Shown: positions 1 through 64,000 of the stretch, in pieces
How positions within the stretch are numbered: the first letter of the stretch is position 1
Layout of the letters: each line of letters starts with the position of its first letter
Assembly (NCBI GenBank): GCA_964409615.1
Contig: CAYPDT010000001.1
Coordinates: forward strand, 243,880 to 307,879
Length of the DNA stretch: 64,000 bases
DNA from: an uncultured Candidatus Saccharibacteria bacterium
GTDB taxonomy: Bacteria; Patescibacteriota; Saccharimonadia; Saccharimonadales; AWTP1-31
Direction: 5' to 3'
The notes under the pieces: model-generated
What the model was told of the DNA's origin: nothing
Databases searched by the model: none
Seen by the model: the letters and a program-made list of their open reading frames with translations, nothing else
Made by a program: the position numbers and the translations under genes

Positions 1-1
1 G

Positions 2-1531
2 CTAACCCGTAACTCTTCGGTGCTTGGAACTTCCGAGCTAGCTGCGCTGTACCACTTTCCTTACGGGGAGCATATGCAGTCAGAAGATATGGTTAAGTCA
101 GTGGCAAAAACACTGCCAGCCCCATTGTCTATGAAGAATCACGCTAATGCTGCCGACTACGATATTGTTCTAGGAACTAATAATCACCATGGTAGCCGCA
201 CCGCTATTGGCTTAACGGCCAAGGAACGAGAAAAGCATGTCTATCTCATTGGTGGTACTGGCAACGGCAAGACCACCATGCTGGAGTACGCGTTACTCCA
301 AGACATCAAGGCCGGTAAGGGCGTGGCTTTTATTGACCCCCATGGTGATGCTGCCCAAAAGCTTCTTAAGTACATCCCCGAGGAGCGCATTAAGGATGTG
401 GTCTACTTAAACCCTCGAGATATTAAGCACCCGATTGGCCTCAATCTCCTGGAGCTACCTGAGGGACTCGACGAAGATGAACTGCTGGTCGAACAGGAGC
501 GTGTGACTGAAGCGGTTGTGTCAGTACTACGGAAAGTCTTTGCCGATGATGATGCTAATGCCCACCGCATCGAAGGCATGCTCCGCAATACCATTAGGAC
601 GGCGTTTAGCACTGAAAACCCGACATTATTTACCTGTTTAGAGCTACTGCGTAACGGTGAGTTTCGCAATAAAGTGGTGGCAAAACTCACAGACGCACAC
701 CTAAAAGACTTCTGGCGAGAAGAGTTTGGTAAAGCTGGCGGCATGCAACGGGTAAGTATGACAAAAGGACTAACTCACCGCTTAGATCGTTTTGATGGTT
801 CGCAGTTCGTAAACCGTATGATGAGTCAAACGAAATCTACCATTAGCTTCGAGGATATTATTGACACTGGGAAGATCCTTATCTGTAACTTTAGTACTGA
901 CATGGGTGAAGATACCGCAACGTTGTTTGGTACAACTGTATTGGCTAAACTCAAGATTGCCGCCGAACGACGCCACAACCAGCCCGAAGCTCAGCGTAAG
1001 CCCTTTTACGTTTACGTAGATGAGTTCCAGAACTTTGCGACTACGCCGTTTGTGAAGATGCTGTCTGCTTCACGCAAATACAAGCTATTCTTAACCATTG
1101 CCGAACAATCTGCCGCTCAACAGGAAGAACAACGCTTAACGGAAGCGATCCTGGCCAACGTCAGTACAATTGTGTGCTTTGGATTGGGCAGCCCATTCGA
1201 TGAGCGGTTGTTGCTTGGCCGGTATGAACCTTGGCTTGAGAAAGGCAATTTACTCAACCAACCGGCTTACAACTTTTATCTACGAGTAAAGGCCGAGGAG
1301 CCAATGGAGCCGGTTTCCGGGGAGACTATAGTACTAGATAGTGCGGAAGGCAGTGAACGACGTGCTGAAGAGGTCATATCAGCCTCCAGAGAGAACTATG
1401 CGGTTGAATGGAAAAGTTATATGCCCAGCAGGGCAAAGGACGCCTCCAAACAACCCGACGTCAAAGTAGCTAACAGTAGGGAGGGTGCTGAGAAGAGTGT
1501 AGATTTTCAAGCTAGAGCGCTGGATGCTTAA
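2..1531 (+). CDS. Type IV secretion coupling-protein-like ATPase (TraG/TraD/VirD4 family), 5' end cut by window edge
   Basis: The reading frame is open from nt 2. Walker A is GGTGNGKTT and a Walker-B-like segment is FYVYVDEFQNF. Size and layout match conjugative coupling ATPases. Confidence 0.6.
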   Translation, partial: LTRNSSVLGTSELAALYHFPYGEHMQSEDMVKSVAKTLPAPLSMKNHANAADYDIVLGTNNHHGSRTAIGLTAKEREKHVYLIGGTGNGKTTMLEYALLQDIKAGKGVAFIDPHGDAAQKLLKYIPEERIKDVVYLNPRDIKHPIGLNLLELPEGLDEDELLVEQERVTEAVVSVLRKVFADDDANAHRIEGMLRNTIRTAFSTENPTLFTCLELLRNGEFRNKVVAKLTDAHLKDFWREEFGKAGGMQRVSMTKGLTHRLDRFDGSQFVNRMMSQTKSTISFEDIIDTGKILICNFSTDMGEDTATLFGTTVLAKLKIAAERRHNQPEAQRKPFYVYVDEFQNFATTPFVKMLSASRKYKLFLTIAEQSAAQQEEQRLTEAILANVSTIVCFGLGSPFDERLLLGRYEPWLEKGNLLNQPAYNFYLRVKAEEPMEPVSGETIVLDSAEGSERRAEEVISASRENYAVEWKSYMPSRAKDASKQPDVKVANSREGAEKSVDFQARALDA

Positions 1532-1600
1532 CAGTTTAATAGAGAATTGATAGCAACTAGATTATTCGGAAGTTACTAGTAACAGCTCGACCAAATTGTG

Positions 1601-3076
1601 CTAGTTCCGTTTAGCGGCGATAGAGTAGCCGATGGCAGACAAACCAAGTAGTGTGGCGATAACCACGCCAAGTAGAGATACTGAATTGATGCCGGTGTTT
1701 GGTGCGGCAGCATTAGTGCCAGCATTTGCATTGGTGGTTGTAGCTGAGCAGACAGCACCTTCGAATTGGTAGGCACCAACAGATGGACAAGAATTACGGG
1801 CTACACCACGAGCATCGGTAGATATGCCTAAGACCTGACCACCGGCGTTAATTGCCGGACTACCTGCCAATAAGGCCATGGTTGGTACAACACCACCATT
1901 GTCCTGCAGCGGGCCGAGAGTGCTGAAAAGATTGGCAAGATTTTGTTGGTCGCCGGGTTGGGTAAAGGTGGTACACGTACTATCGTCGGATAAATTATGG
2001 CCGTCGGAAATAATCCCGGTAGTAACCGTGCCTGTCAGGCCACCAAATGCCGCATTACCATTTAATTCAGCACAGTTGGACGATACATTATCGCTGATAT
2101 TATTGGTGAGCAGGCTATTTTCGACGTTCATAGTAACGGACGAGGTGTGCGGTGTCGCCGCTGCTCCACCGGTGAAGAAGGCCACTGAATTTTCACCAAT
2201 CGAACCAGTACTTCCGTCAAGTCCGACAACTGTTACGTTTTTTACAATCACACTGATGGTGGTATCACCGCTCAACGCCGCACCAATGCTTCCAAATCCT
2301 AGCGCTGCTGCAGAAGCAGTTATGTTATTAATAGTTGTATTGTAGACATTTGCATTTACCGTGCCGGTTCCGGCTATTAGGACAAAGAAGGCTCCGGCAT
2401 CGCCAGCAGAGTTATGTATATTTGCTACCGTAGTATTCTGTATATTGGCCGTAGGTGTAGAGGTATTAAAGGCATATACCCCACTAGTTGCCGCGGCGTC
2501 TAGATCATGAATATAGACGTTATTAGCTGTCGTGGTAACATTGGCCGCTGCGGAGTTGCCCAGTTCCACACCCTTTAATTGGTTCCCCGTTGGCAGGGCG
2601 TTAGTGCCATCTATTTCAATGTTTGATAGTGTCACACTGCCATTGGTGCTGATAATTCCTTGCCCAAGATAGCTGGCTATTTTCAAGTCCTGGACAGTAA
2701 CGACAGCCGTAGAACTGTTGATGCGAATTGTGCGATATTGCCCAGCATTTCCATCAATTGTCGTCTGGCTCATCCCAGCTCCCTGGATCTTGACCGACAC
2801 CGATATTGTCGGTGAATCTGCTGTTAACGTCTGCGTGCCTGCAGGTATGGTAATGGTGTCATTGGTTCCATAGCCGTCTGGTGAGACTGTAGCTGTGCAG
2901 CCGGATTGATTAGAACCGGCATTAACCGAGTCAATCGCGATTGGCAGGGTACAGCCACCGGTGACGTTAAGGGTTGCCGCATGCGCCCGACCGGAACCAG
3001 AAGCAAGCACCGCCAGGAAGGCGAATGTTGCGAGGATTAGTTTGTTTGTTTTTGTTAGATTCAGAATACTGATCAT
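1601..3076 (-). CDS. Sortase-anchored surface protein, beta-helix-like repeats, APNTG sorting signal (paralog 1)
   Basis: Signal peptide (..GSGRAHA/ATLNV) followed by a G/N/T-rich repeat core. The C-terminal module is GHNLSDDSTC..DARGVAR..GAYQFEG (choice-of-anchor-Q-like). It ends with APNTG, a hydrophobic helix and a KRN tail. Confidence 0.75.
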   Translation of the reverse strand: MISILNLTKTNKLILATFAFLAVLASGSGRAHAATLNVTGGCTLPIAIDSVNAGSNQSGCTATVSPDGYGTNDTITIPAGTQTLTADSPTISVSVKIQGAGMSQTTIDGNAGQYRTIRINSSTAVVTVQDLKIASYLGQGIISTNGSVTLSNIEIDGTNALPTGNQLKGVELGNSAAANVTTTANNVYIHDLDAAATSGVYAFNTSTPTANIQNTTVANIHNSAGDAGAFFVLIAGTGTVNANVYNTTINNITASAAALGFGSIGAALSGDTTISVIVKNVTVVGLDGSTGSIGENSVAFFTGGAAATPHTSSVTMNVENSLLTNNISDNVSSNCAELNGNAAFGGLTGTVTTGIISDGHNLSDDSTCTTFTQPGDQQNLANLFSTLGPLQDNGGVVPTMALLAGSPAINAGGQVLGISTDARGVARNSCPSVGAYQFEGAVCSATTTNANAGTNAAAPNTGINSVSLLGVVIATLLGLSAIGYSIAAKRN

Positions 3077-3114
3077 GGAGTAATTCCTTTATACATCGTT
3101 TTAGCTTTACCGGT

Positions 3115-3143
3115 ATTCTACCCCCCCCTGAGATACAAAGCAA
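3115..3143 (-). promoter_or_regulatory. Putative sigma70-type promoter TTGCTT-N17-TAGAAT with a G8 tract in the spacer
   Basis: Read on the minus strand, -35 is at 3138-3143 and -10 at 3115-3120. The spacer is 9 nt plus G8 (3121-3128 on the plus strand as C8). Confidence 0.45.
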
Positions 3144-3294
3144 GAAACTAGCTCTAAAGATCATCACTGAGTATCTCCGAGACATCTACGTGGCGTTGGC
3201 AGTCTTCGATACTCCGTCAAGCCAAGGTGATGGCGAGGATTCGCTCAAAGTCAGTCTGTGCTGCAGCCAAGTCTTCATCATAAGTTACCAATAA

Positions 3295-3981
3295 TCACGA
3301 CTGTGCTTCGGCGACAACTATCACTCGAGAATCGTAAGTTTTGCTGGCCTTGTCGAATCTACCAGTACAGGTTATCAAGTTAAGTTGCTTTGCAATGGTA
3401 TTGTGACGGACAAACAGCGCCGTATCGGCTTCTTTAGTAGTAACCCTCTGCACTTTCCTGATTTTGAACCTACGGACACTTTTATCACCGAAAGTTACGG
3501 TAAAGGCATCACCGGCTTTTAGCCTACCAAGGCTATAGAATATCCCTTTGGCGTACAGCCCATGTACATGCCCGTCAATAATACTGAGGCCAGCATCACC
3601 AGGCAAGGAGCCCTTGGTGTACCAGCCAGCCATATTAACATTACTAGGGACTACCATCTGGTTATCTTTGTCTACGCCTACTTGCTGAATAAAGCCTTCT
3701 GTTTTGATAGTTGGCAGCTGAATGGATAGTGGCTTATCTGCTGGGACACTGTAATTATCTGGTACTGGCTGTTCGCTGGGAGTGTCGGTGGATTCTGTTG
3801 CTACGGTGTGTCCAGTCGGTACACCGGCATGTTGAATGAAGTACCAGTTTCGTATTGCATTCAGGCCAACGCCAACAAGTAATATGCCTACTATGAATAA
3901 CGCAAAGCGAATATTTCGTTGATTCTTAGAGACTGCTCCACGCTTTGATAATCTATTGCTACGCTTCTTGTGCCGAACCAT
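3295..3981 (-). CDS. Sortase (class E/F-like transpeptidase)
   Basis: N-terminal basic segment plus one TM helix. Conserved His (IIDGHVHG), catalytic Cys motif LITCTG, and conserved Arg (SRVIVVA). Confidence 0.8.
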   Translation of the reverse strand: MVRHKKRSNRLSKRGAVSKNQRNIRFALFIVGILLVGVGLNAIRNWYFIQHAGVPTGHTVATESTDTPSEQPVPDNYSVPADKPLSIQLPTIKTEGFIQQVGVDKDNQMVVPSNVNMAGWYTKGSLPGDAGLSIIDGHVHGLYAKGIFYSLGRLKAGDAFTVTFGDKSVRRFKIRKVQRVTTKEADTALFVRHNTIAKQLNLITCTGRFDKASKTYDSRVIVVAEAQS

Positions 3982-3996
3982 AGGTACTAATATAGA

Positions 3997-5475
3997 CTAG
4001 CTCGAGCGTTGTTGCTTGCGGAATACGTATGTTAGTAGTCCAATGCCAAGCATGCTGGCAAGTACATTGAGTATTTGTGCTATAGATCCAACACCCGTGT
4101 TTGGAGCTCCTGCGTTACTACCGCCAGATGCAGATGGAGTAGAAGCACCGCAGACAGCACCTTCGAATTGGTAGGCACCTACAGATGAGCATTCATCTGG
4201 GCGTGCTACGCCACGGGCGTCAGTGGTGACACCTAGAACTTGTCCACCAGCAGCGATAGCTGGAGAACCTGGCAAAAGAGCTCGTGTTGGAACTGCTCCG
4301 CCGTTATTCTGGAGTGGACCGAGAGTGGATAGTATGTTGCTGACATTTTGCTGATCACCTGATTGGTTGAAGGATGAGCAGCTGTCATCGTCTGAAATGT
4401 TATGGCCGAACGATAGAAGTGATAGATTCACTGTGCCCGGGCTACTGAACGTCGTGAGTGTACAGTTGGCAGCTGAGCCCATATGCGTATTACCCGCTAA
4501 TAGCGCATTGCCAACTGACAACGTTACACTTGCAGTTCTCGCATTCCCCGCCATACCACCAACGAATAAGGCGCTACTAGTCTGGCCATACTGCCCTAGC
4601 GCGGCCCCCGCGACATTAGTTACTGTTATATTTTGGAGTACGGTACTGAATACTGAATCACTACTATTTGCTCCACCTACATTTGCGAATCCAATCGCTG
4701 TATGCGCAGCCTCTAGGTTATCGATCGTAGTATTTACAATGCGAGAATTGACGGTACCGACTCCCATTACAAGAAATCCAAATACATCTCCACCACTGTT
4801 CGTGAGATTTGAGATAGTGGTATTCGATATGTCTATGGTACTTGATAAGCCATCTTGCAATTGAGTCTGAATACCGTGGACTATCCCTGATGTTGATGCT
4901 AAGTCATGAATGTATAGGTTATTGGTAGTTATACTATTGTCAACACCTTGGCTGTTCCCTAGCCACAATCCCCAGAGGGGTCCGCTATCAGGCTGAGCTT
5001 CGCCACCATCCACCTCAATATTTTCGAGCGTGAGAGCCCCTCCGTCATTCCATATACCTGCCCCAAAAAACTCTACAATGGTCATACCCTTTAATCTGAT
5101 ATTATCATTCGGGCTTTCAATATTAAAAGGTGCGTACAGTCCACTATCACCACTGATTACGGTCTGTCCCATACCTGCCCCCTGGATAGTCACCGATTCG
5201 GTTATGGCAGGCAAATCTGCTGTCAACGTAATCGTCCCCGCAGGAATAGTAATTGTATCGTTCGTGCCGTACCCACTAGGAGATACCGCGGCCGTACAAC
5301 CAGATTGGTTGGCACCTGCATTCACCGAATTAATAGCAATAGGAAGCGTACATCCGCCCGTGACGTTAAGGGTCGCTGCATGCGCCCGACCCGAACCAAA
5401 GGCAAGCACTGCCAAGAAGACGAAAGCTGCCAGGACTAGTTTGTTTGTTTTTGTCAGGTTCAGAATATTGAGCAT
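3997..5475 (-). CDS. Sortase-anchored surface protein, beta-helix-like repeats, APNTG sorting signal (paralog 2)
   Basis: The N-terminal ~90 aa and C-terminal ~130 aa are near-identical to the 1601..3076 product, while the core is divergent. It ends with APNTG, a hydrophobic helix and an RKQQRSS tail. Confidence 0.75.
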   Translation of the reverse strand: MLNILNLTKTNKLVLAAFVFLAVLAFGSGRAHAATLNVTGGCTLPIAINSVNAGANQSGCTAAVSPSGYGTNDTITIPAGTITLTADLPAITESVTIQGAGMGQTVISGDSGLYAPFNIESPNDNIRLKGMTIVEFFGAGIWNDGGALTLENIEVDGGEAQPDSGPLWGLWLGNSQGVDNSITTNNLYIHDLASTSGIVHGIQTQLQDGLSSTIDISNTTISNLTNSGGDVFGFLVMGVGTVNSRIVNTTIDNLEAAHTAIGFANVGGANSSDSVFSTVLQNITVTNVAGAALGQYGQTSSALFVGGMAGNARTASVTLSVGNALLAGNTHMGSAANCTLTTFSSPGTVNLSLLSFGHNISDDDSCSSFNQSGDQQNVSNILSTLGPLQNNGGAVPTRALLPGSPAIAAGGQVLGVTTDARGVARPDECSSVGAYQFEGAVCGASTPSASGGSNAGAPNTGVGSIAQILNVLASMLGIGLLTYVFRKQQRSS

Positions 5476-5512
5476 TGAAGTAGTTCCTTATATTATTTAT
5501 AGCGTTACCGGT

Positions 5513-5542
5513 ATTGTACCCCCCCCCGAATATAGTGCGCAA
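5513..5542 (-). promoter_or_regulatory. Putative promoter TTGCGC-N18-TACAAT with a G9 tract in the spacer
   Basis: Read on the minus strand, -35 is at 5537-5542 and -10 at 5513-5518. The spacer is 9 nt plus G9 (5519-5527 on the plus strand as C9). Confidence 0.4.
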
Positions 5543-5634
5543 ATTTTTGTATAAAATCATGTCTCTTTCCCCTAGAAACAGACCAACCATTATTTGCTTT
5601 GCAAACACTGGTTACAAGATAAGGACTTCACATG

Positions 5635-6414
5635 CTAACGTTCTATAGTTAGAAACTCAAATTTTATAGTTACCCAGTTATTGTCTAGCTCTCGTTTAGT
5701 CAAGTTCTGTAATCTTCGCTCCAGTATTTTTGTTTCACAAGCTATAAGTACAACTGGAAAGTCGCGTTCGGTGACTTTCTGCCACTTTTCTGACTCCGCA
5801 TAGGTAATGTAGCGTCTGATGCTGTTCTTGATCCTCCAGTAGGGCGCACTGGCCTCATAGAAGCTCAGGAAATAGTCTGGGGCAATTAGTTGGAGCTTGT
5901 TCGTGCCTCCATTGTCAGTAATCTCTTCGTTCTTTTGTAGGTAGGCATCCGTAAGGTCTCTTGGGAGCTTGTACTTCAAGCTAGGCAGTTCAGTCTTGCT
6001 GAAGAACTGAAATTGCTTGGGGTAATTTTGTTTAATAAATACGTACGCCTTAAAGACGTTCAGTCTGTGTTGGATATGACCATCGTCTTTGTTCTTGTCG
6101 TAGTAGATTTGTTTGAGTGCGTTTGGATCTGCAAATGGTTGCTGTCTGAGTACCTGTATTCCTTTGGGAAGTAAGTGATAAGTAGCTGGTTTACCGATGA
6201 TCTTATAGCTTTTGTCATAGTTCTGACCAATATAGCCTTGATCTACTAATATCTTTAGTCTTGTTAGTATTACTCTGGTATGTTTAGCTCCCTGACTTGA
6301 GGCAATGATTTGAGCTGTTATATAGCGAAATTTATATAGTGTAGTGAGTAGTTGAAGTTGATGTGAGTTTATGGGTCGATGTTTAGTGTTGGTGGGTTGT
6401 GGTGTTGTGTTCAT
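5635..6414 (-). CDS. Hypothetical protein, possibly replication-relaxation family (winged-helix N-terminus)
   Basis: The N-terminal segment LQLLTTLYKFRYITAQIIASS..RLKILVDQGYI resembles a winged-helix DNA-binding domain. It lies between surface-protein genes and a recombinase. The family call is tentative. Confidence 0.35.
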   Translation of the reverse strand: MNTTPQPTNTKHRPINSHQLQLLTTLYKFRYITAQIIASSQGAKHTRVILTRLKILVDQGYIGQNYDKSYKIIGKPATYHLLPKGIQVLRQQPFADPNALKQIYYDKNKDDGHIQHRLNVFKAYVFIKQNYPKQFQFFSKTELPSLKYKLPRDLTDAYLQKNEEITDNGGTNKLQLIAPDYFLSFYEASAPYWRIKNSIRRYITYAESEKWQKVTERDFPVVLIACETKILERRLQNLTKRELDNNWVTIKFEFLTIER

Positions 6415-6601
6415 AGTAAGTTTTTATACGCCTATCTATGTTAATAGATATATAAGTAAAGATGCAAGCCATTAACTCCTTGAGATTTAACTCTTATATA
6501 TCCTATCGGCAGGATATCCACAGTTGTATTTAATACCTTGATAATATACTTGTAGGTATACTTATTAGTGGTATATACTAAGCTTATAAGTGGGGGTAGT
6601 C

Positions 6602-6769
6602 ATGATACAGACAGAACCAATACAACCCAGTCCAGAGGACACTTCCGAAGCGCCGTTATCAGATAACGAGCGCATCGATCTCATCGCTAACTTACTTTTA
6701 GATTACTTAGACGAAGAGCAGTCGGGAGAAAAGGGGTCATGCAAGACGACGCAAACAAAAATGCTGTAG
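6602..6769 (+). CDS. Small acidic ORF (55 aa) overlapping the recombinase start; doubtful
   Basis: ATG at 6602 preceded by GTGGGGG; product MIQTEPIQPSPEDTSEAPLSDNERIDLIANLLLDYLDEEQSGEKG.. It overlaps the recombinase start by 31 nt, is below the ORF-track size cut-off, and shows no recognisable motif. Confidence 0.2.
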   Translation: MIQTEPIQPSPEDTSEAPLSDNERIDLIANLLLDYLDEEQSGEKGSCKTTQTKML

Positions 6770-8454
6770 CTGCTATTCGTGTCTCGACCACCAAGCAGGG
6801 TACTGAGGGTGACTCACCTGAAGCTCAGAAAGAACAAATAGAGCGTTTTGCTTTAACCCGTGGCATCACCATAAAAAAGTTTTTCGTGTTTTTGGAATCC
6901 GCTAGTAAAGAACAACAACCGATGCAGGAAGCCATTGATTACTGCAAGAATCCCAAGAACGGGATCGAGCTGTTTATCATAAAATCGATCGATCGTTTTA
7001 CTCGCGGCGGATCGCTTTCGTACGACCTACTCAAAAACCAGCTGGAAGCAAATAGCGTGTCATTGGTAGACATTTACGGCGTGATTAGTTCTCGGCAGGT
7101 GAATACCCTAGAACACCTCGGTTTTGAATATAAGTGGAGTAAATACTCACCAAGTAAGAAGTCCGAGATATTAGAGGCTGAACGCTCCAAGGATGAGCTA
7201 AGAGACATTATGAGCCGTATGATTGGGGCTGAGATTCGCTATACCCAACTAGGTTTCTGGATGCGACAACCGCCGTTCGGTTTTGTCAGTGAAAAAGTCG
7301 AAACAAATAACGGCAAACGCTGCATCTTACGACCACACCCGACTGAAGCCCAATACATTACTAAGATTTTCGATCTTCGAGCCCGTGGCACTATGCGCGA
7401 TATGGAGATTGTTGAGGAAGTTAATAAACTTGGTTATCGAGGACGAGTGCAATATGTCCGAGATAAGAGTGATCGGTCTAAAGTTTTAAAGAAACGTGGA
7501 GGCGACCCCTTAACCCTCAAAGCCTTGGATCGTATTGTCTCTAATCCAATCTATGCTGGGATTAATGCCGAGAAATGGACTGACGGGAAACCAGTGCAGT
7601 GCGCTTTTGACGGGCTCGTATCTATCGACCAGTTTAACCGCGCGAACAAAGGTAAGAAGATCATCACCAAAGATGATCAAGGCGACATTTTCATCATCAA
7701 CAGAGCGCCAGAGCCACGCTACGCAGTCATCAAAGGCACTCGCAATCCTGATTTTCCATACCGCAAGTTTGTTCTGTGCCCAGAGTGCCATAGACCGCTA
7801 ATTGGCAGCGCATCGCGGGGTAAGTCCGGTAAACATTATCCAGCTTATCACTGTGATAAACGCGGCCATTATTTTCGTGTACCTAAAAAGGAACTGGAGG
7901 ATAGAGTGAATGAATTTATAAACGGTATTCGTGTCTCGCCGGAGCAGGTCGATAAAGTTTTGGCTGTTATTGAAGCCGAGTGGAAGAAGCGGGAACAGGC
8001 GCTCAAACAAGAGGTTGAGACGCTTGATAGCCACATACTGGGCTTACGTACCGAAATTGACATGACTGGAAGCAAGATTAAGCTCGTGAGCAACGAGACA
8101 GCAATTAAATACATAGAGGAGGACATTGTGCGTATAGAACAACAAATTAAAGAGCTGGAGGCTACGAAGATGAAGAAGATAAACCGTAAACCCATTAATT
8201 GGCAGGGTCTGAAAGCTAGGGTTCGCTACCTGGCGGAACACTTTGATGAGCTACTACTACAACAGATTGATCCGGTCAAAAAAGCTCAATTTTTTGCTGC
8301 ATTATTCAATAAATTTCCAACATTTGAAGATCTAGCCAGCGGAACACCCGGCAAGCCAAACTTTACAGGGGTGAATCCAATATTTTCTCTTGCTAAATTA
8401 CCTACTACCCATTTGGTGACCTCACGGGGAATCGAACCCCGATTGCCGGGATGA
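6739..8454 (+). CDS. Large serine recombinase
   Basis: N-terminal resolvase domain with the catalytic Ser context AAIRVSTTKQ. A recombinase domain follows, then a Cys/His zinc-ribbon (CPECHRPL..YHCDKRGH) and a C-terminal coiled coil. The last ~14 codons are antisense to tRNA-Glu. Confidence 0.9.
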   Translation: MQDDANKNAVAAIRVSTTKQGTEGDSPEAQKEQIERFALTRGITIKKFFVFLESASKEQQPMQEAIDYCKNPKNGIELFIIKSIDRFTRGGSLSYDLLKNQLEANSVSLVDIYGVISSRQVNTLEHLGFEYKWSKYSPSKKSEILEAERSKDELRDIMSRMIGAEIRYTQLGFWMRQPPFGFVSEKVETNNGKRCILRPHPTEAQYITKIFDLRARGTMRDMEIVEEVNKLGYRGRVQYVRDKSDRSKVLKKRGGDPLTLKALDRIVSNPIYAGINAEKWTDGKPVQCAFDGLVSIDQFNRANKGKKIITKDDQGDIFIINRAPEPRYAVIKGTRNPDFPYRKFVLCPECHRPLIGSASRGKSGKHYPAYHCDKRGHYFRVPKKELEDRVNEFINGIRVSPEQVDKVLAVIEAEWKKREQALKQEVETLDSHILGLRTEIDMTGSKIKLVSNETAIKYIEEDIVRIEQQIKELEATKMKKINRKPINWQGLKARVRYLAEHFDELLLQQIDPVKKAQFFAALFNKFPTFEDLASGTPGKPNFTGVNPIFSLAKLPTTHLVTSRGIEPRLPG

Positions 8455-8488
8455 AAACCCGATTTCCTAACCGTTAGAAGATGAGGCC
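8414..8488 (-). tRNA. tRNA-Glu (anticodon TTC), CCA encoded
   Basis: Manual cloverleaf: acceptor GGCCTCA/TGAGGTC, D arm TTCT/GGAA, anticodon stem TCGGG/CCCGG with loop TTTTCAT, T arm CGGGG-TTCGATT-CCCCG, then ACCA. Confidence 0.85.
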
Positions 8489-8591
8489 TTCTTATGTCAT
8501 GACCAGTCTTTGTACCCTGGCTTAGATGACAAATAAAGGAACCTGAAGATTATAACATAACAGAGACAGAATTGAAATAGACTACCAATTT

Positions 8592-9563
8592 TTAGCGCGT
8601 ACTGCGCAGTTTATAAGCGCGACGTGCATAGTGCAAAACCCCAAATACATATCCTACCGAAACCAACGCCCAGTAGACAACCGAAAACCGAGCTTGAAAC
8701 AATTCAACACTAAAAAACACAGCGGCAGCAAGGTAAGTCACGCTAAACCATGCGAACTGTTTTAGGTAATGACTTGTCTTAGTGGCATTACTCACACTAT
8801 ATAGTCGCTGAAGCTCAGTTATTTGTTCGGAGTTAAAAGCTGGCGCTGGGTGCGTTTTATCGAGTACTTCTCGCATCAAGATATGGGCAGCATTTATCAG
8901 AGTTTTGGTTGAGGCACTATATTCCAATTGTGCAGCACCACTTCTGAAATAAAGAAAAATACTGTTCCCGCTAAATTCAACGTCGATCATGGTTGGAAAA
9001 TCTATTAAGCTACGCATAACATCTGGGGTTAAGATGGTAAGTACTGCTTGCTCAGTACCTCGTGAGCACAAAACATCAAAGTAGCTATGAAAATCACCCT
9101 CTAACAAGTACTGGCTTGGAATAGCCACCATGTCGTCAAGCGTGTCTTCGATGAGAGTGTCATTTGCCTTCCGGTTCAGAACTATCCTTGGGAATTCTCG
9201 CGTTGTAATTAGCCGCAATACGCGTGTCCTATTTGCAACACCATTTGTTTCGCTAATTACTAACATATCTGCTCGCAAGGTCGTACCAGGCAGAAAGCCT
9301 TTGATAGCCTCACTGACTCCACGACTTGTGCCCATGGCAATGTTTTTAAGAGCCGCAGGTGGCCGATGATGATAATAACCCAGCTCCCAACCAGCCTGAG
9401 TTGCCCATTGAACGTATGGTTGATTATTGGAATTCGCCGTGTCAGCTGCCGGATTGGCCACTTTCGTCATAGCAGGTGATGAAGGAGTGATATTTGCGGA
9501 AGGGTTAGAATTGTTTGCAGGATTTTTTTGTGGTTCCATTACAGACAATATACCACTCGTCAT
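8592..9563 (-). CDS. Hypothetical membrane protein
   Basis: Long ORF with a low-complexity N-terminus and C-terminal hydrophobic helices (FAWFSVTYLAAAVFF.., VVYWALVSVGYVFGVL). Confidence 0.5.
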   Translation of the reverse strand: MTSGILSVMEPQKNPANNSNPSANITPSSPAMTKVANPAADTANSNNQPYVQWATQAGWELGYYHHRPPAALKNIAMGTSRGVSEAIKGFLPGTTLRADMLVISETNGVANRTRVLRLITTREFPRIVLNRKANDTLIEDTLDDMVAIPSQYLLEGDFHSYFDVLCSRGTEQAVLTILTPDVMRSLIDFPTMIDVEFSGNSIFLYFRSGAAQLEYSASTKTLINAAHILMREVLDKTHPAPAFNSEQITELQRLYSVSNATKTSHYLKQFAWFSVTYLAAAVFFSVELFQARFSVVYWALVSVGYVFGVLHYARRAYKLRSTR

Positions 9564-9701
9564 TTCAAAGCAATGTAAAGCTTCAGCTTAAATTCAGCTT
9601 TATCTGTGATTCATCTGTAAGTTATCCACAAGCGGTATTGACTTTGTGTAAAAAACGCGAGATACTTCACTCGATTAACATAAAAATAAGGAAAAAGTTC
9701 G

Positions 9702-11522
9702 ATGGCTCTACCTAGAACACAAACAAAACCCAAATCAATACAAAAACAAAAGTCCTTCAAAGACTTTTTTAACACTGGTAAAAAGAAAGCTATCGCCCTT
9801 GGTGGTGTTTTGGTCATCGCAGCAATAGGTGCGTACCTAATGTTCTTTGTTGGTGCCGCACCAAACAACTGTTCTGCAGTTGATGGTGGTGGCATATGTG
9901 ATGTCAACCAAGCTTCAAGCCCTGATGGAGCTGATGCCGTAGCATCTACAACCGACGAAGTACAAAATCTGAGCCGTAATGCTGGCTGGACCGACTGGGG
10001 AGTGCCCTTCCGAGCACCTAACTTCCCGCAAAATGGTGCATTACCTGTATGGCGCTTTTATCGTAACGACATTACCGCTCACTTCCTAGTTATCGAAGGT
10101 AGCGCCGAATATAACACGATGGTAGCTGACCCAGCGAATGCTCGAGAAGGCATTGCCTTTTACGCATGGCCAGATGGTCGTCAGCCCGGCACCACACCAA
10201 TTCACCGTATTAATCGCAAGCCATTATGGTTCTTGCAGATGTACACCGACAACCAGAATGTTGTTAACCAATTCGTTGCTAACCCAGATGGTTCTTGGCA
10301 AGATGGTGGTGTAAACTTCTGGGCTTACCCATCAACCTACTTCCCTCCAGTTCCTGCCTCAACACCAACCAAAGATACTGACTGTGCTAACCAGAATCTA
10401 ACTCCTGGCGATAAGGGTGCCTGCGTACAATGGCACAAGGGTGTGCTCAATGGCTACGTTGTATACAACGGTAATCAAGCACCACAGCTCGATGTCAACA
10501 ATAATGACTTCGATTCAACCACCAACGACTACACTCGTCTGTTTGTAAAATCACTACAGTCTAAGGGTGTCAAAGCACCAGACTATAGCAATGTTCTAAC
10601 CAAAGAAATTTGGGAGGCATTTGCTGCCGGATATCCTGCAGCTCCAGTCACCCGACCTAACCCAACAACTCCTGGTGTGCCTAACGTTCCAAGTACTCCT
10701 CAGCCAAAAGACCCAGGTAAGACCGATACACTTCCTTCTGGACCAACTCAGCCAGTAGGTACCGACAACAAACCTCCACAGCCAAGTCAACCAATCGCCG
10801 GGCCAGATAGCGGTGTTGGATGTACTACTGCAAACGCTGGCGAGGCACTAACCCATAAAGGACGCAATGCTGCTGGGGAACAATATAGCAAAGCATGTAT
10901 AACAACACTCCAGGTTTGGGCAGGTCTACGTGGTGCGGATGCAGACGGCATCTGGGGACCAAAGACAGAATTCGCTATTACTGCAAAATTAAAGCAGAAC
11001 CAACCGCGGAATCCAGGGGCAATTCCAAACCGTAACCCTGATAATCGAAGTACGCAAAGTAACGATAGCAAAAACCCACAACCTTCAACTCCTGCACCAC
11101 GCCCAGACCCAGACACTCGAAGCCCACAAAATGCACCAACCGGGCGACTCGGTAACGGCACAAAACAACATTTAAACATATACGTTGACGCCAGCGATAA
11201 AGTTGTTTCCAACAGCGGATCATGGACACGACACTACATCTGCGATGTCTACGTTAACGACAAAGTATGGAAATATGCTCGAGATGACAGCGGTAAAGAT
11301 TTAACTAGCTCATTCCTCAAAGTCAAACAAGGCACCGGACGATTCGCCGCAACCAAGACGAATCCAGGCAACGATCGTACTTCGTGTACTTACACTAGTC
11401 GATTCAAGAACGCCAGAACCAATGCATGGATAATGTCAACTACTGACCGCGGTGTTGGCACCGACGGTGAAGGTGATGGCCTCGTCAACCGAGTAACTAA
11501 GAAGACTCGCGTTAACGACTAG
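9702..11522 (+). CDS. Secreted/anchored protein with peptidoglycan-binding-like segments and Pro-rich linkers
   Basis: N-terminal TM or signal anchor. Two PG-binding-like stretches (GDKGACVQWHKGVLNGY; ITTLQVWAGLRGADADGIWGPKTEFAI) and long P/T/Q-rich linkers. Confidence 0.55.
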   Translation: MALPRTQTKPKSIQKQKSFKDFFNTGKKKAIALGGVLVIAAIGAYLMFFVGAAPNNCSAVDGGGICDVNQASSPDGADAVASTTDEVQNLSRNAGWTDWGVPFRAPNFPQNGALPVWRFYRNDITAHFLVIEGSAEYNTMVADPANAREGIAFYAWPDGRQPGTTPIHRINRKPLWFLQMYTDNQNVVNQFVANPDGSWQDGGVNFWAYPSTYFPPVPASTPTKDTDCANQNLTPGDKGACVQWHKGVLNGYVVYNGNQAPQLDVNNNDFDSTTNDYTRLFVKSLQSKGVKAPDYSNVLTKEIWEAFAAGYPAAPVTRPNPTTPGVPNVPSTPQPKDPGKTDTLPSGPTQPVGTDNKPPQPSQPIAGPDSGVGCTTANAGEALTHKGRNAAGEQYSKACITTLQVWAGLRGADADGIWGPKTEFAITAKLKQNQPRNPGAIPNRNPDNRSTQSNDSKNPQPSTPAPRPDPDTRSPQNAPTGRLGNGTKQHLNIYVDASDKVVSNSGSWTRHYICDVYVNDKVWKYARDDSGKDLTSSFLKVKQGTGRFAATKTNPGNDRTSCTYTSRFKNARTNAWIMSTTDRGVGTDGEGDGLVNRVTKKTRVND

Positions 11523-11550
11523 ACACTGCCTGCCACTCAAAAGCACAAAT

Positions 11551-11578
11551 AGAAACACCCTCGCAAGAGGGTGTTTCT
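11551..11578. terminator. Hairpin between convergent genes (bidirectional terminator candidate)
   Basis: AGAAACACCCTC-GCAA-GAGGGTGTTTCT, a perfect 12-bp stem, lying between the 9702..11522 (+) and 11577..13091 (-) ORFs. Confidence 0.6.
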
Positions 11579-13091
11579 ATTTGGCAGGCTTAGAACGCCG
11601 AGCACGGAGAACGATAGCTATCAGCCGTCGTGTACTCACGAATACAGCTAAACATACAGTAATGACAAACCCAAACGATACCAGCCACTCACCAAACCGA
11701 GTGTATAGCGTTTCAACCTGGTTGGTACGTGCCTCGACTACCACGGTAGTTACGCCACTTACTTGAGCATACTGATTACCGTTTGTATCGATAGCATAGG
11801 CAGATGCTGCATTAGCTGATTGCAAGAAATACCGAGCGTTAGAGACAGCCATAAACTTCCCAAGAGTCTTTTGTTGCCAGGAAAATAACGGTGATCCTTT
11901 GAAGGTAGCCAGCGATGCTGAATTAGTAAATAGGTTAGCACCACTTCGGGCAAAATCACGGTAGTCCTGTGGAGCAATAATGCTCGAGCAAACGGCTGAT
12001 GCTACCCGAATGTCGTCACCAATAACAAACGGAAGGAGTTGGCTCTCACCTTTTAGTACACTCCGGGCATAATCAAAATAGCTAATAGTCGATTGTTGCC
12101 CAAGTGCCCTCAGGCCACTACGCACCACGTATGGGAGGTCTTCACCACCTGGAATTAATCGATATTTATCCTGCGCCTCTAGCATGCCATCACGAGTATT
12201 ACCAAACAACATCCGGTTTAGATGGCCGGTGGTACGATTACGAAAAACCTGCTCTGAGCCAACAAAGTACGCCGGTTTGTCCCCAAGCCCTACAATCCGC
12301 GTAGCCAGATTTTCATTGGTAATTTTATCAAGCCCGTATTCTGGAAAAACCACCAGATCAACATTTTCTGGCGTAACAACCGGTACTCGTGCGCTCAAAC
12401 GCTCACTAATCAATTCTGCTCGTAGGCTCACTCCATTTGTAGTACGGTATGTAAAAAAACCTACGAACGACAGTACAGCAAGTGCTCCAATAGGCCACAG
12501 GCTGGCTTTGCGAGTAGTTTTTCGTCTCACCAGGTACACTATCAACCACACAAACCCACCAAGCCCATAAAGTCCCACAATACGGGCTGCGAATCGAAAG
12601 GGTGTAGTAACAACCGGCAAGCCGACACTACCCATTGGCAACACGTTATCGATGCTGCCCTGCGGGCCAAGCCAGATTAAAGCAACCAACCAAGCAACGG
12701 CGTATTCTGCCAGCGCCATAACAGGCACGCCAAGCACCAATAGAACCTTCAGCCCCATGCGACGATGAATGAATGCCAAAAGACGAATAAACTGCCACAT
12801 AATTAGCACCGCCAACAGAACATTGATTAACACTACAACGGTGGCTAACGCCAAGCCTTGCGTCTTAGACCCAGCAAGCTTGAGCGAGTCGGTAAAGAAC
12901 GACCATGACCACATTAAGCTATACCAGACAACAAGTGACAGTATAAACTTGCGGCGCGAAGCCCACCCAACAACCGGATTAGTGAATCTCGCAAGTTGCC
13001 TGAGCTTCTGACGAAACCTTGTGGCAATTCTCGTAGACTTTGTATGCGCATTGAAAGCTCGCGCTGACTTATCCTTGTGCTGGACACCCAT
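11577..13091 (-). CDS. lnt: Apolipoprotein N-acyltransferase-like protein (multi-TM N-terminus plus carbon-nitrogen hydrolase domain)
   Basis: Several N-terminal TM helices. CN-hydrolase triad context: VVFPEYG (Glu), DKYRLIPGGEDLP (Lys), ASAVCSSII (Cys). Confidence 0.55.
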   Translation of the reverse strand: MGVQHKDKSARAFNAHTKSTRIATRFRQKLRQLARFTNPVVGWASRRKFILSLVVWYSLMWSWSFFTDSLKLAGSKTQGLALATVVVLINVLLAVLIMWQFIRLLAFIHRRMGLKVLLVLGVPVMALAEYAVAWLVALIWLGPQGSIDNVLPMGSVGLPVVTTPFRFAARIVGLYGLGGFVWLIVYLVRRKTTRKASLWPIGALAVLSFVGFFTYRTTNGVSLRAELISERLSARVPVVTPENVDLVVFPEYGLDKITNENLATRIVGLGDKPAYFVGSEQVFRNRTTGHLNRMLFGNTRDGMLEAQDKYRLIPGGEDLPYVVRSGLRALGQQSTISYFDYARSVLKGESQLLPFVIGDDIRVASAVCSSIIAPQDYRDFARSGANLFTNSASLATFKGSPLFSWQQKTLGKFMAVSNARYFLQSANAASAYAIDTNGNQYAQVSGVTTVVVEARTNQVETLYTRFGEWLVSFGFVITVCLAVFVSTRRLIAIVLRARRSKPAK

Positions 13092-13167
13092 GCATTACAC
13101 CCTCTTATTCTTAGCTATTATGCGCCAAGCTACCTCAACATGCCAGCGTTTGACTGTGGATTTACAG

Positions 13168-13199
13168 CAAAAAAATACTCTGCAGCATGTGCAGAGTAT
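13168..13199 (-). terminator. Intrinsic terminator (minus strand)
   Basis: Perfect 10-bp stem ATACTCTGCA/TGCAGAGTAT with a 5-nt loop, followed on the minus strand by T7 (plus-strand A7 at 13169-13175). Confidence 0.65.
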
Positions 13200-13317
13200 A
13201 AAGATTGAGCGGTCAGTCACGAACAACTCGTTAGCCTAAGCATACCACAACGTAACCATTTTGACCAGCCTGAAATTATCTGACAAAACACCCTCGCTAG
13301 AATGCGCTACAAAAGCT

Positions 13318-13347
13318 AAGGGCTCCTACCTTGCGGTAAGAGCCCTT
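13318..13347 (-). terminator. Hairpin terminator just downstream of the LPNTG protein gene
   Basis: AAGGGCTC..GAGCCCTT stem 20 nt past the stop at 13368, with T-rich sequence on both sides. Confidence 0.5.
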
Positions 13348-13367
13348 TTTGTCACAGCCAGGATTTC

Positions 13368-15620
13368 TTATACTTCTTTGCGAGCAGCGTATAGCTTGTG
13401 CAAGATTGCACCGACCATACTTGTTGCAGCGAAGATGCCGAAGATGTTGCCTGCACCAGTGTTTGGAAGCACTGTTGGAGGAGTTACAGTTGGAGGAGTA
13501 GTGGTAGTCTTGATTGTTACAGGAGCTGCACACTTGTCGCTCTCAACGGTTTTGTTCTCGCCATTGACATCGAAGGTTACTACTGCGCGAGTCACAAACG
13601 TACCATCTTTGGTGTAGGTGTGCTCAGCAGTTTGCTTGTTTGTCATGAACTTGTCGCTACCATCGCCGTAGTCGAAGGTTGCAAACTTGTAGTTAGCGCC
13701 ATTGTTGGCAGTAACTTTGATAGTGTAGCGATATTGCTTTTCACCAATCTTTTCAGCGGTCAGTAGGTCACAGCTATATACAGGAGTTACAGGCTTTGGA
13801 GCAATCTCGATTTGAGTTGCACATGCAGCTGATGTAGCAGTCTTGTCTACGCCGTTTACCGTAAAGGTAACAGTAGCAGTAACATTGTATGTACCATCTT
13901 TGGTGTAGGTGTGCTCAGCAGTTGGGCTGCCAGTAGTTACACCAGTACCATCGCCGTAGTTGTAAGCAACATTCTTGAAAGTTGCGCCGTTACGAGCAGT
14001 ATAGGTTGTAGTGAAACGGTACTTGTTCTCGCCAATCTTGTTAGTTGTAAGCAAGTCACAGCTATAGATAGGGGTAGGAACATTTACTGTTGCGTCATCA
14101 CAATCGTCTTCATCATTCGGGTTGTTAGGGTTAACTTCTGGAGCGTTGACACATGCTGTGTTAACGATATCACCAGCGACTTCTGCAGTTACCTTAGCGC
14201 GGATGTTGATGTTTACAGAAGCACCAACTGCAAGCGCAGGAATGGTATAGGTAAGCTTGTTACCTTCGATAGAACCTTTATCGGTGCTGATGAACTGTAC
14301 GTTTGCAGGAGCGTTGTCGCTAACCTTCACGTTTGTCAGTGCAACATCACCAGTGTTCTTAACAACCAACTGGTAGGTAAATTCTTGGTTTACACCAACA
14401 GTCTTCTTCTCGACGCCATCAACTTTTTTGTCGATGCTTACACCAGGATTCTTAGGTGTTGGGTTACAGTTGTCTTTCTTAATCTTAACATCTGCATAGT
14501 CTTGGATTTCTGGGTACTGTCGTGATGCAACGAATGCTAAGTTACGGACGGTAACTTCACACTCTGCAAAGTCATCTTTAGCAATTGTATCGAAGCGGAT
14601 GTTGAAACCTGAGTTTGGCTGTAGTACGCCGACACCAATACCACCGGTAGTGAATAGCGGGCCATCTTGCTGAACTACATCTTGTGGAGCAGAGTCAATG
14701 TAACGGACAGAACCCGAAACAAGCTGCATGTGTGGAGGAAGCTGATCGCTTACTGCAACGTCATCAAGCTTAGCAGTACCAAGGTTGTTTACGCGCAGAC
14801 CCCATTGGATTTTGTCACCAGGCTTTACTTCAGTTGACTTGCCGTAAGCAGCGTTAACGCCTGCCTTACGGACCATCTTCTCAAGCTTTAGTTCAGGTGT
14901 CTTAATGCGGACACGAATTTCTACGCTTGCCTGGTAGTCGAAACAGCCAGGGAAATCACCATTAATGTTGTCGTAGCCAACTTGTACCCCGTTACCGACG
15001 ATTCCATCACTTAGCTTATAGCCACCAGCTGATGCTGGGTGTGCAGCCGTGTAAAGGATAGCTGAACCAGGTACGTATTCTACAGAGAATGGAGTACCGT
15101 CAATAAGTTCGGTTGTGTCAGTTACTTCGCCAGCGTAGCCTGGAGCTGGGTTGTCCCAGTTGATGTAGCTACGTGCACGTAGTTCGGTAGCAGTACCAGT
15201 AGGAAGATCGATCCGAATACGAGTATTCTTAGCGATGCCAAGGCCACTTGCATTAGTGTCTTGGTTAGCATTGTTGTGAATGTACGAGCGAAGAATAACT
15301 TCTTTAGTACCCTGGGTTGGGTAACTTGTTACATCTTTGAACGCGTTAACGCCGTCGGCTTGGTCAGTTCGTGCTGAGTCAAAGAACGCACGTTCGTCGC
15401 CATAATATGGAGTGTTAACAAATGAGTTAAACACTGGGCCATTCAAAGAACCTTTGCGTTGATCAGGATTGTTCCAGTCAAAGGTTGGTCGGTTTGCTGG
15501 GCTAAAGCCGGCAAACGTAAGTGCGCTCGTTAGTACGATGCCTGTGGCAACGAGGCCAGCAAGGACTTTAGTCTTCACACTTGTTGGGCGAAGCTTTTTG
15601 ATGATATTTCGTAATTTCAT
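13368..15620 (-). CDS. Sortase-anchored surface protein with DUF11-like and PKD-like repeats, LPNTG signal
   Basis: Signal peptide, a DUF11-like region (VKNTGDVALTNVKVSD) and two PKD-like repeats (..YGDG..EHTYTKDGT..). It ends with LPNTG, a hydrophobic helix and an ARKEV tail. Confidence 0.8.
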   Translation of the reverse strand: MKLRNIIKKLRPTSVKTKVLAGLVATGIVLTSALTFAGFSPANRPTFDWNNPDQRKGSLNGPVFNSFVNTPYYGDERAFFDSARTDQADGVNAFKDVTSYPTQGTKEVILRSYIHNNANQDTNASGLGIAKNTRIRIDLPTGTATELRARSYINWDNPAPGYAGEVTDTTELIDGTPFSVEYVPGSAILYTAAHPASAGGYKLSDGIVGNGVQVGYDNINGDFPGCFDYQASVEIRVRIKTPELKLEKMVRKAGVNAAYGKSTEVKPGDKIQWGLRVNNLGTAKLDDVAVSDQLPPHMQLVSGSVRYIDSAPQDVVQQDGPLFTTGGIGVGVLQPNSGFNIRFDTIAKDDFAECEVTVRNLAFVASRQYPEIQDYADVKIKKDNCNPTPKNPGVSIDKKVDGVEKKTVGVNQEFTYQLVVKNTGDVALTNVKVSDNAPANVQFISTDKGSIEGNKLTYTIPALAVGASVNINIRAKVTAEVAGDIVNTACVNAPEVNPNNPNDEDDCDDATVNVPTPIYSCDLLTTNKIGENKYRFTTTYTARNGATFKNVAYNYGDGTGVTTGSPTAEHTYTKDGTYNVTATVTFTVNGVDKTATSAACATQIEIAPKPVTPVYSCDLLTAEKIGEKQYRYTIKVTANNGANYKFATFDYGDGSDKFMTNKQTAEHTYTKDGTFVTRAVVTFDVNGENKTVESDKCAAPVTIKTTTTPPTVTPPTVLPNTGAGNIFGIFAATSMVGAILHKLYAARKEV
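13497..14072 (-). repeat. Two tandem 288-nt (96-aa) PKD-like coding repeats
   Basis: Both units begin P[I/V]YSCDLLT.. and contain YGDG..TAEHTYTKDGT. Boundaries were counted from the C-terminus of the ORF translation. Confidence 0.7.
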
Positions 15621-15648
15621 AGTTATGTCCTAATTACCTTTCGTTACC

Positions 15649-16782
15649 TTAATCGCCAAGTTCTGGTGAAGTTACTGTTGGTCGTGGAGCCTCAGTAGTT
15701 GCAGGCGTCGATGGTGCTGGAGTTCGTGGAACGCCCGTGGTTGCAGGAGGAAGTGCAGGAGGAAGTGTTTCCTGAGGGTGTTCTGCCCTTGGAACAGTTG
15801 CAGTTGGTACATCGCCAGGGCCGTAACCAGTTTCATTGCTGTCGTTTTGTGGGTCGTCACCATTTTCCGGGCTACCACCGGCACCGGCAGAATTTGGGTT
15901 ACCTTCGTGGGTGCGAGGCTTTGGAGTTTTGTCGCGTGGACCAGGAGTTGGTGTTTCTGGGGTGCCTGGTTGTGGGTTCTGTGGAACGCTTACTACAACT
16001 GGAGGGAGTTCTGGTGGTGCACTTACAACAAGTTTGGTACGGAGGATTGGGTTATCGCAACCGTAAGCCTTAAGTACAACTGCGTAAAGTACATCCTTTT
16101 CGTCGCCACCCTGAGCGATACGAATAATGTCTACTGGTAAGCTACCGTCATCAAAGCGTTTAACTTTGCTCAAGAAGTTTTCGATACCAGCTTGGTCTAC
16201 AACTACAGCCTCGACGTGTCCGCCGGCTTCGATAGAGATGGTAGGCTTCTTAGTTGCACGGTGGATGTCTACTTGATCACCTTTTTTACAGCTAAAGTTT
16301 GCATAGGTACGAGCCTGGGTAATCTGTACAGCAGTCATCTTGTGAGCAAGCACATCAGCACGTTCGTCTGCTGTTAGTACACGACCTTCCGAGGTAACAC
16401 TATTTAGGTAGCCATCGCCAAGGAGTGAGTCAACTGCTTCACTGCCAAGAGCGTGATCATAGAATGACATAAGCTTAGGACCAAGTTCTGGGTTGTCGTT
16501 TGCGTAGTCAATCCAGTAGTCACCGTTAAATTCGTTTGCAGTCTGCTCTGCTGGGCGCAATTTACCACCACAGTTAAAGACAGAGATGTCATCACGTTGT
16601 AAATCTGCGTCAGTTACTGGTGTAACTTCTGTAAGATTAGTTAGCTGATCGAGTGTCTGGCCTTCAGCCTCACTTCGTTGGCTAGCCTGTTGTACTTCAC
16701 CGCCGCTACATGCAGCACCGCCCAATAAAGTTGCGGTAAGTGTTGCGACTGCTAGTGCTTCTCGGATACCTGGTCGTTCCAT
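15649..16782 (-). CDS. Putative lipoprotein with Pro-rich C-terminal tail
   Basis: I moved the start to the ATG at 16782 because it has SD GGGAGA upstream. The N-terminus is MERPGIREALAVATLTATLLGGAAC (lipobox-like). The C-terminus is P/T-rich. The stop lies 28 nt upstream of the LPNTG gene start, which suggests an operon. Confidence 0.55.
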   Translation of the reverse strand: MERPGIREALAVATLTATLLGGAACSGGEVQQASQRSEAEGQTLDQLTNLTEVTPVTDADLQRDDISVFNCGGKLRPAEQTANEFNGDYWIDYANDNPELGPKLMSFYDHALGSEAVDSLLGDGYLNSVTSEGRVLTADERADVLAHKMTAVQITQARTYANFSCKKGDQVDIHRATKKPTISIEAGGHVEAVVVDQAGIENFLSKVKRFDDGSLPVDIIRIAQGGDEKDVLYAVVLKAYGCDNPILRTKLVVSAPPELPPVVVSVPQNPQPGTPETPTPGPRDKTPKPRTHEGNPNSAGAGGSPENGDDPQNDSNETGYGPGDVPTATVPRAEHPQETLPPALPPATTGVPRTPAPSTPATTEAPRPTVTSPELGD

Positions 16783-16996
16783 AATTCTCCCATTTGGGCG
16801 TATTGCCCTTACTCCATCTACCCCGTAGGGGCAGACCACCTTGTAATGCGTTCTACTTTACCACAAGCATATGCTTATGTCAATACTTTTCAACATGTAT
16901 TCACCATAAACACAAGCGTTTTAAAGAATAACACCGTACCGGTCAAAGCCTACCACACCTTACAGAGGTAAAACTGTGAAATATCTTATAAAATAA

Positions 16997-19195
16997 TTAG
17001 TTCTTTGATGCCAGCAATTTAGCCTTTGGGAAGGTAAAACCAAAGGTGCTACCTTTGCCCTCTTCGCTCTTGAAAATAATTGCCCCACCCTGGGCAATAA
17101 TGACTTTTTTAGCCATGAACAACCCTAGTCCGGTACCATCTGGGCGAGCTTTCTTGGCATTACCTGCCCGGAAGAACTTGGTGAACAGATGGTGCTGCTC
17201 GGCTTTCGGAACACCCAGACCATCGTCAACTACGGTATATTCAATAGAATCACCCTTATCTTCTAGATTAAGCTGTATATGCCCCCCTGCCGGGGTGTAA
17301 TGCAAGGCGTTATCGGCGAAGTTCATAATTACCTGGCGAATCTTAGTTTCGTCGAGCATTAATTCGGGGAAGTTCTCTGGCTTAGTAAAGGTGAGGGTCT
17401 GATTTTTACTCTTAGCCACCTCTGTTAACTGCTCCATTTCAGATGACACCACCTCTGTTAGCTGCGTTGGCTTGTTCTCTATTACAAACTTACCACTACG
17501 CAAGCGAGAGACGTTTAACAGGTCGGCAATCAGATAAACCATACGCTGCGAGCTAGCAAAAGCCTGGTTTAGCAGTTCTTGCTGCTGCTTGGTTAGCTTG
17601 CCAGCGTCGCCCTCTACAACCATACTCACATAGCCTTTCACCGCTGTTAATGGTGTCCGTAGCTGATGAGAAGCCATACTAATAAACTCGTCTTTAGTTT
17701 CGTCTAGTGCCTTTAGTTTCTCATTGGTCTGACGTAACTGACGAGTAGCATCATCGACTTTTTGTTGCAGGGTGATGTTAAATGTCTCAATCTCTTCGAA
17801 ACGAAGAGCGTTTTGGATAGCAATCACCAGCTCATTCGCAATAATATCCAACACCTGTAAGTCTTGTTTGTTATAGGCATTTCCACTCTGTTTTGCGCCC
17901 ATAAGCATGTAGCCGATTTCTTGCGATGACTTGTCGGCGAGAGCCAATTTAGATGCAATAGCCACCCCACTCTGGTTGAGTGTAGTCTTGAGAGCAGCCT
18001 GATTTTCCTCTAGCTCATCCGTTACTACGATGGTCGTCTTGCCTTTAATACGCTCACCAATAGATAGAATGCCATCCTCATCGATATCTCGCTTGCGCGA
18101 GAGTACAACACGTCTAGCTGTATTTTCGGTTTTTCTGATGATAAAACCAGAGTATTCGGCCTTCAGGGTGCTACTTATCAGGTCTGCTGACTGCTTGAGC
18201 AATATGTCGAGGTTAATATTACCCACCAGCATCTTATTAAGCTTATCCAGCAGGTCCTGAGCATCATATGCATCCCTATAGAACAATCTGTTAGTAATAC
18301 GGTCAAAGAAGCGCTTGAGCGGTGCAAGACTGAAACCAAAAATAAGGGTGGCAAGTATATACAATGCTTGCTGTAAACCAGTTAAGTTACCGGAGCCAAA
18401 CACGTTGCTCGACAGTCCAAAAATGGCTAATACATATGCCCCTACAAGAGTAGTTAAGGTTAAGATGTAGCCCACAGATCGAGCAACAATTAGGCGGATA
18501 TCAAACAACCCCTGTTTTAATAGTGAATACACCGTTAAAGAGATGAAGTATATCGGTGCCATGTAGCCAACAACATATAACGCAGTCTGATCACCCAGTA
18601 TTTGGGGCAATAGCACTATAAATACAGTGGCATGCACAATAGTAAGTGTTAGCCCACTCAAAAGAGTTACTGTTTGTCGACGAAGTGCGACATCCTTACT
18701 CCTGCGGATAATTTCGATGTCATTGAAGTAAACACTGACCAGCACTAAGATTACAAAAACTCCAATTATCGCAGCTAACGGGCCAGGACTGTAAACAAAC
18801 TTATCACTCTTAATAATGAATTCACCGGCCACAATTTTATAGGGCGATAGAATTGCGCTTATAGCGCCAAAGCCCACAATAGACTTCTGTACAGTTGTCA
18901 TCCTCTTTTTCTCTGGGTAATACAGAGTAAATAAATAAATTTCTAGTAATACTAGGCTCCCCAGAAAATATCCGAGCCTGTTTAATACTCCGAAGAGAGT
19001 CGCGTACGAAACATTGGCATTGTCTACAAATGCAAGTGCGCCGTTAACAATTGTCCAGGTAAGTGTAGAAAGCGTAACAACGGCGAATAGTCGTTGATCA
19101 ATCCTACGAGTCGCTCTACCTTCAAGGAATAGCAATAGCCCTACTGCCAGCTGGCAGACAGCCACAATACCTAGCAGAGCAATTGCAAACTTCAT
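16997..19195 (-). CDS. Sensor histidine kinase with multi-TM N-terminal domain
   Basis: About 8 N-terminal TM helices. H-box SMASHQLRTPLT, N-box NFADNALHYTP, G1 DDGLGVP, G2 GTGLGLFMAKKV. Confidence 0.85.
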   Translation of the reverse strand: MKFAIALLGIVAVCQLAVGLLLFLEGRATRRIDQRLFAVVTLSTLTWTIVNGALAFVDNANVSYATLFGVLNRLGYFLGSLVLLEIYLFTLYYPEKKRMTTVQKSIVGFGAISAILSPYKIVAGEFIIKSDKFVYSPGPLAAIIGVFVILVLVSVYFNDIEIIRRSKDVALRRQTVTLLSGLTLTIVHATVFIVLLPQILGDQTALYVVGYMAPIYFISLTVYSLLKQGLFDIRLIVARSVGYILTLTTLVGAYVLAIFGLSSNVFGSGNLTGLQQALYILATLIFGFSLAPLKRFFDRITNRLFYRDAYDAQDLLDKLNKMLVGNINLDILLKQSADLISSTLKAEYSGFIIRKTENTARRVVLSRKRDIDEDGILSIGERIKGKTTIVVTDELEENQAALKTTLNQSGVAIASKLALADKSSQEIGYMLMGAKQSGNAYNKQDLQVLDIIANELVIAIQNALRFEEIETFNITLQQKVDDATRQLRQTNEKLKALDETKDEFISMASHQLRTPLTAVKGYVSMVVEGDAGKLTKQQQELLNQAFASSQRMVYLIADLLNVSRLRSGKFVIENKPTQLTEVVSSEMEQLTEVAKSKNQTLTFTKPENFPELMLDETKIRQVIMNFADNALHYTPAGGHIQLNLEDKGDSIEYTVVDDGLGVPKAEQHHLFTKFFRAGNAKKARPDGTGLGLFMAKKVIIAQGGAIIFKSEEGKGSTFGFTFPKAKLLASKN

Positions 19196-19260
19196 CTTGC
19201 ATAAATTATAGCAAGCTTAAGCGACTTGTAACAGTTTAATTAGTGCTTACAGCAAGTAAT

Positions 19261-20091
19261 TTACAGATGAACTTCTGGAGCACCAAAGACGGCTAGGTCT
19301 CTAAAGATAGCCAAGTTGTGCGCATTGCTTGGAATAGCTACAGGAGCGTACTTATCGTCAAATTGTACTTCACCAACTGTAGGTGTCTTCAAACCAGGTA
19401 CGCCAGCAATATCTTCGTATTCAACACCAAGCCCACCGAGTGACTTGATAGCAGGTGTGTTAAGGTGAGCAAAAATCATCAATTCACCTTCATCTAGCTG
19501 ACCACGTTCTACGTGATTGAATAATGCAAGATAACCTACATCAGATATTCGTAAACCATTATAAGGTTCTGTCTCTTTGATACGGAAGTTGGTTTCGACA
19601 CTGATACTTCGCTCAAGTCGTGTGCCATTTTTTGCATAAAAGTCAGCAAATTGTGCACCGTCAAGACCTTGGCCTGACAGTACAATATCATCGATAAATG
19701 GCATGCCAGTCAACTGAACTTGCTCACCATTAACATCGGTTGCCATCTCGGTTGAACCGCCTTCTGATCGCCCTGAGAATCTGAAAGCATGAACTAATTC
19801 TTGCCTGCCATCTCGCATATCAGCAATTGCAAGGAAGAGGCAAAGGCCTTCGTAACTAGCAACAATTTCGGGTATTTCAGGGAACTTCTTGGCTTCTTCA
19901 TTCTTGACTAAGTCAACATGAGGACTATCAGGACTTAACCATACAGAATAAAGGTCGCCTTGGTCACCCTGAGATTCACGGATAGCATCAAAGAACTGAG
20001 CTTCTCGTTCTACAACTTGTTCAGGGGTTAAATGATAAGGGTCGAATCCTGGTGTCATACCATCGCTTGGTCGCACATCAACTAAACTCAT
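19261..20091 (-). CDS. Hypothetical protein, co-operonic with pdaD
   Basis: 276-aa ORF starting 3 nt after the pdaD stop. I recognised no motif. Confidence 0.5.
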   Translation of the reverse strand: MSLVDVRPSDGMTPGFDPYHLTPEQVVEREAQFFDAIRESQGDQGDLYSVWLSPDSPHVDLVKNEEAKKFPEIPEIVASYEGLCLFLAIADMRDGRQELVHAFRFSGRSEGGSTEMATDVNGEQVQLTGMPFIDDIVLSGQGLDGAQFADFYAKNGTRLERSISVETNFRIKETEPYNGLRISDVGYLALFNHVERGQLDEGELMIFAHLNTPAIKSLGGLGVEYEDIAGVPGLKTPTVGEVQFDDKYAPVAIPSNAHNLAIFRDLAVFGAPEVHL

Positions 20092-20094
20092 GAT

Positions 20095-20610
20095 TTACTC
20101 CTTGTCTCCTTCCAGTAAAACTGGCTTATTTTCCCAATCGCTCGCCTGGTAAACTGCAACTGCAAAAGCACAAATTGGCTTGTCTTTACAGACACCACCA
20201 ACAACGGTCATGTTGATTTTGCCAAAGTCTACACCACGGGTTTTCATTAGGTCTTTGAGGCTATTTTCGATATCTTGGCGAACTTGCTGCTCGCTATTAC
20301 CTTCGTGTTCTACAAACAGACCTTTGCCGTCAGTTTCGTCTTGCACCCAGCCAATTCCAGCCCAGGCTTCTTCGTTGTGGGTACTGGTACGCTGTTCGGC
20401 ATACACTACATATAGTCGGTCTCCCCAGCCACCAATAGTGTTCTGGATAGGCCCGTCCACGCACTCAACCTGGGTGTTTGGGGGGATAACTGAACTTAAT
20501 CGAATAAGATTACGGTCGCAAACACCGGTTGCATATAACGCGGCATCAAACGCACCGAGCTGTGTTGTACCTTCTTTTACTGCCGTCGAAACCTGAATTT
20601 TCATAATCAC
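20095..20610 (-). CDS. pdaD: Pyruvoyl-dependent arginine decarboxylase
   Basis: About 170 aa with the self-cleavage Ser-Ser context NLIRLSSVIPP. Length and overall pattern match the PdaD family. Confidence 0.75.
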   Translation of the reverse strand: MIMKIQVSTAVKEGTTQLGAFDAALYATGVCDRNLIRLSSVIPPNTQVECVDGPIQNTIGGWGDRLYVVYAEQRTSTHNEEAWAGIGWVQDETDGKGLFVEHEGNSEQQVRQDIENSLKDLMKTRGVDFGKINMTVVGGVCKDKPICAFAVAVYQASDWENKPVLLEGDKE

Positions 20611-20623
20611 TTTCCGTGGGTAT

Positions 20624-20670
20624 TAAAAAAACGGCACGCGGACAGACGAAGTTGTCTGTTCACGTACCGT
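20624..20670 (-). terminator. Intrinsic terminator-like hairpin plus U7 inside the pdaD leader (attenuator candidate)
   Basis: On the minus strand, ACGGTACGTGAACAGAC-AACTTC-GTCTGTCCGCGTGCCGT (17-bp stem, 2 mismatches) is followed by TTTTTTT. The pdaD ATG lies 14 nt downstream of the T-run. Confidence 0.55.
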
Positions 20671-20700
20671 TTAATCTTGCAAAGTTCTAAACTATATTGC

Positions 20701-20729
20701 ATTATACGGTACCACAAGGGTTTTGTCAA
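20701..20729 (-). promoter_or_regulatory. Consensus sigma70 promoter TTGACA-N17-TATAAT
   Basis: Minus strand: TTGACA (20724-20729), a 17-nt spacer, TATAAT (20701-20706). It sits between the upstream gene stop (20740) and the leader hairpin. Confidence 0.65.
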
Positions 20730-20739
20730 CACAATTTAA

Positions 20740-21624
20740 CTATATTTTAAGGGCTTCTTCTTGTTCTTCATTGGCCCGATTAACTTTACGCTTACCCCAA
20801 TTATAGACTGCCGGGATACTTGCCACACCAAGGATTGCCCCTCCAACTGTTTGTAAACTTGGGCTTTCTATTCCTTGATCAAGCAACCACCCCTGCACGG
20901 CACAAACACCAGCCAACGCTGCAGAGGTTTTAAGCCCGTATTCGGCATTCTCGCGGAACGTGCGCTCCTCTGTTGCCTCTCTATCTCTTATAAACACTGA
21001 TACTGCAGTGCCGCCAAGGAAAGCTGCAGCGGCCTTTATGCCGCCATTAACTTTTGCACCTTCGTGTAGCCCAACTTTGTTCAAGCCCTTATTTAGCAGA
21101 GCCCGAGAACGTTTTGCACCGCCACGTGATAACACGTCAGCTGTTGCCAAGCCTGCTAGCCCTTCAATAATAAAGGTAGCTGCACCATATATAGCACCAA
21201 CAAGTGCAGATTTGCCATCTAGTGCTGTTGCCGCCATGCCTAGCACGGCAAACCTCAGCGCTTCGTTAAATGGTGTGACCTCAAGGCCGATAATTCCTGC
21301 TTCTGAACCGCTACGAGTCGCGGATAGAACTCGCCGACCTATTCTTCGCCAGCGTGATACTTCTTGTTGTGTATCTGCTTCTATGGCAGCCGGGGCTTCG
21401 ATACTAAACAGTGGTGATGTTGCTACATCTATCGATTCGATATTTTGCTCACTTGGCAGACCGTGTAGCAAAGGACCTTCGTAAAAGCCATTCTCATTTA
21501 CAAGAGCTGAGTTACTATTTTCAACCAAATCTTGACCAACCAAGAAACGTGCTACAGCGCTATACTCTGTCTCGTTGAGGGGTGGTTGTATAATGTTTGG
21601 ACTAATGGCTGATAATTCTGTCAT
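20740..21624 (-). CDS. Hypothetical membrane protein (Gly/Ala-rich TM helices)
   Basis: Long ORF with a soluble N-terminal third followed by several G/A-rich hydrophobic segments. Confidence 0.5.
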   Translation of the reverse strand: MTELSAISPNIIQPPLNETEYSAVARFLVGQDLVENSNSALVNENGFYEGPLLHGLPSEQNIESIDVATSPLFSIEAPAAIEADTQQEVSRWRRIGRRVLSATRSGSEAGIIGLEVTPFNEALRFAVLGMAATALDGKSALVGAIYGAATFIIEGLAGLATADVLSRGGAKRSRALLNKGLNKVGLHEGAKVNGGIKAAAAFLGGTAVSVFIRDREATEERTFRENAEYGLKTSAALAGVCAVQGWLLDQGIESPSLQTVGGAILGVASIPAVYNWGKRKVNRANEEQEEALKI

Positions 21625-21764
21625 GATGATGTAGTAATATAAAACCGACCCACAACAAAACGGTTATGAATTGCTGCGAGTCGGAATAATCTTCTAAAGT
21701 ACTCGGCAATTGTACAACTTTTTATAAAATATGTCAATATAGACGTCAAGTCGCAAGGAATACC

Positions 21765-22139
21765 ATGATAACCATCGCCGTCGTAGAAGACGACCATCCA
21801 ATCGCCCAGATGTATCAGTTCAAGTTAGAGTCGGCGGGCTTTAAAACAGCCGTTGCCCACGATGGTGAACAGGGCTTGAAGGTCATCGAAGAAGTACGAC
21901 CTGATTTAATCTTGCTCGACCTGCGCATGCCTGTCATGACTGGCGACGAAATGCTGGAAAAGCTACGACAAACAGAATGGGGTAGTAGTATTCGAGTAAT
22001 TATCCTGACCAACATTAGCAAAAATGAGGCACCGCACGGTCTGCGATTCTTGAATGTAGACCGCTACGTAGTAAAGGCGCATCACACGCCACAACAGGTT
22101 GTGGATATCATAAAAGAAGTGCTTCGACTACCACGTTAG
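21765..22139 (+). CDS. Single-domain response regulator (receiver only), copy 1
   Basis: CheY-like: acidic pair EDD, phospho-acceptor LLDLRMP, conserved T (ILTN) and K (VVKAHHTP). No output domain. Confidence 0.85.
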   Translation: MITIAVVEDDHPIAQMYQFKLESAGFKTAVAHDGEQGLKVIEEVRPDLILLDLRMPVMTGDEMLEKLRQTEWGSSIRVIILTNISKNEAPHGLRFLNVDRYVVKAHHTPQQVVDIIKEVLRLPR

Positions 22140-22203
22140 CATTGTGAAACTCACAGCATAAACAATTTGAAATGGTTGCTGAAAGTGCGTAGACTTAATC
22201 CTT

Positions 22204-22608
22204 GTGCGCAAAAAAATAACCATCATCGAAGACGACAAATCTATAGCAAAAATGTACCAGTTCAAGCTGGAAAATGAGGGCTTTGATATCGAAGTTGCCC
22301 ACTCCGGACCAGCCGGATTGCATCTGGTACGCAATACTCGCCCCAACCTCATATTACTCGACTTGCGACTACCACATATGAACGGCGATGAAGTACTGCA
22401 CCACATCCGCCAGCATGAATGGGGCAAGGCCATTAAGGTGATGATTATGGCAAATGTCAGCCGAGTACATGCTCCTAAACGACTAGAGACGCTGGAGTTC
22501 GATAAATATCTGATTAAAGCTCACCATACACCTGGGCAAGTAGCCGACATTATTAACGACTTGCTCAGCCAACCTTCAGCTTCGCATAGTAGTTACTACA
22601 GTAAGTAG
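22204..22608 (+). CDS. Single-domain response regulator (receiver only), copy 2
   Basis: GTG start. Contains IIEDD, LLDLRLP and LIKAHHTP. Paralog of copy 1 with a short S-rich tail. Confidence 0.85.
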   Translation: MRKKITIIEDDKSIAKMYQFKLENEGFDIEVAHSGPAGLHLVRNTRPNLILLDLRLPHMNGDEVLHHIRQHEWGKAIKVMIMANVSRVHAPKRLETLEFDKYLIKAHHTPGQVADIINDLLSQPSASHSSYYSK

Positions 22609-22668
22609 CTAAACAAAGATACCGGTACTGTATTGTGTTTACGCCTAACTTACACTACTATTCTTTAT

Positions 22669-23043
22669 ATGGCGGCAGTAAAAGTTGCAATCATCGAAGA
22701 CGACCAGGCCATCAGCCAGATGTATCGCATCAAGTTCCAGGCTGAAGGTTTTGACGTAGATACAGCCGAGAACGGCAAGCTGGGTCTTGAGCTGTGTGAA
22801 AAAATGCGTCCCGACATCATCTTGCTCGACCTCATGATGCCCGAGATGACTGGCGACCAGATGTTACTTGAACTGCGTAAAACTACTTGGGGTGCAAAGA
22901 CCAAGGTAGTTATTCTTACTAATATGGGTGAGCAAGAAATTCCTGAATCAGTCAAAAACCAAGGTGTTAGTGCCGTTATTCTAAAAGCCGACATGACCCC
23001 TCGTCAGGTCGCCGAACTCGTCAAGAAAACAATTGATAGCTAA
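22669..23043 (+). CDS. Single-domain response regulator (receiver only), copy 3
   Basis: Start placed at MAAVKVAIIEDD. Contains LLDLMMP, ILTN and ILKADMTP. Confidence 0.85.
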   Translation: MAAVKVAIIEDDQAISQMYRIKFQAEGFDVDTAENGKLGLELCEKMRPDIILLDLMMPEMTGDQMLLELRKTTWGAKTKVVILTNMGEQEIPESVKNQGVSAVILKADMTPRQVAELVKKTIDS

Positions 23044-23084
23044 ATTCGCACCCTCACAGCAGGCTAATACGGTATGATAGAAGC

Positions 23085-24416
23085 ATGAGAATTGCTGTTA
23101 TAGGCTATGGCAAACAGGGCCAGGCCGCTGTCGAATATTGGGGTAAAGATAATGATGTTACGGTCTGTGATCAGAACGAACATCTTGAATTACCCGATGG
23201 CGTTGAAGCCCAGCTAGGGCCCGGCTATTTGGACGACCTCGACCGTTTTCATCTGATAGTCCGCTCCCCTGTTATACACCCTCGAGACATTGCCGAAGCT
23301 AACGGTGAACGCATTCTGAAAAAGGTTACCACTGTCACCGAAGAGTTTTTCCGTGTCTGCCCTGCCAACATTATCGGAGTAACTGGTACTAAAGGTAAAG
23401 GAACCACCTCTTCACTCATCGCTAAAATACTAGAAGCCGGCGGGCACCGCGTTCACTTGGGTGGCAACATCGGCATTGCGCCACTTGAAATGCTGAAGTG
23501 GAATATTAAACCCACCGATTGGGTTGTATTGGAGTTGGCGAACTTCCAGCTGATCGACCTCGGTGTATCACCAACCATTGCCGTCTGCTTAATGGTCGCG
23601 CCTGAACACTTGGACTGGCATAAAGACATGGCCGAATACGTTGGCTCTAAACAGAATTTATTCCGTCACCAAGGGCCAGATGACCTGACAATCTTTAATC
23701 GTCTGAGCGATTTTTCGGGTGAAGTTGCCGAAGTATCTCCTGCCCTCAAGATTTCCTACGAAGTACCGCCGTTACACCAAGAACCCGAAGAGAAAAATGG
23801 CGCCTATGTGCTTGGTGATGATATCTATATGGATGATGAGCGAGTTTGTGGAGTTAGTGAAGTTAATCTGCTGGGTCGGCACAACCTCGAAAATGTCTGT
23901 GCCGCTATTGCCGCTACCTGGGAACTAATCGACCACAATCCTAAAGCTGTTTCTAAAGCTCTTAGTACGTTTGTCGGGTTACCACACCGGCTTGAATTTG
24001 TTCGTGAACTCGATGGAATAAAGTACTATAACGATTCATTTGCTGCCACACCCCAGGCATCTGTGGCAGCTATGCACGCCATACCTGGCCCCAAAGTTGT
24101 CATTGCCGGCGGCTACGACAGAGGTCTTGACCTTTCGGTATTTGCCGAAGGCGCTACAAGCCCCGATGCACAGGTGCAACACATGCTCCTCATCGGTCAA
24201 ACCGCTCCCAAGATTGCCGAAGCGCTTACTAAAGCCAATTTTAGTGCATTTACCATCTTAGGTGCTACTGACATGAAAACCATTATTAACACTGCTCGAG
24301 AGACCGCCTCTTCTGGCCAAGCAGTGGTACTGTCTCCTGGCTGTGCTAGTTTTGATATGTTCAAGAACTTCGAAGACCGCGGCTTGCAATTCAAGGCCGG
24401 AGTTGACGCATTATGA
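23085..24416 (+). CDS. murD: UDP-N-acetylmuramoyl-L-alanine--glutamate ligase (MurD family)
   Basis: Mur ligase ATP site GVTGTKGKGTT, an N-terminal Rossmann-like MRIAVIGYGKQG, and a C-terminal HRLE motif (LPHRLEFV). Confidence 0.85.
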   Translation: MRIAVIGYGKQGQAAVEYWGKDNDVTVCDQNEHLELPDGVEAQLGPGYLDDLDRFHLIVRSPVIHPRDIAEANGERILKKVTTVTEEFFRVCPANIIGVTGTKGKGTTSSLIAKILEAGGHRVHLGGNIGIAPLEMLKWNIKPTDWVVLELANFQLIDLGVSPTIAVCLMVAPEHLDWHKDMAEYVGSKQNLFRHQGPDDLTIFNRLSDFSGEVAEVSPALKISYEVPPLHQEPEEKNGAYVLGDDIYMDDERVCGVSEVNLLGRHNLENVCAAIAATWELIDHNPKAVSKALSTFVGLPHRLEFVRELDGIKYYNDSFAATPQASVAAMHAIPGPKVVIAGGYDRGLDLSVFAEGATSPDAQVQHMLLIGQTAPKIAEALTKANFSAFTILGATDMKTIINTARETASSGQAVVLSPGCASFDMFKNFEDRGLQFKAGVDAL

Positions 24417-25711
24417 ACAATGCCCCAACCTACAAAGCCTTTATTTTTAAAGGCTACAATTTCGATGCCACTACTAAAACCTTAAAACTTAGCTATGGTT
24501 TTGATGATGCATATAGCTTCACCGAAGAATACCGCTTCAATTTCGACCTCCGACCGCATGACCAGCAGGTGCTAGACCGAGCCATCCAGTCGCTTTTCTT
24601 TATGGCTGGCGTCTCATACTACAAGGCATTTCCAGTCGAAGCTATCCGTATAGATCAAGGCAAAATCGACCGCAAAGATGCCGACTTCTTTGCCAAAACG
24701 TATCAGCGTGGCCTCGGAGAGTATTACTACATCAACAAGATGAATCCGCGCAGCGAAGTTCCTTTTATTGCCAATACCACCGACCAGCTTGCTATCCATC
24801 ATAACCATGGCACAGGTGCCGTCATCGGCATCGGCGGGGGTAAAGACTCGCTCGTGAGCGCCGAACTACTGCGGAATCGGCCCGACTTTGCAACCTGGAG
24901 CCTTGGCCATCGCAGCCAACTAGAACCCCTGATCAAGCGCATTGGCATGCCTCACTTCTGGGTAGAGCGAACCCTCGACCCCCAAATTATTGGACTCAGT
25001 GCGAAAGGCGCCCTAGGCGGGCACATACCTATTTCGGCAATCTTTGGCTGTGTCGGCAGTATCGTAGCCATATTAAGCGGCCACCGCGATAGCATTGTAT
25101 CCAACGAAAACTCCTCAAACGAGCCAACATTGCACTACGACGGCGTAGCGATAAACCACCAGTATTCTAAGTCATTGGAGTATGAAAAAGACTATCAAGC
25201 TTACCTTGCTCGACATTTTGATGATACTGTTCGATATTACTCATTTTTACGACCCTTTAGTGAAGTAAAAATTGCAGAACTATTTGCCCAGTTAGGCTTC
25301 GAAAAATACAAAGATGTCTTTAGTTCGTGCAACCGTGCCTTCGTGCAGGGCAGCAACCAAATCAGCTGGTGTGGACAATGCAGCAAGTGCGCCTTTACAT
25401 TCTTAGCACTCAGCCCTTTTATCTCTCACACTGAGCTTGAAAAGTTATGGCACAAAAACTTACTACTCGACCCTACTCTAGTTACAACTTACCAGAACCT
25501 TCTTGGCATCAGTGGCGACAAACCCCTGGACTGTGTTGGCGAAATCAAAGAATCACGAGCTGCTATGCAAATAGCCCAAAAAGACTACCCGGGCCTCAGT
25601 TACGAATTCGACATTCCAGCCGACTACAGTTACAAAAACCTAGCCGACCACAGCATGCCACCCGAAATGTATGCCGTACTTACAGACTATCTTGCAAGTA
25701 GTGAAAGCTAA
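24413..25711 (+). CDS. PP-loop-like ATP-binding protein, candidate MurL-type UDP-MurNAc-L-Ala-L-Glu epimerase
   Basis: Its ATG overlaps the murD stop (ATGA). It carries a PP-loop-like motif GIGGGKDSLVSAELL and a Cys cluster SWCGQCSKCAFTF. The ~430-aa size matches the reported MurL. The assignment is inferential. Confidence 0.45.
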   Translation: MNNAPTYKAFIFKGYNFDATTKTLKLSYGFDDAYSFTEEYRFNFDLRPHDQQVLDRAIQSLFFMAGVSYYKAFPVEAIRIDQGKIDRKDADFFAKTYQRGLGEYYYINKMNPRSEVPFIANTTDQLAIHHNHGTGAVIGIGGGKDSLVSAELLRNRPDFATWSLGHRSQLEPLIKRIGMPHFWVERTLDPQIIGLSAKGALGGHIPISAIFGCVGSIVAILSGHRDSIVSNENSSNEPTLHYDGVAINHQYSKSLEYEKDYQAYLARHFDDTVRYYSFLRPFSEVKIAELFAQLGFEKYKDVFSSCNRAFVQGSNQISWCGQCSKCAFTFLALSPFISHTELEKLWHKNLLLDPTLVTTYQNLLGISGDKPLDCVGEIKESRAAMQIAQKDYPGLSYEFDIPADYSYKNLADHSMPPEMYAVLTDYLASSES

Positions 25712-25713
25712 GT

Positions 25714-26124
25714 TTACTTGTTTTGGTCGAATAGCGTAAAGTCTTCAGCTGTAAGTCGACCATCATCGCATGGAGGATAGTTTTCCTCTACATCGGGAGC
25801 GCCCCCGGCATAGCCAGTATTTCCACCCGAGGTTACGAGCTCCGTCACACTCACCAACCCGCCAGCACCGTCACAGAACTGCAGAATACTCGGAAAACTC
25901 CCGGGCTGTCGGTCACCGTCCTCTGTCATGAACTGGATTAATCTACTGCCATCATGTAAATACTCCACTTCGATGCCTGCCGCTGCCATAGGCACAACGG
26001 TCACTTCAGTCTCGCCAGACTTTCCGGCTTCGCTTGGCCTTGAGTAATTACCGTCCCCGCCACCACATCCTGCTAAAAATGCAGCGCTTAATAAAACTGG
26101 TACAAAAGCTTCTCTTGGTTTCAT
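25714..26124 (-). CDS. Small lipoprotein
   Basis: Signal plus lipobox: MKPREAFVPVLLSAAFLAGC. Confidence 0.55.
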   Translation of the reverse strand: MKPREAFVPVLLSAAFLAGCGGGDGNYSRPSEAGKSGETEVTVVPMAAAGIEVEYLHDGSRLIQFMTEDGDRQPGSFPSILQFCDGAGGLVSVTELVTSGGNTGYAGGAPDVEENYPPCDDGRLTAEDFTLFDQNK

Positions 26125-26207
26125 GAAAGAATATTATGTTCTTTTTTTATCACATGTCAATTTAGTACCCATCGCGCCTGTCGTATAGTTCTGTTATCAT
26201 TAACATA

Positions 26208-26696
26208 ATGTCAGAAGATAGCGCAACCGCAGCCCACGGCCAACAAGTATTTAGTGCCGTTGCTGTAATCCACAAAACAGTCGACAATGTACCTCATATC
26301 TTGGTTGCAAAGCGTGCCGATACCAAAAAATTCTTGCCTGGCAAGATAGAATTACCTGGTGGTCACATCGATTTTGGCGAAGACATGAAAACTGGCCTCA
26401 AGCGAGAACTAGCCGAAGAACTAGAAATTGAGGTTAATCTCGGGGCGCCATTTGCGGTGTTCACGTATGTGAACGAAGTGAAAGGCTCTCATTCTATCGA
26501 AGTTGCTTACTTTGCAACACTCATTAGCCTTGAAGAAAATATCACTCTTCACCCTGCAGACCATTCAGAGTGGTTTTGGGTAACACCCAATACTATGCAC
26601 AGAATAACTGATGTGAATGGCTCAACTGACGAAGAGCTGAGCGTCATTCTAGAAGCCTTTCGGCTGTTGCAAGGCGGCACGCCGCAGCTTGGCTAG
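26208..26696 (+). CDS. NUDIX hydrolase
   Basis: Nudix box GHIDFGEDMKTGLKRELAEELEI. Confidence 0.8.
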   Translation: MSEDSATAAHGQQVFSAVAVIHKTVDNVPHILVAKRADTKKFLPGKIELPGGHIDFGEDMKTGLKRELAEELEIEVNLGAPFAVFTYVNEVKGSHSIEVAYFATLISLEENITLHPADHSEWFWVTPNTMHRITDVNGSTDEELSVILEAFRLLQGGTPQLG

Positions 26697-26757
26697 TCCA
26701 TGATTATTGGTGACTAAAGCTATTGCCGTTTATGCTTAAATGTGCTATAATTGTGTT

Positions 26758-27492
26758 ATGCATTCTATTGTTGCTATTGGTGGTGGTTACATCGGTGAAC
26801 GGCAAACCGAAGCTATTGACCGTTACGCACTAGAACTTACTGGGGTTGAAAATCCTTCAGTTCTTTTTGTGCCGACGGCATCTTCAGACGACCCTAGCTA
26901 CAGCCAGACATTTACCGATTATTACCAAAGTCTTGGCGCCAACGTCAGTACCCTTGAACTCACCAAGTCACCGAGCCCCGACCAAGTCAGTGAAGCAATA
27001 TTGTCAGCCGACATGATTTACTGTGGCGGTGGTGATACTAGACTTGCAGTAGAGATGTGGCAAGGAGCTGGCATACCGGAATTGTTAGCACAAACAAAGT
27101 TACAAGAACGAGTCCAGGTACTCGGTGGCTTAAGTGCCGGTGCAAATATTTGGTTTGAGTTTTGCTCGTCAGATCTGGGTGTGGACGATGGGCCACTACA
27201 TCTAGTAAACGGCCTTGGTTTGATACCTAACATGTTAGTCAGCCCTCATCATGTCACCGAAGCAAAAGCACGCGACACTTTTATTGACAGCACATTACCC
27301 CTACCAAACCGCAAAGGTTTTGCTAGCACCAATGCTCTGGCCATAGATGACTGTGCTGCAGTTGTCATAGAACCAGGTATCAGGCCCTATGCAATCAACT
27401 CTCAAGCCGGTCGAAATGTAACTCTGGTAAGTCCTCGTATTGGGCAGTCGCACCGTCGGAGTTTTTTGACAATCGGCCGACCACCGCAATAA
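26758..27492 (+). CDS. Peptidase S51 (dipeptidase E / cyanophycinase-like)
   Basis: IVAIGGG.., LFVPTAS, YCGGGDT, and nucleophile context LGGLSAGAN. Start placed at MHSIVAIGGG. Confidence 0.6.
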   Translation: MHSIVAIGGGYIGERQTEAIDRYALELTGVENPSVLFVPTASSDDPSYSQTFTDYYQSLGANVSTLELTKSPSPDQVSEAILSADMIYCGGGDTRLAVEMWQGAGIPELLAQTKLQERVQVLGGLSAGANIWFEFCSSDLGVDDGPLHLVNGLGLIPNMLVSPHHVTEAKARDTFIDSTLPLPNRKGFASTNALAIDDCAAVVIEPGIRPYAINSQAGRNVTLVSPRIGQSHRRSFLTIGRPPQ

Positions 27493-27499
27493 GCACCAA

Positions 27500-28291
27500 T
27501 CAAGCACTAACCGGCCGTGATTGCCGCCACAACAGTTCGAAAAGCTTTCGTTGAGCATCAGCGATGGCTGGATTATGAATCTCAATCCCAAAAATTTCTT
27601 GATCTTTCCAATCGAAAAACGCTACTACATTGTCGTAAATAATAGTTGAATGAGATATTTCAAACAACTCAGCCGTAACTAATCGAGCCTGCCAATTATC
27701 CAACTTGTCGGTGACGGCTCGTACTGCCCACAGTCGTTGACTATCCAGAAACTCATCGTTTACTAAGCTACGGTGTGTAACCTGTTTTTCATTCACCCTA
27801 CTCACCCATCGTTCAAAAAACTTTTGATCAGTATTCATCTGTATGGTGGCGTTCAATATAGATAATGTCTCGCCACCAGTACGAGTTTCGTTCCACAGTA
27901 TTTGTTTAACACCATCGAGGCCCTGGTAAAACTGAATTCTCGTGGCTTCTTGCTGCAGTAAACTTTTTTCCAAAAGAGAGGTAATAGTGGGTAATTCCGC
28001 TTGTAGCTCAGCCAATTCTTGCTCGCGTTTTGCCATTAGCACCTGCAGATTCTCTATGGGTGCAGCCCGCAGCAACTGTCGTTTATATTCTGAATCAATT
28101 TCAATTAAAGCGTTCGTTTTTAAATCATCCAGCAGGCGATATATCTGGGTGCGTTCCATGCCAGCTTTGCGCGCTAACTCAGAAATGGTCAAACGCCCAT
28201 GCGAATGCAAACACAAGTACAAGTCGGCTAAACGTGGTTCGAGCCCCAGCTTATGAAAATAGCTCCGTACAACTTTCTGTCGATGCTCCAT
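27500..28291 (-). CDS. TrmB-family transcriptional regulator
   Basis: N-terminal wHTH: LGLEPRLADLYLCLHSHGRLTISELARKAGMERTQIYRLLDDLKTNALI. The start is uncertain (28291 or 28330). Confidence 0.65.
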   Translation of the reverse strand: MEHRQKVVRSYFHKLGLEPRLADLYLCLHSHGRLTISELARKAGMERTQIYRLLDDLKTNALIEIDSEYKRQLLRAAPIENLQVLMAKREQELAELQAELPTITSLLEKSLLQQEATRIQFYQGLDGVKQILWNETRTGGETLSILNATIQMNTDQKFFERWVSRVNEKQVTHRSLVNDEFLDSQRLWAVRAVTDKLDNWQARLVTAELFEISHSTIIYDNVVAFFDWKDQEIFGIEIHNPAIADAQRKLFELLWRQSRPVSA

Positions 28292-28394
28292 GCCAAAAGT
28301 ATACAAGTTGTTGCAACATTCACACAACAACTTAACCTGTTAGTATAACAATTTTACGCTGTTTGTGTAGGTTTTGTTACACAAGGAGCACACC

Positions 28395-29183
28395 ATGAAA
28401 CACCTCGAAACTGCAGACGCAATCGCCTTACGCGACATATCTGCGCTGGCATTACAACTGGTCGATAATCGATACGGGCAAAGCCCAGATTCATCACCTA
28501 AACCGGCTGACTTCAAGAGCTACCACAATGGGCTACACACTCGTAATGTCATGCAAGACTTTTCGGTGCTTGCCACTGCGCACGGCCTATCCCCCTTGCT
28601 TCATGCCGTTGGTAGCGCAGCAAGCGCCGCACACGACCTAGATCAAAACCTTGGTAGTGGCAGTAACGAAAGTGCATCAGGCACATGGCTACAAACTCAG
28701 ATTGAGCGGCGCACAAACCCTGAGCACCGATACGCACAGATGGGTATGCTTGCTGTTCTAGGCACAGAACCAGTTATGGATGGCTTCGTCATGACAGGTC
28801 AGAAAGCCAGCCAGCAAGACTACCGCAGCGCTGATGAAGAACTTGTTGCCAAATTAGTTGCCAGCGCCGACCTTGGTCGACTGTACTCGGCTGACGGCCC
28901 GTACACAGCACACCTGCTGGCACGAGAGTTTGCTGGCGAGCCTGAAGACGACAACGTGGCCTACCAAAAACTATTAGCCTTTCAACGGAATCAACCAGCA
29001 TTCTTAGAGGCTTATCATTACCCCCTTGTTTCGGCCGCCAGATTGTTGATGTGCCATGAAGTAGCCGTGAAGCACTACGCTGAAGAACTAATTGGCAAAC
29101 TTGAACAAGGCCAAGTTACCAGCTGGCAAGACGTGTTAGAACACGATGCCGCCTTTGCCAAAAAAACTCTAGCGCTTGATTAA
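28395..29183 (+). CDS. Hypothetical protein, possible HD-domain phosphohydrolase
   Basis: SD AAGGAG lies 6 nt before the ATG at 28395. An H..HD pattern is present (YHNGLHT ... SAAHDLD). Confidence 0.4.
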   Translation: MKHLETADAIALRDISALALQLVDNRYGQSPDSSPKPADFKSYHNGLHTRNVMQDFSVLATAHGLSPLLHAVGSAASAAHDLDQNLGSGSNESASGTWLQTQIERRTNPEHRYAQMGMLAVLGTEPVMDGFVMTGQKASQQDYRSADEELVAKLVASADLGRLYSADGPYTAHLLAREFAGEPEDDNVAYQKLLAFQRNQPAFLEAYHYPLVSAARLLMCHEVAVKHYAEELIGKLEQGQVTSWQDVLEHDAAFAKKTLALD

Positions 29184-29588
29184 CAAATATGGTTTGGTGA
29201 AAAAGACAGCCAGTTTCGGTCGCCTATTACTGGTCTTGATTAAATGCGTATGCTGATGGTTAACCGAACGATTTACGAATCCAACGCCCCTAGCGTAAAT
29301 GCTATAGCCCCGTGATTCATAATCGGCAATAACGTTGATGAGTGAGGTGCGTTCTTCGGCATCTAGTTGTGTTAACGCTTCTACATGACGCTTCGGCACT
29401 ACTAGTAAGTGCTCTTGCACATCGAACAGTTCCCACAAATCGTACTTAGTGAGGTTATGAAGTACGTACACATGCTTGTCTTCATATACGGCTTTCGCCA
29501 GTGTTTCTGGCAGGCAGAACGGACAGTTATGTGGATCTTTGCGAGCTCGATATACTTTTATAGTTTTTCTATAGTGATGCACAAACAA
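29169..29588 (-). CDS. HIT-family protein
   Basis: Histidine triad NHQHTHLI near the C-terminus, and an N-terminal CPFC. Confidence 0.7.
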   Translation of the reverse strand: MFVHHYRKTIKVYRARKDPHNCPFCLPETLAKAVYEDKHVYVLHNLTKYDLWELFDVQEHLLVVPKRHVEALTQLDAEERTSLINVIADYESRGYSIYARGVGFVNRSVNHQHTHLIKTSNRRPKLAVFFTKPYLLIKR

Positions 29589-29601
29589 TATGATACCACT
29601 A

Positions 29602-29910
29602 CTACCCTCTGCTACGAGACTTTATGACACCAAGAAGTATACCCATAGTTGCCCACGTGCTCGTATATGCAAGAAAACCGCGTGTCAGTAGCTTGAACCC
29701 GCCGCTAAATCCACCCCCGGCTAGTGGAGTTTTCTGAATCTCAAAAAGTTCGAGGGAGCCAATTTTCCCAATAACTACGCCGCTACCGTTGCTTAATTGC
29801 GCCGAGTTAGCAATCAACATAACACCAAACAACACTCCAGCTATAAACAGTGTTGTCAACAAGCTGGTGAGTATTACTTTTTGACGATTAGATGTGTCAA
29901 GAACGACCAT
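29602..29910 (-). CDS. Small membrane protein (2 TM), last gene of the ABC cluster
   Basis: Two hydrophobic helices. It overlaps the upstream permease gene by 14 nt. Confidence 0.5.
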   Translation of the reverse strand: MVVLDTSNRQKVILTSLLTTLFIAGVLFGVMLIANSAQLSNGSGVVIGKIGSLELFEIQKTPLAGGGFSGGFKLLTRGFLAYTSTWATMGILLGVIKSRSRG

Positions 29911-31243
29911 ATGATTTTCTCCTTACATTTTCAATTACGTATACAATAATTCCACCTCCGCACGCAGCGATGAACCATCGCAAGGTTTGCATGCCATAAC
30001 TCAACGATGAGAAGTGCATGATTCGAGGGATTGCTACAAGTGATGCACTGGCCAGCACGCCTGTAAAAAATTGCACACCGGCCTCTCCTTCTCCAGGCAC
30101 GAAAAGTGTACTTGCAAATAACCCAGAAATACCGCAAAACACATGGAGTGAGACAAACAAAAACAGGAAAGCTACCAGGTTATCAGCTTGAACCAACAAG
30201 CACAGCGCCAAAGGAGCACCAATGAGAAAACTCATCAAAACTACCGCCCTAAGTTCTGACCAAACCAAGCCAGATACACCATTTATTAGCACGATTTCTG
30301 GTGGTTTATGCCTGCGAAAAAGACCACGGACATCACCCGCGAAACTTGCGGCTAAAATTGCACCAATCATCAATAACCCGTATGGGTCGGAAACTGTCTT
30401 GCTTTTTACTACGATACTTATAGCCACTATAGCGTCTAGAACAAATGCTAAACATAGCGAATTGCGCGTGCGCTTATTTCGCCAGACCTTAACCAATAAC
30501 CAACTTCTCGCCGACACTATATTTGGGATTAGCGACACTGTTATGTCGCCATGACTCAAGTTATCGAGTCTGCCAGTCTGTCTACGACTAGCACTAATCC
30601 CAATAATAGGTAGTAGCAGCACACAACTCGCCAGGCAAGCAATCAACTTTCTCTTGCCCACACCTGAACTCGTCAAAGATAATTCAACTAGCCAGACACC
30701 ACCACCAACAACCGCGGCATATGCAACGGCCTTAAGTAGTAAGCGTCGAGGTCGAGGCAATAAGACAAGCCCGAAACCACTCAGCAGCCCAAGTAACCAG
30801 CTTAGGATAATTAGCAGCTGACTACACTGCAGCCTAGTAGCCAAGTAACCCAGCACTATTCCACCCAACATGCTCATCATGCCTAATGACAGTAAACCCG
30901 GAACTATCCTGACTAACCAGCGCATAGTATTAGATATTGGTAGGAGCAATATTACTTTTTGTAATCCATTCAACTTAATTGCATCGTTGCCGTAGATTGT
31001 CAGCAGAAGTAAACCGCTCAAAACAAAGCCGGTAAGAAGACACAAATTAACGGCTAATTGCTGAGGTATGGACGTTGGCAATCCAGCCTTGGCAATAATT
31101 TTGGTAAATATCATACCCAAGCCAATCGCAGCCGCGTATCCAACTGTTAATCGAGTTAACAATGCCTCTCTTGGTCGATACGCCCCTCGTGCGAAAGCCA
31201 CAACCAAAACAGCTTGCCACAAAAGACTATAGCGACTGCGCAT
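29897..31243 (-). CDS. Polytopic membrane protein, putative ABC permease partner
   Basis: At least 10 predicted hydrophobic helices. It overlaps the ABC ATPase stop by 17 nt. Confidence 0.55.
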   Translation of the reverse strand: MRSRYSLLWQAVLVVAFARGAYRPREALLTRLTVGYAAAIGLGMIFTKIIAKAGLPTSIPQQLAVNLCLLTGFVLSGLLLLTIYGNDAIKLNGLQKVILLLPISNTMRWLVRIVPGLLSLGMMSMLGGIVLGYLATRLQCSQLLIILSWLLGLLSGFGLVLLPRPRRLLLKAVAYAAVVGGGVWLVELSLTSSGVGKRKLIACLASCVLLLPIIGISASRRQTGRLDNLSHGDITVSLIPNIVSARSWLLVKVWRNKRTRNSLCLAFVLDAIVAISIVVKSKTVSDPYGLLMIGAILAASFAGDVRGLFRRHKPPEIVLINGVSGLVWSELRAVVLMSFLIGAPLALCLLVQADNLVAFLFLFVSLHVFCGISGLFASTLFVPGEGEAGVQFFTGVLASASLVAIPRIMHFSSLSYGMQTLRWFIAACGGGIIVYVIENVRRKSYGRS

Positions 31244-31967
31244 AATGCTCCATAAATCCCACCTCTAGGCTGCCGTATTTTTCAATAATATGTTTAGTGA
31301 AATCGTTGAGCACAACTTGCCCCCTCCGAATCATTACAATCTCATCTGCAAATCGCTCTGCCCACCATAAGTCATGCGTAGCTGCGATAATTGCTGTGCC
31401 GCCAGCCTGTTTTCGTTTTAACAGCTTTTCGGCCTTGATGATAGCGATTGGATCTAGGCCGTTGCGCAATTCATCAACAACAATAAATCGTGGCTCATGA
31501 AGCAAGCCTGCAATTATTTGCACTTTTTTCTTGTTGCCATGGCTCAACCCTCCGAGCTGTTGATCAAAACTTGTAAAGAGAAGTTCTTCAGCAAGCTCCG
31601 CAGAACGCATAACCATACGCTTCTTACTACCGGCGATTGTCTGGACACTTGCCAGTAGTTCAAAATACTCTCGTGCAGTAAGCTCTGGAATGAGCCAGGT
31701 ATCGTCATCGGGGATGAAGCCAAGCGCTCGCTTTACATAGATATTGTCTGTATGTGATTCTGCTTCACACACCCTGACTGTGCCAGAGTCAGGCTGCACC
31801 AAGCCGACAATCGACTCTATAAGTGTGGTTTTGCCACTACCGTTTGCCCCAACGATACAGACTACACTGCCAGGTGTAAGATTCATGAAAGGTACAGCAA
31901 GCTGAAACTTCCCTCTTCGTACTTTTAATTCATGTATTGTGAGTATCAGTTTCTGTCTACTTCTCAT
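31227..31967 (-). CDS. ABC transporter ATP-binding protein
   Basis: Walker A GANGSGKTT, signature LSHGNKKKV, Walker B FIVVDE, H-loop ATHD. Start placed at the ATG at 31967, which has SD GGAGG 8 nt upstream. Confidence 0.85.
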   Translation of the reverse strand: MRSRQKLILTIHELKVRRGKFQLAVPFMNLTPGSVVCIVGANGSGKTTLIESIVGLVQPDSGTVRVCEAESHTDNIYVKRALGFIPDDDTWLIPELTAREYFELLASVQTIAGSKKRMVMRSAELAEELLFTSFDQQLGGLSHGNKKKVQIIAGLLHEPRFIVVDELRNGLDPIAIIKAEKLLKRKQAGGTAIIAATHDLWWAERFADEIVMIRRGQVVLNDFTKHIIEKYGSLEVGFMEHYAQSL

Positions 31968-32778
31968 GGTATTGCCTCCAGATTTTTCGAACTGTTTTCC
32001 CGTCGCCATATTCTGGTAGCCAACTTGCTACATGAAACACAGCGACAGCAGCCACTGATGCAGCCACAAAAGTGTCTCTGCTGGTACACATCAAGCTCAC
32101 AACAATAACGGCTGCCACTCCACCAAGTGGCCCCAGTAATGCTGAAGTAACTTCATCTACGGTACTTAGTGGTGGATGCAATATGCCGATACGAACACCA
32201 CGAGAAATTACCGCAACGGACTTTTTACTACGTTTTGCGATGAACATATGTATTGCTTCGTGAACAATCGTGGATATCCAGACAGTTACTAGCAAAAGTA
32301 CGTGTGCTTCTACGAACACCCATCCACCAACTCCACCGAAAGTTGTAACTCCAGCCACCACAGTCGTTACCCATACAAGCAACCTGCATGATTGACTTGT
32401 TGCTCTCACAACACTCCAAATAGTGCTTTTATATCGCCGAGACTGAACTGGCAGCGATACACCACGTAAGCGGAATATTATTTTTCTTATAGTGTGAATA
32501 TAGTGTTCCCATAATGAACGATGCACCATAAGTCCACCAATATCATTAAGAAACATAATAACGCTCGCAATTTCATCTTCGGCAAGTGTACAGGTTTTGA
32601 TGATATGCCTAATCCGTACTGGCTGCCTTAGCATATTCACCATTGGTATTGCAGCCGGAAGCACTACATGGGATGCTCCAGCGGCAGTGTCCATAAGCTG
32701 ATTACCATACAATGCCAACCCCGTTGCTAGTTCAATACAATCTTGTTCGGTGACAAGACCAAGTGTTTTGTTGAACAT
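31957..32778 (-). CDS. Membrane-embedded HExxH zinc-protease-like protein with N-terminal soluble (PqqD/RRE-like?) domain
   Basis: HEAIH sits within a hydrophobic segment (WISTIVHEAIHMFIA), and there are 4-5 TM helices. The ~90-aa N-terminal domain ends ..LAEDEIASVIMFLNDIGGLMV, which resembles peptide-binding PqqD-like domains. That last point is tentative. Confidence 0.55.
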   Translation of the reverse strand: MFNKTLGLVTEQDCIELATGLALYGNQLMDTAAGASHVVLPAAIPMVNMLRQPVRIRHIIKTCTLAEDEIASVIMFLNDIGGLMVHRSLWEHYIHTIRKIIFRLRGVSLPVQSRRYKSTIWSVVRATSQSCRLLVWVTTVVAGVTTFGGVGGWVFVEAHVLLLVTVWISTIVHEAIHMFIAKRSKKSVAVISRGVRIGILHPPLSTVDEVTSALLGPLGGVAAVIVVSLMCTSRDTFVAASVAAVAVFHVASWLPEYGDGKTVRKIWRQYHEK

Positions 32779-32784
32779 GGCTTA

Positions 32785-32982
32785 CTATCTACAAACAAAA
32801 GATGCTCTCATCGACTTCCAGTCCATGGAGACACTTTTAGCACCCTTCCAACCGCAAAGTATTACTGCAGCGATAGTACTAGAGCCGACCATAAGTACCC
32901 AAGCTAAAGCAACTGCTATTACAATCCCTTCCTTGGCCACATACTGCGCCGAACTATCGGCAATGACTAACGAATCAACCAT
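32785..32982 (-). CDS. Small hydrophobic protein/peptide (65 aa), first gene of the cluster
   Basis: Strong SD AGGAGGG lies 6 nt before the ATG at 32982. The stop is 6 nt before the next gene. It has one central hydrophobic helix. Confidence 0.5.
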   Translation of the reverse strand: MVDSLVIADSSAQYVAKEGIVIAVALAWVLMVGSSTIAAVILCGWKGAKSVSMDWKSMRASFVCR

Positions 32983-33218
32983 AACTCACCCTCCTAATTT
33001 GTTATGTAGCTTTGCGTAGATCTATCGCATCTCCAGTTCTAGCTTTATGGATATTTAAAGTCAATTTGGCAATAAGCATGACTTGGGGCACAAGCCTATT
33101 CGTTATTATTGTTGTAGCTGATATTCCGATGTATAAAATAACTTAAATGATGCAACTTCTACAACGTAGATTAAGGCCATGCTTTACTAGTATCCTGCCA
33201 TGTCATATGCTACTCATC

Positions 33219-33509
33219 ATGAACAATGACCTCCAAAAACTCAGGGACCAGCTCGACGATATAGATGCCAAGATTATTCATTTGCTCGGTCAACGTTTTG
33301 CAGTAACGCAACAAGTTGGTGAGCTGAAAAAGCATAGTGATATGCCTCCAGTCGACCCTTCGCGTGAAGCTCGACAAATGGAACGCATCTCTCAATTAGC
33401 GCAACAGGCCAAAGTTAACCCAGTGCTTGCCCAAGCAATATTGCGGTTAATAATCGACGAGGTTGTGCGTAATCATCGAGCACTACGCAGCAGCACGAGC
33501 GCTTCGTAA
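33219..33509 (+). CDS. Chorismate mutase (AroQ class)
   Basis: Single helical-domain pattern: LRDQLDDIDAKIIHLLGQRFAVTQQVGELKK..PVDPSREARQMERI.. Start placed at M25 (33219). Confidence 0.7.
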   Translation: MNNDLQKLRDQLDDIDAKIIHLLGQRFAVTQQVGELKKHSDMPPVDPSREARQMERISQLAQQAKVNPVLAQAILRLIIDEVVRNHRALRSSTSAS

Positions 33510-34286
33510 AACATTCTCGAACAAAGCACACACTGTCAGTGGGCCTACACCACCTTTTTCGGGTGTAATTGTAATGCCCTGCAACTCTCGGACATTCGGA
33601 GCAATATCACCAGATAATCCATTAGAATCCGTTGCAACGCCAGCATCTACAATAATTGCGTCAGCTTTCACCATGTCGGCGGTAATCAGGCCTGGCACGC
33701 CAGTAGCGCAAACCAAAATATCAGCTTCACGGGCAACTTCAGCTAAATTGTTTGTCTTTTTATCCACAACTGTCACTAGCAAGCCAGAAGCTCGCCATAA
33801 CTCAGAAAGTGGCTTGCCGACCAAACGACCATTGCCCACGATAACAATATTCTTGCCAGGCAGGTTAACGTTGTATCCCGCCAATAGCCAGTTAATGGCC
33901 ATAGGTGTAGCTGGATCAAAATTTGTTTTAGCTGCTAAACCATCAACGTCTTTTGAAGCGCTAACAGCGTTAAGAATTTCATTAGTCTGTGTAGTATCTG
34001 GCAAAGGAATTTGCACAATAATACCGTGTATTGACGAATCATTATTAAGCTCGGTAATGGTTGCCAATGCATCTTTTTGATTGATGGTATGCACGTCTAC
34101 CATAACTTGTATGTCATCACCGTATTTCTGCTTAAGATGCATGTAGCTATCCACTACAGGGTCAGGATTAGTACGTATAATTGCAAGTCGCGGCGTAATA
34201 TGACTACCTTGGATAAGGGAGCGCGCGTCGCGAGCCTGACGCTCTTTAATATAGCTGGCCAAATCTGACCCATTTAGTAACTTCAT
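33483..34286 (-). CDS. folD: Bifunctional methylenetetrahydrofolate dehydrogenase/cyclohydrolase
   Basis: The N-terminus MKLLNGSDLASYIKERQ matches the usual FolD N-terminus. Also GKNIVIVGNGRLVGKPL and PEKGGVGPLTVCALFENV. Confidence 0.85.
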   Translation of the reverse strand: MKLLNGSDLASYIKERQARDARSLIQGSHITPRLAIIRTNPDPVVDSYMHLKQKYGDDIQVMVDVHTINQKDALATITELNNDSSIHGIIVQIPLPDTTQTNEILNAVSASKDVDGLAAKTNFDPATPMAINWLLAGYNVNLPGKNIVIVGNGRLVGKPLSELWRASGLLVTVVDKKTNNLAEVAREADILVCATGVPGLITADMVKADAIIVDAGVATDSNGLSGDIAPNVRELQGITITPEKGGVGPLTVCALFENVLRSARAAA

Positions 34287-34348
34287 TACCCATAGTATAA
34301 CAGAGATGGAGCTAGTAGTTCTCAAACCTACTACACCACATTTTAGGT

Positions 34349-34373
34349 GTTTCCAAGGTCGGACCTTGGAAAC
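34349..34373. repeat. REP-like palindrome copy a (GTTTCCAAGGTC-G-GACCTTGGAAAC)
   Basis: Perfect 12-bp arms around a central G. It lies between the crp-like stop and the folD start. The same 25-mer recurs at 51844 and, nearly, at 63296 and 63340. Confidence 0.8.
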
Positions 34374-34377
34374 AAGG

Positions 34378-35025
34378 TTAGAGGAAGGACTTAAGTTTTG
34401 CGGTGTCCTTCAATAGAATGAACGACCGCTTTGCCTCAATCAGCCCCTTTTGCTCTAAGGCTGCAAGTTCTCGACCTGTAGTTTCGCGCGAAGCGTTAAT
34501 AGAACTAGCAATATCTTGCTGCCTGAGCGGCACATTCAGTAGCATGCCCTCATCAGTCTTACTTCCAAAGCGCTTAGCTGAACCAAGCAAAAAAGAAATT
34601 AGTCGTTCTCTAACCGTGCGATACTCAAGACTCATGATTCGCTCGCTATGAATCCGGTACATCTCTATTGTCATATCTAATACTGGCGCCAGTGCATCTG
34701 GGTGGCTGTACAGGTAGTCTAAATATTGTTTGCGCGTAATCCTCCAAACGGTTACGTCAGATAGTGCTTGGTAGATAACACTGCGCTCTTGGCCAGTAAT
34801 GGCCCAGATTAATGGGAATATTTCGTGCTCTTTACGAATAATAAGCAGGTTTTCTTCACCGTATTTTGTGATGTCAAAGGCCTTGATAAGACCTGTCTCG
34901 ATATAAAAAACCGCCGAAGGCTGCTCGCCCGGGCGGATAATGAACTCGTTTTTACTATACTTCAGGCATGTACCCTGCTTGAAGGTCTGGATAAGGGTGT
35001 TGGTTTGTTTTTCAGTAGCCAACAT
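34378..35025 (-). CDS. Crp/Fnr-family transcriptional regulator
   Basis: cNMP-binding-like beta-barrel N-terminus and C-terminal HTH (IASSINASRETTGRELAALEQKGLI). Confidence 0.75.
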   Translation of the reverse strand: MLATEKQTNTLIQTFKQGTCLKYSKNEFIIRPGEQPSAVFYIETGLIKAFDITKYGEENLLIIRKEHEIFPLIWAITGQERSVIYQALSDVTVWRITRKQYLDYLYSHPDALAPVLDMTIEMYRIHSERIMSLEYRTVRERLISFLLGSAKRFGSKTDEGMLLNVPLRQQDIASSINASRETTGRELAALEQKGLIEAKRSFILLKDTAKLKSFL

Positions 35026-35161
35026 ATATTAATTATGCCAGAAAATTGCGATTAAACTAGCCTCGAATGTGCGAAATGTCACACCGCCAAAGTGAGCTTG
35101 TTGGCTGTAGCTAAAACACAATCAGCATATAGTAGAAGTTGTTAAGCAGGAGGTGCGTAAC

Positions 35162-35761
35162 ATGGTTGACCCGCGTATAGTCAAACAGCAACTAGACCGG
35201 CTGGGCGTACAGTTCGCCTTTGTTGGTCAGGCCGAAGCAAATGAACTCCCGCAAATTCTCATGGAAGGCGAAGAAGTACAGCATGTTATCGTGGGGCGTT
35301 ACAGTGGCGGCTTCGCCATAATGTGCGCCACCAACTTACGGCTCCTCTTAATCGATAAGAAGCTATTCTTCTTGACTGTCGAAGACATCCGCTACGACAT
35401 GATTGCAGAACTCGATTACGGCCATCAGCTTGTTGGCGCTACCATTCACATACGGAGCTTTAGTAAAGACTTAAAATTCCAAAGCTTTAAAAAACTGAAG
35501 TTGCGAGAATTCACATCATTCGTTCAGCAGAAGGTTATGGAAATACGCCAACAACAAAAAGCTGACAATCCATTGATACCAATCCAAACATTTAGCGACC
35601 GCGACACCGACCTAACTCCTGCCCAGGCACAATCGCTAGTACCGCTGACTGCAGAAACTTGGTATAAAGCTAATCCACCTGCTGCCGTAACTCATCCATA
35701 CACTCAAACACCGTTACTAACTCGCCGTCGAATTGGACGCTTCGACGCAGCCAGTAAGTAA
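35162..35761 (+). CDS. Hypothetical protein, possible bacterial PH-like domain
   Basis: SD AGGAGG lies 8 nt before the ATG at 35162. The segment EEVQHVIVGRYSGGFAIMCATNLRLLLIDKK resembles bacterial PH-domain proteins. Confidence 0.4.
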   Translation: MVDPRIVKQQLDRLGVQFAFVGQAEANELPQILMEGEEVQHVIVGRYSGGFAIMCATNLRLLLIDKKLFFLTVEDIRYDMIAELDYGHQLVGATIHIRSFSKDLKFQSFKKLKLREFTSFVQQKVMEIRQQQKADNPLIPIQTFSDRDTDLTPAQAQSLVPLTAETWYKANPPAAVTHPYTQTPLLTRRRIGRFDAASK

Positions 35762-35762
35762 A

Positions 35763-36233
35763 CTACGCTCGCCTTTGCTCAAGCCGGCGAATACGGATTT
35801 CGTGATTATCATGCTGACTTTGCGTAACTTCATGTGTATCGTCTAGCGCATCGGCAATGGCCACAGAAAGCTCGTGAAAATGCAATGACAACGACGACTC
35901 AAGCTGGTCAATACGTTGCTCTAGTCGTGTGAAGTGTTGACTGTGACTGTCCAAGCGTTTTTCGACTTTCGTAAAATGCTGGTTGTACCCTTGAAGTTGT
36001 TCTTCAAATCGTGTGAACCGCTGGTTGTAACCTTGAAGTTGTTCTTCAAATCGTATGGAACGCTGGCTGTGACTGTCCAAGCGTTTTTTAATTTGCGACA
36101 AGTGCTGCTCGTATGTATCGAGATGCTTTGTAATACCTTGTAGATGCTGGCTATGCGCCATAAGTTGAGATTGAACACCCGAAAAAGCACCACCGATAAA
36201 ATGTTTTAGGTCTGCAACTGCGTCTGTATCCAT
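35763..36233 (-). CDS. Coiled-coil repeat protein (hypothetical)
   Basis: Heptad-like Q/L/H-rich sequence with internal repeats (RFTRFEEQLQGYNQ twice; RLDSHSQ twice). Confidence 0.5.
   Translation of the reverse strand: MDTDAVADLKHFIGGAFSGVQSQLMAHSQHLQGITKHLDTYEQHLSQIKKRLDSHSQRSIRFEEQLQGYNQRFTRFEEQLQGYNQHFTKVEKRLDSHSQHFTRLEQRIDQLESSLSLHFHELSVAIADALDDTHEVTQSQHDNHEIRIRRLEQRRA
35979..36061 (-). repeat. 42-nt tandem coding repeat (2 copies, about 41-42 nt each), flanked by a further 22-nt direct repeat
   Basis: GCTGGTTGTA-ACC(C)TTGAAGTTGTTCTTCAAATCGT.. occurs twice in tandem. CTGTGACTGTCCAAGCGTTTTT occurs at about 35941 and 36066. Confidence 0.7.
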
Positions 36234-36315
36234 GCATTCATGGTATCAGTCTGCTAGTGAGATAGAAATTGCTAACAATAAAAATAGCCCACAAAATGGG
36301 CCAATTTCTTAAATA

Positions 36316-36390
36316 TGGTGCGGGTGGAGGGAATCGAACCCTCGTCCTGAGTTTGGAAAACTCATATACTAGCCGTTGTACGACACCCGC
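36316..36390 (-). tRNA. tRNA-Gly (anticodon TCC), CCA encoded
   Basis: Manual cloverleaf: acceptor GCGGGTG/CACCCGC, anticodon stem TGAGT/ACTCA with loop TTTCCAA, T arm GAGGG-TTCGATT-CCCTC. Confidence 0.85.
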
Positions 36391-36582
36391 GAAGTAAACT
36401 GAAAAAGTAAATTTGGTAGTTTGGCTGTTGGACAGCTGGGCTAGTGTAGCATTTTTTGAACTGTTTTTCTACTGGGCGCAATAAAATGCCACAGCTGCAG
36501 TCAACCATACTTAGGTAACTTTTTCTTCAGAATTCAAGGAGTGATGAGCTATACTATAGCTATCGTTAACAGAAACGACCGT

Positions 36583-36659
36583 GCCCTGATAGCTCAGTTG
36601 GATAGAGCAGGAGACTTCTAAGCTCAAGGTCGGGGGTTCGAATCCCTCTCGGGGCGCCA
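36583..36659 (+). tRNA. tRNA-Arg (anticodon TCT), CCA encoded
   Basis: Acceptor GCCCTGA/TCGGGGC, D arm GCTC-AGTTGGATA-GAGC, anticodon loop CTTCTAA, T arm GGGGG-TTCGAAT-CCCTC. The anticodon stem has only 3 clean pairs (GGAGA/GCTCA). Confidence 0.75.
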
Positions 36660-36692
36660 AACATTCAAACGTAGTACTATATAAGCAGAATT

Positions 36693-37337
36693 ATGCGAAA
36701 ATCTATTTCATCAATAACTGCTCGCCGACGTGTCTTTATATCAATTGCCTGCGGACTGCTTGTTGGTTTAGCCGTGGCCCGTACTGGCCATCCTTATATG
36801 GCAGGCCTTTTAGGATGGGACGTTACAGCCATCACCTTTATGATTCGTCTCTGGCTGCACATCTGGCCGATGAATGAAAAAGAAACTGCTGAGCATGCTA
36901 TGGTCGAAGACCCAACCCGAGCGACCGCATATTCAATTCTGCTCATCGCTAGCCTGGCTAGCTTGGGCGGTGCAGGAGTAATTCTGGCAAAGGCCAGTCA
37001 TGCGCAAGGGAGTCTCGAAGTACTACTGGCCTTATTAGGCGTAGGCAGTGTGGTGGTTTCTTGGTTGATTGTTCACACGCTTTATACGTTGCGTTATACG
37101 GTACTGTACTTTACTCCACCAGAAGGTGGCGTGAGTTTTAATAAAGATATTCGGCCAACCTATAGCGATTTCGCATACCTTGCCTTCACACTTGGCATGA
37201 CATACCAAGTTTCTGACACTGGTTTCGAAACACGTAAGTTTCGAAAGCTGGCACTGACGCACGCATTGTTTTCTTTCTTGTTTGGCACGGCAATTCTTGC
37301 AACCACCATCAACTTACTGGCTGGGCTTGGCCGCTAA
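36693..37337 (+). CDS. DUF1345-family membrane protein
   Basis: The C-terminal half (LYTLRYTVLYF..GGVSF..PTYSDFAYLAFTLGMTYQVSD..RKLALTHALFSFLFGTAILATTINLL) matches the DUF1345 pattern as I remember it. Confidence 0.65.
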   Translation: MRKSISSITARRRVFISIACGLLVGLAVARTGHPYMAGLLGWDVTAITFMIRLWLHIWPMNEKETAEHAMVEDPTRATAYSILLIASLASLGGAGVILAKASHAQGSLEVLLALLGVGSVVVSWLIVHTLYTLRYTVLYFTPPEGGVSFNKDIRPTYSDFAYLAFTLGMTYQVSDTGFETRKFRKLALTHALFSFLFGTAILATTINLLAGLGR

Positions 37338-37398
37338 ACTCACTCACCTGCTCCGGAGTTGTAAAATAGTACCATAACAGATATAATGGGCAAGTTCT

Positions 37399-37476
37399 GG
37401 CGGATGTAGCTCAGTTGGTTAGAGCGTCTGTTTGTGGCACAGAAGGCCGTGGGTTCAATTCCCATCATTCGCCCCA
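37399..37476 (+). tRNA. tRNA-His (anticodon GTG) with encoded G-1 and CCA
   Basis: An extra 5' G pairs with discriminator C. Acceptor GCGGATG/CATTCGC, anticodon stem TCTGT/ACAGA with loop TTGTGGC, T arm GTGGG-TTCAATT-CCCAT. Confidence 0.85.
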
Positions 37477-37496
37477 GAATTCGACTAAAATTAAAA

Positions 37497-37520
37497 AGTG
37501 ACCCAACGTGGTCGCTTTTT
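37497..37520 (+). terminator. Intrinsic terminator after tRNA-His
   Basis: AGTGACC-CAACGT-GGTCGCT stem (one G-U pair) followed by TTTTT. Confidence 0.6.
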
Positions 37521-37524
37521 ATAT

Positions 37525-37671
37525 TTGACAAACAGCTTTTGGCTATGGATAATAGTCGGAATGCAAAGTATGTACGTAATCTGCAAGCGCAAGAAGACCC
37601 ATTTGGGGCTTGTTTTGCTGTAACGTCAAATTACTACATGCATAACTCGACCCCGAAAGGGGTCGTTTTTT
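37525..37671 (+). promoter_or_regulatory. Promoter plus ~110-nt structured leader plus intrinsic terminator (riboswitch/attenuator or sRNA candidate)
   Basis: TTGACA (37525-37530), 17-nt spacer, GATAAT (37548-37553). Terminator CGACCCC-GAAA-GGGGTCG plus T6 at 37648-37671. The next ATG is at 37706. Confidence 0.5.
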
Positions 37672-37705
37672 ATGCAAACGTTTTAGTACCAAGAAAAGAA
37701 TTATC

Positions 37706-38710
37706 ATGAAAGAAACTATTTTACCCAACCAAACCAGTTCAATCGGTGCCGCTTGGCCTCCTGTAGAGGCGAGTTTTGAGCGCCAACGTGGTTTCTATAT
37801 GGAAGGAGTTGTTGGGCCAGACCATGCATCGGTAGCTAATTTTACCGAGCAGTATCGTGACCAACGCTCATTTTTTGGGCGCGTCCATTCCGAAACGGGA
37901 TTACGAGCCACACGTCTCAGTGTTCGTGCTGTTGTTGCGTCAACCGCCGTTCGGCAGATTGCACAGCTAATGCCAGTAGAGGCAGCTATCCCGCTGGGAG
38001 GCGAACATCAGGGTCACCATATTGTGTATGTCGGCGCCAATACAACTGGCAGAGATGTTCATAGTAACATTATCGACAAACACCGTCAGCGATTAGCTGA
38101 GGTTATCGATGGCAACCTGCCCTCTCCAATCACTCAAGCTGACTTAACGAGCAGGAATATTGAAGTTTCAACCGTTCGTCCAGAGCAGTCAGCCGAATAT
38201 CTAGACCAGTTCTGCGAGCTGTACCGTTCGTTCGGCTATGACCGTAAAGACACCGAAGAATTACTCGAGAATCCAGACAATACTATCGTCTTCGCTCGAG
38301 ATGTTACTACCGGTGATGTTGTTAGCTCAGCCATGGCCGAACATGCTTCTATAGAAATTGCAGGTATGGGTGAGTTATCTATAGTCGAAATAACCGAAGC
38401 GATTACTCTGCCCGACCAACGCGGTCGTGGCCTCTACCGCGTAGTTTCTGGCTTACTGACAGATGAGTTAGTTGATCAATCTAAAAACGGTGAATCACCA
38501 ATCCACGCCATTTACGGCGAGTCGAACCTGGCAGCCGTGGGCGTATTACGAGCGGCGTATCAAAACGGTCGTCGTTTTAGTGCCTTCGATGGCCAGGAGC
38601 TGGGTATCGACAGCCCACGCTTTGGAATTTTGCCACAAAACTTTTCGGTACAAGACGGCATCGAACAACGGCCGTACAATGATTTTGCTGTAAGCTACGT
38701 TCCGCTATAG
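37706..38710 (+). CDS. Hypothetical protein with C-terminal GNAT-like acetyltransferase motif
   Basis: The segment ITLPDQRGRGLYRVV resembles GNAT motif A (Q/R-x-x-G-x-G/A). The N-terminal half is unassigned. Confidence 0.4.
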   Translation: MKETILPNQTSSIGAAWPPVEASFERQRGFYMEGVVGPDHASVANFTEQYRDQRSFFGRVHSETGLRATRLSVRAVVASTAVRQIAQLMPVEAAIPLGGEHQGHHIVYVGANTTGRDVHSNIIDKHRQRLAEVIDGNLPSPITQADLTSRNIEVSTVRPEQSAEYLDQFCELYRSFGYDRKDTEELLENPDNTIVFARDVTTGDVVSSAMAEHASIEIAGMGELSIVEITEAITLPDQRGRGLYRVVSGLLTDELVDQSKNGESPIHAIYGESNLAAVGVLRAAYQNGRRFSAFDGQELGIDSPRFGILPQNFSVQDGIEQRPYNDFAVSYVPL

Positions 38711-38722
38711 TAAAGGGGCCTC

Positions 38723-39403
38723 ATGAAATATCACGAACCACTCCAGGAAATGTTTACCCAATCAAAACTAATGATTTTAGACTTTGCCCTCATTCCACAG
38801 GGCCTGCCCACGACTGAGAATATTCAGCTCTTCTTTGAGACGCAAAGTAAGGCAGGCGTTAACCCACGGCTTCCAGAACATAGGCAAGTATTTAACAATC
38901 GGATGCTTACAGAAACCGGCGCACGATATTTAGTCAGTCAATATGGTGAAGATAGAAGCGCAATGCTGGCTGGCTCGTCTATTGCCGACGAAGGCCGCAC
39001 GCTACATATGGGCATCGACATCTTTTCTCGCGAACTTGAAACCGTATACGCACCCTGTGATGGCACTATTGTTCGAGCCAGTTACGAAGATCAAGACCAC
39101 GGGTATGGTCACTACCTCGTATTAAAACCGGATGATGCTGAGTTGTACTTTTTTATGGGACATTTGAGTAAAAAGCTACCTCAACTCGGTGCGGTCAAGG
39201 CTGGCGAAGCAATCGCTACACTTGGTGATTTTCACGACCAAGAAAACGGTGGATGGACGCGCCATCTACACTTACAAATTTGCACCGAGCTGCCGCCTGA
39301 GGGTCAAACACCAATTGGTTACTCCACCAAGCAAGCATTTGCCGTAAACAGCCTGAAGTTCCCTAACCCTTTCAATTATTTTCCAGATTGGCGTCTTAAA
39401 TAA
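38723..39403 (+). CDS. M23 (LytM)-family metallopeptidase-like protein, no signal peptide
   Basis: HxxxD (LHMGIDI), the APCDGTIV turn, GYGHYLVL, and HxH (HLHLQI). Confidence 0.65.
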   Translation: MKYHEPLQEMFTQSKLMILDFALIPQGLPTTENIQLFFETQSKAGVNPRLPEHRQVFNNRMLTETGARYLVSQYGEDRSAMLAGSSIADEGRTLHMGIDIFSRELETVYAPCDGTIVRASYEDQDHGYGHYLVLKPDDAELYFFMGHLSKKLPQLGAVKAGEAIATLGDFHDQENGGWTRHLHLQICTELPPEGQTPIGYSTKQAFAVNSLKFPNPFNYFPDWRLK

Positions 39404-39429
39404 ACCCGAACTTAATTCTTGAAATCAGT

Positions 39430-39579
39430 ATGCACACTACAAAACAGTAGCCAGGATTGACTCTTCGACAGCGCAGCCGGGTTGGTATGACAAGGAAATG
39501 CGATAGTGTTATTGCAGTTCAGTTGTCATACCATCCGCGCGTGAGCGGTCTGGCCTGGCTACTGTTTTGGAGTGTGCAT
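39430..39579. repeat. 150-nt extended imperfect inverted repeat (long hairpin; ncRNA or MITE candidate)
   Basis: Outer arms 39430-39455 / 39554-39579 form 26 bp with 1 mismatch. An internal loop of about 15 x 11 nt and an irregular GC-rich segment follow. The inner stem 39484-39493 / 39523-39532 is a perfect 10 bp, and a small apical hairpin GCGATA-GTGT-TATTGC closes it. Confidence 0.6.
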
Positions 39580-39763
39580 CTACGGGCTTCAGCAAATATT
39601 CATATTGAGTAAGTACTATGGGGTTGTTGCCTGAGCAATCAGCAACAGCTAACCAAAACCGGTTGTCACATCACCAAAAGAGTGCAGAGGCACTCGATGT
39701 GCGGAGGCGGTCAGCACGATACGTAACAAGGAGGCGATTATTAAGCAACAGATTAAACGAGGA

Positions 39764-40279
39764 TTGTTAGTGAGTGGTGCCGTACTGAGCATTGGCGCCG
39801 CGAGCGTTGGCACTATGGGCTTGGCACATGCCGCGACAAGCTCAAACACCAGCACCAATCCGCAACAAGGTCTTATCGACAAACTCGTCAGCAAATTCAA
39901 TCTCAACAAAGATGATGTGCAGAAGGTGTTTGATCAAGATCGTAGCGACCGCGAAGCAAATCGTCAGCAAGAGATTCAAGATAAAATTACCGCACTCGTA
40001 AAGGACGGTAAGCTAACCCAAGATCAAGCTGACAAACTTATTGCCAAAGGCAAGGAGCTACAAACGCAGCGCGAAGCAAATCGTGACGCCATGATGAATA
40101 AAACTGATGCAGAACGCAAAACAGCAATGGATGCCGGGCGCGACAGTTTTAAAAAATGGCTGAGCGATAATGGTATCGCCGAAGAGTATGGTCGACTCAT
40201 TATGGGTCATGGCCATGGTGGACGAGGCCCCGGTGGCCCACCGCCAAGTGAGTCATCGAACTCATCAACTTCTAACTAA
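39764..40279 (+). CDS. Secreted helical Lys/Asp/Gln-rich protein with Gly/His/Pro tail (hypothetical)
   Basis: Signal peptide ..SIGAASVGTMGLAHA/ATSS. The ORF-track TTG start at 39764 lacks an SD. An in-frame ATT at 39740 lies 5 nt after AAGGAGG (see findings). Confidence 0.55.
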   Translation: MLVSGAVLSIGAASVGTMGLAHAATSSNTSTNPQQGLIDKLVSKFNLNKDDVQKVFDQDRSDREANRQQEIQDKITALVKDGKLTQDQADKLIAKGKELQTQREANRDAMMNKTDAERKTAMDAGRDSFKKWLSDNGIAEEYGRLIMGHGHGGRGPGGPPPSESSNSSTSN

Positions 40280-40298
40280 CGGAGGTCAGGCACAATAA

Positions 40299-40325
40299 CA
40301 AAGCACCGTACCACGCGGTGCTTTG
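40299..40325 (+). terminator. Intrinsic terminator
   Basis: CAAAGCACCG-TACCACG-CGGTGCTTTG, a perfect 10-bp stem, followed by TTGTGTT. Confidence 0.6.
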
Positions 40326-40399
40326 TTGTGTTCTTGGCATAAGGCTACTCTTCAAGCAGTGTTATCTCTGTTATAATATGAGCTGAAAGAGAGGTTCCC

Positions 40400-42265
40400 T
40401 TGAAAAAGCTATTGAAGAATATTGCTGGATTTTTTACTGAGTATAAACAATTTGGATTTACGCTGCTCAGCGTGGTAATCGCATTAGTGCTACAACTAGT
40501 TGGTGCAAAAACTGCGGCACATATCGTACTTGCCGTGAGCGCTGGCATCAACCTTATCCCGCTACTGTGGGGTATGATTCAAGACCTACGAGTTGGCACC
40601 TATGGCGTTGACATCCTTGCTGCTACGGCTATCGCCAGCTCGCTACTCTTCCGGGAATACTGGACGGCTATTATCATCGTCTTCATGTTAACTGGCGGCG
40701 AAGCCTTAGAAGATTACGCCGAAAAACGCGCACAATCAGAGCTGACAGCGTTATTATCGCGAGCGCCTCAAAAAGCTCACGTGCTGCGTGGCCGTAAAGA
40801 AATTGATATTCCAGCTAGTCAGGTACAAGTTGGCGATAAAGTGGTCGTTAAGCCTGGTGAAGTGGTGCCGGTTGATGGGACAATTCTTGAAGGTACCTCC
40901 GACTTTGACGAGTCAAGCCTAACCGGTGAGAGTCTACCAGTCACAAAAGTTGTTAGCCAAGAAATCCTCAGCGGTTCATTAGCTGTTGATGGTTCTGTAG
41001 TGATTAAAGCCAGTAACAACGCAAGGGACAGTCAATATAGCCAAATTATTAAACTCGTTAAGTCAGCGCAGGCTAGTCGTGCGCCATTTGTGAGACTGGC
41101 CGATGTCTACGCTGTACCGTTCACGTTGCTATCATTCACCATTGCCCTAGGGGCTTGGGCACTCAGCGGAGACAGTTTACGCTTCTTGCAAGTTTTGGTT
41201 GTAGCAACTCCCTGCCCGCTTATCCTTGGAGCTCCGATTGCCTTAGTTTCTGGCATGAGCCGGGCTGCAAAACACGGTATTATTATCAAAAATGGCGGCG
41301 CTCTTGAACAACTAGCAAAGATTAAAACCCTCGGCTTCGACAAAACTGGAACACTAACCGAAGGATTACCAAAAGTTAAAAAAGTTGAAACCTTTGGTAA
41401 CTACAAGCAATCAGATGTATTGAGCTACGCTTCGGCTTTAGAACAAAAGTCTAATCATGTACTTGCACAAACAATCGTCGACTATGCTGCAAGCAAGAAG
41501 ATTAAGCCCGTTAAAGCTAAGAACATCCAAGAAATTCCTGGTATGGGACTTCGTTCGGTAGTTAGTGGCAAAACAGTATTAGTTGGTAAGTTCAATCTTA
41601 TGAAAGAAGAAAAAGTTACCCTAGCCAAGAATATTACTGCCCAAAGTATTAAAGATACCGCAGCATACGTGGCTATTGATGGCTCTTTGGCAGGCATCAT
41701 TACATTTGAAGATGCGTTGCGCCCCGAAGCTAAAAAGACCCTGGCACGCATTCAAGCTCTTGGTATCAAGCAGTTGCTCATGGTGACTGGCGATAATAAA
41801 ACCACTGCTCAAGCTATTGCTAAGAAACTTGGTATTACTAAAGTCGTCGCCGAAGCCATGCCGGGCGATAAGCTGATTGCTATCGAAAATGCCGAGAAAC
41901 AACCCGTCGGCTTTGTGGGAGATGGTGTCAACGACGCCCCTGTGCTTACGGTAGCAAGTGTGGGTATTGCCCTTGGTGCCCGAGGTTCTACTGCCGCCAG
42001 CGAGTCTGCTGATGTAGTTATATTGCAAGATGACTTAGAACATGTTGCTACCAGTGTAGATATTGCCAAGAAGACTATTCGCGTAGCTAAACAAGCAATT
42101 TTGACAGGTATCTTTTTAAGCGTAGTTTTGATGTTCATCTTTGCAAGCGGTAAATTTGCTCCAATCTATGGTGCAGCCATTCAAGAATTAGTCGATGTAG
42201 TGGTCATCATCTACGCACTGCGCGCCCACCAAGACAAAGCCTACAAAACGTTCCGCGCTCGGTAA
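40400..42265 (+). CDS. Heavy-metal-translocating P1B-type ATPase without N-terminal metal-binding domain
   Basis: TGES (SLTGESLP), DKTGTLT, MVTGDN, GDGVNDAP, and membrane motif ATPCPL. There is no HMA (CxxC) domain. TTG start. Confidence 0.85.
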   Translation: MKKLLKNIAGFFTEYKQFGFTLLSVVIALVLQLVGAKTAAHIVLAVSAGINLIPLLWGMIQDLRVGTYGVDILAATAIASSLLFREYWTAIIIVFMLTGGEALEDYAEKRAQSELTALLSRAPQKAHVLRGRKEIDIPASQVQVGDKVVVKPGEVVPVDGTILEGTSDFDESSLTGESLPVTKVVSQEILSGSLAVDGSVVIKASNNARDSQYSQIIKLVKSAQASRAPFVRLADVYAVPFTLLSFTIALGAWALSGDSLRFLQVLVVATPCPLILGAPIALVSGMSRAAKHGIIIKNGGALEQLAKIKTLGFDKTGTLTEGLPKVKKVETFGNYKQSDVLSYASALEQKSNHVLAQTIVDYAASKKIKPVKAKNIQEIPGMGLRSVVSGKTVLVGKFNLMKEEKVTLAKNITAQSIKDTAAYVAIDGSLAGIITFEDALRPEAKKTLARIQALGIKQLLMVTGDNKTTAQAIAKKLGITKVVAEAMPGDKLIAIENAEKQPVGFVGDGVNDAPVLTVASVGIALGARGSTAASESADVVILQDDLEHVATSVDIAKKTIRVAKQAILTGIFLSVVLMFIFASGKFAPIYGAAIQELVDVVVIIYALRAHQDKAYKTFRAR

Positions 42266-42338
42266 CTCAGCTTTAACCTACCGTTAATTTGACATTGTCC
42301 GTTTCGTTATCTTAGATAGTTTGCTGGGCAATTTAGTT

Positions 42339-42977
42339 CTATACAAGCATGTTGAGGGTAATTGTCAGGAGTAGCGGCACAGTGATGTTATCACTACCAT
42401 ATACGCCCAGGTTCTCTGCGAGAGTTGCAGCAATAGGCAGCACTAAGGCGACTGGTCCAAGCGCAATATGTAATGGCCCCGGCACAATGATTGCCAATAT
42501 TATAAGGGAGCTCACCGCGAAGGCAAAGCTACCGGCCAGACTTTTGCGCTGCCCCAGAATACGATATTGACCGCCCTTGCCATATTTGGCACCAATCAAA
42601 CCGGCCAGACCATCGCCAATGCTCATGTGTAATATAGCTACAGCAAAAATCCAAGGACTTTGACTGAGAAACGCGGTAAGCCCGATGCCCAGGGCATAAA
42701 ATAAATCGCCCCATGTCTTGCGTTTTACATCCAGGATTGCGTGGAATATTTTAAATCGGTGTGAAACGGCTACCCCCACGAATAATAAGGCGCTCAGGAA
42801 TTCAATATGTCGCGCCGTTAAAAAGAAGGCCCAGCTGGCCACATAGCTGCCAATAATTATATGGAGCAGCTTCCGGGCTGGCTCTCCTCTGAGTACTTTG
42901 CTGCGCCACAGAACCTCTGAAAGTACGAGCAAGAAAAATAAAGGACCAATCGCGACCAGCGTGGAAATCATAATCAC
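42339..42977 (-). CDS. Polytopic membrane protein, CdsA/polyprenol (dolichol/phytol) kinase family-like
   Basis: About 6 TM helices. The motif SIGDGLAGLIGAKYGK is typical of the CTP-dependent cytidylyltransferase/kinase family. Confidence 0.45.
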   Translation of the reverse strand: MIMISTLVAIGPLFFLLVLSEVLWRSKVLRGEPARKLLHIIIGSYVASWAFFLTARHIEFLSALLFVGVAVSHRFKIFHAILDVKRKTWGDLFYALGIGLTAFLSQSPWIFAVAILHMSIGDGLAGLIGAKYGKGGQYRILGQRKSLAGSFAFAVSSLIILAIIVPGPLHIALGPVALVLPIAATLAENLGVYGSDNITVPLLLTITLNMLV

Positions 42978-43035
42978 TATTGTACTCCTCTGCTTACATC
43001 ACCACTAGCGTAGTGCGAACATCTTCGAGGAAAAT

Positions 43036-43887
43036 CTAGAGTGTTTGTAAATAGCCAGCCAGGGCTTGGGGATTCTTAAGCCTTGTTACCGACTCATGTT
43101 CGTACAGATACCCCATAATCGTGTCAGTCTCGGCATCGTCACCGACTAATATGCGATGGGCTGCTGGCATATTGAGCATATCGACATCATTAGTCGAATT
43201 ACCTGCTACCAATAATCGTTCGTGACTACCGCCATGGTGTTTCAGAAAATAGTCGATAGATAGCGCTTTATTGGTGTTAGTCTTGGTAAAATCCATATTG
43301 CCATCTTGGAAGGTAACCTTTATTGGTGTGCGGGTGAAATTGAGTTTAAGGCCATGGACTTGAATATGTGGCATGAGCTTGATTGATAGGCTGCTCAGCG
43401 GCTGGGCATGCAATCGCTCTCTCAAGTTACCGAATGAGGTGCTGTACACATCCGAATAACTACCCCTTTCTGCCTCTAGGTCGCTAATATCCGATGCATC
43501 CTTGCACCAAACTTGTACCTTGCGTTCTTGAGTTGGCGGGTTGAACCACACGAAGCGCACTATTTCGGCATTACTGCGAATAAAGTCATGTACATGATTA
43601 ATCTCGTCTTCACTGAAGTAGGCACCGTACAATACTGTACCATCGAGTTGATTAACCTTTGTCCCGTGTTCTAGCAGCAGTAAGGCATCGGGGCTGACGA
43701 TAGTTTCAAACAAATCACCAAGGGCAGCTTTGGCACGCGGATATCCACGCCCTGTACAAATAGTGGTAATCCAGCCAGTTTTCTGAAGATGCGTGAAAGC
43801 TTGTACCATCTCTGGCAAGACTTTTCCATTCAGGGCAATGGTACCATCAATATCGAAAACTGCTATCTTGGGTTTTGTGTTTGGCAT
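43036..43887 (-). CDS. HAD-superfamily hydrolase (Cof-like, IIB)
   Basis: Motif I IAVFDIDGTI and motif IV GNSTNDVDML, with a large cap insertion. Confidence 0.7.
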   Translation of the reverse strand: MPNTKPKIAVFDIDGTIALNGKVLPEMVQAFTHLQKTGWITTICTGRGYPRAKAALGDLFETIVSPDALLLLEHGTKVNQLDGTVLYGAYFSEDEINHVHDFIRSNAEIVRFVWFNPPTQERKVQVWCKDASDISDLEAERGSYSDVYSTSFGNLRERLHAQPLSSLSIKLMPHIQVHGLKLNFTRTPIKVTFQDGNMDFTKTNTNKALSIDYFLKHHGGSHERLLVAGNSTNDVDMLNMPAAHRILVGDDAETDTIMGYLYEHESVTRLKNPQALAGYLQTL

Positions 43888-43957
43888 AGTATTAAGTATA
43901 GCGTAGTTATGTCTGCTTGTAGGGCCCTAAACATAGTGGAGCTAACCGGTAGTTGGC

Positions 43958-44731
43958 GTGGGTAGAATTGTTATATTTGATATTTTGTTGTATAATATAC
44001 CTATGGCATTGTCTTATTTCTCGCCCGGCGCTGAGAACCGTGGAGCCCATAGTGAGCTCTGGAAACCATTGCGTTTTATTGGTGACTTTTTGGCCGATAA
44101 TAACAGCGATACGCCTCGTGCCGCCCTTGTTATTAGCAATTTTGCTAGACATATCCGCAGGTCACGCAATCAGCCAAGCCCCCTGAATGATGCAATCAGA
44201 TCAATTATCAACACTGCGCATGGTATTGACCCAACGATCTCTCGCTTTCGGGTTACTCGTCACTTACCAGGTTCTGAAGCCGAAATCTGGTCGCTACACA
44301 CCGATGTGACGCTTGGCACTCCCCGCAAACAATTAGATGGAAGTTGGAAAGTAGCCACCAACACACATGCCGGATTACTTCGATTCATGGCAATAGACGG
44401 CGAAGCACCGCTCGCTACTAAAGGAATGTTCATTGAGGATGGCCCCGTTCTGAAAGCACGCTTCATCCACCTGCCCGACACACTAGTTACCGTAGACGAC
44501 GCAACGCGTGCTGCGCACAAAGCCAAAGAAACACTCTACGAGGAGCATCCCGAAACAATTACTGGCCACGATGGTCAAATTATCCGTTGGCGCTTCGGCG
44601 AGACCGCCCTGCAAGAAACAGTACAGTATCAGACAGTGGAAGAAGGCGAATTAATGGAACTATCACCACGCACCATACACATTCCACCATTCAGCCAGGC
44701 CGATGGACGAGTGTTCTTGCACCTCTCGTAG
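43958..44731 (+). CDS. Hypothetical protein (start uncertain)
   Basis: Long non-repetitive ORF. The alternative start at 44003 (MALSYF..) is equally plausible. I recognised no motif. Confidence 0.4.
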   Translation: MGRIVIFDILLYNIPMALSYFSPGAENRGAHSELWKPLRFIGDFLADNNSDTPRAALVISNFARHIRRSRNQPSPLNDAIRSIINTAHGIDPTISRFRVTRHLPGSEAEIWSLHTDVTLGTPRKQLDGSWKVATNTHAGLLRFMAIDGEAPLATKGMFIEDGPVLKARFIHLPDTLVTVDDATRAAHKAKETLYEEHPETITGHDGQIIRWRFGETALQETVQYQTVEEGELMELSPRTIHIPPFSQADGRVFLHLS

Positions 44732-44804
44732 TACAAAGCATATAAACTCCAATAGGTCCGTTTTTAAGCCAAAGAAAAAGCCCAGATATACTGGACTCTT
44801 ACTT

Positions 44805-44880
44805 TGGTCGGGGTGAAAGGACTCAAACCTTCGACCTCTCGGTCCCAAACCGAGCGCGCTATCAACTGCGCCACACCCCG
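44805..44880 (-). tRNA. tRNA-Pro (anticodon TGG), CCA encoded
   Basis: Acceptor CGGGGTG/CACCCCG, D arm GCGC-AGTTGATA-GCGC, anticodon stem CTCGG/CCGAG with loop TTTGGGA, T arm GAAGG-TTTGAGT-CCTTT. Confidence 0.85.
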
Positions 44881-44922
44881 TCGAGTAGCTATTTTACCAG
44901 ATTAACAGCGGTACGCCTAGTG

Positions 44923-45336
44923 TTATTGCTTCCGCGAACGTAACGCATCAATGGAGCCAAGTATGTAATCAGCATTGCAGAGCTGTAGTCCGGTGATTTC
45001 CTCGTATGTAAACCACCCGGCATCAAGTAGTTCATCTTCAGGAAATTGCAACTGGCCACCAGTAATCTGCGCCTCGAAGGAATGCAGTACAGGGGTATCT
45101 ATGGATTCATGCATAACCAGCAGCTCATCGCCCAGTTCTACATCATAACCGACTTCCTCTTTTGCTTCGCGAATAGCTGCTTGCTGTATTGACTCACCTT
45201 TATCAACTTTACCTGCGGGTAAATTCCATTGCTTATATGCTTTGGGTTGTTTTTCTTGAACTAACAGAAACTTTCCATCTTTTTCTATAAGTACTCCAGC
45301 CACAAGGAATGTCATTGCTAGTTCTTGCTGGCTCAT
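44923..45336 (-). CDS. NUDIX hydrolase
   Basis: Nudix box GKVDKGESIQQAAIREAKEEVGYDV. Confidence 0.8.
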   Translation of the reverse strand: MSQQELAMTFLVAGVLIEKDGKFLLVQEKQPKAYKQWNLPAGKVDKGESIQQAAIREAKEEVGYDVELGDELLVMHESIDTPVLHSFEAQITGGQLQFPEDELLDAGWFTYEEITGLQLCNADYILGSIDALRSRKQ

Positions 45337-45972
45337 ACTTCAATCTCCAATTTCTGACCACTAATTGGTAATAAAACTTTTGTTGTGCTGTCTATAAAGA
45401 CTCGTTCCAAGCCCTGATAGATTGTTGCTCGCCATTCATCGTTCCACATCCAATCATGAATAGGAACCAGGTATTTTGGCTGTAGTTCTTGGCCAAGCTC
45501 GAAGGCTCGAATAGTGGTTCCCCACGGGGGCTTGAACAGGGAGCAGCAGAATGTCTTTAGTTTCCGTAAAGTCGTGTGTGTCGCCCGGGCTAGTAACGAG
45601 CCCAAAACAATGGACGACAAGGTTCTGACAAGCAACCCCGAAAGGCACAACTTTGGCATGTTCTACTGTCTGTACCTCGACGTCAACAGTACTTTGGTCG
45701 CTCACATTCAGGGCACCTAGCTGCCGCAACTGGTCGTGCGAATCTGCAGGTGCAATCCACAGAACATCCGGCTGAGCCTCAAGCAGAGCCTTCACGAATG
45801 GCTCTCCCAAATGATCAGGATGACGATGAGTAACAATCACCGCTTCAAGCTTTGGTAGTGCCGTAACATCTACCAGCCCCGACTGCCAACTGTAAATGCC
45901 CGGATCAAGCAACAATGCTTTGCTGTCGTGTTCAATCAGTATGCATGAATGTGCAAATTTAGTTATCTTCAT
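45333..45972 (-). pseudogene. MBL-fold metallo-hydrolase split by a 1-nt frameshift in a C5 run
   Basis: The N-terminal ORF (45454..45972) has HRHPDH. Its continuation ..PWGTTIRAFELGQELQPKYLVPIHDW.. lies in another frame (45333..45659). The frames meet at coding-strand GCCCCCGTGG (plus-strand G5 at 45526-45530). Removing one C restores ..LLLPVQAPWGTT.. Confidence 0.65.
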
Positions 45973-46571
45973 TACTTTTCCGTTGCGTTAAACCAGCCAG
46001 GAACTGGCGCTCCGAATGATATAGAAGGAATAGTTGAAACTAGACCGTTTCGCTCGATGTCGGGATACTGTATTTTATAAATCTCTGTTACACTTCCAAA
46101 AACAGCTTGATTCCAATCGAGACCTAATTGCTTAGCCACTCTCTGTACCGCCCCTTTAGTTGGTCCTTCTATCTCTATAAAGGGCTCCAGCCAAGGCCAT
46201 ATGTCCAGTACCACCTCGACGTCATGAGTATGCCAAGTTTCTCTTTTAGATTCTTGTCTGCTCTGGATTTGCATCCCCAACACTTCTAACATCGACACCA
46301 TCGAATCGAGTGACCCAACTGTTGTTTCGATTTCTCTGGCAGAGCCAAACGCATTATCACTATCTTGCTTGTATGTGACAGTGGTCTTATCCCCTTCGTC
46401 GCGCACACGTACGTAGGCATGAATTGCAGTTAGTCGACTGTCTGGAAAATCAAGTATCGCTCGTTTCATTAATCTCATCGGCTGATGGCAGATTCCTCCA
46501 ATCTTGATTAATCGTTCGCGTATTTGGTCGTGATTTTGGTCGACGAACTTTGCTTCAATTTCATCTTGCAC
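45972..46571 (-). CDS. CYTH-domain protein (triphosphate tunnel metalloenzyme / class IV adenylate cyclase-like)
   Basis: N-terminal ExExK signature: MQDEIEAKF. Size is about 200 aa. Confidence 0.65.
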   Translation of the reverse strand: MQDEIEAKFVDQNHDQIRERLIKIGGICHQPMRLMKRAILDFPDSRLTAIHAYVRVRDEGDKTTVTYKQDSDNAFGSAREIETTVGSLDSMVSMLEVLGMQIQSRQESKRETWHTHDVEVVLDIWPWLEPFIEIEGPTKGAVQRVAKQLGLDWNQAVFGSVTEIYKIQYPDIERNGLVSTIPSISFGAPVPGWFNATEK

Positions 46572-46633
46572 AATTATTCCTCGGCTTAAATATTTGGTTC
46601 TAACTTCTAGTTCTGTCTAGTCTAGTGTGCTTG

Positions 46634-46825
46634 CTAGTCCTTAAACGGACCGCTCTTAGTGACCTGGCTGCCGATGCCGGCGATGGCGCCAAGCAAGAAG
46701 ATAATAAAAGCTACAACTGCTTTGGCGAAAATAGCCAGCACAATCCCAACGACTATGAGTACTAAAGCCGTCATCAGAAGTTGTTGACTAAGTTTTGGTT
46801 TTGGAGGTATATCAAATTCTGCCAT
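46634..46825 (-). CDS. Small membrane protein (2 TM)
   Basis: 63-aa ORF with two hydrophobic helices. Confidence 0.4.
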   Translation of the reverse strand: MAEFDIPPKPKLSQQLLMTALVLIVVGIVLAIFAKAVVAFIIFLLGAIAGIGSQVTKSGPFKD

Positions 46826-46866
46826 ATAGTTCTATTCTACACCTCGCTTGAAAGTCGAGCTAACAT

Positions 46867-47505
46867 TTACGATAGTATCTGCGAAAGTTGAGTTATGACG
46901 TGCGTTGGCTGAAGCCCGGTTAGATATTCCTTGTCGTGGAAAAGGTGGTGTTGTGGCGGGTAGAACAAAATGCTGTCGCAGCCGGCATTTTTAGCTGCCA
47001 GCATATCCTTGTCAGAATCACCAATCATCACACAATCACTGATATCCACACCAAGCTGCTGTGCGGCAAAACGCAGGCTTTCGGGATCTGGTTTGTGGCT
47101 CGTTACATCATCGCCGGTTACCACACTCTGAAAATACTCGAGAATATTGTGATGCTCCAATACTGTATCAATAGTCTTGCGTATACTGCTGGTAACTAAC
47201 GCTAGCTTCTTACTACCGTCTGCCTGCAAAGCCTGAAGTGTTTCACGCGCCTGGGGATAGAGTGGTGCTTTCTGGATGGCGGCGTGCGAGATTTCTTCGA
47301 GCTCTGCAATAAATGTATCTGTACTTTTGGCATCCAGCCCCAGTTTTTCGGCTGCACGCCAATCGCCAAACAATGCAGCAATCTGGGCATCAGTTGGGTG
47401 TAAGTCGTATTTATTGTAATGACTACGCAGTATATCAAGCCACACTTGTAACGTCTGGCATAACGTGCCATCCCAATCGAACAAGTAGGCTTGATACTGC
47501 TTCAT
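46867..47505 (-). CDS. HAD-superfamily phosphatase (phosphoglycolate phosphatase-like, IA)
   Basis: Motif I YLFDWDGTL, motif II LVTSS, motif IV GDSDKDMLAAKNAG. Confidence 0.75.
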   Translation of the reverse strand: MKQYQAYLFDWDGTLCQTLQVWLDILRSHYNKYDLHPTDAQIAALFGDWRAAEKLGLDAKSTDTFIAELEEISHAAIQKAPLYPQARETLQALQADGSKKLALVTSSIRKTIDTVLEHHNILEYFQSVVTGDDVTSHKPDPESLRFAAQQLGVDISDCVMIGDSDKDMLAAKNAGCDSILFYPPQHHLFHDKEYLTGLQPTHVITQLSQILS

Positions 47506-47521
47506 CGTTACGTGTAATTAC

Positions 47522-49036
47522 CTACTTAGCGAATTCAATAGCACGAGTTTCGCGAATAACATTCACTTTGATTGTTCCGGGATATTGCATAGTACTTTCA
47601 ATCTTGGTGGCAATATCACGGGCCAAGCGAATAGCACTCAGGTCATCGACGTTTTGTGGGCGCACAAAGACACGCACTTCACGACCTGCGCTAATGGCAT
47701 AGCTCTTGTCGATACCCTCAAAACCGTTGGCAATGTTTTCGAGTTCTTTCATACGCTCCGCAAAATTCTCGGCACTAATATTGCGCGCACCGGGTCGTGA
47801 GGCAGAGATAGCGTCTACAACACGAACAATTACTGCTTCCACGCTAGTCGCTTCTACGTCATCGTGGTGCTGTTCTGCGGCTTGAGCAACGGCCTCTGGA
47901 GCACCATATTTACGCAGCATTTCGCCACTAATATGGTGGTGCTTGCCTTCCATTTTGTGCGTTAGAGCTTTACCGAGATCATGTACTAAAGCTGCGTATT
48001 TAGTGACGCGCACATCAGCACCAACTTCTTCGGCAATAACACCTGCAATGTGTGCCATTTCGGTTGAGTGCTTCAGAACATTTTGACCATAGCTTGTTCG
48101 ATACTTTAGCTCGCCTAACAGTTGTAATACCTCTTTTGGAATACCAATCACACCGACTTCTCGGGCGGCATCCTCACCAGCTCGCACGACGTCTTTGAGG
48201 ACTGTTTTTTGTGCTTTATCAACAACTTCTTCAATGCGACCCGGATGGATGCGTCCATCTTTCATTAGCATCTCTAAGGCCTGCCGTGCAACTTCACGAC
48301 GAACAGGATCGAAGGAGCTCAAGATAATCATGCCTGGTGTATCATCAACCATAATGTCGACACCAGTAGCCCGTTGTAAGGCTTGGATATTTCGGCCTTC
48401 TTTACCAATAATGCGGCCCTTCATTTCCTCGTCCTCAAGCTTGACAGCCGTGACTGTTCGCTCGGCGGTTACTTCGCTGGCCATTCGTTCCATCGCAGAG
48501 GTAATAATGACAGCTGCTTGTTCTTCGGCAGCATCACGAGCATCGGCTTGCAGTTTTGCAACCAGACCTGTGAGGTCGTTCTTGATGTCGCGCTCGGTCA
48601 TTTTCATGAGCTTCTCGGCAGCATCTTCTTTGGTTAGCTTAGCAACTTTCTCTAGCTTTTCTTGCTGCTTCTTACGAATCTCACGGATTTCGTTCTTGAA
48701 GTCTTCGAGTTCGTCTTCGGCTTTACGCAAGTTTTCACTTCGCTTATCCAACTGATCAAGTTTCTTGTCGAGCGATTCTTGTCGTTCTAGTAAACGCTGC
48801 TCAATTTCTTTAACTTCTCGGCGACGAGTCTGCTCTTCTTTACGGGCATTTTCAGCGAGTTTAGCTGCTTCTTCGCGCGCTTCAGCAATCTGCTTGTCTG
48901 CTTCTTTTTTAGCCTTCTTAAGCTCTTTCTCGGCGGCATCCTGCGCTCCGCCAAGCTTCTTTTTGGTGATAACAGTATTGGCACCAAAGCCAATACCAAG
49001 ACCAGCCACTGCAAGTACAATGGTAATTGGATCCAT
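47522..49036 (-). CDS. rny: Ribonuclease Y
   Basis: N-terminal TM (MDPITIVLAVAGLGIGFG), a long E/K coiled coil, a KH domain (GRIIGKEGRNIQAL) and an HD domain (LVHDLGKA..). Start placed at 49036, which has SD GAAAGGA. Confidence 0.9.
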   Translation of the reverse strand: MDPITIVLAVAGLGIGFGANTVITKKKLGGAQDAAEKELKKAKKEADKQIAEAREEAAKLAENARKEEQTRRREVKEIEQRLLERQESLDKKLDQLDKRSENLRKAEDELEDFKNEIREIRKKQQEKLEKVAKLTKEDAAEKLMKMTERDIKNDLTGLVAKLQADARDAAEEQAAVIITSAMERMASEVTAERTVTAVKLEDEEMKGRIIGKEGRNIQALQRATGVDIMVDDTPGMIILSSFDPVRREVARQALEMLMKDGRIHPGRIEEVVDKAQKTVLKDVVRAGEDAAREVGVIGIPKEVLQLLGELKYRTSYGQNVLKHSTEMAHIAGVIAEEVGADVRVTKYAALVHDLGKALTHKMEGKHHHISGEMLRKYGAPEAVAQAAEQHHDDVEATSVEAVIVRVVDAISASRPGARNISAENFAERMKELENIANGFEGIDKSYAISAGREVRVFVRPQNVDDLSAIRLARDIATKIESTMQYPGTIKVNVIRETRAIEFAK

Positions 49037-49199
49037 AGTAGTCCTTTCTATAAGCACAGATAGGCCTAGCAATCACTATCACTTCTTTAGCTAGAATCTA
49101 TCTGTTAATTCGATATTAGTAATGAGTAAAACACATACGGATGGATGCTCTCAAACGCGACCAATCCTTAGTACCTATAATAGCACAGCCGGCCAGGCC

Positions 49200-50099
49200 T
49201 TAGACAGGTACTGCGTAGACAATAATACGCTGCTCATATTGCTTGGTAGAGCTGTTGTACTTACCGGTGCAAGTAATCAAGTTCAGGCCCTGCCGATTGC
49301 TATCAGCAGGCACCATTGCTGAAGCCATGTCGGTATCGCTTGCGTCTGCTACCGAGCTCTTGACGACCTTATAGCTAAGTTTTTGGCCATCGCCACGTTC
49401 TACTTCGATGATGTCCCCTGCAACCAGCTTCTTAATGCCGTAGAAGGCGCCACGAGTGGTTGGGCCCGATACATGGCTGTCGAACAGCATAGCGCCGTCT
49501 TCGCCTGGCTTAGCACTGCCGTCATACCAACCTACATCGTGAACGTTACCCGGAGCCCTTACTGCACCGTCTTTATCGAGACCTTGGCGGGTTACTCGAG
49601 CAGTTAGGCCCAGTTTAGCGATACGAACATAGCGAGGCAAGTCTGGGGCAACACGGTATTCACCAACTGCCTGTGCTGATGGTGCTTGCTCATTCGGGGC
49701 AGTTTCGGGATTTTGCTGAGCCTGCTTTGTTACAGCCTGTACCTGCGCTTCGACATGCTTATTGGTACGCAATCCAATAAGCGCGACGGCAATGCCAGAT
49801 ACAAAAACGACCGCAGCCATACTCATCAGAATTTGCTGTCCGCCAATCCGGGCTCGGCGCTTCTTAGAGGTTACTTTGGGCGGAGTAGTAATGGCTCGCA
49901 ACAATACTTCAGACTTCTCCTGGCGTTGCCGTGCCGGCTTAACGGAGCTTACCTGGCGAGCGGGGCGCTCGTAAACATCACGGATATCACGAGTTTGTAC
50001 TTGCCGTGCCGCTGGCTTGACGAAATACGAGCCTCTCCCTAAGTCACGAAAGCGACCAGAGAAAGCGGGATTATCGAGTGTTATACGAGCTGTTGACAT
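49200..50099 (-). CDS. Sortase (class E/F-like) with ~95-aa cytoplasmic N-terminal extension
   Basis: TM at about aa 97-118. Conserved His (FDSHVSG), LITCTG and QRIIVYA. Confidence 0.8.
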   Translation of the reverse strand: MSTARITLDNPAFSGRFRDLGRGSYFVKPAARQVQTRDIRDVYERPARQVSSVKPARQRQEKSEVLLRAITTPPKVTSKKRRARIGGQQILMSMAAVVFVSGIAVALIGLRTNKHVEAQVQAVTKQAQQNPETAPNEQAPSAQAVGEYRVAPDLPRYVRIAKLGLTARVTRQGLDKDGAVRAPGNVHDVGWYDGSAKPGEDGAMLFDSHVSGPTTRGAFYGIKKLVAGDIIEVERGDGQKLSYKVVKSSVADASDTDMASAMVPADSNRQGLNLITCTGKYNSSTKQYEQRIIVYAVPV

Positions 50100-50165
50100 G
50101 ATTTTTTGTTTTTTGTTTTATTTTTTTGAACTTTTTGGAATTAAACGTTTGAACTTTTGTATCTG

Positions 50166-51353
50166 CTAGCGTCGCACTCGCTTAGTAGCAGGCTTCATAC
50201 GTCGCGCAATTACGGTTAAGGTGACGGCAGAAGCTAGAGTGACACCAGCAATTAAAGCTGGATTGTTGAGTAGCAAGCCAAAACCGGTATTTGGTACCTT
50301 TGGCGTTTGCTTGGCGACGTTAACAATACATGCCGCTGGTCCATTCAAGAAGTTTGCAACTCGGTTGTTATCAGTATCGTACTGCAAGCAGTGACCATTG
50401 GTGGTAATGCCAGCCAAATTAACCTGAACCGGTCGGTTAACGTTATCTACAATTCCGAAACGAGCGTTACCGAGTAGTGTAATGTGAGGAACGGTGTACA
50501 CAACGGCTGCTGTGCTCGACCAAAACTCAATCTGGTTGGCCAAGAATGTTCCCTCTGTTTCTGGAGGGCTGATATTGATAGGGTTATTGATAGTGACTTG
50601 GCCATCGGCCTCGAATAAGATGCGCGAGTTAGGACTAATATTGATAGTAGAACTACCGAACGCCGTAGTAAGTCCATCGATAGTTGTGGCGTAGTTGAGG
50701 GTAGTTAGGTTGGTTGTGCCAGAGTAATCGTTAGCATTATTCATGAAGAAAGCCGTCGTGGCAGGGATTTCAACCGTAAGCGTACCATTACCGGTAACTC
50801 TGACGCCAAAGTTAAGTGTTGTACCAACATAGATTGAGGTCACTCGATATGTCGCAATATTACCACCAAGTGTTAGTACACCAGAACTATCACCCAGGTA
50901 AACATTAGTAAGCACTGAGTTTGCCCCTAATGTAACAGCACCGTCTAGCGGAAGTAAATCTTGGATGGTATAACCGCTGGGCGCTGGTGAACTTGCAGCA
51001 TTGTGGGTAATAGGACCGGTAATTGTCAGTCCGGCAGTGTTATGAATCCATGCTTGCCCATTACCAGATACGTCGGGATCATAGCCACTGGTAGTTATCG
51101 AGGCAACCGTCAGGTTTGCGATATCTTGTATGGTTGATGATGAAGTGCTAGTATTTCCGATTATTACAATGTCATCTCCATTGGTTGGTGCCGTGCCACC
51201 TTGCCAGTTAGCAGTATTACTCCAGTCGCAATCAGATGAGTTAGTACATGCAGTACCGACCCAGTTTTTTGTGGCGGCAAAAGCGCTGTCACCACGAAGA
51301 AAGATGCCAGCCGCCAAGAGCAACGACAAAATCACCAGCTTCTTTATATTCAT
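50166..51353 (-). CDS. Sortase-anchored surface protein (VPNTG signal), Thr/Asn/Gly-rich
   Basis: Signal peptide ..GDSAFA/ATKN. The C-terminus is KVPNTG, a hydrophobic helix and RRMKPATKRVRR. Confidence 0.7.
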   Translation of the reverse strand: MNIKKLVILSLLLAAGIFLRGDSAFAATKNWVGTACTNSSDCDWSNTANWQGGTAPTNGDDIVIIGNTSTSSSTIQDIANLTVASITTSGYDPDVSGNGQAWIHNTAGLTITGPITHNAASSPAPSGYTIQDLLPLDGAVTLGANSVLTNVYLGDSSGVLTLGGNIATYRVTSIYVGTTLNFGVRVTGNGTLTVEIPATTAFFMNNANDYSGTTNLTTLNYATTIDGLTTAFGSSTINISPNSRILFEADGQVTINNPINISPPETEGTFLANQIEFWSSTAAVVYTVPHITLLGNARFGIVDNVNRPVQVNLAGITTNGHCLQYDTDNNRVANFLNGPAACIVNVAKQTPKVPNTGFGLLLNNPALIAGVTLASAVTLTVIARRMKPATKRVRR

Positions 51354-51426
51354 ATTTGTTTTTCCTTTTTGTTTTAGTAAGGCTTACCATAAGCGTAACT
51401 AAGCCTTGCACCACTGTCAAGGGTTT

Positions 51427-51816
51427 TTATTTTCGCTGTTGGGTAATGTGCACCGGTGCGCCGTATTCTGGCAACACAACTCGGGAGCTGGCGCTACCTT
51501 CTATTCGGCGGAGTCCTTGCGATATCCATGTTTCGCCAGTACTACCAACAACAGGGATGTCCAAGCTGGCGGCAAGGGCATTAGCAACGCTCAAGCCAAT
51601 TCTGAGCCCTGTGAAGCTTCCAGGCCCCTCATAGCAAACGATGCCGGTGATTGCTGACCAACTCTGATTTTGTTGGCTCAACATGTCTCTTATCTTAGCG
51701 TGAAGCGTCTCGGCCAATTGGCGATGAGCCTCCCAGGTTATGTAGGCACATTGCATGCCATCTTGAAACAGGCCAATCTCGGCTTCGGGTTTATCTGTTC
51801 GCAAGACAAGAATCAT
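51427..51816 (-). CDS. tsaB: tRNA t6A biosynthesis protein TsaB (short form)
   Basis: The segment GIVCYEGPGSFTGLRIGLSVANALA is typical of TsaB/YeaZ. Only 129 aa. Confidence 0.75.
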   Translation of the reverse strand: MILVLRTDKPEAEIGLFQDGMQCAYITWEAHRQLAETLHAKIRDMLSQQNQSWSAITGIVCYEGPGSFTGLRIGLSVANALAASLDIPVVGSTGETWISQGLRRIEGSASSRVVLPEYGAPVHITQQRK

Positions 51817-51843
51817 ATCAGCCTATTATACAATCTTTTCCTT

Positions 51844-51868
51844 GTTTCCAAGGTCCGACCTTGGAAAC
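51844..51868. repeat. REP-like palindrome copy b (GTTTCCAAGGTC-C-GACCTTGGAAAC)
   Basis: Identical arms to copy a with the central base complemented, meaning opposite orientation. It lies between the sortase stop (51885) and the tsaB start (51816). Confidence 0.8.
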
Positions 51869-51884
51869 CTTAGAAAAATGGAGG

Positions 51885-52820
51885 TTAGACTTGTTCGGCG
51901 TACACAATGATGCGTTGTTCAAAACTGTTCGTTTTGCGGTTAAATGCGCCACCGCAAGATATAATGTTTAACCCGTGTTTGGCTGTAGCTGGTTGCATCA
52001 CCTCGTACATATTGACGTCTGCTACATAGTGTTGCTCTGTCTTAATAACTTTATATGTAACCTTCGTCTTATCGCCCCGTTCGATACTAATAATATCCCC
52101 CGCCTGAAGTTTCTTGAGATTCACAAATACGCCCGGTTGTGTCGGGCCAGAAATATGACCATCAATAACGGTAGCACCACTTGCTTCTCCAGGTTTTGCA
52201 CTGCCGGTGTACCAGCCAGCATCATGGACATTATTTGGGGCTAAAAGCGTATCTTGCTTGTCTAGACCAACACGCATCACTCGGGCTTTTGCATTTAACT
52301 TAGGTATTTCGATAATACGGGGCGCATCAGGAGCAACTGAGTATGAGTCGAGGTTGTTTGGCTTGGCCTCATCAACATCTAGCGGACCACTTGCAGCCTG
52401 AGCGGATACTGTAGCAGTTGCCATTCTATCTATTCGGAATGAGTTAATCGAAACCGCGATACCCACTACAAACAAAAATGTTGCCATAGCCATAAGCATG
52501 CGATTAGATACAGTAACCTTCTGCTGCTTGGTAGGTTGCTTTTCGAGCTTCCAGGCCTCGGCGCGTTTGGCGAAATCTATACGCTCGGCTGTAGTAGAAA
52601 TAATTGAGGCAGGCGATGCTTGAAGGGGAGCCTCATGAGGCAACACTTCAACTGGAGCAACATACGAGTTACTCAATATCGTTTGCATAGGTGCGGTTGG
52701 TGCAGCAGCCGTTTGAACAACTGGACTACGCTGACTGACCGACTGGACAGGACGCCGTTTGTACGGCTGAATCCTGTCATACAGCAGCGACCTATCAAAT
52801 TGTATCGATTGTGTACTCAT
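51885..52820 (-). CDS. Sortase (class E/F-like) with ~100-aa cytoplasmic N-terminal extension
   Basis: TM at about aa 107-128. Conserved His (IDGHISG), catalytic Cys context LNIISCGG, and QRIIVYA. Confidence 0.8.
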   Translation of the reverse strand: MSTQSIQFDRSLLYDRIQPYKRRPVQSVSQRSPVVQTAAAPTAPMQTILSNSYVAPVEVLPHEAPLQASPASIISTTAERIDFAKRAEAWKLEKQPTKQQKVTVSNRMLMAMATFLFVVGIAVSINSFRIDRMATATVSAQAASGPLDVDEAKPNNLDSYSVAPDAPRIIEIPKLNAKARVMRVGLDKQDTLLAPNNVHDAGWYTGSAKPGEASGATVIDGHISGPTQPGVFVNLKKLQAGDIISIERGDKTKVTYKVIKTEQHYVADVNMYEVMQPATAKHGLNIISCGGAFNRKTNSFEQRIIVYAEQV

Positions 52821-52866
52821 TTTGTTTTTTGTTTTGTTTTATTTTTGTGCGAACGGTTTTTTTATT

Positions 52867-54798
52867 CTAACGACTAGCTGTAGTGGACGAATACCTCTTA
52901 GCAATGATCACGATGAGCGCAGTGGTAAACAGTGTGACTGTCAGAGTGACAATGGGGTTGCTTCGGATGAGGCCACCAAAACCAGTGTTTGGTACACCCA
53001 GGTTGCGTGACAGCAAGACTTGCCCATCATTACCTGCGGAAGGGTTGCTTGGGAATTGAGTGGTTGCAGCACCAGCGACAAAACCGACTCTGTACTGCGC
53101 AGCATAACCGCCAACATTACTACATACAACTTTATAGTTTTGCTGACCAGACGTTGCGGTTACATTGATGGTGGCACTGCCGCCTGAGACAGTAGCGGAG
53201 TTGCTGCCAATGGCACAGGTAGTGGCATTCGTAGAAGTAACGGTGATGGGCACGGTGTCACCTTCTGTATGAGTACCGCCAGCTGCGGCTGCAGTTGTAA
53301 TGGCTGGCTTGTTATTCATTGCAGACAAAGTAGCTGCAAGTGCTAATCGCTTCTGTGAAGTCGTGGTATAGCTTGGACGGTTGTCGGTGATAGTCACTGC
53401 AGTCTCTTGCATGATACGGAGTATTGTGGCCACAGTAGCACTGGGGTTCTTTTCGCGCGCTACGGCCCAAGCACCAGCTACTATTGGACCAGCAAAAGAG
53501 GTGCCCTGCTCATCGACTAAACCGTTATTGCTGCTCACATCTGCTAGTGGTAGTCCACCATCATTAGTATTGAGTAGGTCGCCACCTGGCGCAAAGATAT
53601 CTGTTCTAGGACCTGCCTCGGTATAGTAAGCTGGGGTGTCGTCGACAGCACTAGCTGAGACTGCAACCGCGTTGGTTAGACAAGCTGGCCATGCAATTTT
53701 GTTAGCATTAGCAACGTGAACTGTCTGACCATTACCAGTATCTGTATTGCCGTTGTTGTGAGCAATCATGACCGGTGCGATATTAGCTTCACGGAGTGCT
53801 GCAAAAGCAGTGAGATACGGACCAGACTGCGAGTCTGCATCACAAGTGCTCGTGTCGCTGTAGGTGTTGTCTGGCTGTCCGATACTAACATTTACAGAGC
53901 TAATCGGTTCATTAAGTGCAGCATCATTCTGTAGTTGCGCAACTCGGTTGAGACCAGTAAGCACACCACTCATATTAACTTTATAGCAGAAGGAAACTGT
54001 TCCTGGATCTCCACAGAAGTCTGCCTGGCCGGCTTTTTCTTGTACCTTTAAAGTTGCCTTTATAAGTACAAGCTTTGCAGCCTTAGCAGAACCAGAGTAA
54101 CTCTTTCCACCACCTGTGACTTGCCTTCCGGCTGCAGCACTTGCAACGGCAGTCCCGTGAGCACAGGTGCCATCGTCAACTCCTACACTACAATCACTAG
54201 CCGCCGAAGATCCTGTCGATGTACTTGAATCAGCTCCGCCAGCACAAGTACTTATTACTTCAGCATCGGTATAACTTCCGCTTTGGCTGTAGCACGCCTC
54301 ACTCACGACTGCGCCTGACAACATAATGTGATTCAGGTTAAAGCCGGAATCGATAATAGCGACCGTCTGACCATTACCGGTGAAGTTAGTAGTACCATCG
54401 CTAAAACCATTAGCAACAGTTCCGCCCATCACTGGCAATGCCTGGTCGGTTCCAGCACCAATATCCAGTAATTTGTCTTCTGTAATCGATTTAATGCGCT
54501 TGTTAGCACGAAGCGAAGCCTCTCCCTCTGCATCTACCTGGACAACTGATACAGGCATTTCGCTGAGGTTCCGGAGAACGCGCTTATAGCCTTTTGTATA
54601 ACTAAGTTCGGTCATAACTCGGTTTTTCTGCCAGAAATACTTGGCACGAGTCTGAGCAACGCCTACTGATGTTCGCGGTTCACCTGGCAAGCTATCGTAC
54701 GTAATGATAAGCGACTTGATTGGTCCGTTTGGTGTCTCACTTCCCTCAGCCATCACAGGAGTTGAACCAATAAAGGCAAAGCCAGCTAATTGCAGCAA
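52867..54798 (-). CDS. Sortase-anchored S8 (subtilisin-like) serine peptidase, VPNTG signal; 5' end probably at 54860 via a 1-nt shift
   Basis: Catalytic triad contexts VAIIDSGFN (Asp), HGTAVAS (His), GTSFAGPIVAG (Ser). The C-terminus is GVPNTG, a hydrophobic helix and KRYSSTTASR. See the finding on the A7 tract. Confidence 0.8.
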   Translation of the reverse strand: MLQLAGFAFIGSTPVMAEGSETPNGPIKSLIITYDSLPGEPRTSVGVAQTRAKYFWQKNRVMTELSYTKGYKRVLRNLSEMPVSVVQVDAEGEASLRANKRIKSITEDKLLDIGAGTDQALPVMGGTVANGFSDGTTNFTGNGQTVAIIDSGFNLNHIMLSGAVVSEACYSQSGSYTDAEVISTCAGGADSSTSTGSSAASDCSVGVDDGTCAHGTAVASAAAGRQVTGGGKSYSGSAKAAKLVLIKATLKVQEKAGQADFCGDPGTVSFCYKVNMSGVLTGLNRVAQLQNDAALNEPISSVNVSIGQPDNTYSDTSTCDADSQSGPYLTAFAALREANIAPVMIAHNNGNTDTGNGQTVHVANANKIAWPACLTNAVAVSASAVDDTPAYYTEAGPRTDIFAPGGDLLNTNDGGLPLADVSSNNGLVDEQGTSFAGPIVAGAWAVAREKNPSATVATILRIMQETAVTITDNRPSYTTTSQKRLALAATLSAMNNKPAITTAAAAGGTHTEGDTVPITVTSTNATTCAIGSNSATVSGGSATINVTATSGQQNYKVVCSNVGGYAAQYRVGFVAGAATTQFPSNPSAGNDGQVLLSRNLGVPNTGFGGLIRSNPIVTLTVTLFTTALIVIIAKRYSSTTASR

Positions 54799-55026
54799 TA
54801 CAATAGCTACTACACCACTGCAGCCAAAGAATCGGCGTATTTTTTTGTTTGTTGTCTCATATTTTATTTTCCCTCATGTTGTATAAAGAACTTGCTTTGA
54901 GCTTATGTTTAATCAGTTATTCTGTCAACAACAAACTATGTACATGTTGTTTTGTGTACAACTTTTATCCACAAGTGTTTTGTGATTTGCCAGATATCAA
55001 TGATTATTGTTGTTACGTAGTATTAT

Positions 55027-55509
55027 TTACGCACTAATACTTCCGTGCCATTCACTCAGTAGATATGCTATCGAATCAGTCGTTTTAAGTTTAAACAAAC
55101 GGCCATTTGTGCCAGTTGAAGTGATGGTAATTGTCAGACGCGATTGTGGAAGCACATCCTGCACAATATCAGCCCACTCTACAATCACAACAGTATCAGG
55201 TTCGCTGAGTGCCTCGGCAAGTTCAAACTGCATGAGGCCTGGGTCATGCAAACGATAAAAGTCGTAGTGCACAATTCGCTTGTCGCCGCTTCGGTATTCT
55301 TTATTGACCGTAAATGTTGGGCTCGACACTTTATCTTGGCTGCCAAAACCACGAGCGATGCCTCGCACAAGCGTTGTCTTACCGCCACCTAGGTCACTAA
55401 TCAACTCAATCACCTCCCCGCCGCGCAGTCGATTGCCTATTCGCTCACCGATTTTTTCGGTGTCTTCTGAGCTGTCTGAAGAAATTTGCAGCGTCTTGTC
55501 GATATTCAT
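55027..55509 (-). CDS. tsaE: tRNA t6A biosynthesis ATPase TsaE
   Basis: P-loop SDLGGGKTTLVRGIARG, a family-typical N-terminal region (SEDTEKIGERIG) and C-terminal WAD. The start is uncertain (55509, 55518 or 55533). Confidence 0.75.
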   Translation of the reverse strand: MNIDKTLQISSDSSEDTEKIGERIGNRLRGGEVIELISDLGGGKTTLVRGIARGFGSQDKVSSPTFTVNKEYRSGDKRIVHYDFYRLHDPGLMQFELAEALSEPDTVVIVEWADIVQDVLPQSRLTITITSTGTNGRLFKLKTTDSIAYLLSEWHGSISA

Positions 55510-55777
55510 ATGCTCCATATAGTACCGCAGCACCCCCTACCCCGGCAACAACCCCTGAATGGACTGATGGTTTTACTTGCATAGTATTAGCCCTTGCATT
55601 TTTAGACTTGGTCTTGGTAGATGCTGTATTAGATGTGGCTTTTTGGGAAGTCTTGGGAGCAGTACCTTTACCTGCTACTTTTTTGGTAGAGCCTTTTGCT
55701 GGTTTGCTAGTATTAGAGTTTTGGTCGGCCGCAAATTGATTTGCTTGGTTTGGAGTAGGAGATGATGTCCAGTACCA

Positions 55778-56695
55778 CTACTCACCACTCCACGCGTATG
55801 ATTGACCAACTTTTGCCAGTGCATAACTGAGCTGGTCTATAGTGTTGTCATTCACCGTACTGAGCACCACCCTACCCGTTGAATTACTAAGTGCTAGCTT
55901 TGTTTGGCCGCTATAGAATGCTTTGTACTCGCCTGGGCCTATCACATAGCCAGATAGTATATATTTCTTACTTATCTGAGAACCCACCACAATCTTGTAA
56001 GTCGAGAGGTCTATAGTCTGCGCCGACGAGTTGTGCAGCTCGATGAACTCTCCTTCGGCATCAGTTACTGGTGAAGCTGGGTCGGGCAGAACCTCAGTAA
56101 TGCGCAGTATGGAAGTGTCAACAGATGACCCGTCAGTACGCGCCACTAATGACTCGGAACTTACCGCAAAATCCTGCTTATTATTACCGGTTTGCACTAG
56201 CATGTGATTACTATCGACATTTCTTCTTAAAACCTGGCCAGCGCCCGGTGCGACTGCTGCAGACACCATAGGTAAGCCAGCAGTACCCCAACCCAAACGG
56301 TCTACTTCTTGCCCCTGATATGCAAGACGAAGATGACCTCCGCCAGCTGCTAACGTAGAATTAAATGTCTGATTAACATTAGATATGAGTGTTTGACTGG
56401 TAGCAATTACATAGGCGGAAGATGGCTCGGCTTGTCCTCGTAGGGCGATGATGCGACTCGGTTTGGTAAAATCTTTTGCAGTTGCCGGAAAATATTGGAC
56501 TACATAATCGGCAAGAGCGATGGCATGGTTAGAACTGTTGGTCAGCTCGATGAACTCATCACTGGCATTTTGAATACTGCCGGTTTGCACTGCAGTAATT
56601 AGTAAGCCATCGGGTATAGAAGTTAAAGCATAAGCTTGCTGCACTTGCAACAACTGCATGGATGCCATCAATACCGCTAGAATTACCCTCTTCAT
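55778..56695 (-). CDS. Secreted protein with two lamin-tail-like domains
   Basis: Signal peptide, and two copies of the LTD-like motif (DEFIELTNSSNHAIALADY; GEFIELHNSSAQTIDLSTY). It ends at a TAG that is followed by a long open in-frame extension. Confidence 0.65.
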   Translation of the reverse strand: MKRVILAVLMASMQLLQVQQAYALTSIPDGLLITAVQTGSIQNASDEFIELTNSSNHAIALADYVVQYFPATAKDFTKPSRIIALRGQAEPSSAYVIATSQTLISNVNQTFNSTLAAGGGHLRLAYQGQEVDRLGWGTAGLPMVSAAVAPGAGQVLRRNVDSNHMLVQTGNNKQDFAVSSESLVARTDGSSVDTSILRITEVLPDPASPVTDAEGEFIELHNSSAQTIDLSTYKIVVGSQISKKYILSGYVIGPGEYKAFYSGQTKLALSNSTGRVVLSTVNDNTIDQLSYALAKVGQSYAWSGE

Positions 56696-56772
56696 ACTTC
56701 CACGATACTACGCAAATACTATATTTACAAAATATATTTTACAGAAGCACAATCTTTATGTTTTAGTTATGT

Positions 56773-57306
56773 TTAGTTGGCCGGCAAGGGGTTAGCGGCA
56801 GGCACGACAGACTTTATGGGCTGCAGTGGGTCTTTTACAATAATTCGATTTTTATTTATTTCGACAATCTGATTACGGTCAATACTCAGGCTTCCCCCGG
56901 CAAAACTTCGGACGATAGACTGCACTACGTACAATTTTTGGATAATCATACTTTCTGGGTCAGTGGCAAAGTCGGTTATCTTTCCAAGCTTTTTCTTGTG
57001 TACCGTATAAACGGCCTTACCAATGAGCTGGTAGTCCCATTCCATGACATCATGTAAACGTACAAGGTCTTCGGGTTCACTTAAGACCTCGTGGTCGTTA
57101 ATTACCAAACCAGCCGGCAACACATCACGGATGTCACGATTAACCAGTATAAGAGTTTTGTGCGTGTCGATACTGTCAGTGCAATAAAAGCCCTCTATTT
57201 TTAAATTGGTCGGGTTAATGATTGGTGCACGTGCGGTTGCAACTCTACCGCCGGTACGAAGACTCATGACTGGCTGGTCTAGAAGAAGTTTCGAAAGTAT
57301 CAACAT
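56773..57306 (-). CDS. Hypothetical protein, possibly two PRC-barrel-like domains
   Basis: Two similar halves (..PVMSLRTGGRVATA..IINPTNLKIEGFY.. and ..GKAVYTVHKKKLGKITDF..), reminiscent of PRC-barrel/YlmC-type proteins. Confidence 0.35.
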   Translation of the reverse strand: MLILSKLLLDQPVMSLRTGGRVATARAPIINPTNLKIEGFYCTDSIDTHKTLILVNRDIRDVLPAGLVINDHEVLSEPEDLVRLHDVMEWDYQLIGKAVYTVHKKKLGKITDFATDPESMIIQKLYVVQSIVRSFAGGSLSIDRNQIVEINKNRIIVKDPLQPIKSVVPAANPLPAN

Positions 57307-57330
57307 AACCTTTTTAGTATATCAGCGATA

Positions 57331-57939
57331 TCACCGGTCTTCAGGCACTTCTAACGCAGTTTTAATATCTTGATAGTTATAGCCTTGTCGCATCAGATAG
57401 GCCATGAGCTTTGGGGGGTCCTGATAACGCGTCTGGCGTTGCTTTCGCACAATAAGTTCTCTGAGAATAGATAAGTCGTCAACTTCGTCCTCGGCCATCG
57501 CCTCGGTGATAATAACATCGCTTACACGCTTGGCTTTGAGCTCCTGAGTTAAGCGACGCCGACTCATACTTTTAAGAAGCCGTCTGTTTTCTATCCAGCG
57601 ACGGGCAAAATCTAAATCACTGAGCCAGTTCCCTTCGTACAGCTTATCAATAATTTGCTGCACCAATTCTGGTTCGTACTCTTTACGCTTCAAATAGTCA
57701 CGCATTTCCCACTCGCTTCGTGGCCGCCGGGCCAGTTGTCCGAGTGCAAGATTATAGGCCTTATCTGTTCGGGCAGTATCTTTGAGAACATGAAGTTCTT
57801 CCGCACTCAGCTCATGGCCTATGCGTATACCACTGTTCATTAGAGCCAATTCACTAAGCCCAAAGCTAAACTTACCATCGATGAAGATAGAGTAGCGACC
57901 CTGCGTCTTAACCTGCTGCTTTATGTCAGTAATCTTCAC
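57331..57939 (-). CDS. recX: RecX-family regulator
   Basis: About 200-aa helical-repeat protein (..LGQLARRPRSEWEMRDYLKRK.., ..RRLTQELKAKRV..) in the recA operon context. Confidence 0.65.
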   Translation of the reverse strand: MKITDIKQQVKTQGRYSIFIDGKFSFGLSELALMNSGIRIGHELSAEELHVLKDTARTDKAYNLALGQLARRPRSEWEMRDYLKRKEYEPELVQQIIDKLYEGNWLSDLDFARRWIENRRLLKSMSRRRLTQELKAKRVSDVIITEAMAEDEVDDLSILRELIVRKQRQTRYQDPPKLMAYLMRQGYNYQDIKTALEVPEDR

Positions 57940-57957
57940 TAGATCAACCTACCAATC

Positions 57958-58428
57958 TTAGACATTCCCTGCCAAACCATCGATAGCTGCTGGTGGTGCA
58001 GAAGTATGTAGTCCGAGCACTGCGGGAGACTGGTCGAGCTGAGCATCTACGATTTCGGGCTGTGGTGCCGTGGTAACTAGTTCATCCGTTGCCGCATTGG
58101 CCGCAACTGATTCATCGCGTCTTTGCATTTCATCACGGTAGCGGTTGTGTCGGCCCCAAGTCTCGGTCACACTTTCAACACCAATGACTGTGCCCACTAG
58201 CGCTATCCCCAGGTTGGCGGCTACGCTGCCTTGTTCGTGGCGTTGCACCAGGTCGGCAACAGCGGCCCCATACCCATACCCAAAAATCAGCAGTGAACCA
58301 AAAGACTCTCCGATAAATCTCCTGTGTAAGCTTGTTCTTGCGGCCTGAAGTTCGGCATAAGTTGCCAGTTCTTCATCTGGCAAATTACGATAACGTGCCC
58401 AGTTGGAAATGGTTTGAAGCGTACCCAT
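57958..58428 (-). CDS. Hypothetical 2-TM protein between recA and recX
   Basis: ORF with two hydrophobic helices (FGSLLIFGYGYGAAVA; LGIALVGTVIGV), tightly spaced within the recA-recX run. Confidence 0.45.
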   Translation of the reverse strand: MGTLQTISNWARYRNLPDEELATYAELQAARTSLHRRFIGESFGSLLIFGYGYGAAVADLVQRHEQGSVAANLGIALVGTVIGVESVTETWGRHNRYRDEMQRRDESVAANAATDELVTTAPQPEIVDAQLDQSPAVLGLHTSAPPAAIDGLAGNV

Positions 58429-58440
58429 CGGCTGTGGCTT

Positions 58441-59484
58441 TTATATCTCTTTGGTCGCTATAACACTAACTTTTTTGGCAATCTCTTCGAGAACTTTCGG
58501 ATTTTCTTCCAGGTATTTCTTGGTAGCCTCACGACCTTGACCAATCTTGGCATCGTTATACGCAAACCAGGCACCCGATTTTTCGACAATTTCGTGCTCT
58601 ACAGCTAGGTCAAGAACATCACCGCTTCGGGAAATACCTTGGTTATACATAATGTCAAACTCTGCCTGGCGGAAAGGAGGCGCAATTTTATTCTTAACTA
58701 CCTTAACGCGTGTACGATTGCCAATAATGCTTTCGCCTTGCTTAATCTGTGCGATACGACGGATGTCCATTCGTACTGATGCGTAAAACTTCAAAGCGTT
58801 ACCACCAGTAGTAGTCTCGGGATTACCGAACATTACACCAATTTTCATTCGGATTTGGTTAATAAAGATAACTGTGGCATTCGAGCGGCTGATAACACCG
58901 GTCAACTTGCGGAGTGCTTGGCTCATTAATCGGGCCTGCAATCCCATATGACTGTCGCCCATATCACCCTCGATTTCAGCGCGCGGGACGAGTGCCGCTA
59001 CTGAGTCGACAACAATCAAGTCGACTGCATTACTGCGAACCAATGTCTCAGTTATTTCGAGCGCCTGCTCTCCGTTGTCTGGCTGTGAAAGCAGCAGATT
59101 CTCTACGTCTACACCAATGCGCTTGGCATAGGCTGGATCCAGAGCATGCTCGGCATCGATAAATGCAGCCGTGCCACCTTGCTTTTGAATCTGAGCAATT
59201 GCGTGCAGAGTTAATGTGGTCTTACCTGAAGATTCAGGACCATAAATTTCGATAATACGACCCTTTGGAATACCGCCACCAAGAGCGATGTCGAGCGATA
59301 AACTTCCGGTGGGAATACACTCTACTTTTGCTGCGTGAGCTTCGCCCAATTTCATAATAGAACCCTTACCGAATTGCTTCTCGATTGTGTCGAGCGCTAG
59401 GCCAAGAGCCTTGCTCTTGCCGTCGGTTGTTTGTGGTTCTTGGTTCTTTGTTGGATCTTCTTTTTTTGGCTTCTTTTCTGCCAT
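58441..59484 (-). CDS. recA: Recombinase A
   Basis: Walker [10 protein letters not shown], plus [10 protein letters not shown] and [28 protein letters not shown]. Start placed at 59484, which has SD AGGAGGG upstream. Confidence 0.95.
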
Positions 59485-59737
59485 AGTGTTCTTACCCTCC
59501 TGACACATGCGGTCACTTATAAAACTATGTTTTGCTATTACCCTCCACGAGTGGTCTATAGATAGTATACCAATTCGTAGCCCGTGTTAATTGCTCGCGT
59601 TAAAATTCACTCGATTATCGTAATAAAAACGAGCGGGTCCTGCCAGTCGGTCCGCCCCTCCTTCGCTCACTTACGCTCGCCTCCGGGGGAGCTGCCCCGC
59701 CTCCTGTCACCCGCTAACCCCATGTAGTGCACCGAAC

Positions 59738-59766
59738 TTGACGATACATCGCTTACGGTTGATAAT
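59738..59766 (+). promoter_or_regulatory. Promoter TTGACG-N17-GATAAT driving a (near-)leaderless pilin mRNA
   Basis: -35 at 59738-59743 and -10 at 59761-59766. The ATG at 59776 is only 9 nt after the -10, and there is no SD. Confidence 0.5.
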
Positions 59767-59775
59767 TATCCCTAT

Positions 59776-60225
59776 ATGAAACGCACCACAGGCCAAGATG
59801 GCTTCACTATTGTCGAATTGCTCATTTTTATCATCATCATTGGAATTTTGGCCGGCCTAATTGTCACCTCTTTTTCTAGCTTCAAACAGAAAGATCGCAA
59901 TCAGAGTCGACAAAAAGATGTCAAAGCATTACAGGTTGCCGTAGAGGGATATTATGCTCAAAACGGTAAATACCCAACCTTGAATGAGCTTAATGATTCA
60001 GCCTGGCGAACCAAGAATGTCAAAGCCCTTGAAGCGGATGATTTCCAAGACCCCGAGGGTACTGACTCTAAACTGACTGCAAAACCCGGTGCGCGCGCCT
60101 ACAGTTACGAAGTAACTGCCGATGACGGAGCCGCGTGCGATAACAGCACTAAAGATTGCACCAAGTACACACTAACCGCCACTCTTGAAGGTACAGATGC
60201 CTTCGTGAAGAATAACGTTAACTAG
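59776..60225 (+). CDS. Type IV pilin-like protein (prepilin-type N-terminal cleavage/methylation domain)
   Basis: Class III signal MKRTTGQDG/FTIVELLIFIIIIGILAGLIV (G-F-T-x-x-E). Confidence 0.85.
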   Translation: MKRTTGQDGFTIVELLIFIIIIGILAGLIVTSFSSFKQKDRNQSRQKDVKALQVAVEGYYAQNGKYPTLNELNDSAWRTKNVKALEADDFQDPEGTDSKLTAKPGARAYSYEVTADDGAACDNSTKDCTKYTLTATLEGTDAFVKNNVN

Positions 60226-60251
60226 CTAAATAACTGAATCGGTATTTAAGA

Positions 60252-60947
60252 TTACTGTTGATTTTGACCAGTTGGGTCGATTGGCGCTGCCGGTTGCTGA
60301 ATAGGTTCGGGCTGGTATTGTGCTTGTTGCGGTTGCTGCTCTGGATAGTTACCTGGTTGACTGTAAGCATAGCTACGCTGTTCTTCGCGGAATTCACTTT
60401 CGCGGCGACCCATAAACTGTTGTCGCGCCTCAAGAACCAGCTTGGCATAGTGGTCGGCATGCGGGCAATAATCGAAATGGAAGTTTTCTTGCTCACCAGC
60501 GGTTTCAATCAGCAGCTTGCCGTAATTAAGCGTAGTAGGGAAAAAGCCATTACTATTTGCCGTAACGTCTTCGACGCTCGAGATTGCCAACTGAGATGTT
60601 TTTTTGCTGAACAAACTAGTTTGAATCGTCTGAGTTATGGTTTTGTCGGTAACGACAATCTGACTTTGGTAATAAATAACTGTGGCGATAAAAACGATAA
60701 ATAGCATAAAACCGATAATCACCACCGCGCCAAGACCCAGCATGGTGTAAGCGGCCTGGTTTTGTTCGGGGTCGATAAATTCGGGCAACAGATAGTAGAT
60801 AAGGCCCCCGGCGGCAGCTAGCCCAATAAAAGTTTGGACGTATAATTTTACAATTCCGAAAGGATGACGCTTGATAACTGCCAAGATTTTTTCGTCTTGG
60901 TCGACACTATGCAGTGTATGATGAAAATCTTGTTTTGGTGGATTCAT
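60252..60947 (-). CDS. Membrane protein with bacterial PH-like (YdbS/YdbT-type) domain and Gln/Pro-rich tail
   Basis: DEKILAVIKRHPFGIVKLY is followed by two TM helices and a soluble domain. The C-terminus is Q/P-rich. Confidence 0.45.
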   Translation of the reverse strand: MNPPKQDFHHTLHSVDQDEKILAVIKRHPFGIVKLYVQTFIGLAAAGGLIYYLLPEFIDPEQNQAAYTMLGLGAVVIIGFMLFIVFIATVIYYQSQIVVTDKTITQTIQTSLFSKKTSQLAISSVEDVTANSNGFFPTTLNYGKLLIETAGEQENFHFDYCPHADHYAKLVLEARQQFMGRRESEFREEQRSYAYSQPGNYPEQQPQQAQYQPEPIQQPAAPIDPTGQNQQ

Positions 60948-60955
60948 GGCCTCTA

Positions 60956-61987
60956 TTATAACAGTGTTGGCTGATTATCAGCGGTGAACTTTCTGCCGAG
61001 GTGTGCATAGGCTTTGGGTGTTACCTTGCGACCGCGCGGCGTACGCTCCAGTAATCCAATCTGCATAAGGTATGGTTCATAAAAGTCTTCGATGGTGCTT
61101 CGCTCTTCGGCAGTCAGGGCAGCCAGAGTCTCTACCCCTACGGGTCCACCGTTGTAGCTGTCGATAATTGCATTGAGCAACATGCGGTCACCAGGATCAA
61201 GACCCAGTTCGTCAACTTCTAGCAACTCTAGGGCATGACCACTAATAACCGTATCGATGATGCCATCACCGTTTACATCGGCATAATCTCTTACCCGCCG
61301 GAGGAGTCGATTAGCAATTCGAGGTGTTAAGCGCGCACGCAAGGCAAGCTGCTGGGCGGCTTTTTCATCGATATGTATGCCTAAGATGCCTGCCGCACGA
61401 ACAATAATTTTGGCAACCTCTTCTGGTGTGTAGAACTCAAGGCGATGAATCATGCCAAAACGATCACGAAGCGGTGCAGCGAGTGCCCCGGTGCGAGTAG
61501 TAGCCCCGATAAGCGTAAACCGTGGCAAATCAAGCCGTAGACTCTTTGCACTCGGCCCTTTGCCTAGCATAATATCCAACTTAAAATCTTCCATTGCGCT
61601 ATACAGAACTTCTTCAACCGTACGATGTAAACGATGTACTTCGTCGATGAACAATATATCGCCATCTTGTAAGTTTGTAAGAAGGCTGGCCAAATCTCCA
61701 GCGCGCTCAATGGCTGGGCCACTAGTAATACGTATCTGGGCACCCATCTCGTTAGCAATAACACTGGCCATTGTTGTCTTCCCCAGACCAGGAGGGCCGT
61801 ACAATAATACGTGGTCGAGCGCTTCTCCCCGCTTTTTGGCGGCGTCGATTGCCAGCTTAATATTTTTCTTTAAACGTTCCTGTCCAATATAGTTGGCAAA
61901 ATCTTTAGGTCGCAAAGTTTGCTCGAGCTCTTGCTCGGCTTCATCCTCTACATCTGCTCCTGTGCTGACGATTCGTTCTATTGCCAT
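60956..61987 (-). CDS. ruvB: Holliday junction branch-migration helicase RuvB
   Basis: Contains [16 protein letters not shown], Walker [10 protein letters not shown], Walker [10 protein letters not shown], and a RuvB-type C-terminal wHTH. Confidence 0.95.
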
Positions 61988-62028
61988 AATCTATATTCTA
62001 CAATTTTCTGTACTGCTGAGCGAATTGT

Positions 62029-62694
62029 TTGAACATTACATTTGTATTTTGGCTAACAGTCTTTACTATTACAGATATGGTTCGAGGAATTACTAGAGTG
62101 CCCGTCGCCCAAAGCATCACTGACTTAAACAGCAGCATCCACGCAGCCGTTGGTAAAGTGCGTGCCGAAATGGGGCTTGAATACGCTGGAGGCATGTTTT
62201 ATAGCCGTCGTTATTTGGCACACATCGCAAGTAGATTAGCGGTAGGTACGCTTCTTCAAAAAACAGTTATGACTAGTTCTGATATTGATGCGCTGCTCGA
62301 TAGCGACCCAGGCAATACTACTGTCACCGCTAATTTCAAAAGTCTCCAAGCTTTGGATCTAGACATTTCCGGCAAGGAGCGTATCGACCGACGCATCATG
62401 CATCAATTGCAATCAAATAATGTCCCAAGTCAGCTGTGGCCTTGGATTTCTAAGATTGTGGCTACTCACCAAGTCACTGAAGGTGCTTATATGCCACCGA
62501 ATCTTAGTGAAAAGTTCTACGAAATTGGTGTTTCTGGGGGACTACGTAGCCATGCCCCACATGACACATGCATAGCATGGATGTCGGCCTACGATGCTTC
62601 TACGGCCCAGCAGGCAGCAGATTTATTATTGACGACTCTGCGCCAGGAGGCGGTGCTGGGCCTGCGACTCATGCCAGCCACAATGAGCGATTAA
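62029..62694 (+). CDS. Hypothetical protein encoded opposite to and between ruvB and ruvA (start uncertain)
   Basis: Non-repetitive 221-aa ORF that overlaps the ruvA stop by 4 nt. I recognised no motif. Confidence 0.35.
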   Translation: MNITFVFWLTVFTITDMVRGITRVPVAQSITDLNSSIHAAVGKVRAEMGLEYAGGMFYSRRYLAHIASRLAVGTLLQKTVMTSSDIDALLDSDPGNTTVTANFKSLQALDLDISGKERIDRRIMHQLQSNNVPSQLWPWISKIVATHQVTEGAYMPPNLSEKFYEIGVSGGLRSHAPHDTCIAWMSAYDASTAQQAADLLLTTLRQEAVLGLRLMPATMSD

Positions 62695-63278
62695 CGTGAC
62701 TTGAGAGCTCGCTTAACACGCTCCTCTATAGGCAAAGTTACGTCAATGCCCTCTAAAGCTTGTTGTGCATCAATATCAGAGTAACCAAGTGACAATAAAG
62801 CTTGAATTGCTTCATCGGACTGGTTAACGCCCGCTCTGCTAATAAGGCCTTCGGCAGCGGCACCAACAGGTGCTCCAACTTTGTCGCGAAGTTCAACCAC
62901 TATTTGTTCTGCGGCACGTTTGCCGACTCCTTTTGCAGTTTGCAGAATCTTGACCTCACCTCCGGCTATGGCTGCCCTGACTACTGCCTCTGGACCAATG
63001 TCTAGCACCGCAAGCGCACCTTTAGGCCCCACGTTCTTTACACTGAGGAGCTGCTCGAATAGCTGTTTGGTGCTTTGTGATTTAAAGCCTATCAAATCAT
63101 GGGCATCTTCTTTGATATGTTCATGAATATATAATTTTACTTCTGCACCATTTGGCAACGCTCCTTGGTCGGTAGAGGTAACCATCACTCCATATCCAAC
63201 AAAACCAACCTCGAGAATCACCTGGTTACCTTGATGTTCGGTAACGATACCGGTAAGTGTTGCAATCATATTCAGCAT
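62691..63278 (-). CDS. ruvA: Holliday junction DNA-binding protein RuvA
   Basis: The N-terminal OB-like MIATLTGIV..V.LEVGFVGYGV, two HhH motifs (LLSVKNVGPKGAL; LQTAKGVGKRAAEQI), and a C-terminal domain III. Confidence 0.9.
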   Translation of the reverse strand: MLNMIATLTGIVTEHQGNQVILEVGFVGYGVMVTSTDQGALPNGAEVKLYIHEHIKEDAHDLIGFKSQSTKQLFEQLLSVKNVGPKGALAVLDIGPEAVVRAAIAGGEVKILQTAKGVGKRAAEQIVVELRDKVGAPVGAAAEGLISRAGVNQSDEAIQALLSLGYSDIDAQQALEGIDVTLPIEERVKRALKSR

Positions 63279-63295
63279 TATGACACAATTTTTTT

Positions 63296-63362
63296 GTTTC
63301 CAAGGTCCGACCTTGGATTACACTTGTGGTATTTTGATTTTTCCAAGGTCGGACCTTGGAAA
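63296..63362. repeat. Inverted doublet of REP-like palindromes (copies c and d) upstream of the RAYT gene
   Basis: Copy c (63296-63317) is GTTTCCAAGGTC-C-GACCTTGGA. Copy d (63340-63362) is TTTCCAAGGTC-G-GACCTTGGAAA. They are separated by a 22-nt spacer and have opposite central bases (opposite orientation). Confidence 0.8.
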
Positions 63363-63390
63363 CTAAGTTTCAGTGATATAGTATGCCTGT

Positions 63391-64000
63391 ATGCCGAGTC
63401 GAAATGTTGAAAAAATATACCTAGCCGAAAACTACTATCATGTATATAACAGAGGGGTCAATAAACGTCGTATTTTTATGGACGAAGAAGACTACGCAGT
63501 TTTTCTGAATCTTCTCAAACGCTACTTAGGGAAGGGCGCAGTCGATAAAAAAGGTAGACACTATGTAAACCTCAACGGGAAAATTGAACTCTTGTCATTC
63601 TGTCTTATGCCAAATCATTTTCACCTACTCTTTTATCTGGTAGAGCCGACTGCACTGACACAACTTATGCGTAACGTCACTACAACATACACTATGTATT
63701 TCAATAAAAAACACGGACGCGTTGGCCATTTGTATCAAGAGAGGTTCAAAGCTAGCCGAATTGATAATGATGCATATCTAACCCATATCGCCCGCTATAT
63801 TCACCTGAATCCTGTCGGATACCGGACTTGGGATTTCTCTAGTCACCCCTACTACATGGGCGATAAGTATGCCACCTGGATACACCCAGAGCGAATCCTT
63901 GAGCTGTTTAGTAGTCGTCAAGAATATGCTGACTTTGTTGAAGATTACGAATCAAACAAGCAATTGTTCGATAAATACAAGCAAGAGTTAGCCGACTTCT
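63391..64000 (+). CDS. REP-associated tyrosine transposase (RAYT; IS200/IS605-like Y1 HUH family), 3' end cut by window
   Basis: I translated this by hand; the frame is open from the ATG at 63391 to the window end (203 codons). Contains YHVYNRGVNKRRIF, the HUH motif MPNHFHLL, GHLYQERFK, and the catalytic Tyr context ARYIHLNPV. It is absent from the ORF track because there is no stop in the window. Confidence 0.8.
   Translation, partial: MPSRNVEKIYLAENYYHVYNRGVNKRRIFMDEEDYAVFLNLLKRYLGKGAVDKKGRHYVNLNGKIELLSFCLMPNHFHLLFYLVEPTALTQLMRNVTTTYTMYFNKKHGRVGHLYQERFKASRIDNDAYLTHIARYIHLNPVGYRTWDFSSHPYYMGDKYATWIHPERILELFSSRQEYADFVEDYESNKQLFDKYKQELADF

Follow-up and report, generated by a model that had tools for sequence, protein, structure and literature searches.

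A 150-nt palindromic hairpin behind a peptidase gene in a Candidatus Saccharibacteria species and its absence from sister lineages

The locus and the anatomy of the hairpin

The window, which is the whole 64-kb stretch of Candidatus Saccharibacteria DNA analysed here, carries a gene for an M23-family peptidase-like protein, the homologues of which are spread throughout the Saccharimonadales. The stop codon of this gene occupies positions 39401-39403 and a long hairpin begins 26 nt further on. Genes encoding a secreted protein and a P-type ATPase follow on the same strand. The features of the locus, in window coordinates, are listed below.

38723-39403, plus strand: M23-family peptidase-like protein, 226 aa (Pfam PF01551, E 8.5e-12)
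39404-39583, plus strand: extra DNA relative to sister lineages, ~165-180 nt (spacer of 26 nt, hairpin of 150 nt and ~4 nt)
39404-39429, plus strand: spacer of 26 nt between the peptidase stop codon and the hairpin
39430-39455: left arm of the hairpin (terminal inverted repeat), ATGCACACTACAAAACAGTAGCCAGG
39456-39483: left irregular GC-rich segment, forming with 39533-39553 a degenerate palindrome that contains indels and mismatches
39484-39493: left half of the inner stem, GGTATGACAA
39494-39522: apical region, including a 7-bp hairpin (39499-39516) with a GUGU loop
39523-39532: right half of the inner stem, TTGTCATACC
39533-39553: right irregular GC-rich segment, placed from the predicted fold and the half-to-half alignment
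39554-39579: right arm of the hairpin (terminal inverted repeat), CCTGGCTACTGTTTTGGAGTGTGCAT
39584-39739, plus strand: 5' leader of the downstream gene, ancestral and conserved between lineages, outside the insertion
39655-39716, plus strand: leader stem-loop, a CACAU/AUGUG helix enclosing a GAGUGC-AGAG-GCACUC hairpin
39730-39742, plus strand: Shine-Dalgarno GGAGG, 5-nt spacer and probable non-canonical start codon ATT, placed from the alignment
39740-40279, plus strand: secreted protein of ~179 aa without a Pfam family
40400-42265, plus strand: P-type ATPase, downstream of the secreted-protein gene

An earlier note, made from the sequence alone, had counted the 360-nt gap behind the peptidase gene among the largest non-coding stretches, and it is indeed the largest internal ORF-free stretch of the 64-kb window. 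The true gap is most likely ~336 nt, given that a non-canonical ATT codon (39740) is the most likely start of the downstream gene. Two short ORFs in the region were rejected as genes: a 51-aa ORF (39457-39612), considered as a small or toxin gene, has no homologue and a poor ribosome-binding context, and the frame of a 50-aa ORF (39618-39770) is shifted by a 1-nt indel between strains.

The long imperfect hairpin that the earlier note had drawn at 39430-39579 was recovered with its arms, inner stem and apical hairpin all present. The closing stem is of 26 bp with one mismatch, as described, and its arms (39430-39455 and 39554-39579) are 96% complementary and separated by 98 nt. The perfect 10-bp stem was found between GGTATGACAA (39484-39493) and TTGTCATACC (39523-39532) and can be extended to 14 nt at 93% complementarity, and the small apical hairpin corresponds to the 7-bp UGCGAUA-GUGU-UAUUGCA at 39499-39516, which includes one G.U pair. 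The irregular GC-rich segment is also seen in the predicted fold (39456-39483 and 39533-39553). The proposed internal loop of about 15 x 11 nt is only approximate, as weak 3-4-bp helices pair part of it in the predicted fold, where the internal loops are small (3 x 3, 4 nt).

Palindromy extends over all 150 nt, beyond the ends alone: when the reverse-complemented right half is aligned to the left half, 58 positions match, 13 mismatch and 8 columns hold gaps. Pairing is almost perfect in the outer 26 bp and in the inner 10 bp and degenerate in the middle. At the left border AATCAGT precedes the first hairpin bases ATGCAC, while at the right border the last bases GTGCAT are followed by CTACGGG; the sequence right after the hairpin is CTACGGGCTTCAGC. 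Within the 64-kb window the arms match only each other.

Taken alone, the 150 nt are predicted to fold with -85.7 kcal/mol (z -11.0) as plus-strand RNA, -75.3 kcal/mol (z -9.7) as minus-strand RNA and -53.3 kcal/mol (z -12.0) as DNA, and none of 200 shuffles matched the stability of the real sequence. Among 2,554 overlapping 150-nt segments of the 64 kb, the most stable starts at 39426 (-77.3), the next best reaching -64.3 in a distribution with a mean of -34.3 and a standard deviation of 7.2. The plus-strand RNA is 10 kcal/mol more stable than the minus-strand RNA. The transition mismatches between the two halves all yield G.U on the plus strand (4 in stems) and none on the minus strand, in agreement with the 5 and 0 G.U pairs, respectively, of the two predicted folds. 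This asymmetry weakly favours function, or tolerance, as a plus-strand RNA, which would be the tail of the peptidase mRNA; the 4:0 count is of small numbers and not significant, and a C-to-T mutation bias could look alike.

A separate palindrome of 25 bp, GTTTCCAAGGTC-N-GACCTTGGAAAC, is unrelated to the 150-nt hairpin and occurs in four intergenic copies where none is expected by chance. Exact copies number two, the remaining ones deviate by 1 and 3 bases, and two of the four sit 43 nt apart. Possible roles are those of an operator or of a conserved terminator/REP-like unit. The copies are located as follows.

34349-34373: 25-bp palindrome
51844-51868: 25-bp palindrome
63296-63320: 25-bp palindrome
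63339-63363: 25-bp palindrome

Distribution of the hairpin and the ancestral leader

Several JGI, ENA and Logan assemblies carry an identical hairpin sequence and the species is fixed for the element, which is also present in a strain that has diverged by ~2% (strain B; sample SRR22387748, the left side in contig L037 and the right in L041). The 26-nt spacer is unchanged in strain B, and the 151 nt of the element recovered from it contain one SNP, T39448C, in the left arm. The pairing partner, A39561, is unchanged and the right arm is identical, so that the substitution makes a C.A on the plus strand. Variation in the element does not exceed that around it: the single SNP compares with ~3 expected, a difference that is not significant. 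As this one informative SNP is uncompensated, the strains provide no covariation evidence for the hairpin.

The extra DNA was defined by alignment with the corresponding contigs from sister lineages (L011, L026, L039, L032 and L038), and its left border is uncertain by ~15 nt. Four sister lineages were compared, with 73-76% identity in the peptidase. The gene order peptidase then secreted protein is kept in those represented by L011/L026-31, L039 and L032-33. In all four, a conserved block (CTTCAG..ATCTTCATATTGA..TACTATG, also written CTTCAG..TTCATATTGA) is found 3-16 nt past the peptidase stop codon, whereas in the window it starts at ~39587. The gap is ~214 nt in the sister lineages compared with 360 nt here, and the orthologous site is without the hairpin in L011, L026, L039, L032 and L038. 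The first ~16 nt of the spacer may be ancestral, judging by a weak likeness to the 14 nt that follow the stop codon in L038.

In the peptidase tree, the hairpin-bearing species is sister to the clade of the four lineages. In the outgroups (L012-L016) a convergent gene lies directly after the peptidase and there is no hairpin. Similar sequence was sought in L011-L016 and none was found. A single gain in the species studied here would be the simplest reading of these sequences; formally, the ingroup alone does not favour a gain here over a loss in the sister clade, the two being equally parsimonious.

The peptidase-ATPase junction is a rearrangement hotspot. L038 (3681-3896) lacks the secreted-protein gene and has the ATPase directly after the peptidase, with the conserved block after the stop codon kept. 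Other lineages have AhpC and EF-hand/dockerin genes inserted ahead of the ATPase.

The leader of the downstream gene contains a stem-loop in which both helices show compensatory changes across four lineages, with 5 pairs changing on both sides. In the alignment 92% of cells are paired, compared with 19-51% when the partners are slid, and the leader covariance model matches this leader alone in each lineage. The stem-loop has no Rfam match and is a candidate for a new cis-regulatory RNA of the secreted-protein/P-type-ATPase locus. The ATT start assigned to the secreted-protein gene is most likely on the basis of the alignment, in which the codon at this position is CTG in L011 and L039 and ATA in L032. 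The GGAGG ahead of this codon is conserved, and the codons for a Lys-rich signal-peptide n-region upstream of the listed TTG also appear to be conserved. The secreted protein has 185 homologues.

Within the leader, a run of A residues (39676-39679) differs by a 1-nt indel between strains (L025, L041), which joins a spurious upstream ORF to the secreted-protein gene. Because of this indel, gene callers give a protein of 220 aa in some strains and of 154-171 aa in others.

Possible identities of the hairpin

The earlier note had compared the arrangement of closing stem, central bubble and terminal stem with 6S RNA, and had seen no other 6S candidate in the window. The latter holds, since an Rfam scan of the 64 kb detects no 6S RNA; at gathering thresholds the scan of the whole window returned five tRNAs and nothing else. 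The 6S reading itself is not supported. No Rfam family, 6S included, matches the hairpin at gathering thresholds or at E<=10, the only match at E<=10 on either strand of 39300-39900 being a spurious 14-bit snoRNA match in the leader (E=7.7); neither a promoter nor a terminator was found, and the sequence is missing at the orthologous sites of the relatives. The weak promoter-like TTGGCG-N18-TTAATT is present at 39388-39417, where it starts within the peptidase coding sequence and extends beyond the stop codon, but it fails a sigma-70-type scan (0 sites). Consensus scans gave 0 sites resembling a promoter and, on the plus strand, none resembling a terminator.

The hairpin resembles 6S RNA (RF00013 and related models) in being rod-like, with ~150-180 nt, a closing stem, internal loops and a terminal stem. 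It differs from 6S RNA in having no covariance-model match, no conservation in relatives and no promoter or terminator of its own, and in that the 'central bubble' is small and mostly paired in the predicted fold. The near-perfect 26-bp closing duplex is also unlike the irregular helices of 6S RNA. A housekeeping RNA would not be missing, as this sequence is, at the orthologous site of every related lineage examined, and annotation of the hairpin as 6S RNA is not advised. Neither 6S RNA nor MITEs of Saccharibacteria or other CPR bacteria were the subject of any paper returned by the literature searches.

The note had also suggested a miniature inverted-repeat transposable element (MITE). This suggestion stands in so far as the element has terminal inverted repeats (26-nt arms, 96% complementary), is small and non-coding (150-180 nt) and varies in presence and absence, being found in two strains of one species and not in four sister lineages with the same flanks. 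It is intergenic and lies right behind a stop codon, and its six-frame translation has no relative among 5.8 billion proteins. The 64-kb window, which makes up ~9% of a ~0.7-Mb genome, contains no second copy, and the exact arm 21-mer has 0 matches in 185,579 GTDB species genomes and 0 in the JGI metagenome set, the source species not being among the DNA collections searched for copies. The core (inner-stem) pattern has no match in viral contigs and blastn against plasmids and phages gave no match. Three metagenome-contig matches to the core pattern were rejected as chance, as their flanks are unrelated, and a relaxed 17-mer version of the arm pattern matched IMG/VR three times, by chance and with one arm only. 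No unambiguous target-site duplication is present: the flanks share no direct repeat, and further out there are only 2-3-nt repeats (AC..AC, CTT/CAG), which are not significant. The extra DNA is asymmetric, as 26 nt of it precede the hairpin and ~4 nt follow. A cognate transposase was not seen either, and the arms occur nowhere else in the 64-kb window.

Small palindromic MITE-like repeats that are co-transcribed with neighbouring genes include the Correia elements of Neisseria and the ERIC/IRU elements of the Enterobacteriaceae, which are present in tens to hundreds of copies per genome. The hairpin resembles these families in size (100-160 nt), in its near-perfect terminal inverted repeats (26 bp in Correia) and in being an imperfect palindrome throughout; like them it is non-coding, intergenic beside genes, present or absent between related lineages and expected to form an RNA hairpin in mRNAs. 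It differs in having no sequence similarity to them and no TA or other target-site duplication, in the one copy found here and in its host, a reduced-genome CPR bacterium.

On balance, we give an even chance to the hairpin being a MITE-like foldback insertion that is specific to this lineage and is transcribed as part of the peptidase mRNA. According to this model, a small non-coding palindromic DNA, possibly once mobile, would have inserted just 3' of the M23-peptidase stop codon and upstream of the ancestral leader of the next gene, and its architecture would be of the Correia/ERIC type, in which a degenerate palindromic core is enclosed by terminal inverted repeats, here near-perfect over 26 bp. 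Transcription would most likely make the element part of the peptidase operon mRNA, as its 3' end or as a spacer between cistrons, because both flanking genes are on the plus strand and there is no terminator between the peptidase and the element. This part of the transcript is predicted to fold into a long RNA hairpin, at which 3' exonucleases would be expected to stop and double-strand-specific RNases to cut. Blocking or cleavage at the hairpin would decouple the two transcription units.

Other explanations of the hairpin were weighed against the foldback insertion. The palindrome might never have been mobile, having arisen once, either from a template switch during replication (an inverted duplication) or from foreign DNA that was inserted, and would have been decaying since. 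This is consistent with its being single-copy in all collections searched, with the want of a target-site duplication and a transposase, and with palindromy over the whole 150 nt (the 58 matches, 13 mismatches and 8 gap columns given above). Neither half, however, resembles the orthologous intergenic DNA of the relatives or the rest of the window, which leaves a local inverted duplication without a visible source, and the uneven distribution of mismatches fits conserved transposase-binding ends or selection on the stems; a non-mobile origin is considered unlikely. Selection for a cis-acting terminator or insulator, ending the peptidase transcript before the next promoter and leader, would fit the very stable fold and its location 26 nt past the stop codon and between two transcription units on the same strand, the peptidase gene being without another terminator. 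An intrinsic (Rho-independent) terminator is likewise a stable hairpin soon after a stop codon, but the element is ~10x longer than the genome's own terminators, which are short canonical hairpins, and is followed by no U-tract on either strand. The lack of a U-tract means that it is not a standard terminator, and the relatives have no hairpin at this site; a selected terminator or insulator is considered highly improbable. The least probable of the explanations, and an extremely improbable one, is an independent small RNA gene (6S-like, trans-acting or protein-binding) with a promoter of its own. The extended rod-like fold with internal loops, the failure to detect 6S RNA elsewhere in the window and the G.U asymmetry, which suggests that the plus-strand RNA is the relevant molecule, are in its favour; they are outweighed by the absence of an Rfam match even at E<=10, of a sigma-70-like promoter or intrinsic terminator on the plus strand, of the hairpin at this site in all related lineages and of the sequence in the 185,579 species genomes, as well as by a near-perfect 26-bp duplex that is atypical of 6S RNA and a sole arm SNP that is uncompensated.

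Canonical intrinsic-terminator-like hairpins are found at 40297-40327 (perfect 12-bp stem) and 11546-11583 (perfect 17-bp stem). The hairpin at 40297-40327 lies between the secreted-protein and ATPase genes and could attenuate ATPase expression.

Contig breaks at the apex and their implications

Six Logan contigs assembled at k=31, from six samples and both strains, all end exactly at 39498. The right-hand Logan contigs start at 39525 (three contigs), 39524 (two) and 39500 (one, L021), and one JGI contig starts at 39522. Positions 39499-39524 are missing from all k=31 Logan contigs except L021, which begins at 39500. The contigs broken at the apex otherwise end in tRNA genes only, i.e. at k-mers shared with other DNA. 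Further contig ends coincide with the borders of the extra DNA, at 39405 (L008) and 39581 (L025). Three JGI contigs span the hairpin cleanly and are identical to the window.

No repeated 30-mer able to cause the break was found in the window sequence, and a de Bruijn-graph artefact arising from the sequence itself was rejected for this reason. Inversion between the 26-bp or the 10-bp repeats was also rejected, as the branches it predicts (39455/39456 or 39493/39494) do not match 39498/39525. The abstract of PMC4057610 describes palindromes as problematic for most sequencing approaches, and a palindrome-specific sequencing artefact is a plausible cause of the apex breaks.

A DNA-level switch or a repeated core would provide another cause, with the apex (~39499-39524) existing in at least two forms in every population, through variation that is programmed or driven by the hairpin, or the inner ~85 nt (39469-39554) being present at a second locus. 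More than one form or locus of the apex or core would explain why k=31 assemblies from at least seven samples and two strains break at the same bases. The identical left-hand break at 39498 in six contigs of two strains, the clustering of the right-hand starts at 39522-39525 with one at 39500, the restriction of other contig ends to tRNA genes in a window without a repeated 30-mer, and the ends at the element borders (39405 and 39581) all point in this direction. However, three JGI contigs pass through with window-identical sequence, no alternative apex sequence or second copy was observed, the breaks appear to lie off the inverted-repeat ends that simple inversion requires, and a sequencing artefact is plausible given the difficulty with palindromes described in PMC4057610. 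A switch or repeated core is thus regarded as distinctly unlikely. As in invertons, 26-bp inverted repeats flank a 98-bp segment inside which assemblies break; unlike invertons, the breaks (39498/39525) are at the apex and not at the repeat borders (39455/39554), no recombinase was identified, and the contigs show one orientation and never the opposite.

It is very unlikely, on the same evidence, that the hairpin represents the first recognised foldback mobile or hypervariable element of the Saccharibacteria, each natural population having more than one form or locus of its apex or core. If it did, a lineage believed to have almost no mobile DNA would contain an active DNA-level element. The hairpin is of modest interest unless the apex breaks reflect real DNA heterogeneity or extra copies. 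It systematically fragments the short-read assemblies of this species. The covarying leader, together with the conserved non-canonical start codon, is a better regulatory lead than the adjoining hairpin.

Saccharibacteria genomes are tiny and streamlined with very few repeats, and for this reason a foldback insertion acquired recently would serve as a useful marker for the gain of DNA in this lineage. If the foldback reading is true, the hairpin would be an ordinary object, a small palindromic insertion, in an unusual host, and would provide a natural test of the effect of a long 3' hairpin on a CPR operon.

Follow-up and report, generated by a model that had tools for sequence, protein, structure and literature searches.

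A variable poly-A tract at the start of a subtilisin-like protease gene as a candidate on/off switch in a Saccharibacteria bacterium

The protease gene and its sortase neighbour

The locus lies on the minus strand of the window (the whole 64,000-nt stretch of DNA that was analysed) and consists of a gene for an S8 (subtilase) protease followed directly by a sortase gene (Table 1). The protease product matches Pfam PF00082 over residues 162-494 (E = 2.8e-21; score 76.5 bits, gathering cut-off 21.8), and its D, H, S triad is invariant in the alignment of the orthologues, while matches to subtilisins of the PDB are weak. Classification as a mycosin was considered and rejected, with the mycosin model scoring 64, far under its cut-off of 279.

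The C-terminus of the protease resembles a sorting signal. The orthologues retain G[VT]P[ND]TG as well as the stretch behind it; the pentapeptide VPNTG is non-canonical. The tail probably marks the protein as a sortase substrate. The neighbouring sortase, for which the best NCBIfam match is a class F sortase scoring under the cut-off of that model, is the probable partner enzyme. The orthologous locus L021 likewise pairs protease and sortase, and locus L022 has TsaD downstream instead. An earlier note on this DNA, made from the sequence alone, had called the protease wall-anchored. The VPNTG tail, the hydrophobic stretch, the KR-rich end and the adjacent sortase make such anchoring plausible, whereas the expected match of the tail to the LPXTG/anchor models of NCBIfam was not found. 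In our reading, the gene would encode a secreted, subtilisin-like protease, probably one that is processed by sortase, in a TM7 (Saccharibacteria) bacterium with a tiny genome of the oral type.

Table 1. Features of the protease locus and of the poly-G tracts elsewhere in the window
Feature	Position	Strand	Evidence or remark
TTGACA (54923-54928), N17, TAAGCT (54900-54905)	54900-54928	-	Promoter-like block, upstream of native start
Shine-Dalgarno GAGGGA	54870-54875	-	9 nt before ATG
Native ATG (54858-54860) and 16-codon ORF of the A7 allele, MRQQTKKYADSLAAVV followed by stop	54810-54860	-	Sequence
Poly-A tract, A7 (T7 on plus strand)	54840-54846	-	Codons 5-8 of native ORF
S8 (subtilase) protease body, 656 codons after tract	52867-54839	-	PF00082
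Predicted signal-peptidase site, VMA/EG (mature protein predicted to start EGSETP)	after 54748	-	
Catalytic residues D171, H235, S455	54349-54351, 54157-54159, 53497-53499	-	Orthologue alignment
Sorting-signal-like C-terminal tail: VPNTG (52981-52995), hydrophobic segment, KR-rich end	52870-52995	-	Translation
Protease stop codon	52867-52869	-	
Sortase gene	51885-52820	-	Pfam Sortase, E = 1.3e-21; directly downstream of protease
Poly-G tracts, G8/G9, directly 5' of a TA(G/C)AAT box	3121-3128 and 5519-5527, upstream of paralogues 1601-3076 and 3997-5475		

Start signals and reading frames

When the upstream regions of seven orthologous loci are aligned, the TTGACA and TTAA(A/C)CATAAGCT blocks are almost invariant, and a purine-rich GGA/GGAG stands at the position equivalent to GAGGGA. 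The arrangement TTGACA-N17-TAAGCT was missed by a simple sigma-70 consensus scan, its -10 element matching at 3/6 positions only; from conservation and inspection, however, it is the putative promoter of the gene.

On re-reading of the sequence, all elements described in the earlier note, namely GAGGGA, the nine-nucleotide spacer, the ATG, the 16-codon ORF and the run of seven A residues, were found in place on the minus strand. The first seven codons of the short ORF match the 664-aa proteins P0080 and P0081 exactly. The open stretch of the long frame begins at 54873, and the first ATG, GTG or TTG codon in it is the TTG at 54796-54798, from which a 643-aa product ending at 52867 is translated. 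This product begins MLQLAGFAFIGSTPVMA/EG, without any basic residue, which agrees with the previous description of a TTG-initiated signal peptide that lacks a basic n-region. Addition of one A to the A7 tract fuses the two frames, as had been predicted, and gives MRQQTKKIRRFFGCSGVVAIVLLQLAGFAFIGSTPVMA/EG. The resulting protein of 664 aa has a textbook signal peptide and is identical to P0081, which is present in other public assemblies. Codons 5-8 of the intact allele read ACA AAA AAA ATA and hence contain an A8 tract. In the A7 allele the corresponding ACA AAA AAA TAC holds the heptamer A AAA AAA, for which the register suited to a -1 slip had been reported correctly.

Each of the seven orthologues, which are 40-62% identical, has its initial Met aligned with the upstream ATG and keeps the n-region. 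Because of this agreement (7/7) and the conservation of the promoter-like block, the upstream ATG is more than a chance occurrence, and, as judged by comparative sequence evidence, the native start is the ATG at 54860. Gene callers chose internal starts, with proteins of 643, 642 and 628 aa as the result, the shortest starting at the NCBI-annotated ATG of 'MAEG' (54753). In one orthologue, P0124, the gene call begins at the Met directly after its A8 tract.

Tract-length alleles in close relatives

The earlier note had proposed that tract length be compared among related strains. Eleven sequences were compared, comprising the window and contigs from public assemblies (L001-L010), and three tract lengths were found on near-identical backgrounds. 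The tract is A7, and out of frame, in the window and L001; A8, in frame and encoding 664 aa, in L002, L003 and L004; and A9, out of frame again, in L005-L009 and L010. Translation initiated at the ATG ends after 16 codons in A7 and after 14 codons in A9. The number of independent samples is small, since L002 and L003 probably derive from one sample and L005-L009 probably from one project. L001, the Logan assembly of run SRR12404947, is 100% identical to the window over 7.9 kb; the two may represent the same strain or even the same dataset. The A9 length was reproduced by two pipelines (JGI and Logan) and in several runs.

The length variation is confined to the tract, which is the sole gap when 3.4-8 kb of DNA with 99.2-99.9% identity are aligned. 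Two other runs of T7, at 50121-50127 and 52857-52863, are of constant length across the compared sequences. Over 1,971 nt, the gene bodies of the A7 (window) and A8 (L002, L003) alleles do not differ at any position, and none of the 11 copies has a broken body ORF. In an A8 strain of 96.5% identity, 40 codons of the gene body have changed synonymously and 8 non-synonymously, a proportion that indicates purifying selection on the protease body. The 'GCAGT' background carries both A7 and A8, and the 'ATAGC' background both A8 and A9; each background therefore holds two tract lengths, which requires at least two independent changes from A8.

An additional contig, L026, starts within the tract with 8 A's. 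Its reading as a sign of mixed alleles within one sample was down-weighted, because L003 ends within a non-variable A7 run and contig breaks at homopolymers are consequently unreliable evidence. Two scans of the metagenome contig set for the tract and its flanks returned no match and no further alleles, although JGI contigs with the tract sequence exist in another index. The same search of the genome contig set returned two distant orthologues only, none from the species of the window.

Distant orthologues and homopolymer statistics

An orthologue of 49% identity reads TCA AAA AAA ATG and thus has an in-frame A8 at the same place, and another has an in-frame A7 at the tract position. Some orthologues (L011, L022) have no tract. 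The window contains no A/T run of eight or more in its 64 kb, where a first-order Markov model predicts about 4.4, and the native A8 would be the sole one. Given the residues T-K-K-I, the chance of an A8 from codon usage alone is about 0.07, and for this reason the tract need not be selected. The RecA gene also has an A7 close to its 5' end, so A7 runs by themselves mean little.

A proposed heritable switch

These observations suggest that the poly-A tract acts as a slippage-prone heritable switch in which A8 is ON and A7 or A9 is OFF, the window strain being OFF. We put the probability of this reading at about 0.65. Slipped-strand mispairing during replication would add or remove one A in the tract. 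With A8, the 664-aa pre-protein with its basic n-region would be made. With A7 or A9, translation started at the ATG would end early, and the remaining body would lack both a start served by a Shine-Dalgarno sequence and an n-region, leaving the gene OFF or at most leaky; OFF alleles may be leaky at a low level. The window strain would accordingly represent a natural OFF variant of a surface protease controlled by tract length. Slippage would have to be the source of the changes, the switching rate high and the process reversible; the OFF state should entail loss of secretion, and surface variation should be of benefit to the cell.

Several properties of the locus are those by which homopolymer phase variation is recognized. 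The tract has the length of about 7 nt or more that is expected of such a switch and lies in the 5' coding region, its length differs in close relatives, and the neighbouring lengths truncate an otherwise intact gene. Loss of MutS and MutL increases slippage at homopolymers. Jaffe et al. 2021 found neither MutS nor MutL in Saccharibacteria (PMC8406219). The earlier proposal that expression hinges on either tract length or ribosomal slippage is supported in its first part, as A7, A8 and A9 alleles exist of which only A8 is in frame; the in-frame relatives speak against its second part.

Alternative readings of the length variation

The tract might instead be a mutational hot spot at which the gene is recurrently and irreversibly inactivated, A7 and A9 being young loss-of-function alleles that represent incipient pseudogenes or adaptive losses. 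This is unlikely, yet it agrees with a number of observations. In the comparison between samples, both deduced changes start at in-frame A8 and end at an OFF length, with no documented case of reversion. The window strain also has a C-to-T nonsense mutation at 55780, by which the neighbouring LTD surface protein is cut from 407 to 305 aa, a finding that fits simple decay of surface genes in this strain. Furthermore, T-K-K-I yields A8 about 7% of the time from codon usage alone, and several orthologues lack a long tract. On the other hand, there is no second lesion across the 656 codons of the OFF alleles, and lineages less than 1% apart have acquired OFF lengths on at least two occasions, both being weak arguments at such low divergence. 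Two further weak points are that a distant orthologue retains A8 at the same codons and that long A/T runs are otherwise purged from the genome, as counted over 64 kb.

A very improbable reading is that the A7 allele yields the full-length protein by recoding, either through -1 ribosomal frameshifting or through RNA polymerase slippage. The heptamer fits the slippery pattern X XXY YYZ in the zero-frame register, and a -1 shift gives the P0081 sequence exactly. However, the out-of-frame layout is not conserved, the A8 sister strains and all orthologues being single-frame, and for A9 the frame would have to be corrected in the other direction. The predicted fold of 54760-54885 has an energy of -24.5 kcal/mol compared with a shuffle mean of -24.2 (z = -0.10), so that no stimulatory structure is apparent. 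The sole motif resembling a Shine-Dalgarno sequence is the real one, which precedes the slip site by about 25 nt, whereas the distance that stimulates -1 frameshifting is 10-14 nt. The programmed -1 frameshift considered in the earlier note thus finds no counterpart in layout, fold or spacing. As for the polymerase, seven A's are too short for efficient slippage. Programmed transcriptional slippage is expected at about nine or more A/T residues in a conserved out-of-frame arrangement; the window has A7, and A9 occurs in some alleles only. The A9 alleles could nevertheless leak by transcriptional slippage, as occurs on runs of nine A/T in bacteria (PMC5009743, PMC2831843).

Little credence is given to the possibility that the window genome is truly A8 and that the homopolymer was miscounted as A7 during sequencing, assembly or polishing. 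The 698,658-bp NCBI contig of the window may derive from long reads, a method that miscounts homopolymers, and errors of this kind have been described for nanopore genomes of Saccharibacteria (PMC9600527). In addition, the sole other A7 sequence, L001, is identical to the window and might come from the same project. Against this, the separate Logan assembly SRR12404947 gives A7 again, which makes the simple assembly error envisaged in the earlier note unlikely, with the proviso that the dataset may be the same. A crude scan for ORFs that merge upon a change of ±1 nt revealed no other homopolymer in the window that breaks an obvious gene. A9 was seen through both JGI and Logan, and the A8/A9 polymorphism stands even if A7 is wrong.

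It is equally hard to credit that an internal start, either the TTG at 54798, possibly by re-initiation, or the 'MAEG' ATG, lets OFF alleles produce a functional protease: the stop codon of the short ORF (54810-54812) precedes the TTG by 11 nt, an arrangement compatible with termination-reinitiation, and gene callers picked such starts, but no internal start is preceded by a Shine-Dalgarno sequence, the products lack a basic n-region (the 628-aa form lacks the entire signal peptide) although every orthologue keeps it, and a cytoplasmic pre-protease bearing a sorting signal has no obvious role. In the A9 haplotype, an ATG occupies the codon next to the TTG at 54798.

Poly-G tracts and implications for Saccharibacteria

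Two paralogues elsewhere in the window encode beta-helix / choice-of-anchor-Q surface proteins, and the poly-G tracts upstream of these genes vary by a single G from one assembly to another. These poly-G 'promoters', assigned by conservation and inspection only, were not among the sites called in the sigma-70 scan. Tentatively, and with the odds somewhat short of even, Saccharibacteria (CPR/Patescibacteria) may run a small set of repeat-driven phase-variable genes for sortase-associated surface proteins, comprising the poly-A protease switch and the poly-G tracts. If true, it would be the first description of a contingency-locus system from the candidate phyla radiation, and it would provide these obligate epibionts with stochastic variation of the surface that they expose to the host bacterium, to phages and to the immune system of the mammal.

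Obligate epibionts with genomes of about 700 kb have very few regulators with which to vary the surface that attaches them to host bacteria. If homopolymers switch a surface protease, and perhaps further sortase-linked proteins, co-cultures regarded as 'clonal' would in fact contain both ON and OFF cells, which would affect experiments on host range, attachment and immunology. There is also a consequence for annotation: the deposited 628-aa and 643-aa models would be artefacts of OFF alleles, the real product being the 664-aa protein with its signal peptide. The value of the proposed switch lies in extending a classical mechanism to a poorly understood phylum at a locus that can be tested directly.

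Comparison with known systems

The -1 frameshifting of dnaX and of IS elements (A AAA AAG/A) uses a heptamer that the A7 allele shares in register. In contrast to those systems, the protease gene has no conserved two-frame layout, no stimulatory structure and no correctly spaced internal Shine-Dalgarno sequence. In Buchnera and Blochmannia, transcriptional slippage rescues genes that are frameshifted at poly-A tracts (as cited in PMC5009743 and PMC2831843). The reduced genome and the poly-A frameshift in an otherwise intact gene are shared features, and the A9 alleles could give some in-frame mRNA. The tracts of these endosymbionts, however, are usually at least 9-10 nt long and lie in very AT-rich genomes rich in long runs, while here runs of eight or more are depleted and in-frame alleles coexist with the others.

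InlA of Listeria is a sortase-anchored LPXTG protein, and Listeria has mismatch repair. In L. monocytogenes, the 5' poly(A) tract of inlA frameshifts repeatedly in nature and leaves a peptide of a few residues, and 5' homopolymers have been argued to be a general prokaryotic switch (Orsi et al. 2010, PMC2831843). The ON length differs, inlA being ON at A7 and OFF at A6, whereas the window gene would be ON at A8.

With respect to the type of enzyme, a close parallel is NalP (AspA) of Neisseria meningitidis, a phase-variable S8 autotransporter protease with a homopolymeric tract in its coding sequence (PMC3723659). Both are S8 proteases, with a putative place at the cell surface in the present case, for which a homopolymer within the coding sequence is, or would be, the switch. 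They differ in that NalP, an autotransporter of the outer membrane, has a poly-C tract, whereas the window protease has a poly-A tract, a Sec signal and a VPNTG-type tail, and the S8 domain is the only homologous part. The trimming of other surface proteins, which NalP carries out, is by analogy a plausible role for the sortase-linked protease.

Mycoplasmas lack MutS and MutL, as Saccharibacteria reportedly do. The vaa gene of Mycoplasma hominis is ON with 8 A's and OFF with 7 or 9, and switches at 10^-3 to 10^-4 (Zhang and Wise 1997, as cited in PMC524362). The likeness is extensive, as both cases involve a 5' poly-A tract in the gene of a surface protein (a putative one here) of a tiny-genome, host-dependent bacterium, with A8 in frame and A7 or A9 out of frame, and all three lengths occur here too. 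According to the same citing source, the rate and reversibility of vaa switching were measured in clonal cultures, whereas here the variation is known from differences between samples only. Furthermore, Vaa is an adhesin, while the window gene encodes a protease and belongs to another phylum. No earlier report of such a switch was found in the literature for the Saccharibacteria phylum. The proposed mechanism is classical; what would be new is its occurrence in this phylum.

Start region of the protease gene

The start of the S8 protease gene is divided between two reading frames. The upstream ATG opens an ORF of 16 codons (ATG AGA CAA CAA ACA AAA AAA TAC GCC ... GTG GTG TAG), and the long protease frame is open from 54873, with TTG 54796-54798 as its earliest possible start and a TTG-initiated product of 643 aa ending at 52867. 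One additional A in the tract fuses both frames, yielding MRQQTKKIRRFFGCSGVVAIVLLQLAGFAFIGSTPVMA/EG.... Every detail that an earlier note gives on this region, from the Shine-Dalgarno motif to the fusion by one A, is correct on the minus-strand reading. In the NCBI record matching the window proteins, the protease is called as 628 aa from an internal ATG (P0082); with a contig of 698,658 bp in this record, the Saccharibacteria genome is complete or nearly so. In seven of seven orthologues (40-62% identity), the N-terminal Met and basic n-region align with the fused frame, which marks the upstream ATG as the gene's native start. Furthermore, orthologous loci conserve both TTGACA-N17-TAAGCT and the leader GTTCTTTATACAAC 5' of the Shine-Dalgarno motif and ATG. 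This stretch (54878-54928, minus strand) is kept in loci with proteins only ~50% identical and, beyond the putative promoter, may represent a regulatory leader element.

The protease product belongs to Peptidase_S8 (PF00082, 76.5 bits in a profile search), with catalytic residues D171, H235 and S455 invariant across the orthologue alignment. At the C-terminus, VPNTG is followed by a hydrophobic span and then by a KR tail. The next gene encodes a sortase, and a second sortase, a Lamin-tail-domain (LTD) protein, TsaE and TsaD are encoded near the protease. The enzyme is probably secreted and sortase-processed. Related loci derive from 'Candidatus Saccharibacteria' MAGs.

Positions of features at the protease locus and in the region of the poly-G tracts
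Feature	Position	Strand	Remark
Shine-Dalgarno GAGGGA	54870-54875	minus	9 nt, then ATG
ATG, upstream start	54858-54860	minus	sequence reading
A7 run inside 16-codon ORF	54840-54846	minus	sequence reading
Sortase gene, next after protease	51885-52820		domain match
Poly-G tract G8 (C8 on plus strand)	3121-3128		~45 nt upstream of paralogue ATG
Poly-G tract G9 (C9 on plus strand)	5519-5527		~45 nt upstream of paralogue ATG
Replic_Relax protein gene	5635-6414
Large serine recombinase gene	6739-8454		overlaps tRNA-Glu
tRNA-Glu	8414-8488

Tract-length polymorphism

The fused protein predicted in the earlier note exists as an exact match (P0081, 664 aa), and the 90%-identity protein cluster of the protease has members of 664, 643, 642 and 628 aa. 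Among related contigs from public assemblies, the tract is A7 and out of frame in the window and L001 (SRR12404947), A8 and in frame in L002 (ERZ15186094), L003 (ERR8977385) and L004 (SRR22387748), and A9 and out of frame in L005-L009 (three JGI metagenomes; SRR23702459/60) and L010 (SRR14234080). By blastn with the window as reference, L001 matches without any difference along 7,932 bp. L002, L005-L009 and L010 each show a single gap, 2 nt long in L005-L009 and L010, along with 11 SNPs in L002, 26-28 in L005-L009 and 18 in L010; the gap always falls on the tract. No length change was seen in the T7 runs 50121-50127 and 52857-52863 or in eight 6-nt runs of the same aligned stretch. Downstream of the tract by 20 nt, a GCAGT haplotype is common to A7 and A8 alleles and an ATAGC haplotype to A8 and A9 alleles, a pattern that requires A8 to have changed by one base independently at least twice.

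With a probability of roughly 0.65, slipped-strand mispairing at a hypermutable A-tract would change its length, giving heritable ON (A8) and OFF (A7 and A9) states of the protease, the window strain being OFF. The tract-length part of the earlier proposal is supported.

The Logan contig SRR24742824_318142 (L026) has its first base inside the tract, with 8 A's, and the Logan contig ERR8977385_509620 (L003) has its last bases inside an invariant A7 run just past the protease stop codon. Contig breaks at homopolymers are common in these data and alone are no proof of mixed alleles, so the L026 start was set aside as a sign of these.

Alternative explanations

The main open alternative, recurrent one-way inactivation at a mutational hot spot, is considered less likely. 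The 656-codon protease body is open in 11 of 11 copies. Within the window haplotype, A7 and A8 alleles show no difference anywhere in the body; L004 (A8, 96.5% identical) has 40 synonymous and 8 non-synonymous codon differences, and in the A9 alleles, compared with L002, 3-5 changes are synonymous and 2 non-synonymous. Judged by these comparisons, the gene is otherwise healthy apart from the tract.

Several background features speak for slippage at the tract. MutS and MutL were not found in Saccharibacteria by Jaffe et al. 2021 (PMC8406219). Under a first-order Markov model, A/T runs of at least 8 nt number 0 in the window against ~4.4 expected, and 7-nt runs are about as frequent as expected (13 versus 15.5). 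The missing longer runs would fit selection against slippery tracts in a genome that reportedly has no mismatch repair, and a native A8 is thus an exception. An orthologue at 49% identity has an in-frame A8 at the same codons (TCA AAA AAA ATG), and another has A7. Against selection for the tract count two orthologues without it, the A7 near the 5' end of RecA, and the encoding of T-K-K-I as A8 ~7% of the time from codon usage alone. The RecA run, at 59461-59467 in a recA-like gene (58441-59508), and another A7 at 9523-9529 in gene 8592-9563 both lie inside the first 13 codons; the two genes are on the minus strand.

In the species with this in-frame A8, one of six members of the orthologue cluster of protein P0004 (P0124) is called from the Met directly after the A8 tract (L012 968-990); the rest of its sequence equals that of a full-length member. 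P0124 may point to variation in tract length in a second species; were this so, most of the signal peptide would be kept by a start at the ATG after the tract.

A homopolymer error of the assembly is an unlikely source of A7. The window might derive from a long-read assembly, a type that miscounts homopolymers (PMC9600527), and a further SRR12404947 contig is also 100% identical to the window. However, a separate assembly of this run, which may share its source with the window genome, also reads A7, A9 was obtained by two pipelines from several runs, and the A8/A9 polymorphism stands without any window data.

The earlier suggestion of programmed -1 frameshifting, and recoding by ribosomal or polymerase slippage generally as the organising principle of the locus, is not supported: although the A AAA AAA heptamer is in the correct register in the A7 allele, the RNA of 54760-54885 is no more structured than shuffles (-24.5 versus -24.2 kcal/mol, z = -0.10), the sole SD-like motif is the real SD ~25 nt 5' of the slip site, the split frame is not conserved, with sister alleles and orthologues in frame, and A9 alleles would require the opposite correction. 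Low-level rescue could occur if ribosomes slip on A7 or the polymerase slips on A9; a review covers slippage in endosymbionts and at runs of 9 A/T (PMC5009743).

Other variation in the window

A T shared by the window and L001, where all other assemblies have C, creates a minus-strand TAG at 55778-55780 and shortens an LTD surface protein from 407 aa (L002, L004, L005) to 305 aa; with the protease A7, the window strain thus has disabling changes in two adjacent surface-protein genes. Strain SNPs are patchy, with 10 in a 48-bp stretch immediately 5' of the -35 (54929-54976) and 8 in the 3' part of tsaE (55049-55237), and the patches occur in different combinations in L002, L005 and L010. This mosaic suggests recombination between strains.

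Two paralogous proteins of 491/492 aa (genes 1601-3076 and 3997-5475, minus strand) carry a choice-of-anchor-Q domain. In one of the two, a parallel beta-helix is matched weakly, below cutoff, and one adjoins a sortase gene. The poly-G tracts each adjoin a TAGAAT or TACAAT box, with a weak TTGCxx 16-18 nt upstream. G9 in the JGI contig L015 is opposed to G8 in six other assemblies with otherwise identical flanks, and G8 is kept in L013 despite a diverged upstream region. This looks like promoter-spacer phase variation; a consensus promoter scan gave no call at these sites, and two G/C runs of at least 8 nt arise in ~7% of Markov simulations. The poly-G genes lie among mobile-element-type genes (20-1531 and 5635-8488), and a TraG/TrwB-like coupling protein gene adjoins the first paralogue; the region may be an integrative element.

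Comparison with known systems

A full-text literature search combining Saccharibacteria, Patescibacteria or CPR with phase variation, slipped-strand, contingency loci or homopolymer returned no report of switching in their own genes. The protease tract would thus be a switch of a kind already known in other bacteria, in a phylum for which no earlier report was found. The S8 surface protease NalP of Neisseria is likewise phase-variable (PMC3723659), and a 5' poly(A) tract is also found in Listeria inlA (PMC2831843). A near-exact match is M. hominis vaa, in which a 5' poly-A tract is ON with 8 A's and OFF with 7 or 9, switching at a rate of 10^-3 to 10^-4 (PMC524362).

Follow-up and report, generated by a model that had tools for sequence, protein, structure and literature searches.

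The gene for a lamin-tail-domain (LTD) protein on the minus strand of the analyzed DNA most probably carries a recent nonsense mutation, CAG to TAG, which truncates a surface protein and represents an ordinary strain-level knockout allele. With the same high degree of confidence the gene product is regarded as a conserved, membrane-anchored cell-surface protein of Saccharibacteria with 416 amino acid residues in its intact form, and the TAG allele as a real allele that segregates in natural populations beside the intact CAG allele. The DNA is a stretch of 64,000 nucleotides from an uncultured Candidatus Saccharibacteria bacterium (GCA_964409615.1, CAYPDT010000001.1:243880-307879), here called the window; all positions are counted from its first letter.

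Translation of positions 55445-56695 on the minus strand revealed a reading frame which starts with the ATG at 56695, comprises 305 codons (56695..55781) and is terminated by a TAG at codon 306 (55780-55778). Behind this stop the same frame stays open for 110 sense codons until a TGA is reached at 55447-55445 on the minus strand, in agreement with the original prediction. The translated extension, WYWTSSPTPNQANQFAADQNSNTSKPAKGSTKKVAGKGTAPKTSQKATSNTASTKTKSKNARANTMQVKPSVHSGVVAGVGGAAVLYGAYEYRQDAANFFRQLRRHRKNR, contains all three segments quoted there, namely WYWTSSPTPNQ..., the hydrophobic stretch VVAGVGGAAVLYGAY and the basic end RQLRRHRKNR. The probability of 110 stop-free codons was approximately 0.002, whether calculated from the base composition or estimated by shuffling the 330 nt 20,000 times, and a random opening of this length is indeed as unlikely as had been assumed. 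The window contains 60 ORFs with a length of 150 amino acids or more, of which the LTD gene is the sole one with a long post-stop opening for which no other cause was found. All other post-stop openings of at least 110 codons in the window correspond to an adjacent gene in the same frame or to an antisense shadow ORF. The openings after 5475..3997, 13091..11577 and 32009..31227 were rejected as candidates, since they represent an adjacent same-frame gene or an overlap with neighbouring genes.

The LTD family (Pfam PF00932) was recognized in the protein with an E-value of 1.4e-24 and a score of 87 bits (cut-off 34.3) in two stretches, the best of which covers residues 196-291. When the read-through translation was compared with 5.8 billion proteins, 250 matches were obtained, nearly all with a coverage of 90-100%, and the closest matches are LTD proteins of Candidatus Saccharibacteria with about 390-480 amino acids. 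A tblastn comparison with one genome per GTDB species revealed 216 relatives; in most of the 80 kept loci the match spans residues 1-416. Obviously, the downstream frame is conserved and the orthologues do not end at the position of the TAG. In an alignment of 21 sequences the residues W307, W309, P315, N319, A384, L392, Y393, Y396, E397 and Y398, all 3' of the stop, are invariant, and in an alignment of 76 sequences W298, W300, P306 and N310 of the orthologue P0001 are invariant or nearly so. In both alignments the residues behind the stop are among the most conserved ones of the LTD protein. Because full-length homologues cover it, the extension represents the true C-terminus with the end of the second LTD domain, a Lys/Ser/Thr-rich linker, a transmembrane (TM) helix and a basic tail, most of which had been suggested originally as a plausible membrane anchor. 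By these sequence comparisons the extension behind the TAG can be assigned as real coding sequence. A literature search for LTD proteins in Saccharibacteria or Patescibacteria, or for the overlap with tsaE described below, gave nothing relevant.

The structural interpretation is based on an AlphaFold2 model of P0001, an orthologue with 93% identity (76-sequence alignment, mean pLDDT 85.7). This model consists of two beta-sandwich domains (pLDDT >90), a disordered stalk (pLDDT 45-69) and two helices at residues 371-388 and 390-406. All of the following features lie on the minus strand of the window. The protein starts with a predicted signal peptide with an A-x-A site (codons 1-23, MKRVILAVLMASMQLLQVQQAYA, 56627..56695), for which the model exhibits low pLDDT with the first strand only afterwards; the cleavage site was inferred by eye. 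The first domain, LTD1 (residues ~31-179, 56159..56605), was assigned from Pfam PF00932 and from the beta-sandwich at P0001 22-170 with pLDDT >90. The second domain, LTD2, extends up to the stop (residues 197-305, 55781..56107) and is covered by the Pfam stretch 196-291 and by strands to P0001 290-293 (299-302 of the window protein); its last strand is missing. This cut-off end of LTD2, the strand WYWT together with the cap SSPTPNQAN, is encoded directly behind the stop (codons 307-320, 55736..55777), as indicated by conservation and by a strand at P0001 298-301 with pLDDT 95-97. It is followed by a low-complexity linker rich in Lys, Ser, Thr and Ala (codons 321-376, 55568..55735; pLDDT 45-69), the length and sequence of which vary in the family. 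The predicted TM helix (codons 380-397, SGVVAGVGGAAVLYGAYE, 55505..55558) corresponds to the helix P0001 371-388 with pLDDT >90 and contains invariant residues. The family-conserved basic juxtamembrane or cytoplasmic helix YRQDAANFFRQLRRHRKNR, corresponding to P0001 390-406, and the ancestral TGA (55447-55445) complete the frame (55445..55504). The intact protein would combine a Sec signal peptide, two extracellular lamin-tail (Ig-like) domains, a flexible Lys/Ser/Thr-rich stalk, a C-terminal TM helix and a short basic cytoplasmic helix.

Two LTD Ig-like domains are shared with other bacterial extracytoplasmic proteins of PF00932. Unlike these, the Saccharibacteria subfamily has a fixed arrangement of signal peptide, two LTDs, Lys/Ser/Thr stalk, TM helix (AGVGG..LYGAYEYRQD) and basic helix. 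The subfamily is also set apart by the tsaE overlap at its 3' end and by its fixed synteny, recA, hypothetical, recX, hypothetical, LTD, tsaE, which is also found in a 43%-identical orthologue. The C-terminus resembles sortase LPXTG signals in that a hydrophobic segment stands between a short motif and a basic tail, and a sortase gene is located 3 kb away. In contrast to such signals, the motif before the TM helix, KP[PS][LV]H[TS]G in the family and PSVHSG in the window, is poorly conserved (HTG, HSG, HNG, HPL, RTG and others), and a conserved helix of 20 residues follows the TM segment, whereas the neighbouring S8 peptidase possesses an invariant [VT]P[ND]TG. A sorting signal in the LTD tail was ruled out, as every motif position is variable and the tail is a long conserved helix.

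Single domains of the model were compared with known structures using Foldseek. The matches were the Ig-folds of lamin A/C, B1 and B2 (1ifr, 3gef, 3jt0, 2lll and 3umn) with a probability of 1.0 and target-normalised TM-scores of 0.55-0.68. The top matches of the whole chain, transglutaminases and CsxA, were set aside as matches of tandem Ig-domains with an rmsd of ~16 Å. In the P0001 model the last LTD2 strands span residues 290-293 and 298-301, equivalent to 299-302 and 307-310 of the window protein, and the ten-residue blocks over P0001 291-310 show pLDDT values of 95 and 97. Codon 306 thus falls between the last two LTD2 strands and before the final confidently modelled one; the Pfam LTD envelope stops at residue 291, ahead of the TAG. 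A C-to-T change at codon 306 would stop translation after residue 305. Since the TAG lies before the last LTD2 strand, the product would retain the signal peptide, LTD1 and the larger part of LTD2 and would lack a core strand (WYWT) with its PTPN cap as well as the stalk and the membrane anchor. Judged from the model, the truncated protein is likely misfolded or at best shed, i.e., a functional knockout. Loss of function by misfolding appears likelier than a functional soluble form because the TAG removes the last conserved strand of LTD2. The idea that an anchored protein was converted into a released one consequently goes too far; besides the C-terminal anchor the last beta-strand of LTD2 is lost, and a functional released form is doubtful.

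The ancestral codon was deduced from close relatives, with allele counts resting on 12 contigs (L001-L012); scanning one genome and one metagenome contig collection, neither of which contains this species, for exact patterns of the CAG and TAG alleles gave no match. Two of them, L001 with 95.1% and L002 with 96.9% nucleotide identity, contain GAG CAG TGG in place of GAG TAG TGG in the window. Eight contigs (L005-L012), each from a different JGI, ENA or Logan sample and 99.4-99.9% identical to the window, carry CAG without exception. The two full-length proteins encoded by them, P0122 and P0124, equal the read-through translation of the window with Gln at position 306 and fall into the same 90% protein cluster as the 305-aa product of the window. 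In other species the aligned codon is a sense codon at 82 of 82 loci (G 16, S 11, T 10, K 9, V 9, A 7, others); neither a stop nor Trp was found at this position in any of the 82, and a stop was also absent from all ten close relatives. By comparison with these sequences the event is best described as CAG (Gln) to TAG, one C-to-T transition at 55780 (G to A on the plus strand). A change of TGG to TAG at 55779, as originally proposed, was ruled out since the relatives have CAG (10/10), the position is variable and the other species never have Trp (0/82); the proposal of a recent nonsense mutation itself stands. The altered base is the first one of the codon, 55780, rather than the A at 55779 for which read support was to be checked.

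The whole LTD gene of the window differs from those of L005-L012 at two positions only, the synonymous 56671 and the nonsense 55780, and the 330 nt behind the TAG (55777-55445) show zero differences. The TAG allele is therefore very young, because the sequence behind the stop is still identical base for base to that of the intact alleles. Relaxed selection on the tail was considered with respect to the substitutions K334T, Q351K, S377P and S380T, which distinguish the window from L001 and L002. This idea was dismissed, since all four are common to the intact CAG alleles P0122 and P0124 and thus predate the stop. The ratio of synonymous to nonsynonymous changes relative to L001 and L002 is 2:4 in the tail and 23:24 upstream, too few changes for an interpretation.

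The 305-aa product is found in NCBI and in Logan (698,658-bp contig). A Logan contig from run SRR12404947 (L003) shares 8,886 nt, the TAG among them, with the window at 100% identity and was perhaps assembled from the same reads or sample as the window genome. The TAG is also present in a Logan contig from run SRR24742824 (L004; protein P0127, 305 aa) with 99.35% identity and 16 flanking differences. Window, L003 and L004 have three tsaE SNPs in common (55237, 55234 and 55137) which separate them from the eight CAG contigs; the TAG consequently resides on a haplotype of its own. The 16 differences of L004 are concentrated in two places, the LTD 5' end and the tsaE 3' end. L004 appears as a mosaic with a centre including the TAG that equals the window, and with L001/L002 alleles at 55047-55125 and 56616-56677. 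Window and L003 share five private SNPs within 50 nt (55049-55096). Both observations suggest recombination tracts or a chimeric assembly of co-occurring strains.

An assembly or sequencing error in the deposited genome of an organism which in truth has CAG would fit a single-base change at a position where most relatives have CAG, and a nearby homopolymer difference, A7 versus A8, that is typical of error-prone reads. However, the independent k-mer assembly of SRR12404947 matches 8.9 kb of the window, both differences included, without a single mismatch, and the other run, SRR24742824, contains the TAG on a different haplotype. Even if L004 were chimeric, TAG-containing k-mers must exist in SRR24742824. 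Since the TAG occurs in two independent Logan assemblies, one with a different flanking haplotype, an error, which had been listed among the possible explanations, can be regarded as extremely improbable.

Another possible explanation was readthrough, programmed or tolerated, in which a near-cognate tRNA-Gln or a suppressor tRNA would allow the synthesis of some full-length anchored protein. It would account for the perfectly intact downstream frame, and the same gene family has a second in-frame TAG. This independent TAG was observed within LTD1 of a locus from Candidatus Saccharibacteria STL-PAT11 (L092, JAXLZV010000001.1, ~1579-1581) in the context GTC GAT ATA TAG GGC (VDI*GLS); the gene is otherwise intact, including the TM tail. 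From its sequence, the L092 TAG is compatible with recurrent inactivation. In the window, the 60 long ORFs (150 aa or more) end with TAA in 29, TAG in 20 and TGA in 11 cases. TAG thus ends a third of the long ORFs and is not rare as a terminator, and no other unexplained long extension behind a TAG was detected in the 64 kb. A tRNA with the anticodon CUA was absent from the five tRNAs found by scanning the 64 kb of the window (Glu, Gly, Arg, His and Pro). Relatives that keep the extension do not keep the stop, which is absent from all 82 loci of other species and all ten close relatives, so that nothing conserved is present to programme readthrough. Furthermore, the stop is followed by a T, and in E. 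coli termination is strong in this context. Both reassignment and programmed readthrough are disfavoured because TAG ends 20 of 60 long ORFs and the stop is unconserved. The intact downstream frame needs no special cause, since no other substitution in the LTD gene is as recent as this mutation. Readthrough was consequently considered very unlikely, and the small probability left for a leaky TAG is due to the second in-frame TAG in L092. Like UAG reassignment or suppression, known from pyrrolysine and from phages which translate TAG as Gln, the LTD gene has a TAG in frame where relatives encode Gln, with intact coding sequence behind it. It differs from such systems in that it is the single TAG of this kind, is polymorphic within the species, and is accompanied by frequent genuine TAG terminators without a suppressor tRNA in the window. 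The findings at this position are those of a nonsense allele: a sense codon in relatives at a distance of one base, a homologous tail in frame, and independent contigs with the TAG.

The 3' end of the ancestral LTD frame overlaps the tsaE gene, a 168-aa ORF (55027..55509, minus strand) with a match to Pfam TsaE (PF02367, E=3.4e-33) from residue 20. Its ATG at 55509 (MNIDKTL...) consists of bases 2-3 of the Tyr396 codon and base 1 of the Glu397 codon (TAT GAA), and the overlap amounts to 65 nt in the +1 frame. The same context, the xxYEY of the LTD tail (TAT GAA TAT) with tsaE in the same relative frame, was found in 66 of 80 Saccharibacteria species loci (survey loci L013-L094). The overlap spans 53-173 nt, most commonly 65, 77, 86, 95 or 104, and is always 2 mod 3. 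At 12 further loci tsaE overlaps the LTD gene with a slightly offset alignment. Since the ATG of tsaE lies inside the Y-E-Y motif in 66/80 species, the overlap of the two genes is, on the evidence of these sequences, an old and conserved feature across Saccharibacteria. The strong conservation of LYGAYEY may be due in part to dual coding. The sole downstream in-frame start of tsaE is a GTG, the use of which would cost ~35 residues of the TsaE domain. Gene callers that avoid overlaps appear to have used this GTG, giving tsaE products of 118-121 aa. The original claim that the overlap favours a downstream tsaE start is thus contradicted by the position of the ATG at 55509 inside the Y-E-Y codons. 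In the TAG allele ribosomes would halt ~270 nt before the tsaE start, across which they normally would translate.

The gene on the other side of tsaE encodes an S8 peptidase, listed as ORF 54798..52867 (minus strand); in relatives the true start is an ATG at 54860. An A tract at 54846-54840 differs between near-identical strains. Window and L003 contain A7, which is out of frame and removes the n-region of the signal peptide. In L006, L008 and L009 the tract is A8 and in frame, giving MRQQTKKIRRFFGCSGVVAIVLLQLAG... as N-terminus. L005, L007 and L010-L012 carry A9, again out of frame, and a C-to-A change at 54795 makes a new ATG. In all S8 peptidase orthologues with 47-63% identity the N-terminus is of the longer type and includes a basic n-region. 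The variation of the A tract could represent phase variation or fixed frameshift alleles. At the C-terminus of the peptidase (52867-52990, minus strand) the sequence ...GVPNTGFGGL... is followed by a hydrophobic stretch and KRYSSTTASR. P, T and G of the motif [VT]P[ND]TG are invariant in eight sequences, and a sortase gene (52820..51885) is located directly downstream. By its sequence this C-terminus can be classified as an LPXTG-type sorting signal. The window strain has lesions in two adjacent surface-protein genes, which fits a strain-level loss or variation of exposed proteins.

This raises the possibility that the truncation is adaptive, i.e., that the TAG is kept since the cell profits from shedding or lacking the LTD protein, for example by escaping a phage or host factor which recognises the anchored form, with the LTD gene being one of several surface-protein ON/OFF switches in this population. 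This proposal refines the preferred explanation of a recent knockout allele and does not contradict it. It is consistent with the presence of the TAG on two flanking haplotypes, from no fewer than two independent runs, with the 7/8/9-A tract of the neighbouring sortase-type surface protein, the S8 peptidase, of which only the A8 form is in frame, and with the second, independent TAG that interrupts the orthologous frame in another species. On the other hand, a base substitution is no reversible switch, the TAG was present in only 2 of 10 close run-level samples, a single site permits no test of selection, and a functional released form of a product without a core strand is doubtful. Adaptive truncation was accordingly judged unlikely. 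A slightly less probable reading, and one we consider quite unlikely, is that LTD nonsense and S8 A-tract alleles belong to a strain-level ON/OFF variation of surface proteins in epibiotic Saccharibacteria which, through lost translational coupling, would also alter the expression of the t6A-synthesis gene tsaE. Such an effect on tsaE would follow from the overlap of the LTD tail with the tsaE start in nearly all Saccharibacteria.

A known case of premature-stop alleles of an anchored surface protein is inlA of Listeria monocytogenes. Like these, the LTD allele is a nonsense substitution in a secreted, C-terminally anchored protein that segregates among near-identical strains and removes the anchor. 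Unlike in inlA, the anchor consists of a TM helix and a basic tail instead of LPXTG, and a core strand of the last domain is lost, too. Moreover, the LTD allele belongs to an uncultured Saccharibacteria lineage.

For annotation, the deposited 305-aa protein represents a truncated allele, and its entry should mark it as a pseudogene or a variant with a premature stop, the full form being a membrane-anchored protein of 416 aa; tsaE should retain the upstream start at 55509. As one more knockout of a surface protein within a species, the finding itself is unsurprising. As is often the case for exposed surface proteins, loss of the LTD gene is, we infer, either tolerated or favoured. To our knowledge, the host-contact proteins of Saccharibacteria are largely unknown; the LTD protein and the adjacent S8 peptidase are marked here as dispensable or variable surface components. 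More noteworthy are two by-products of the analysis, the conserved out-of-frame overlap of the LTD gene with tsaE and the poly-A variation in the S8 peptidase gene.
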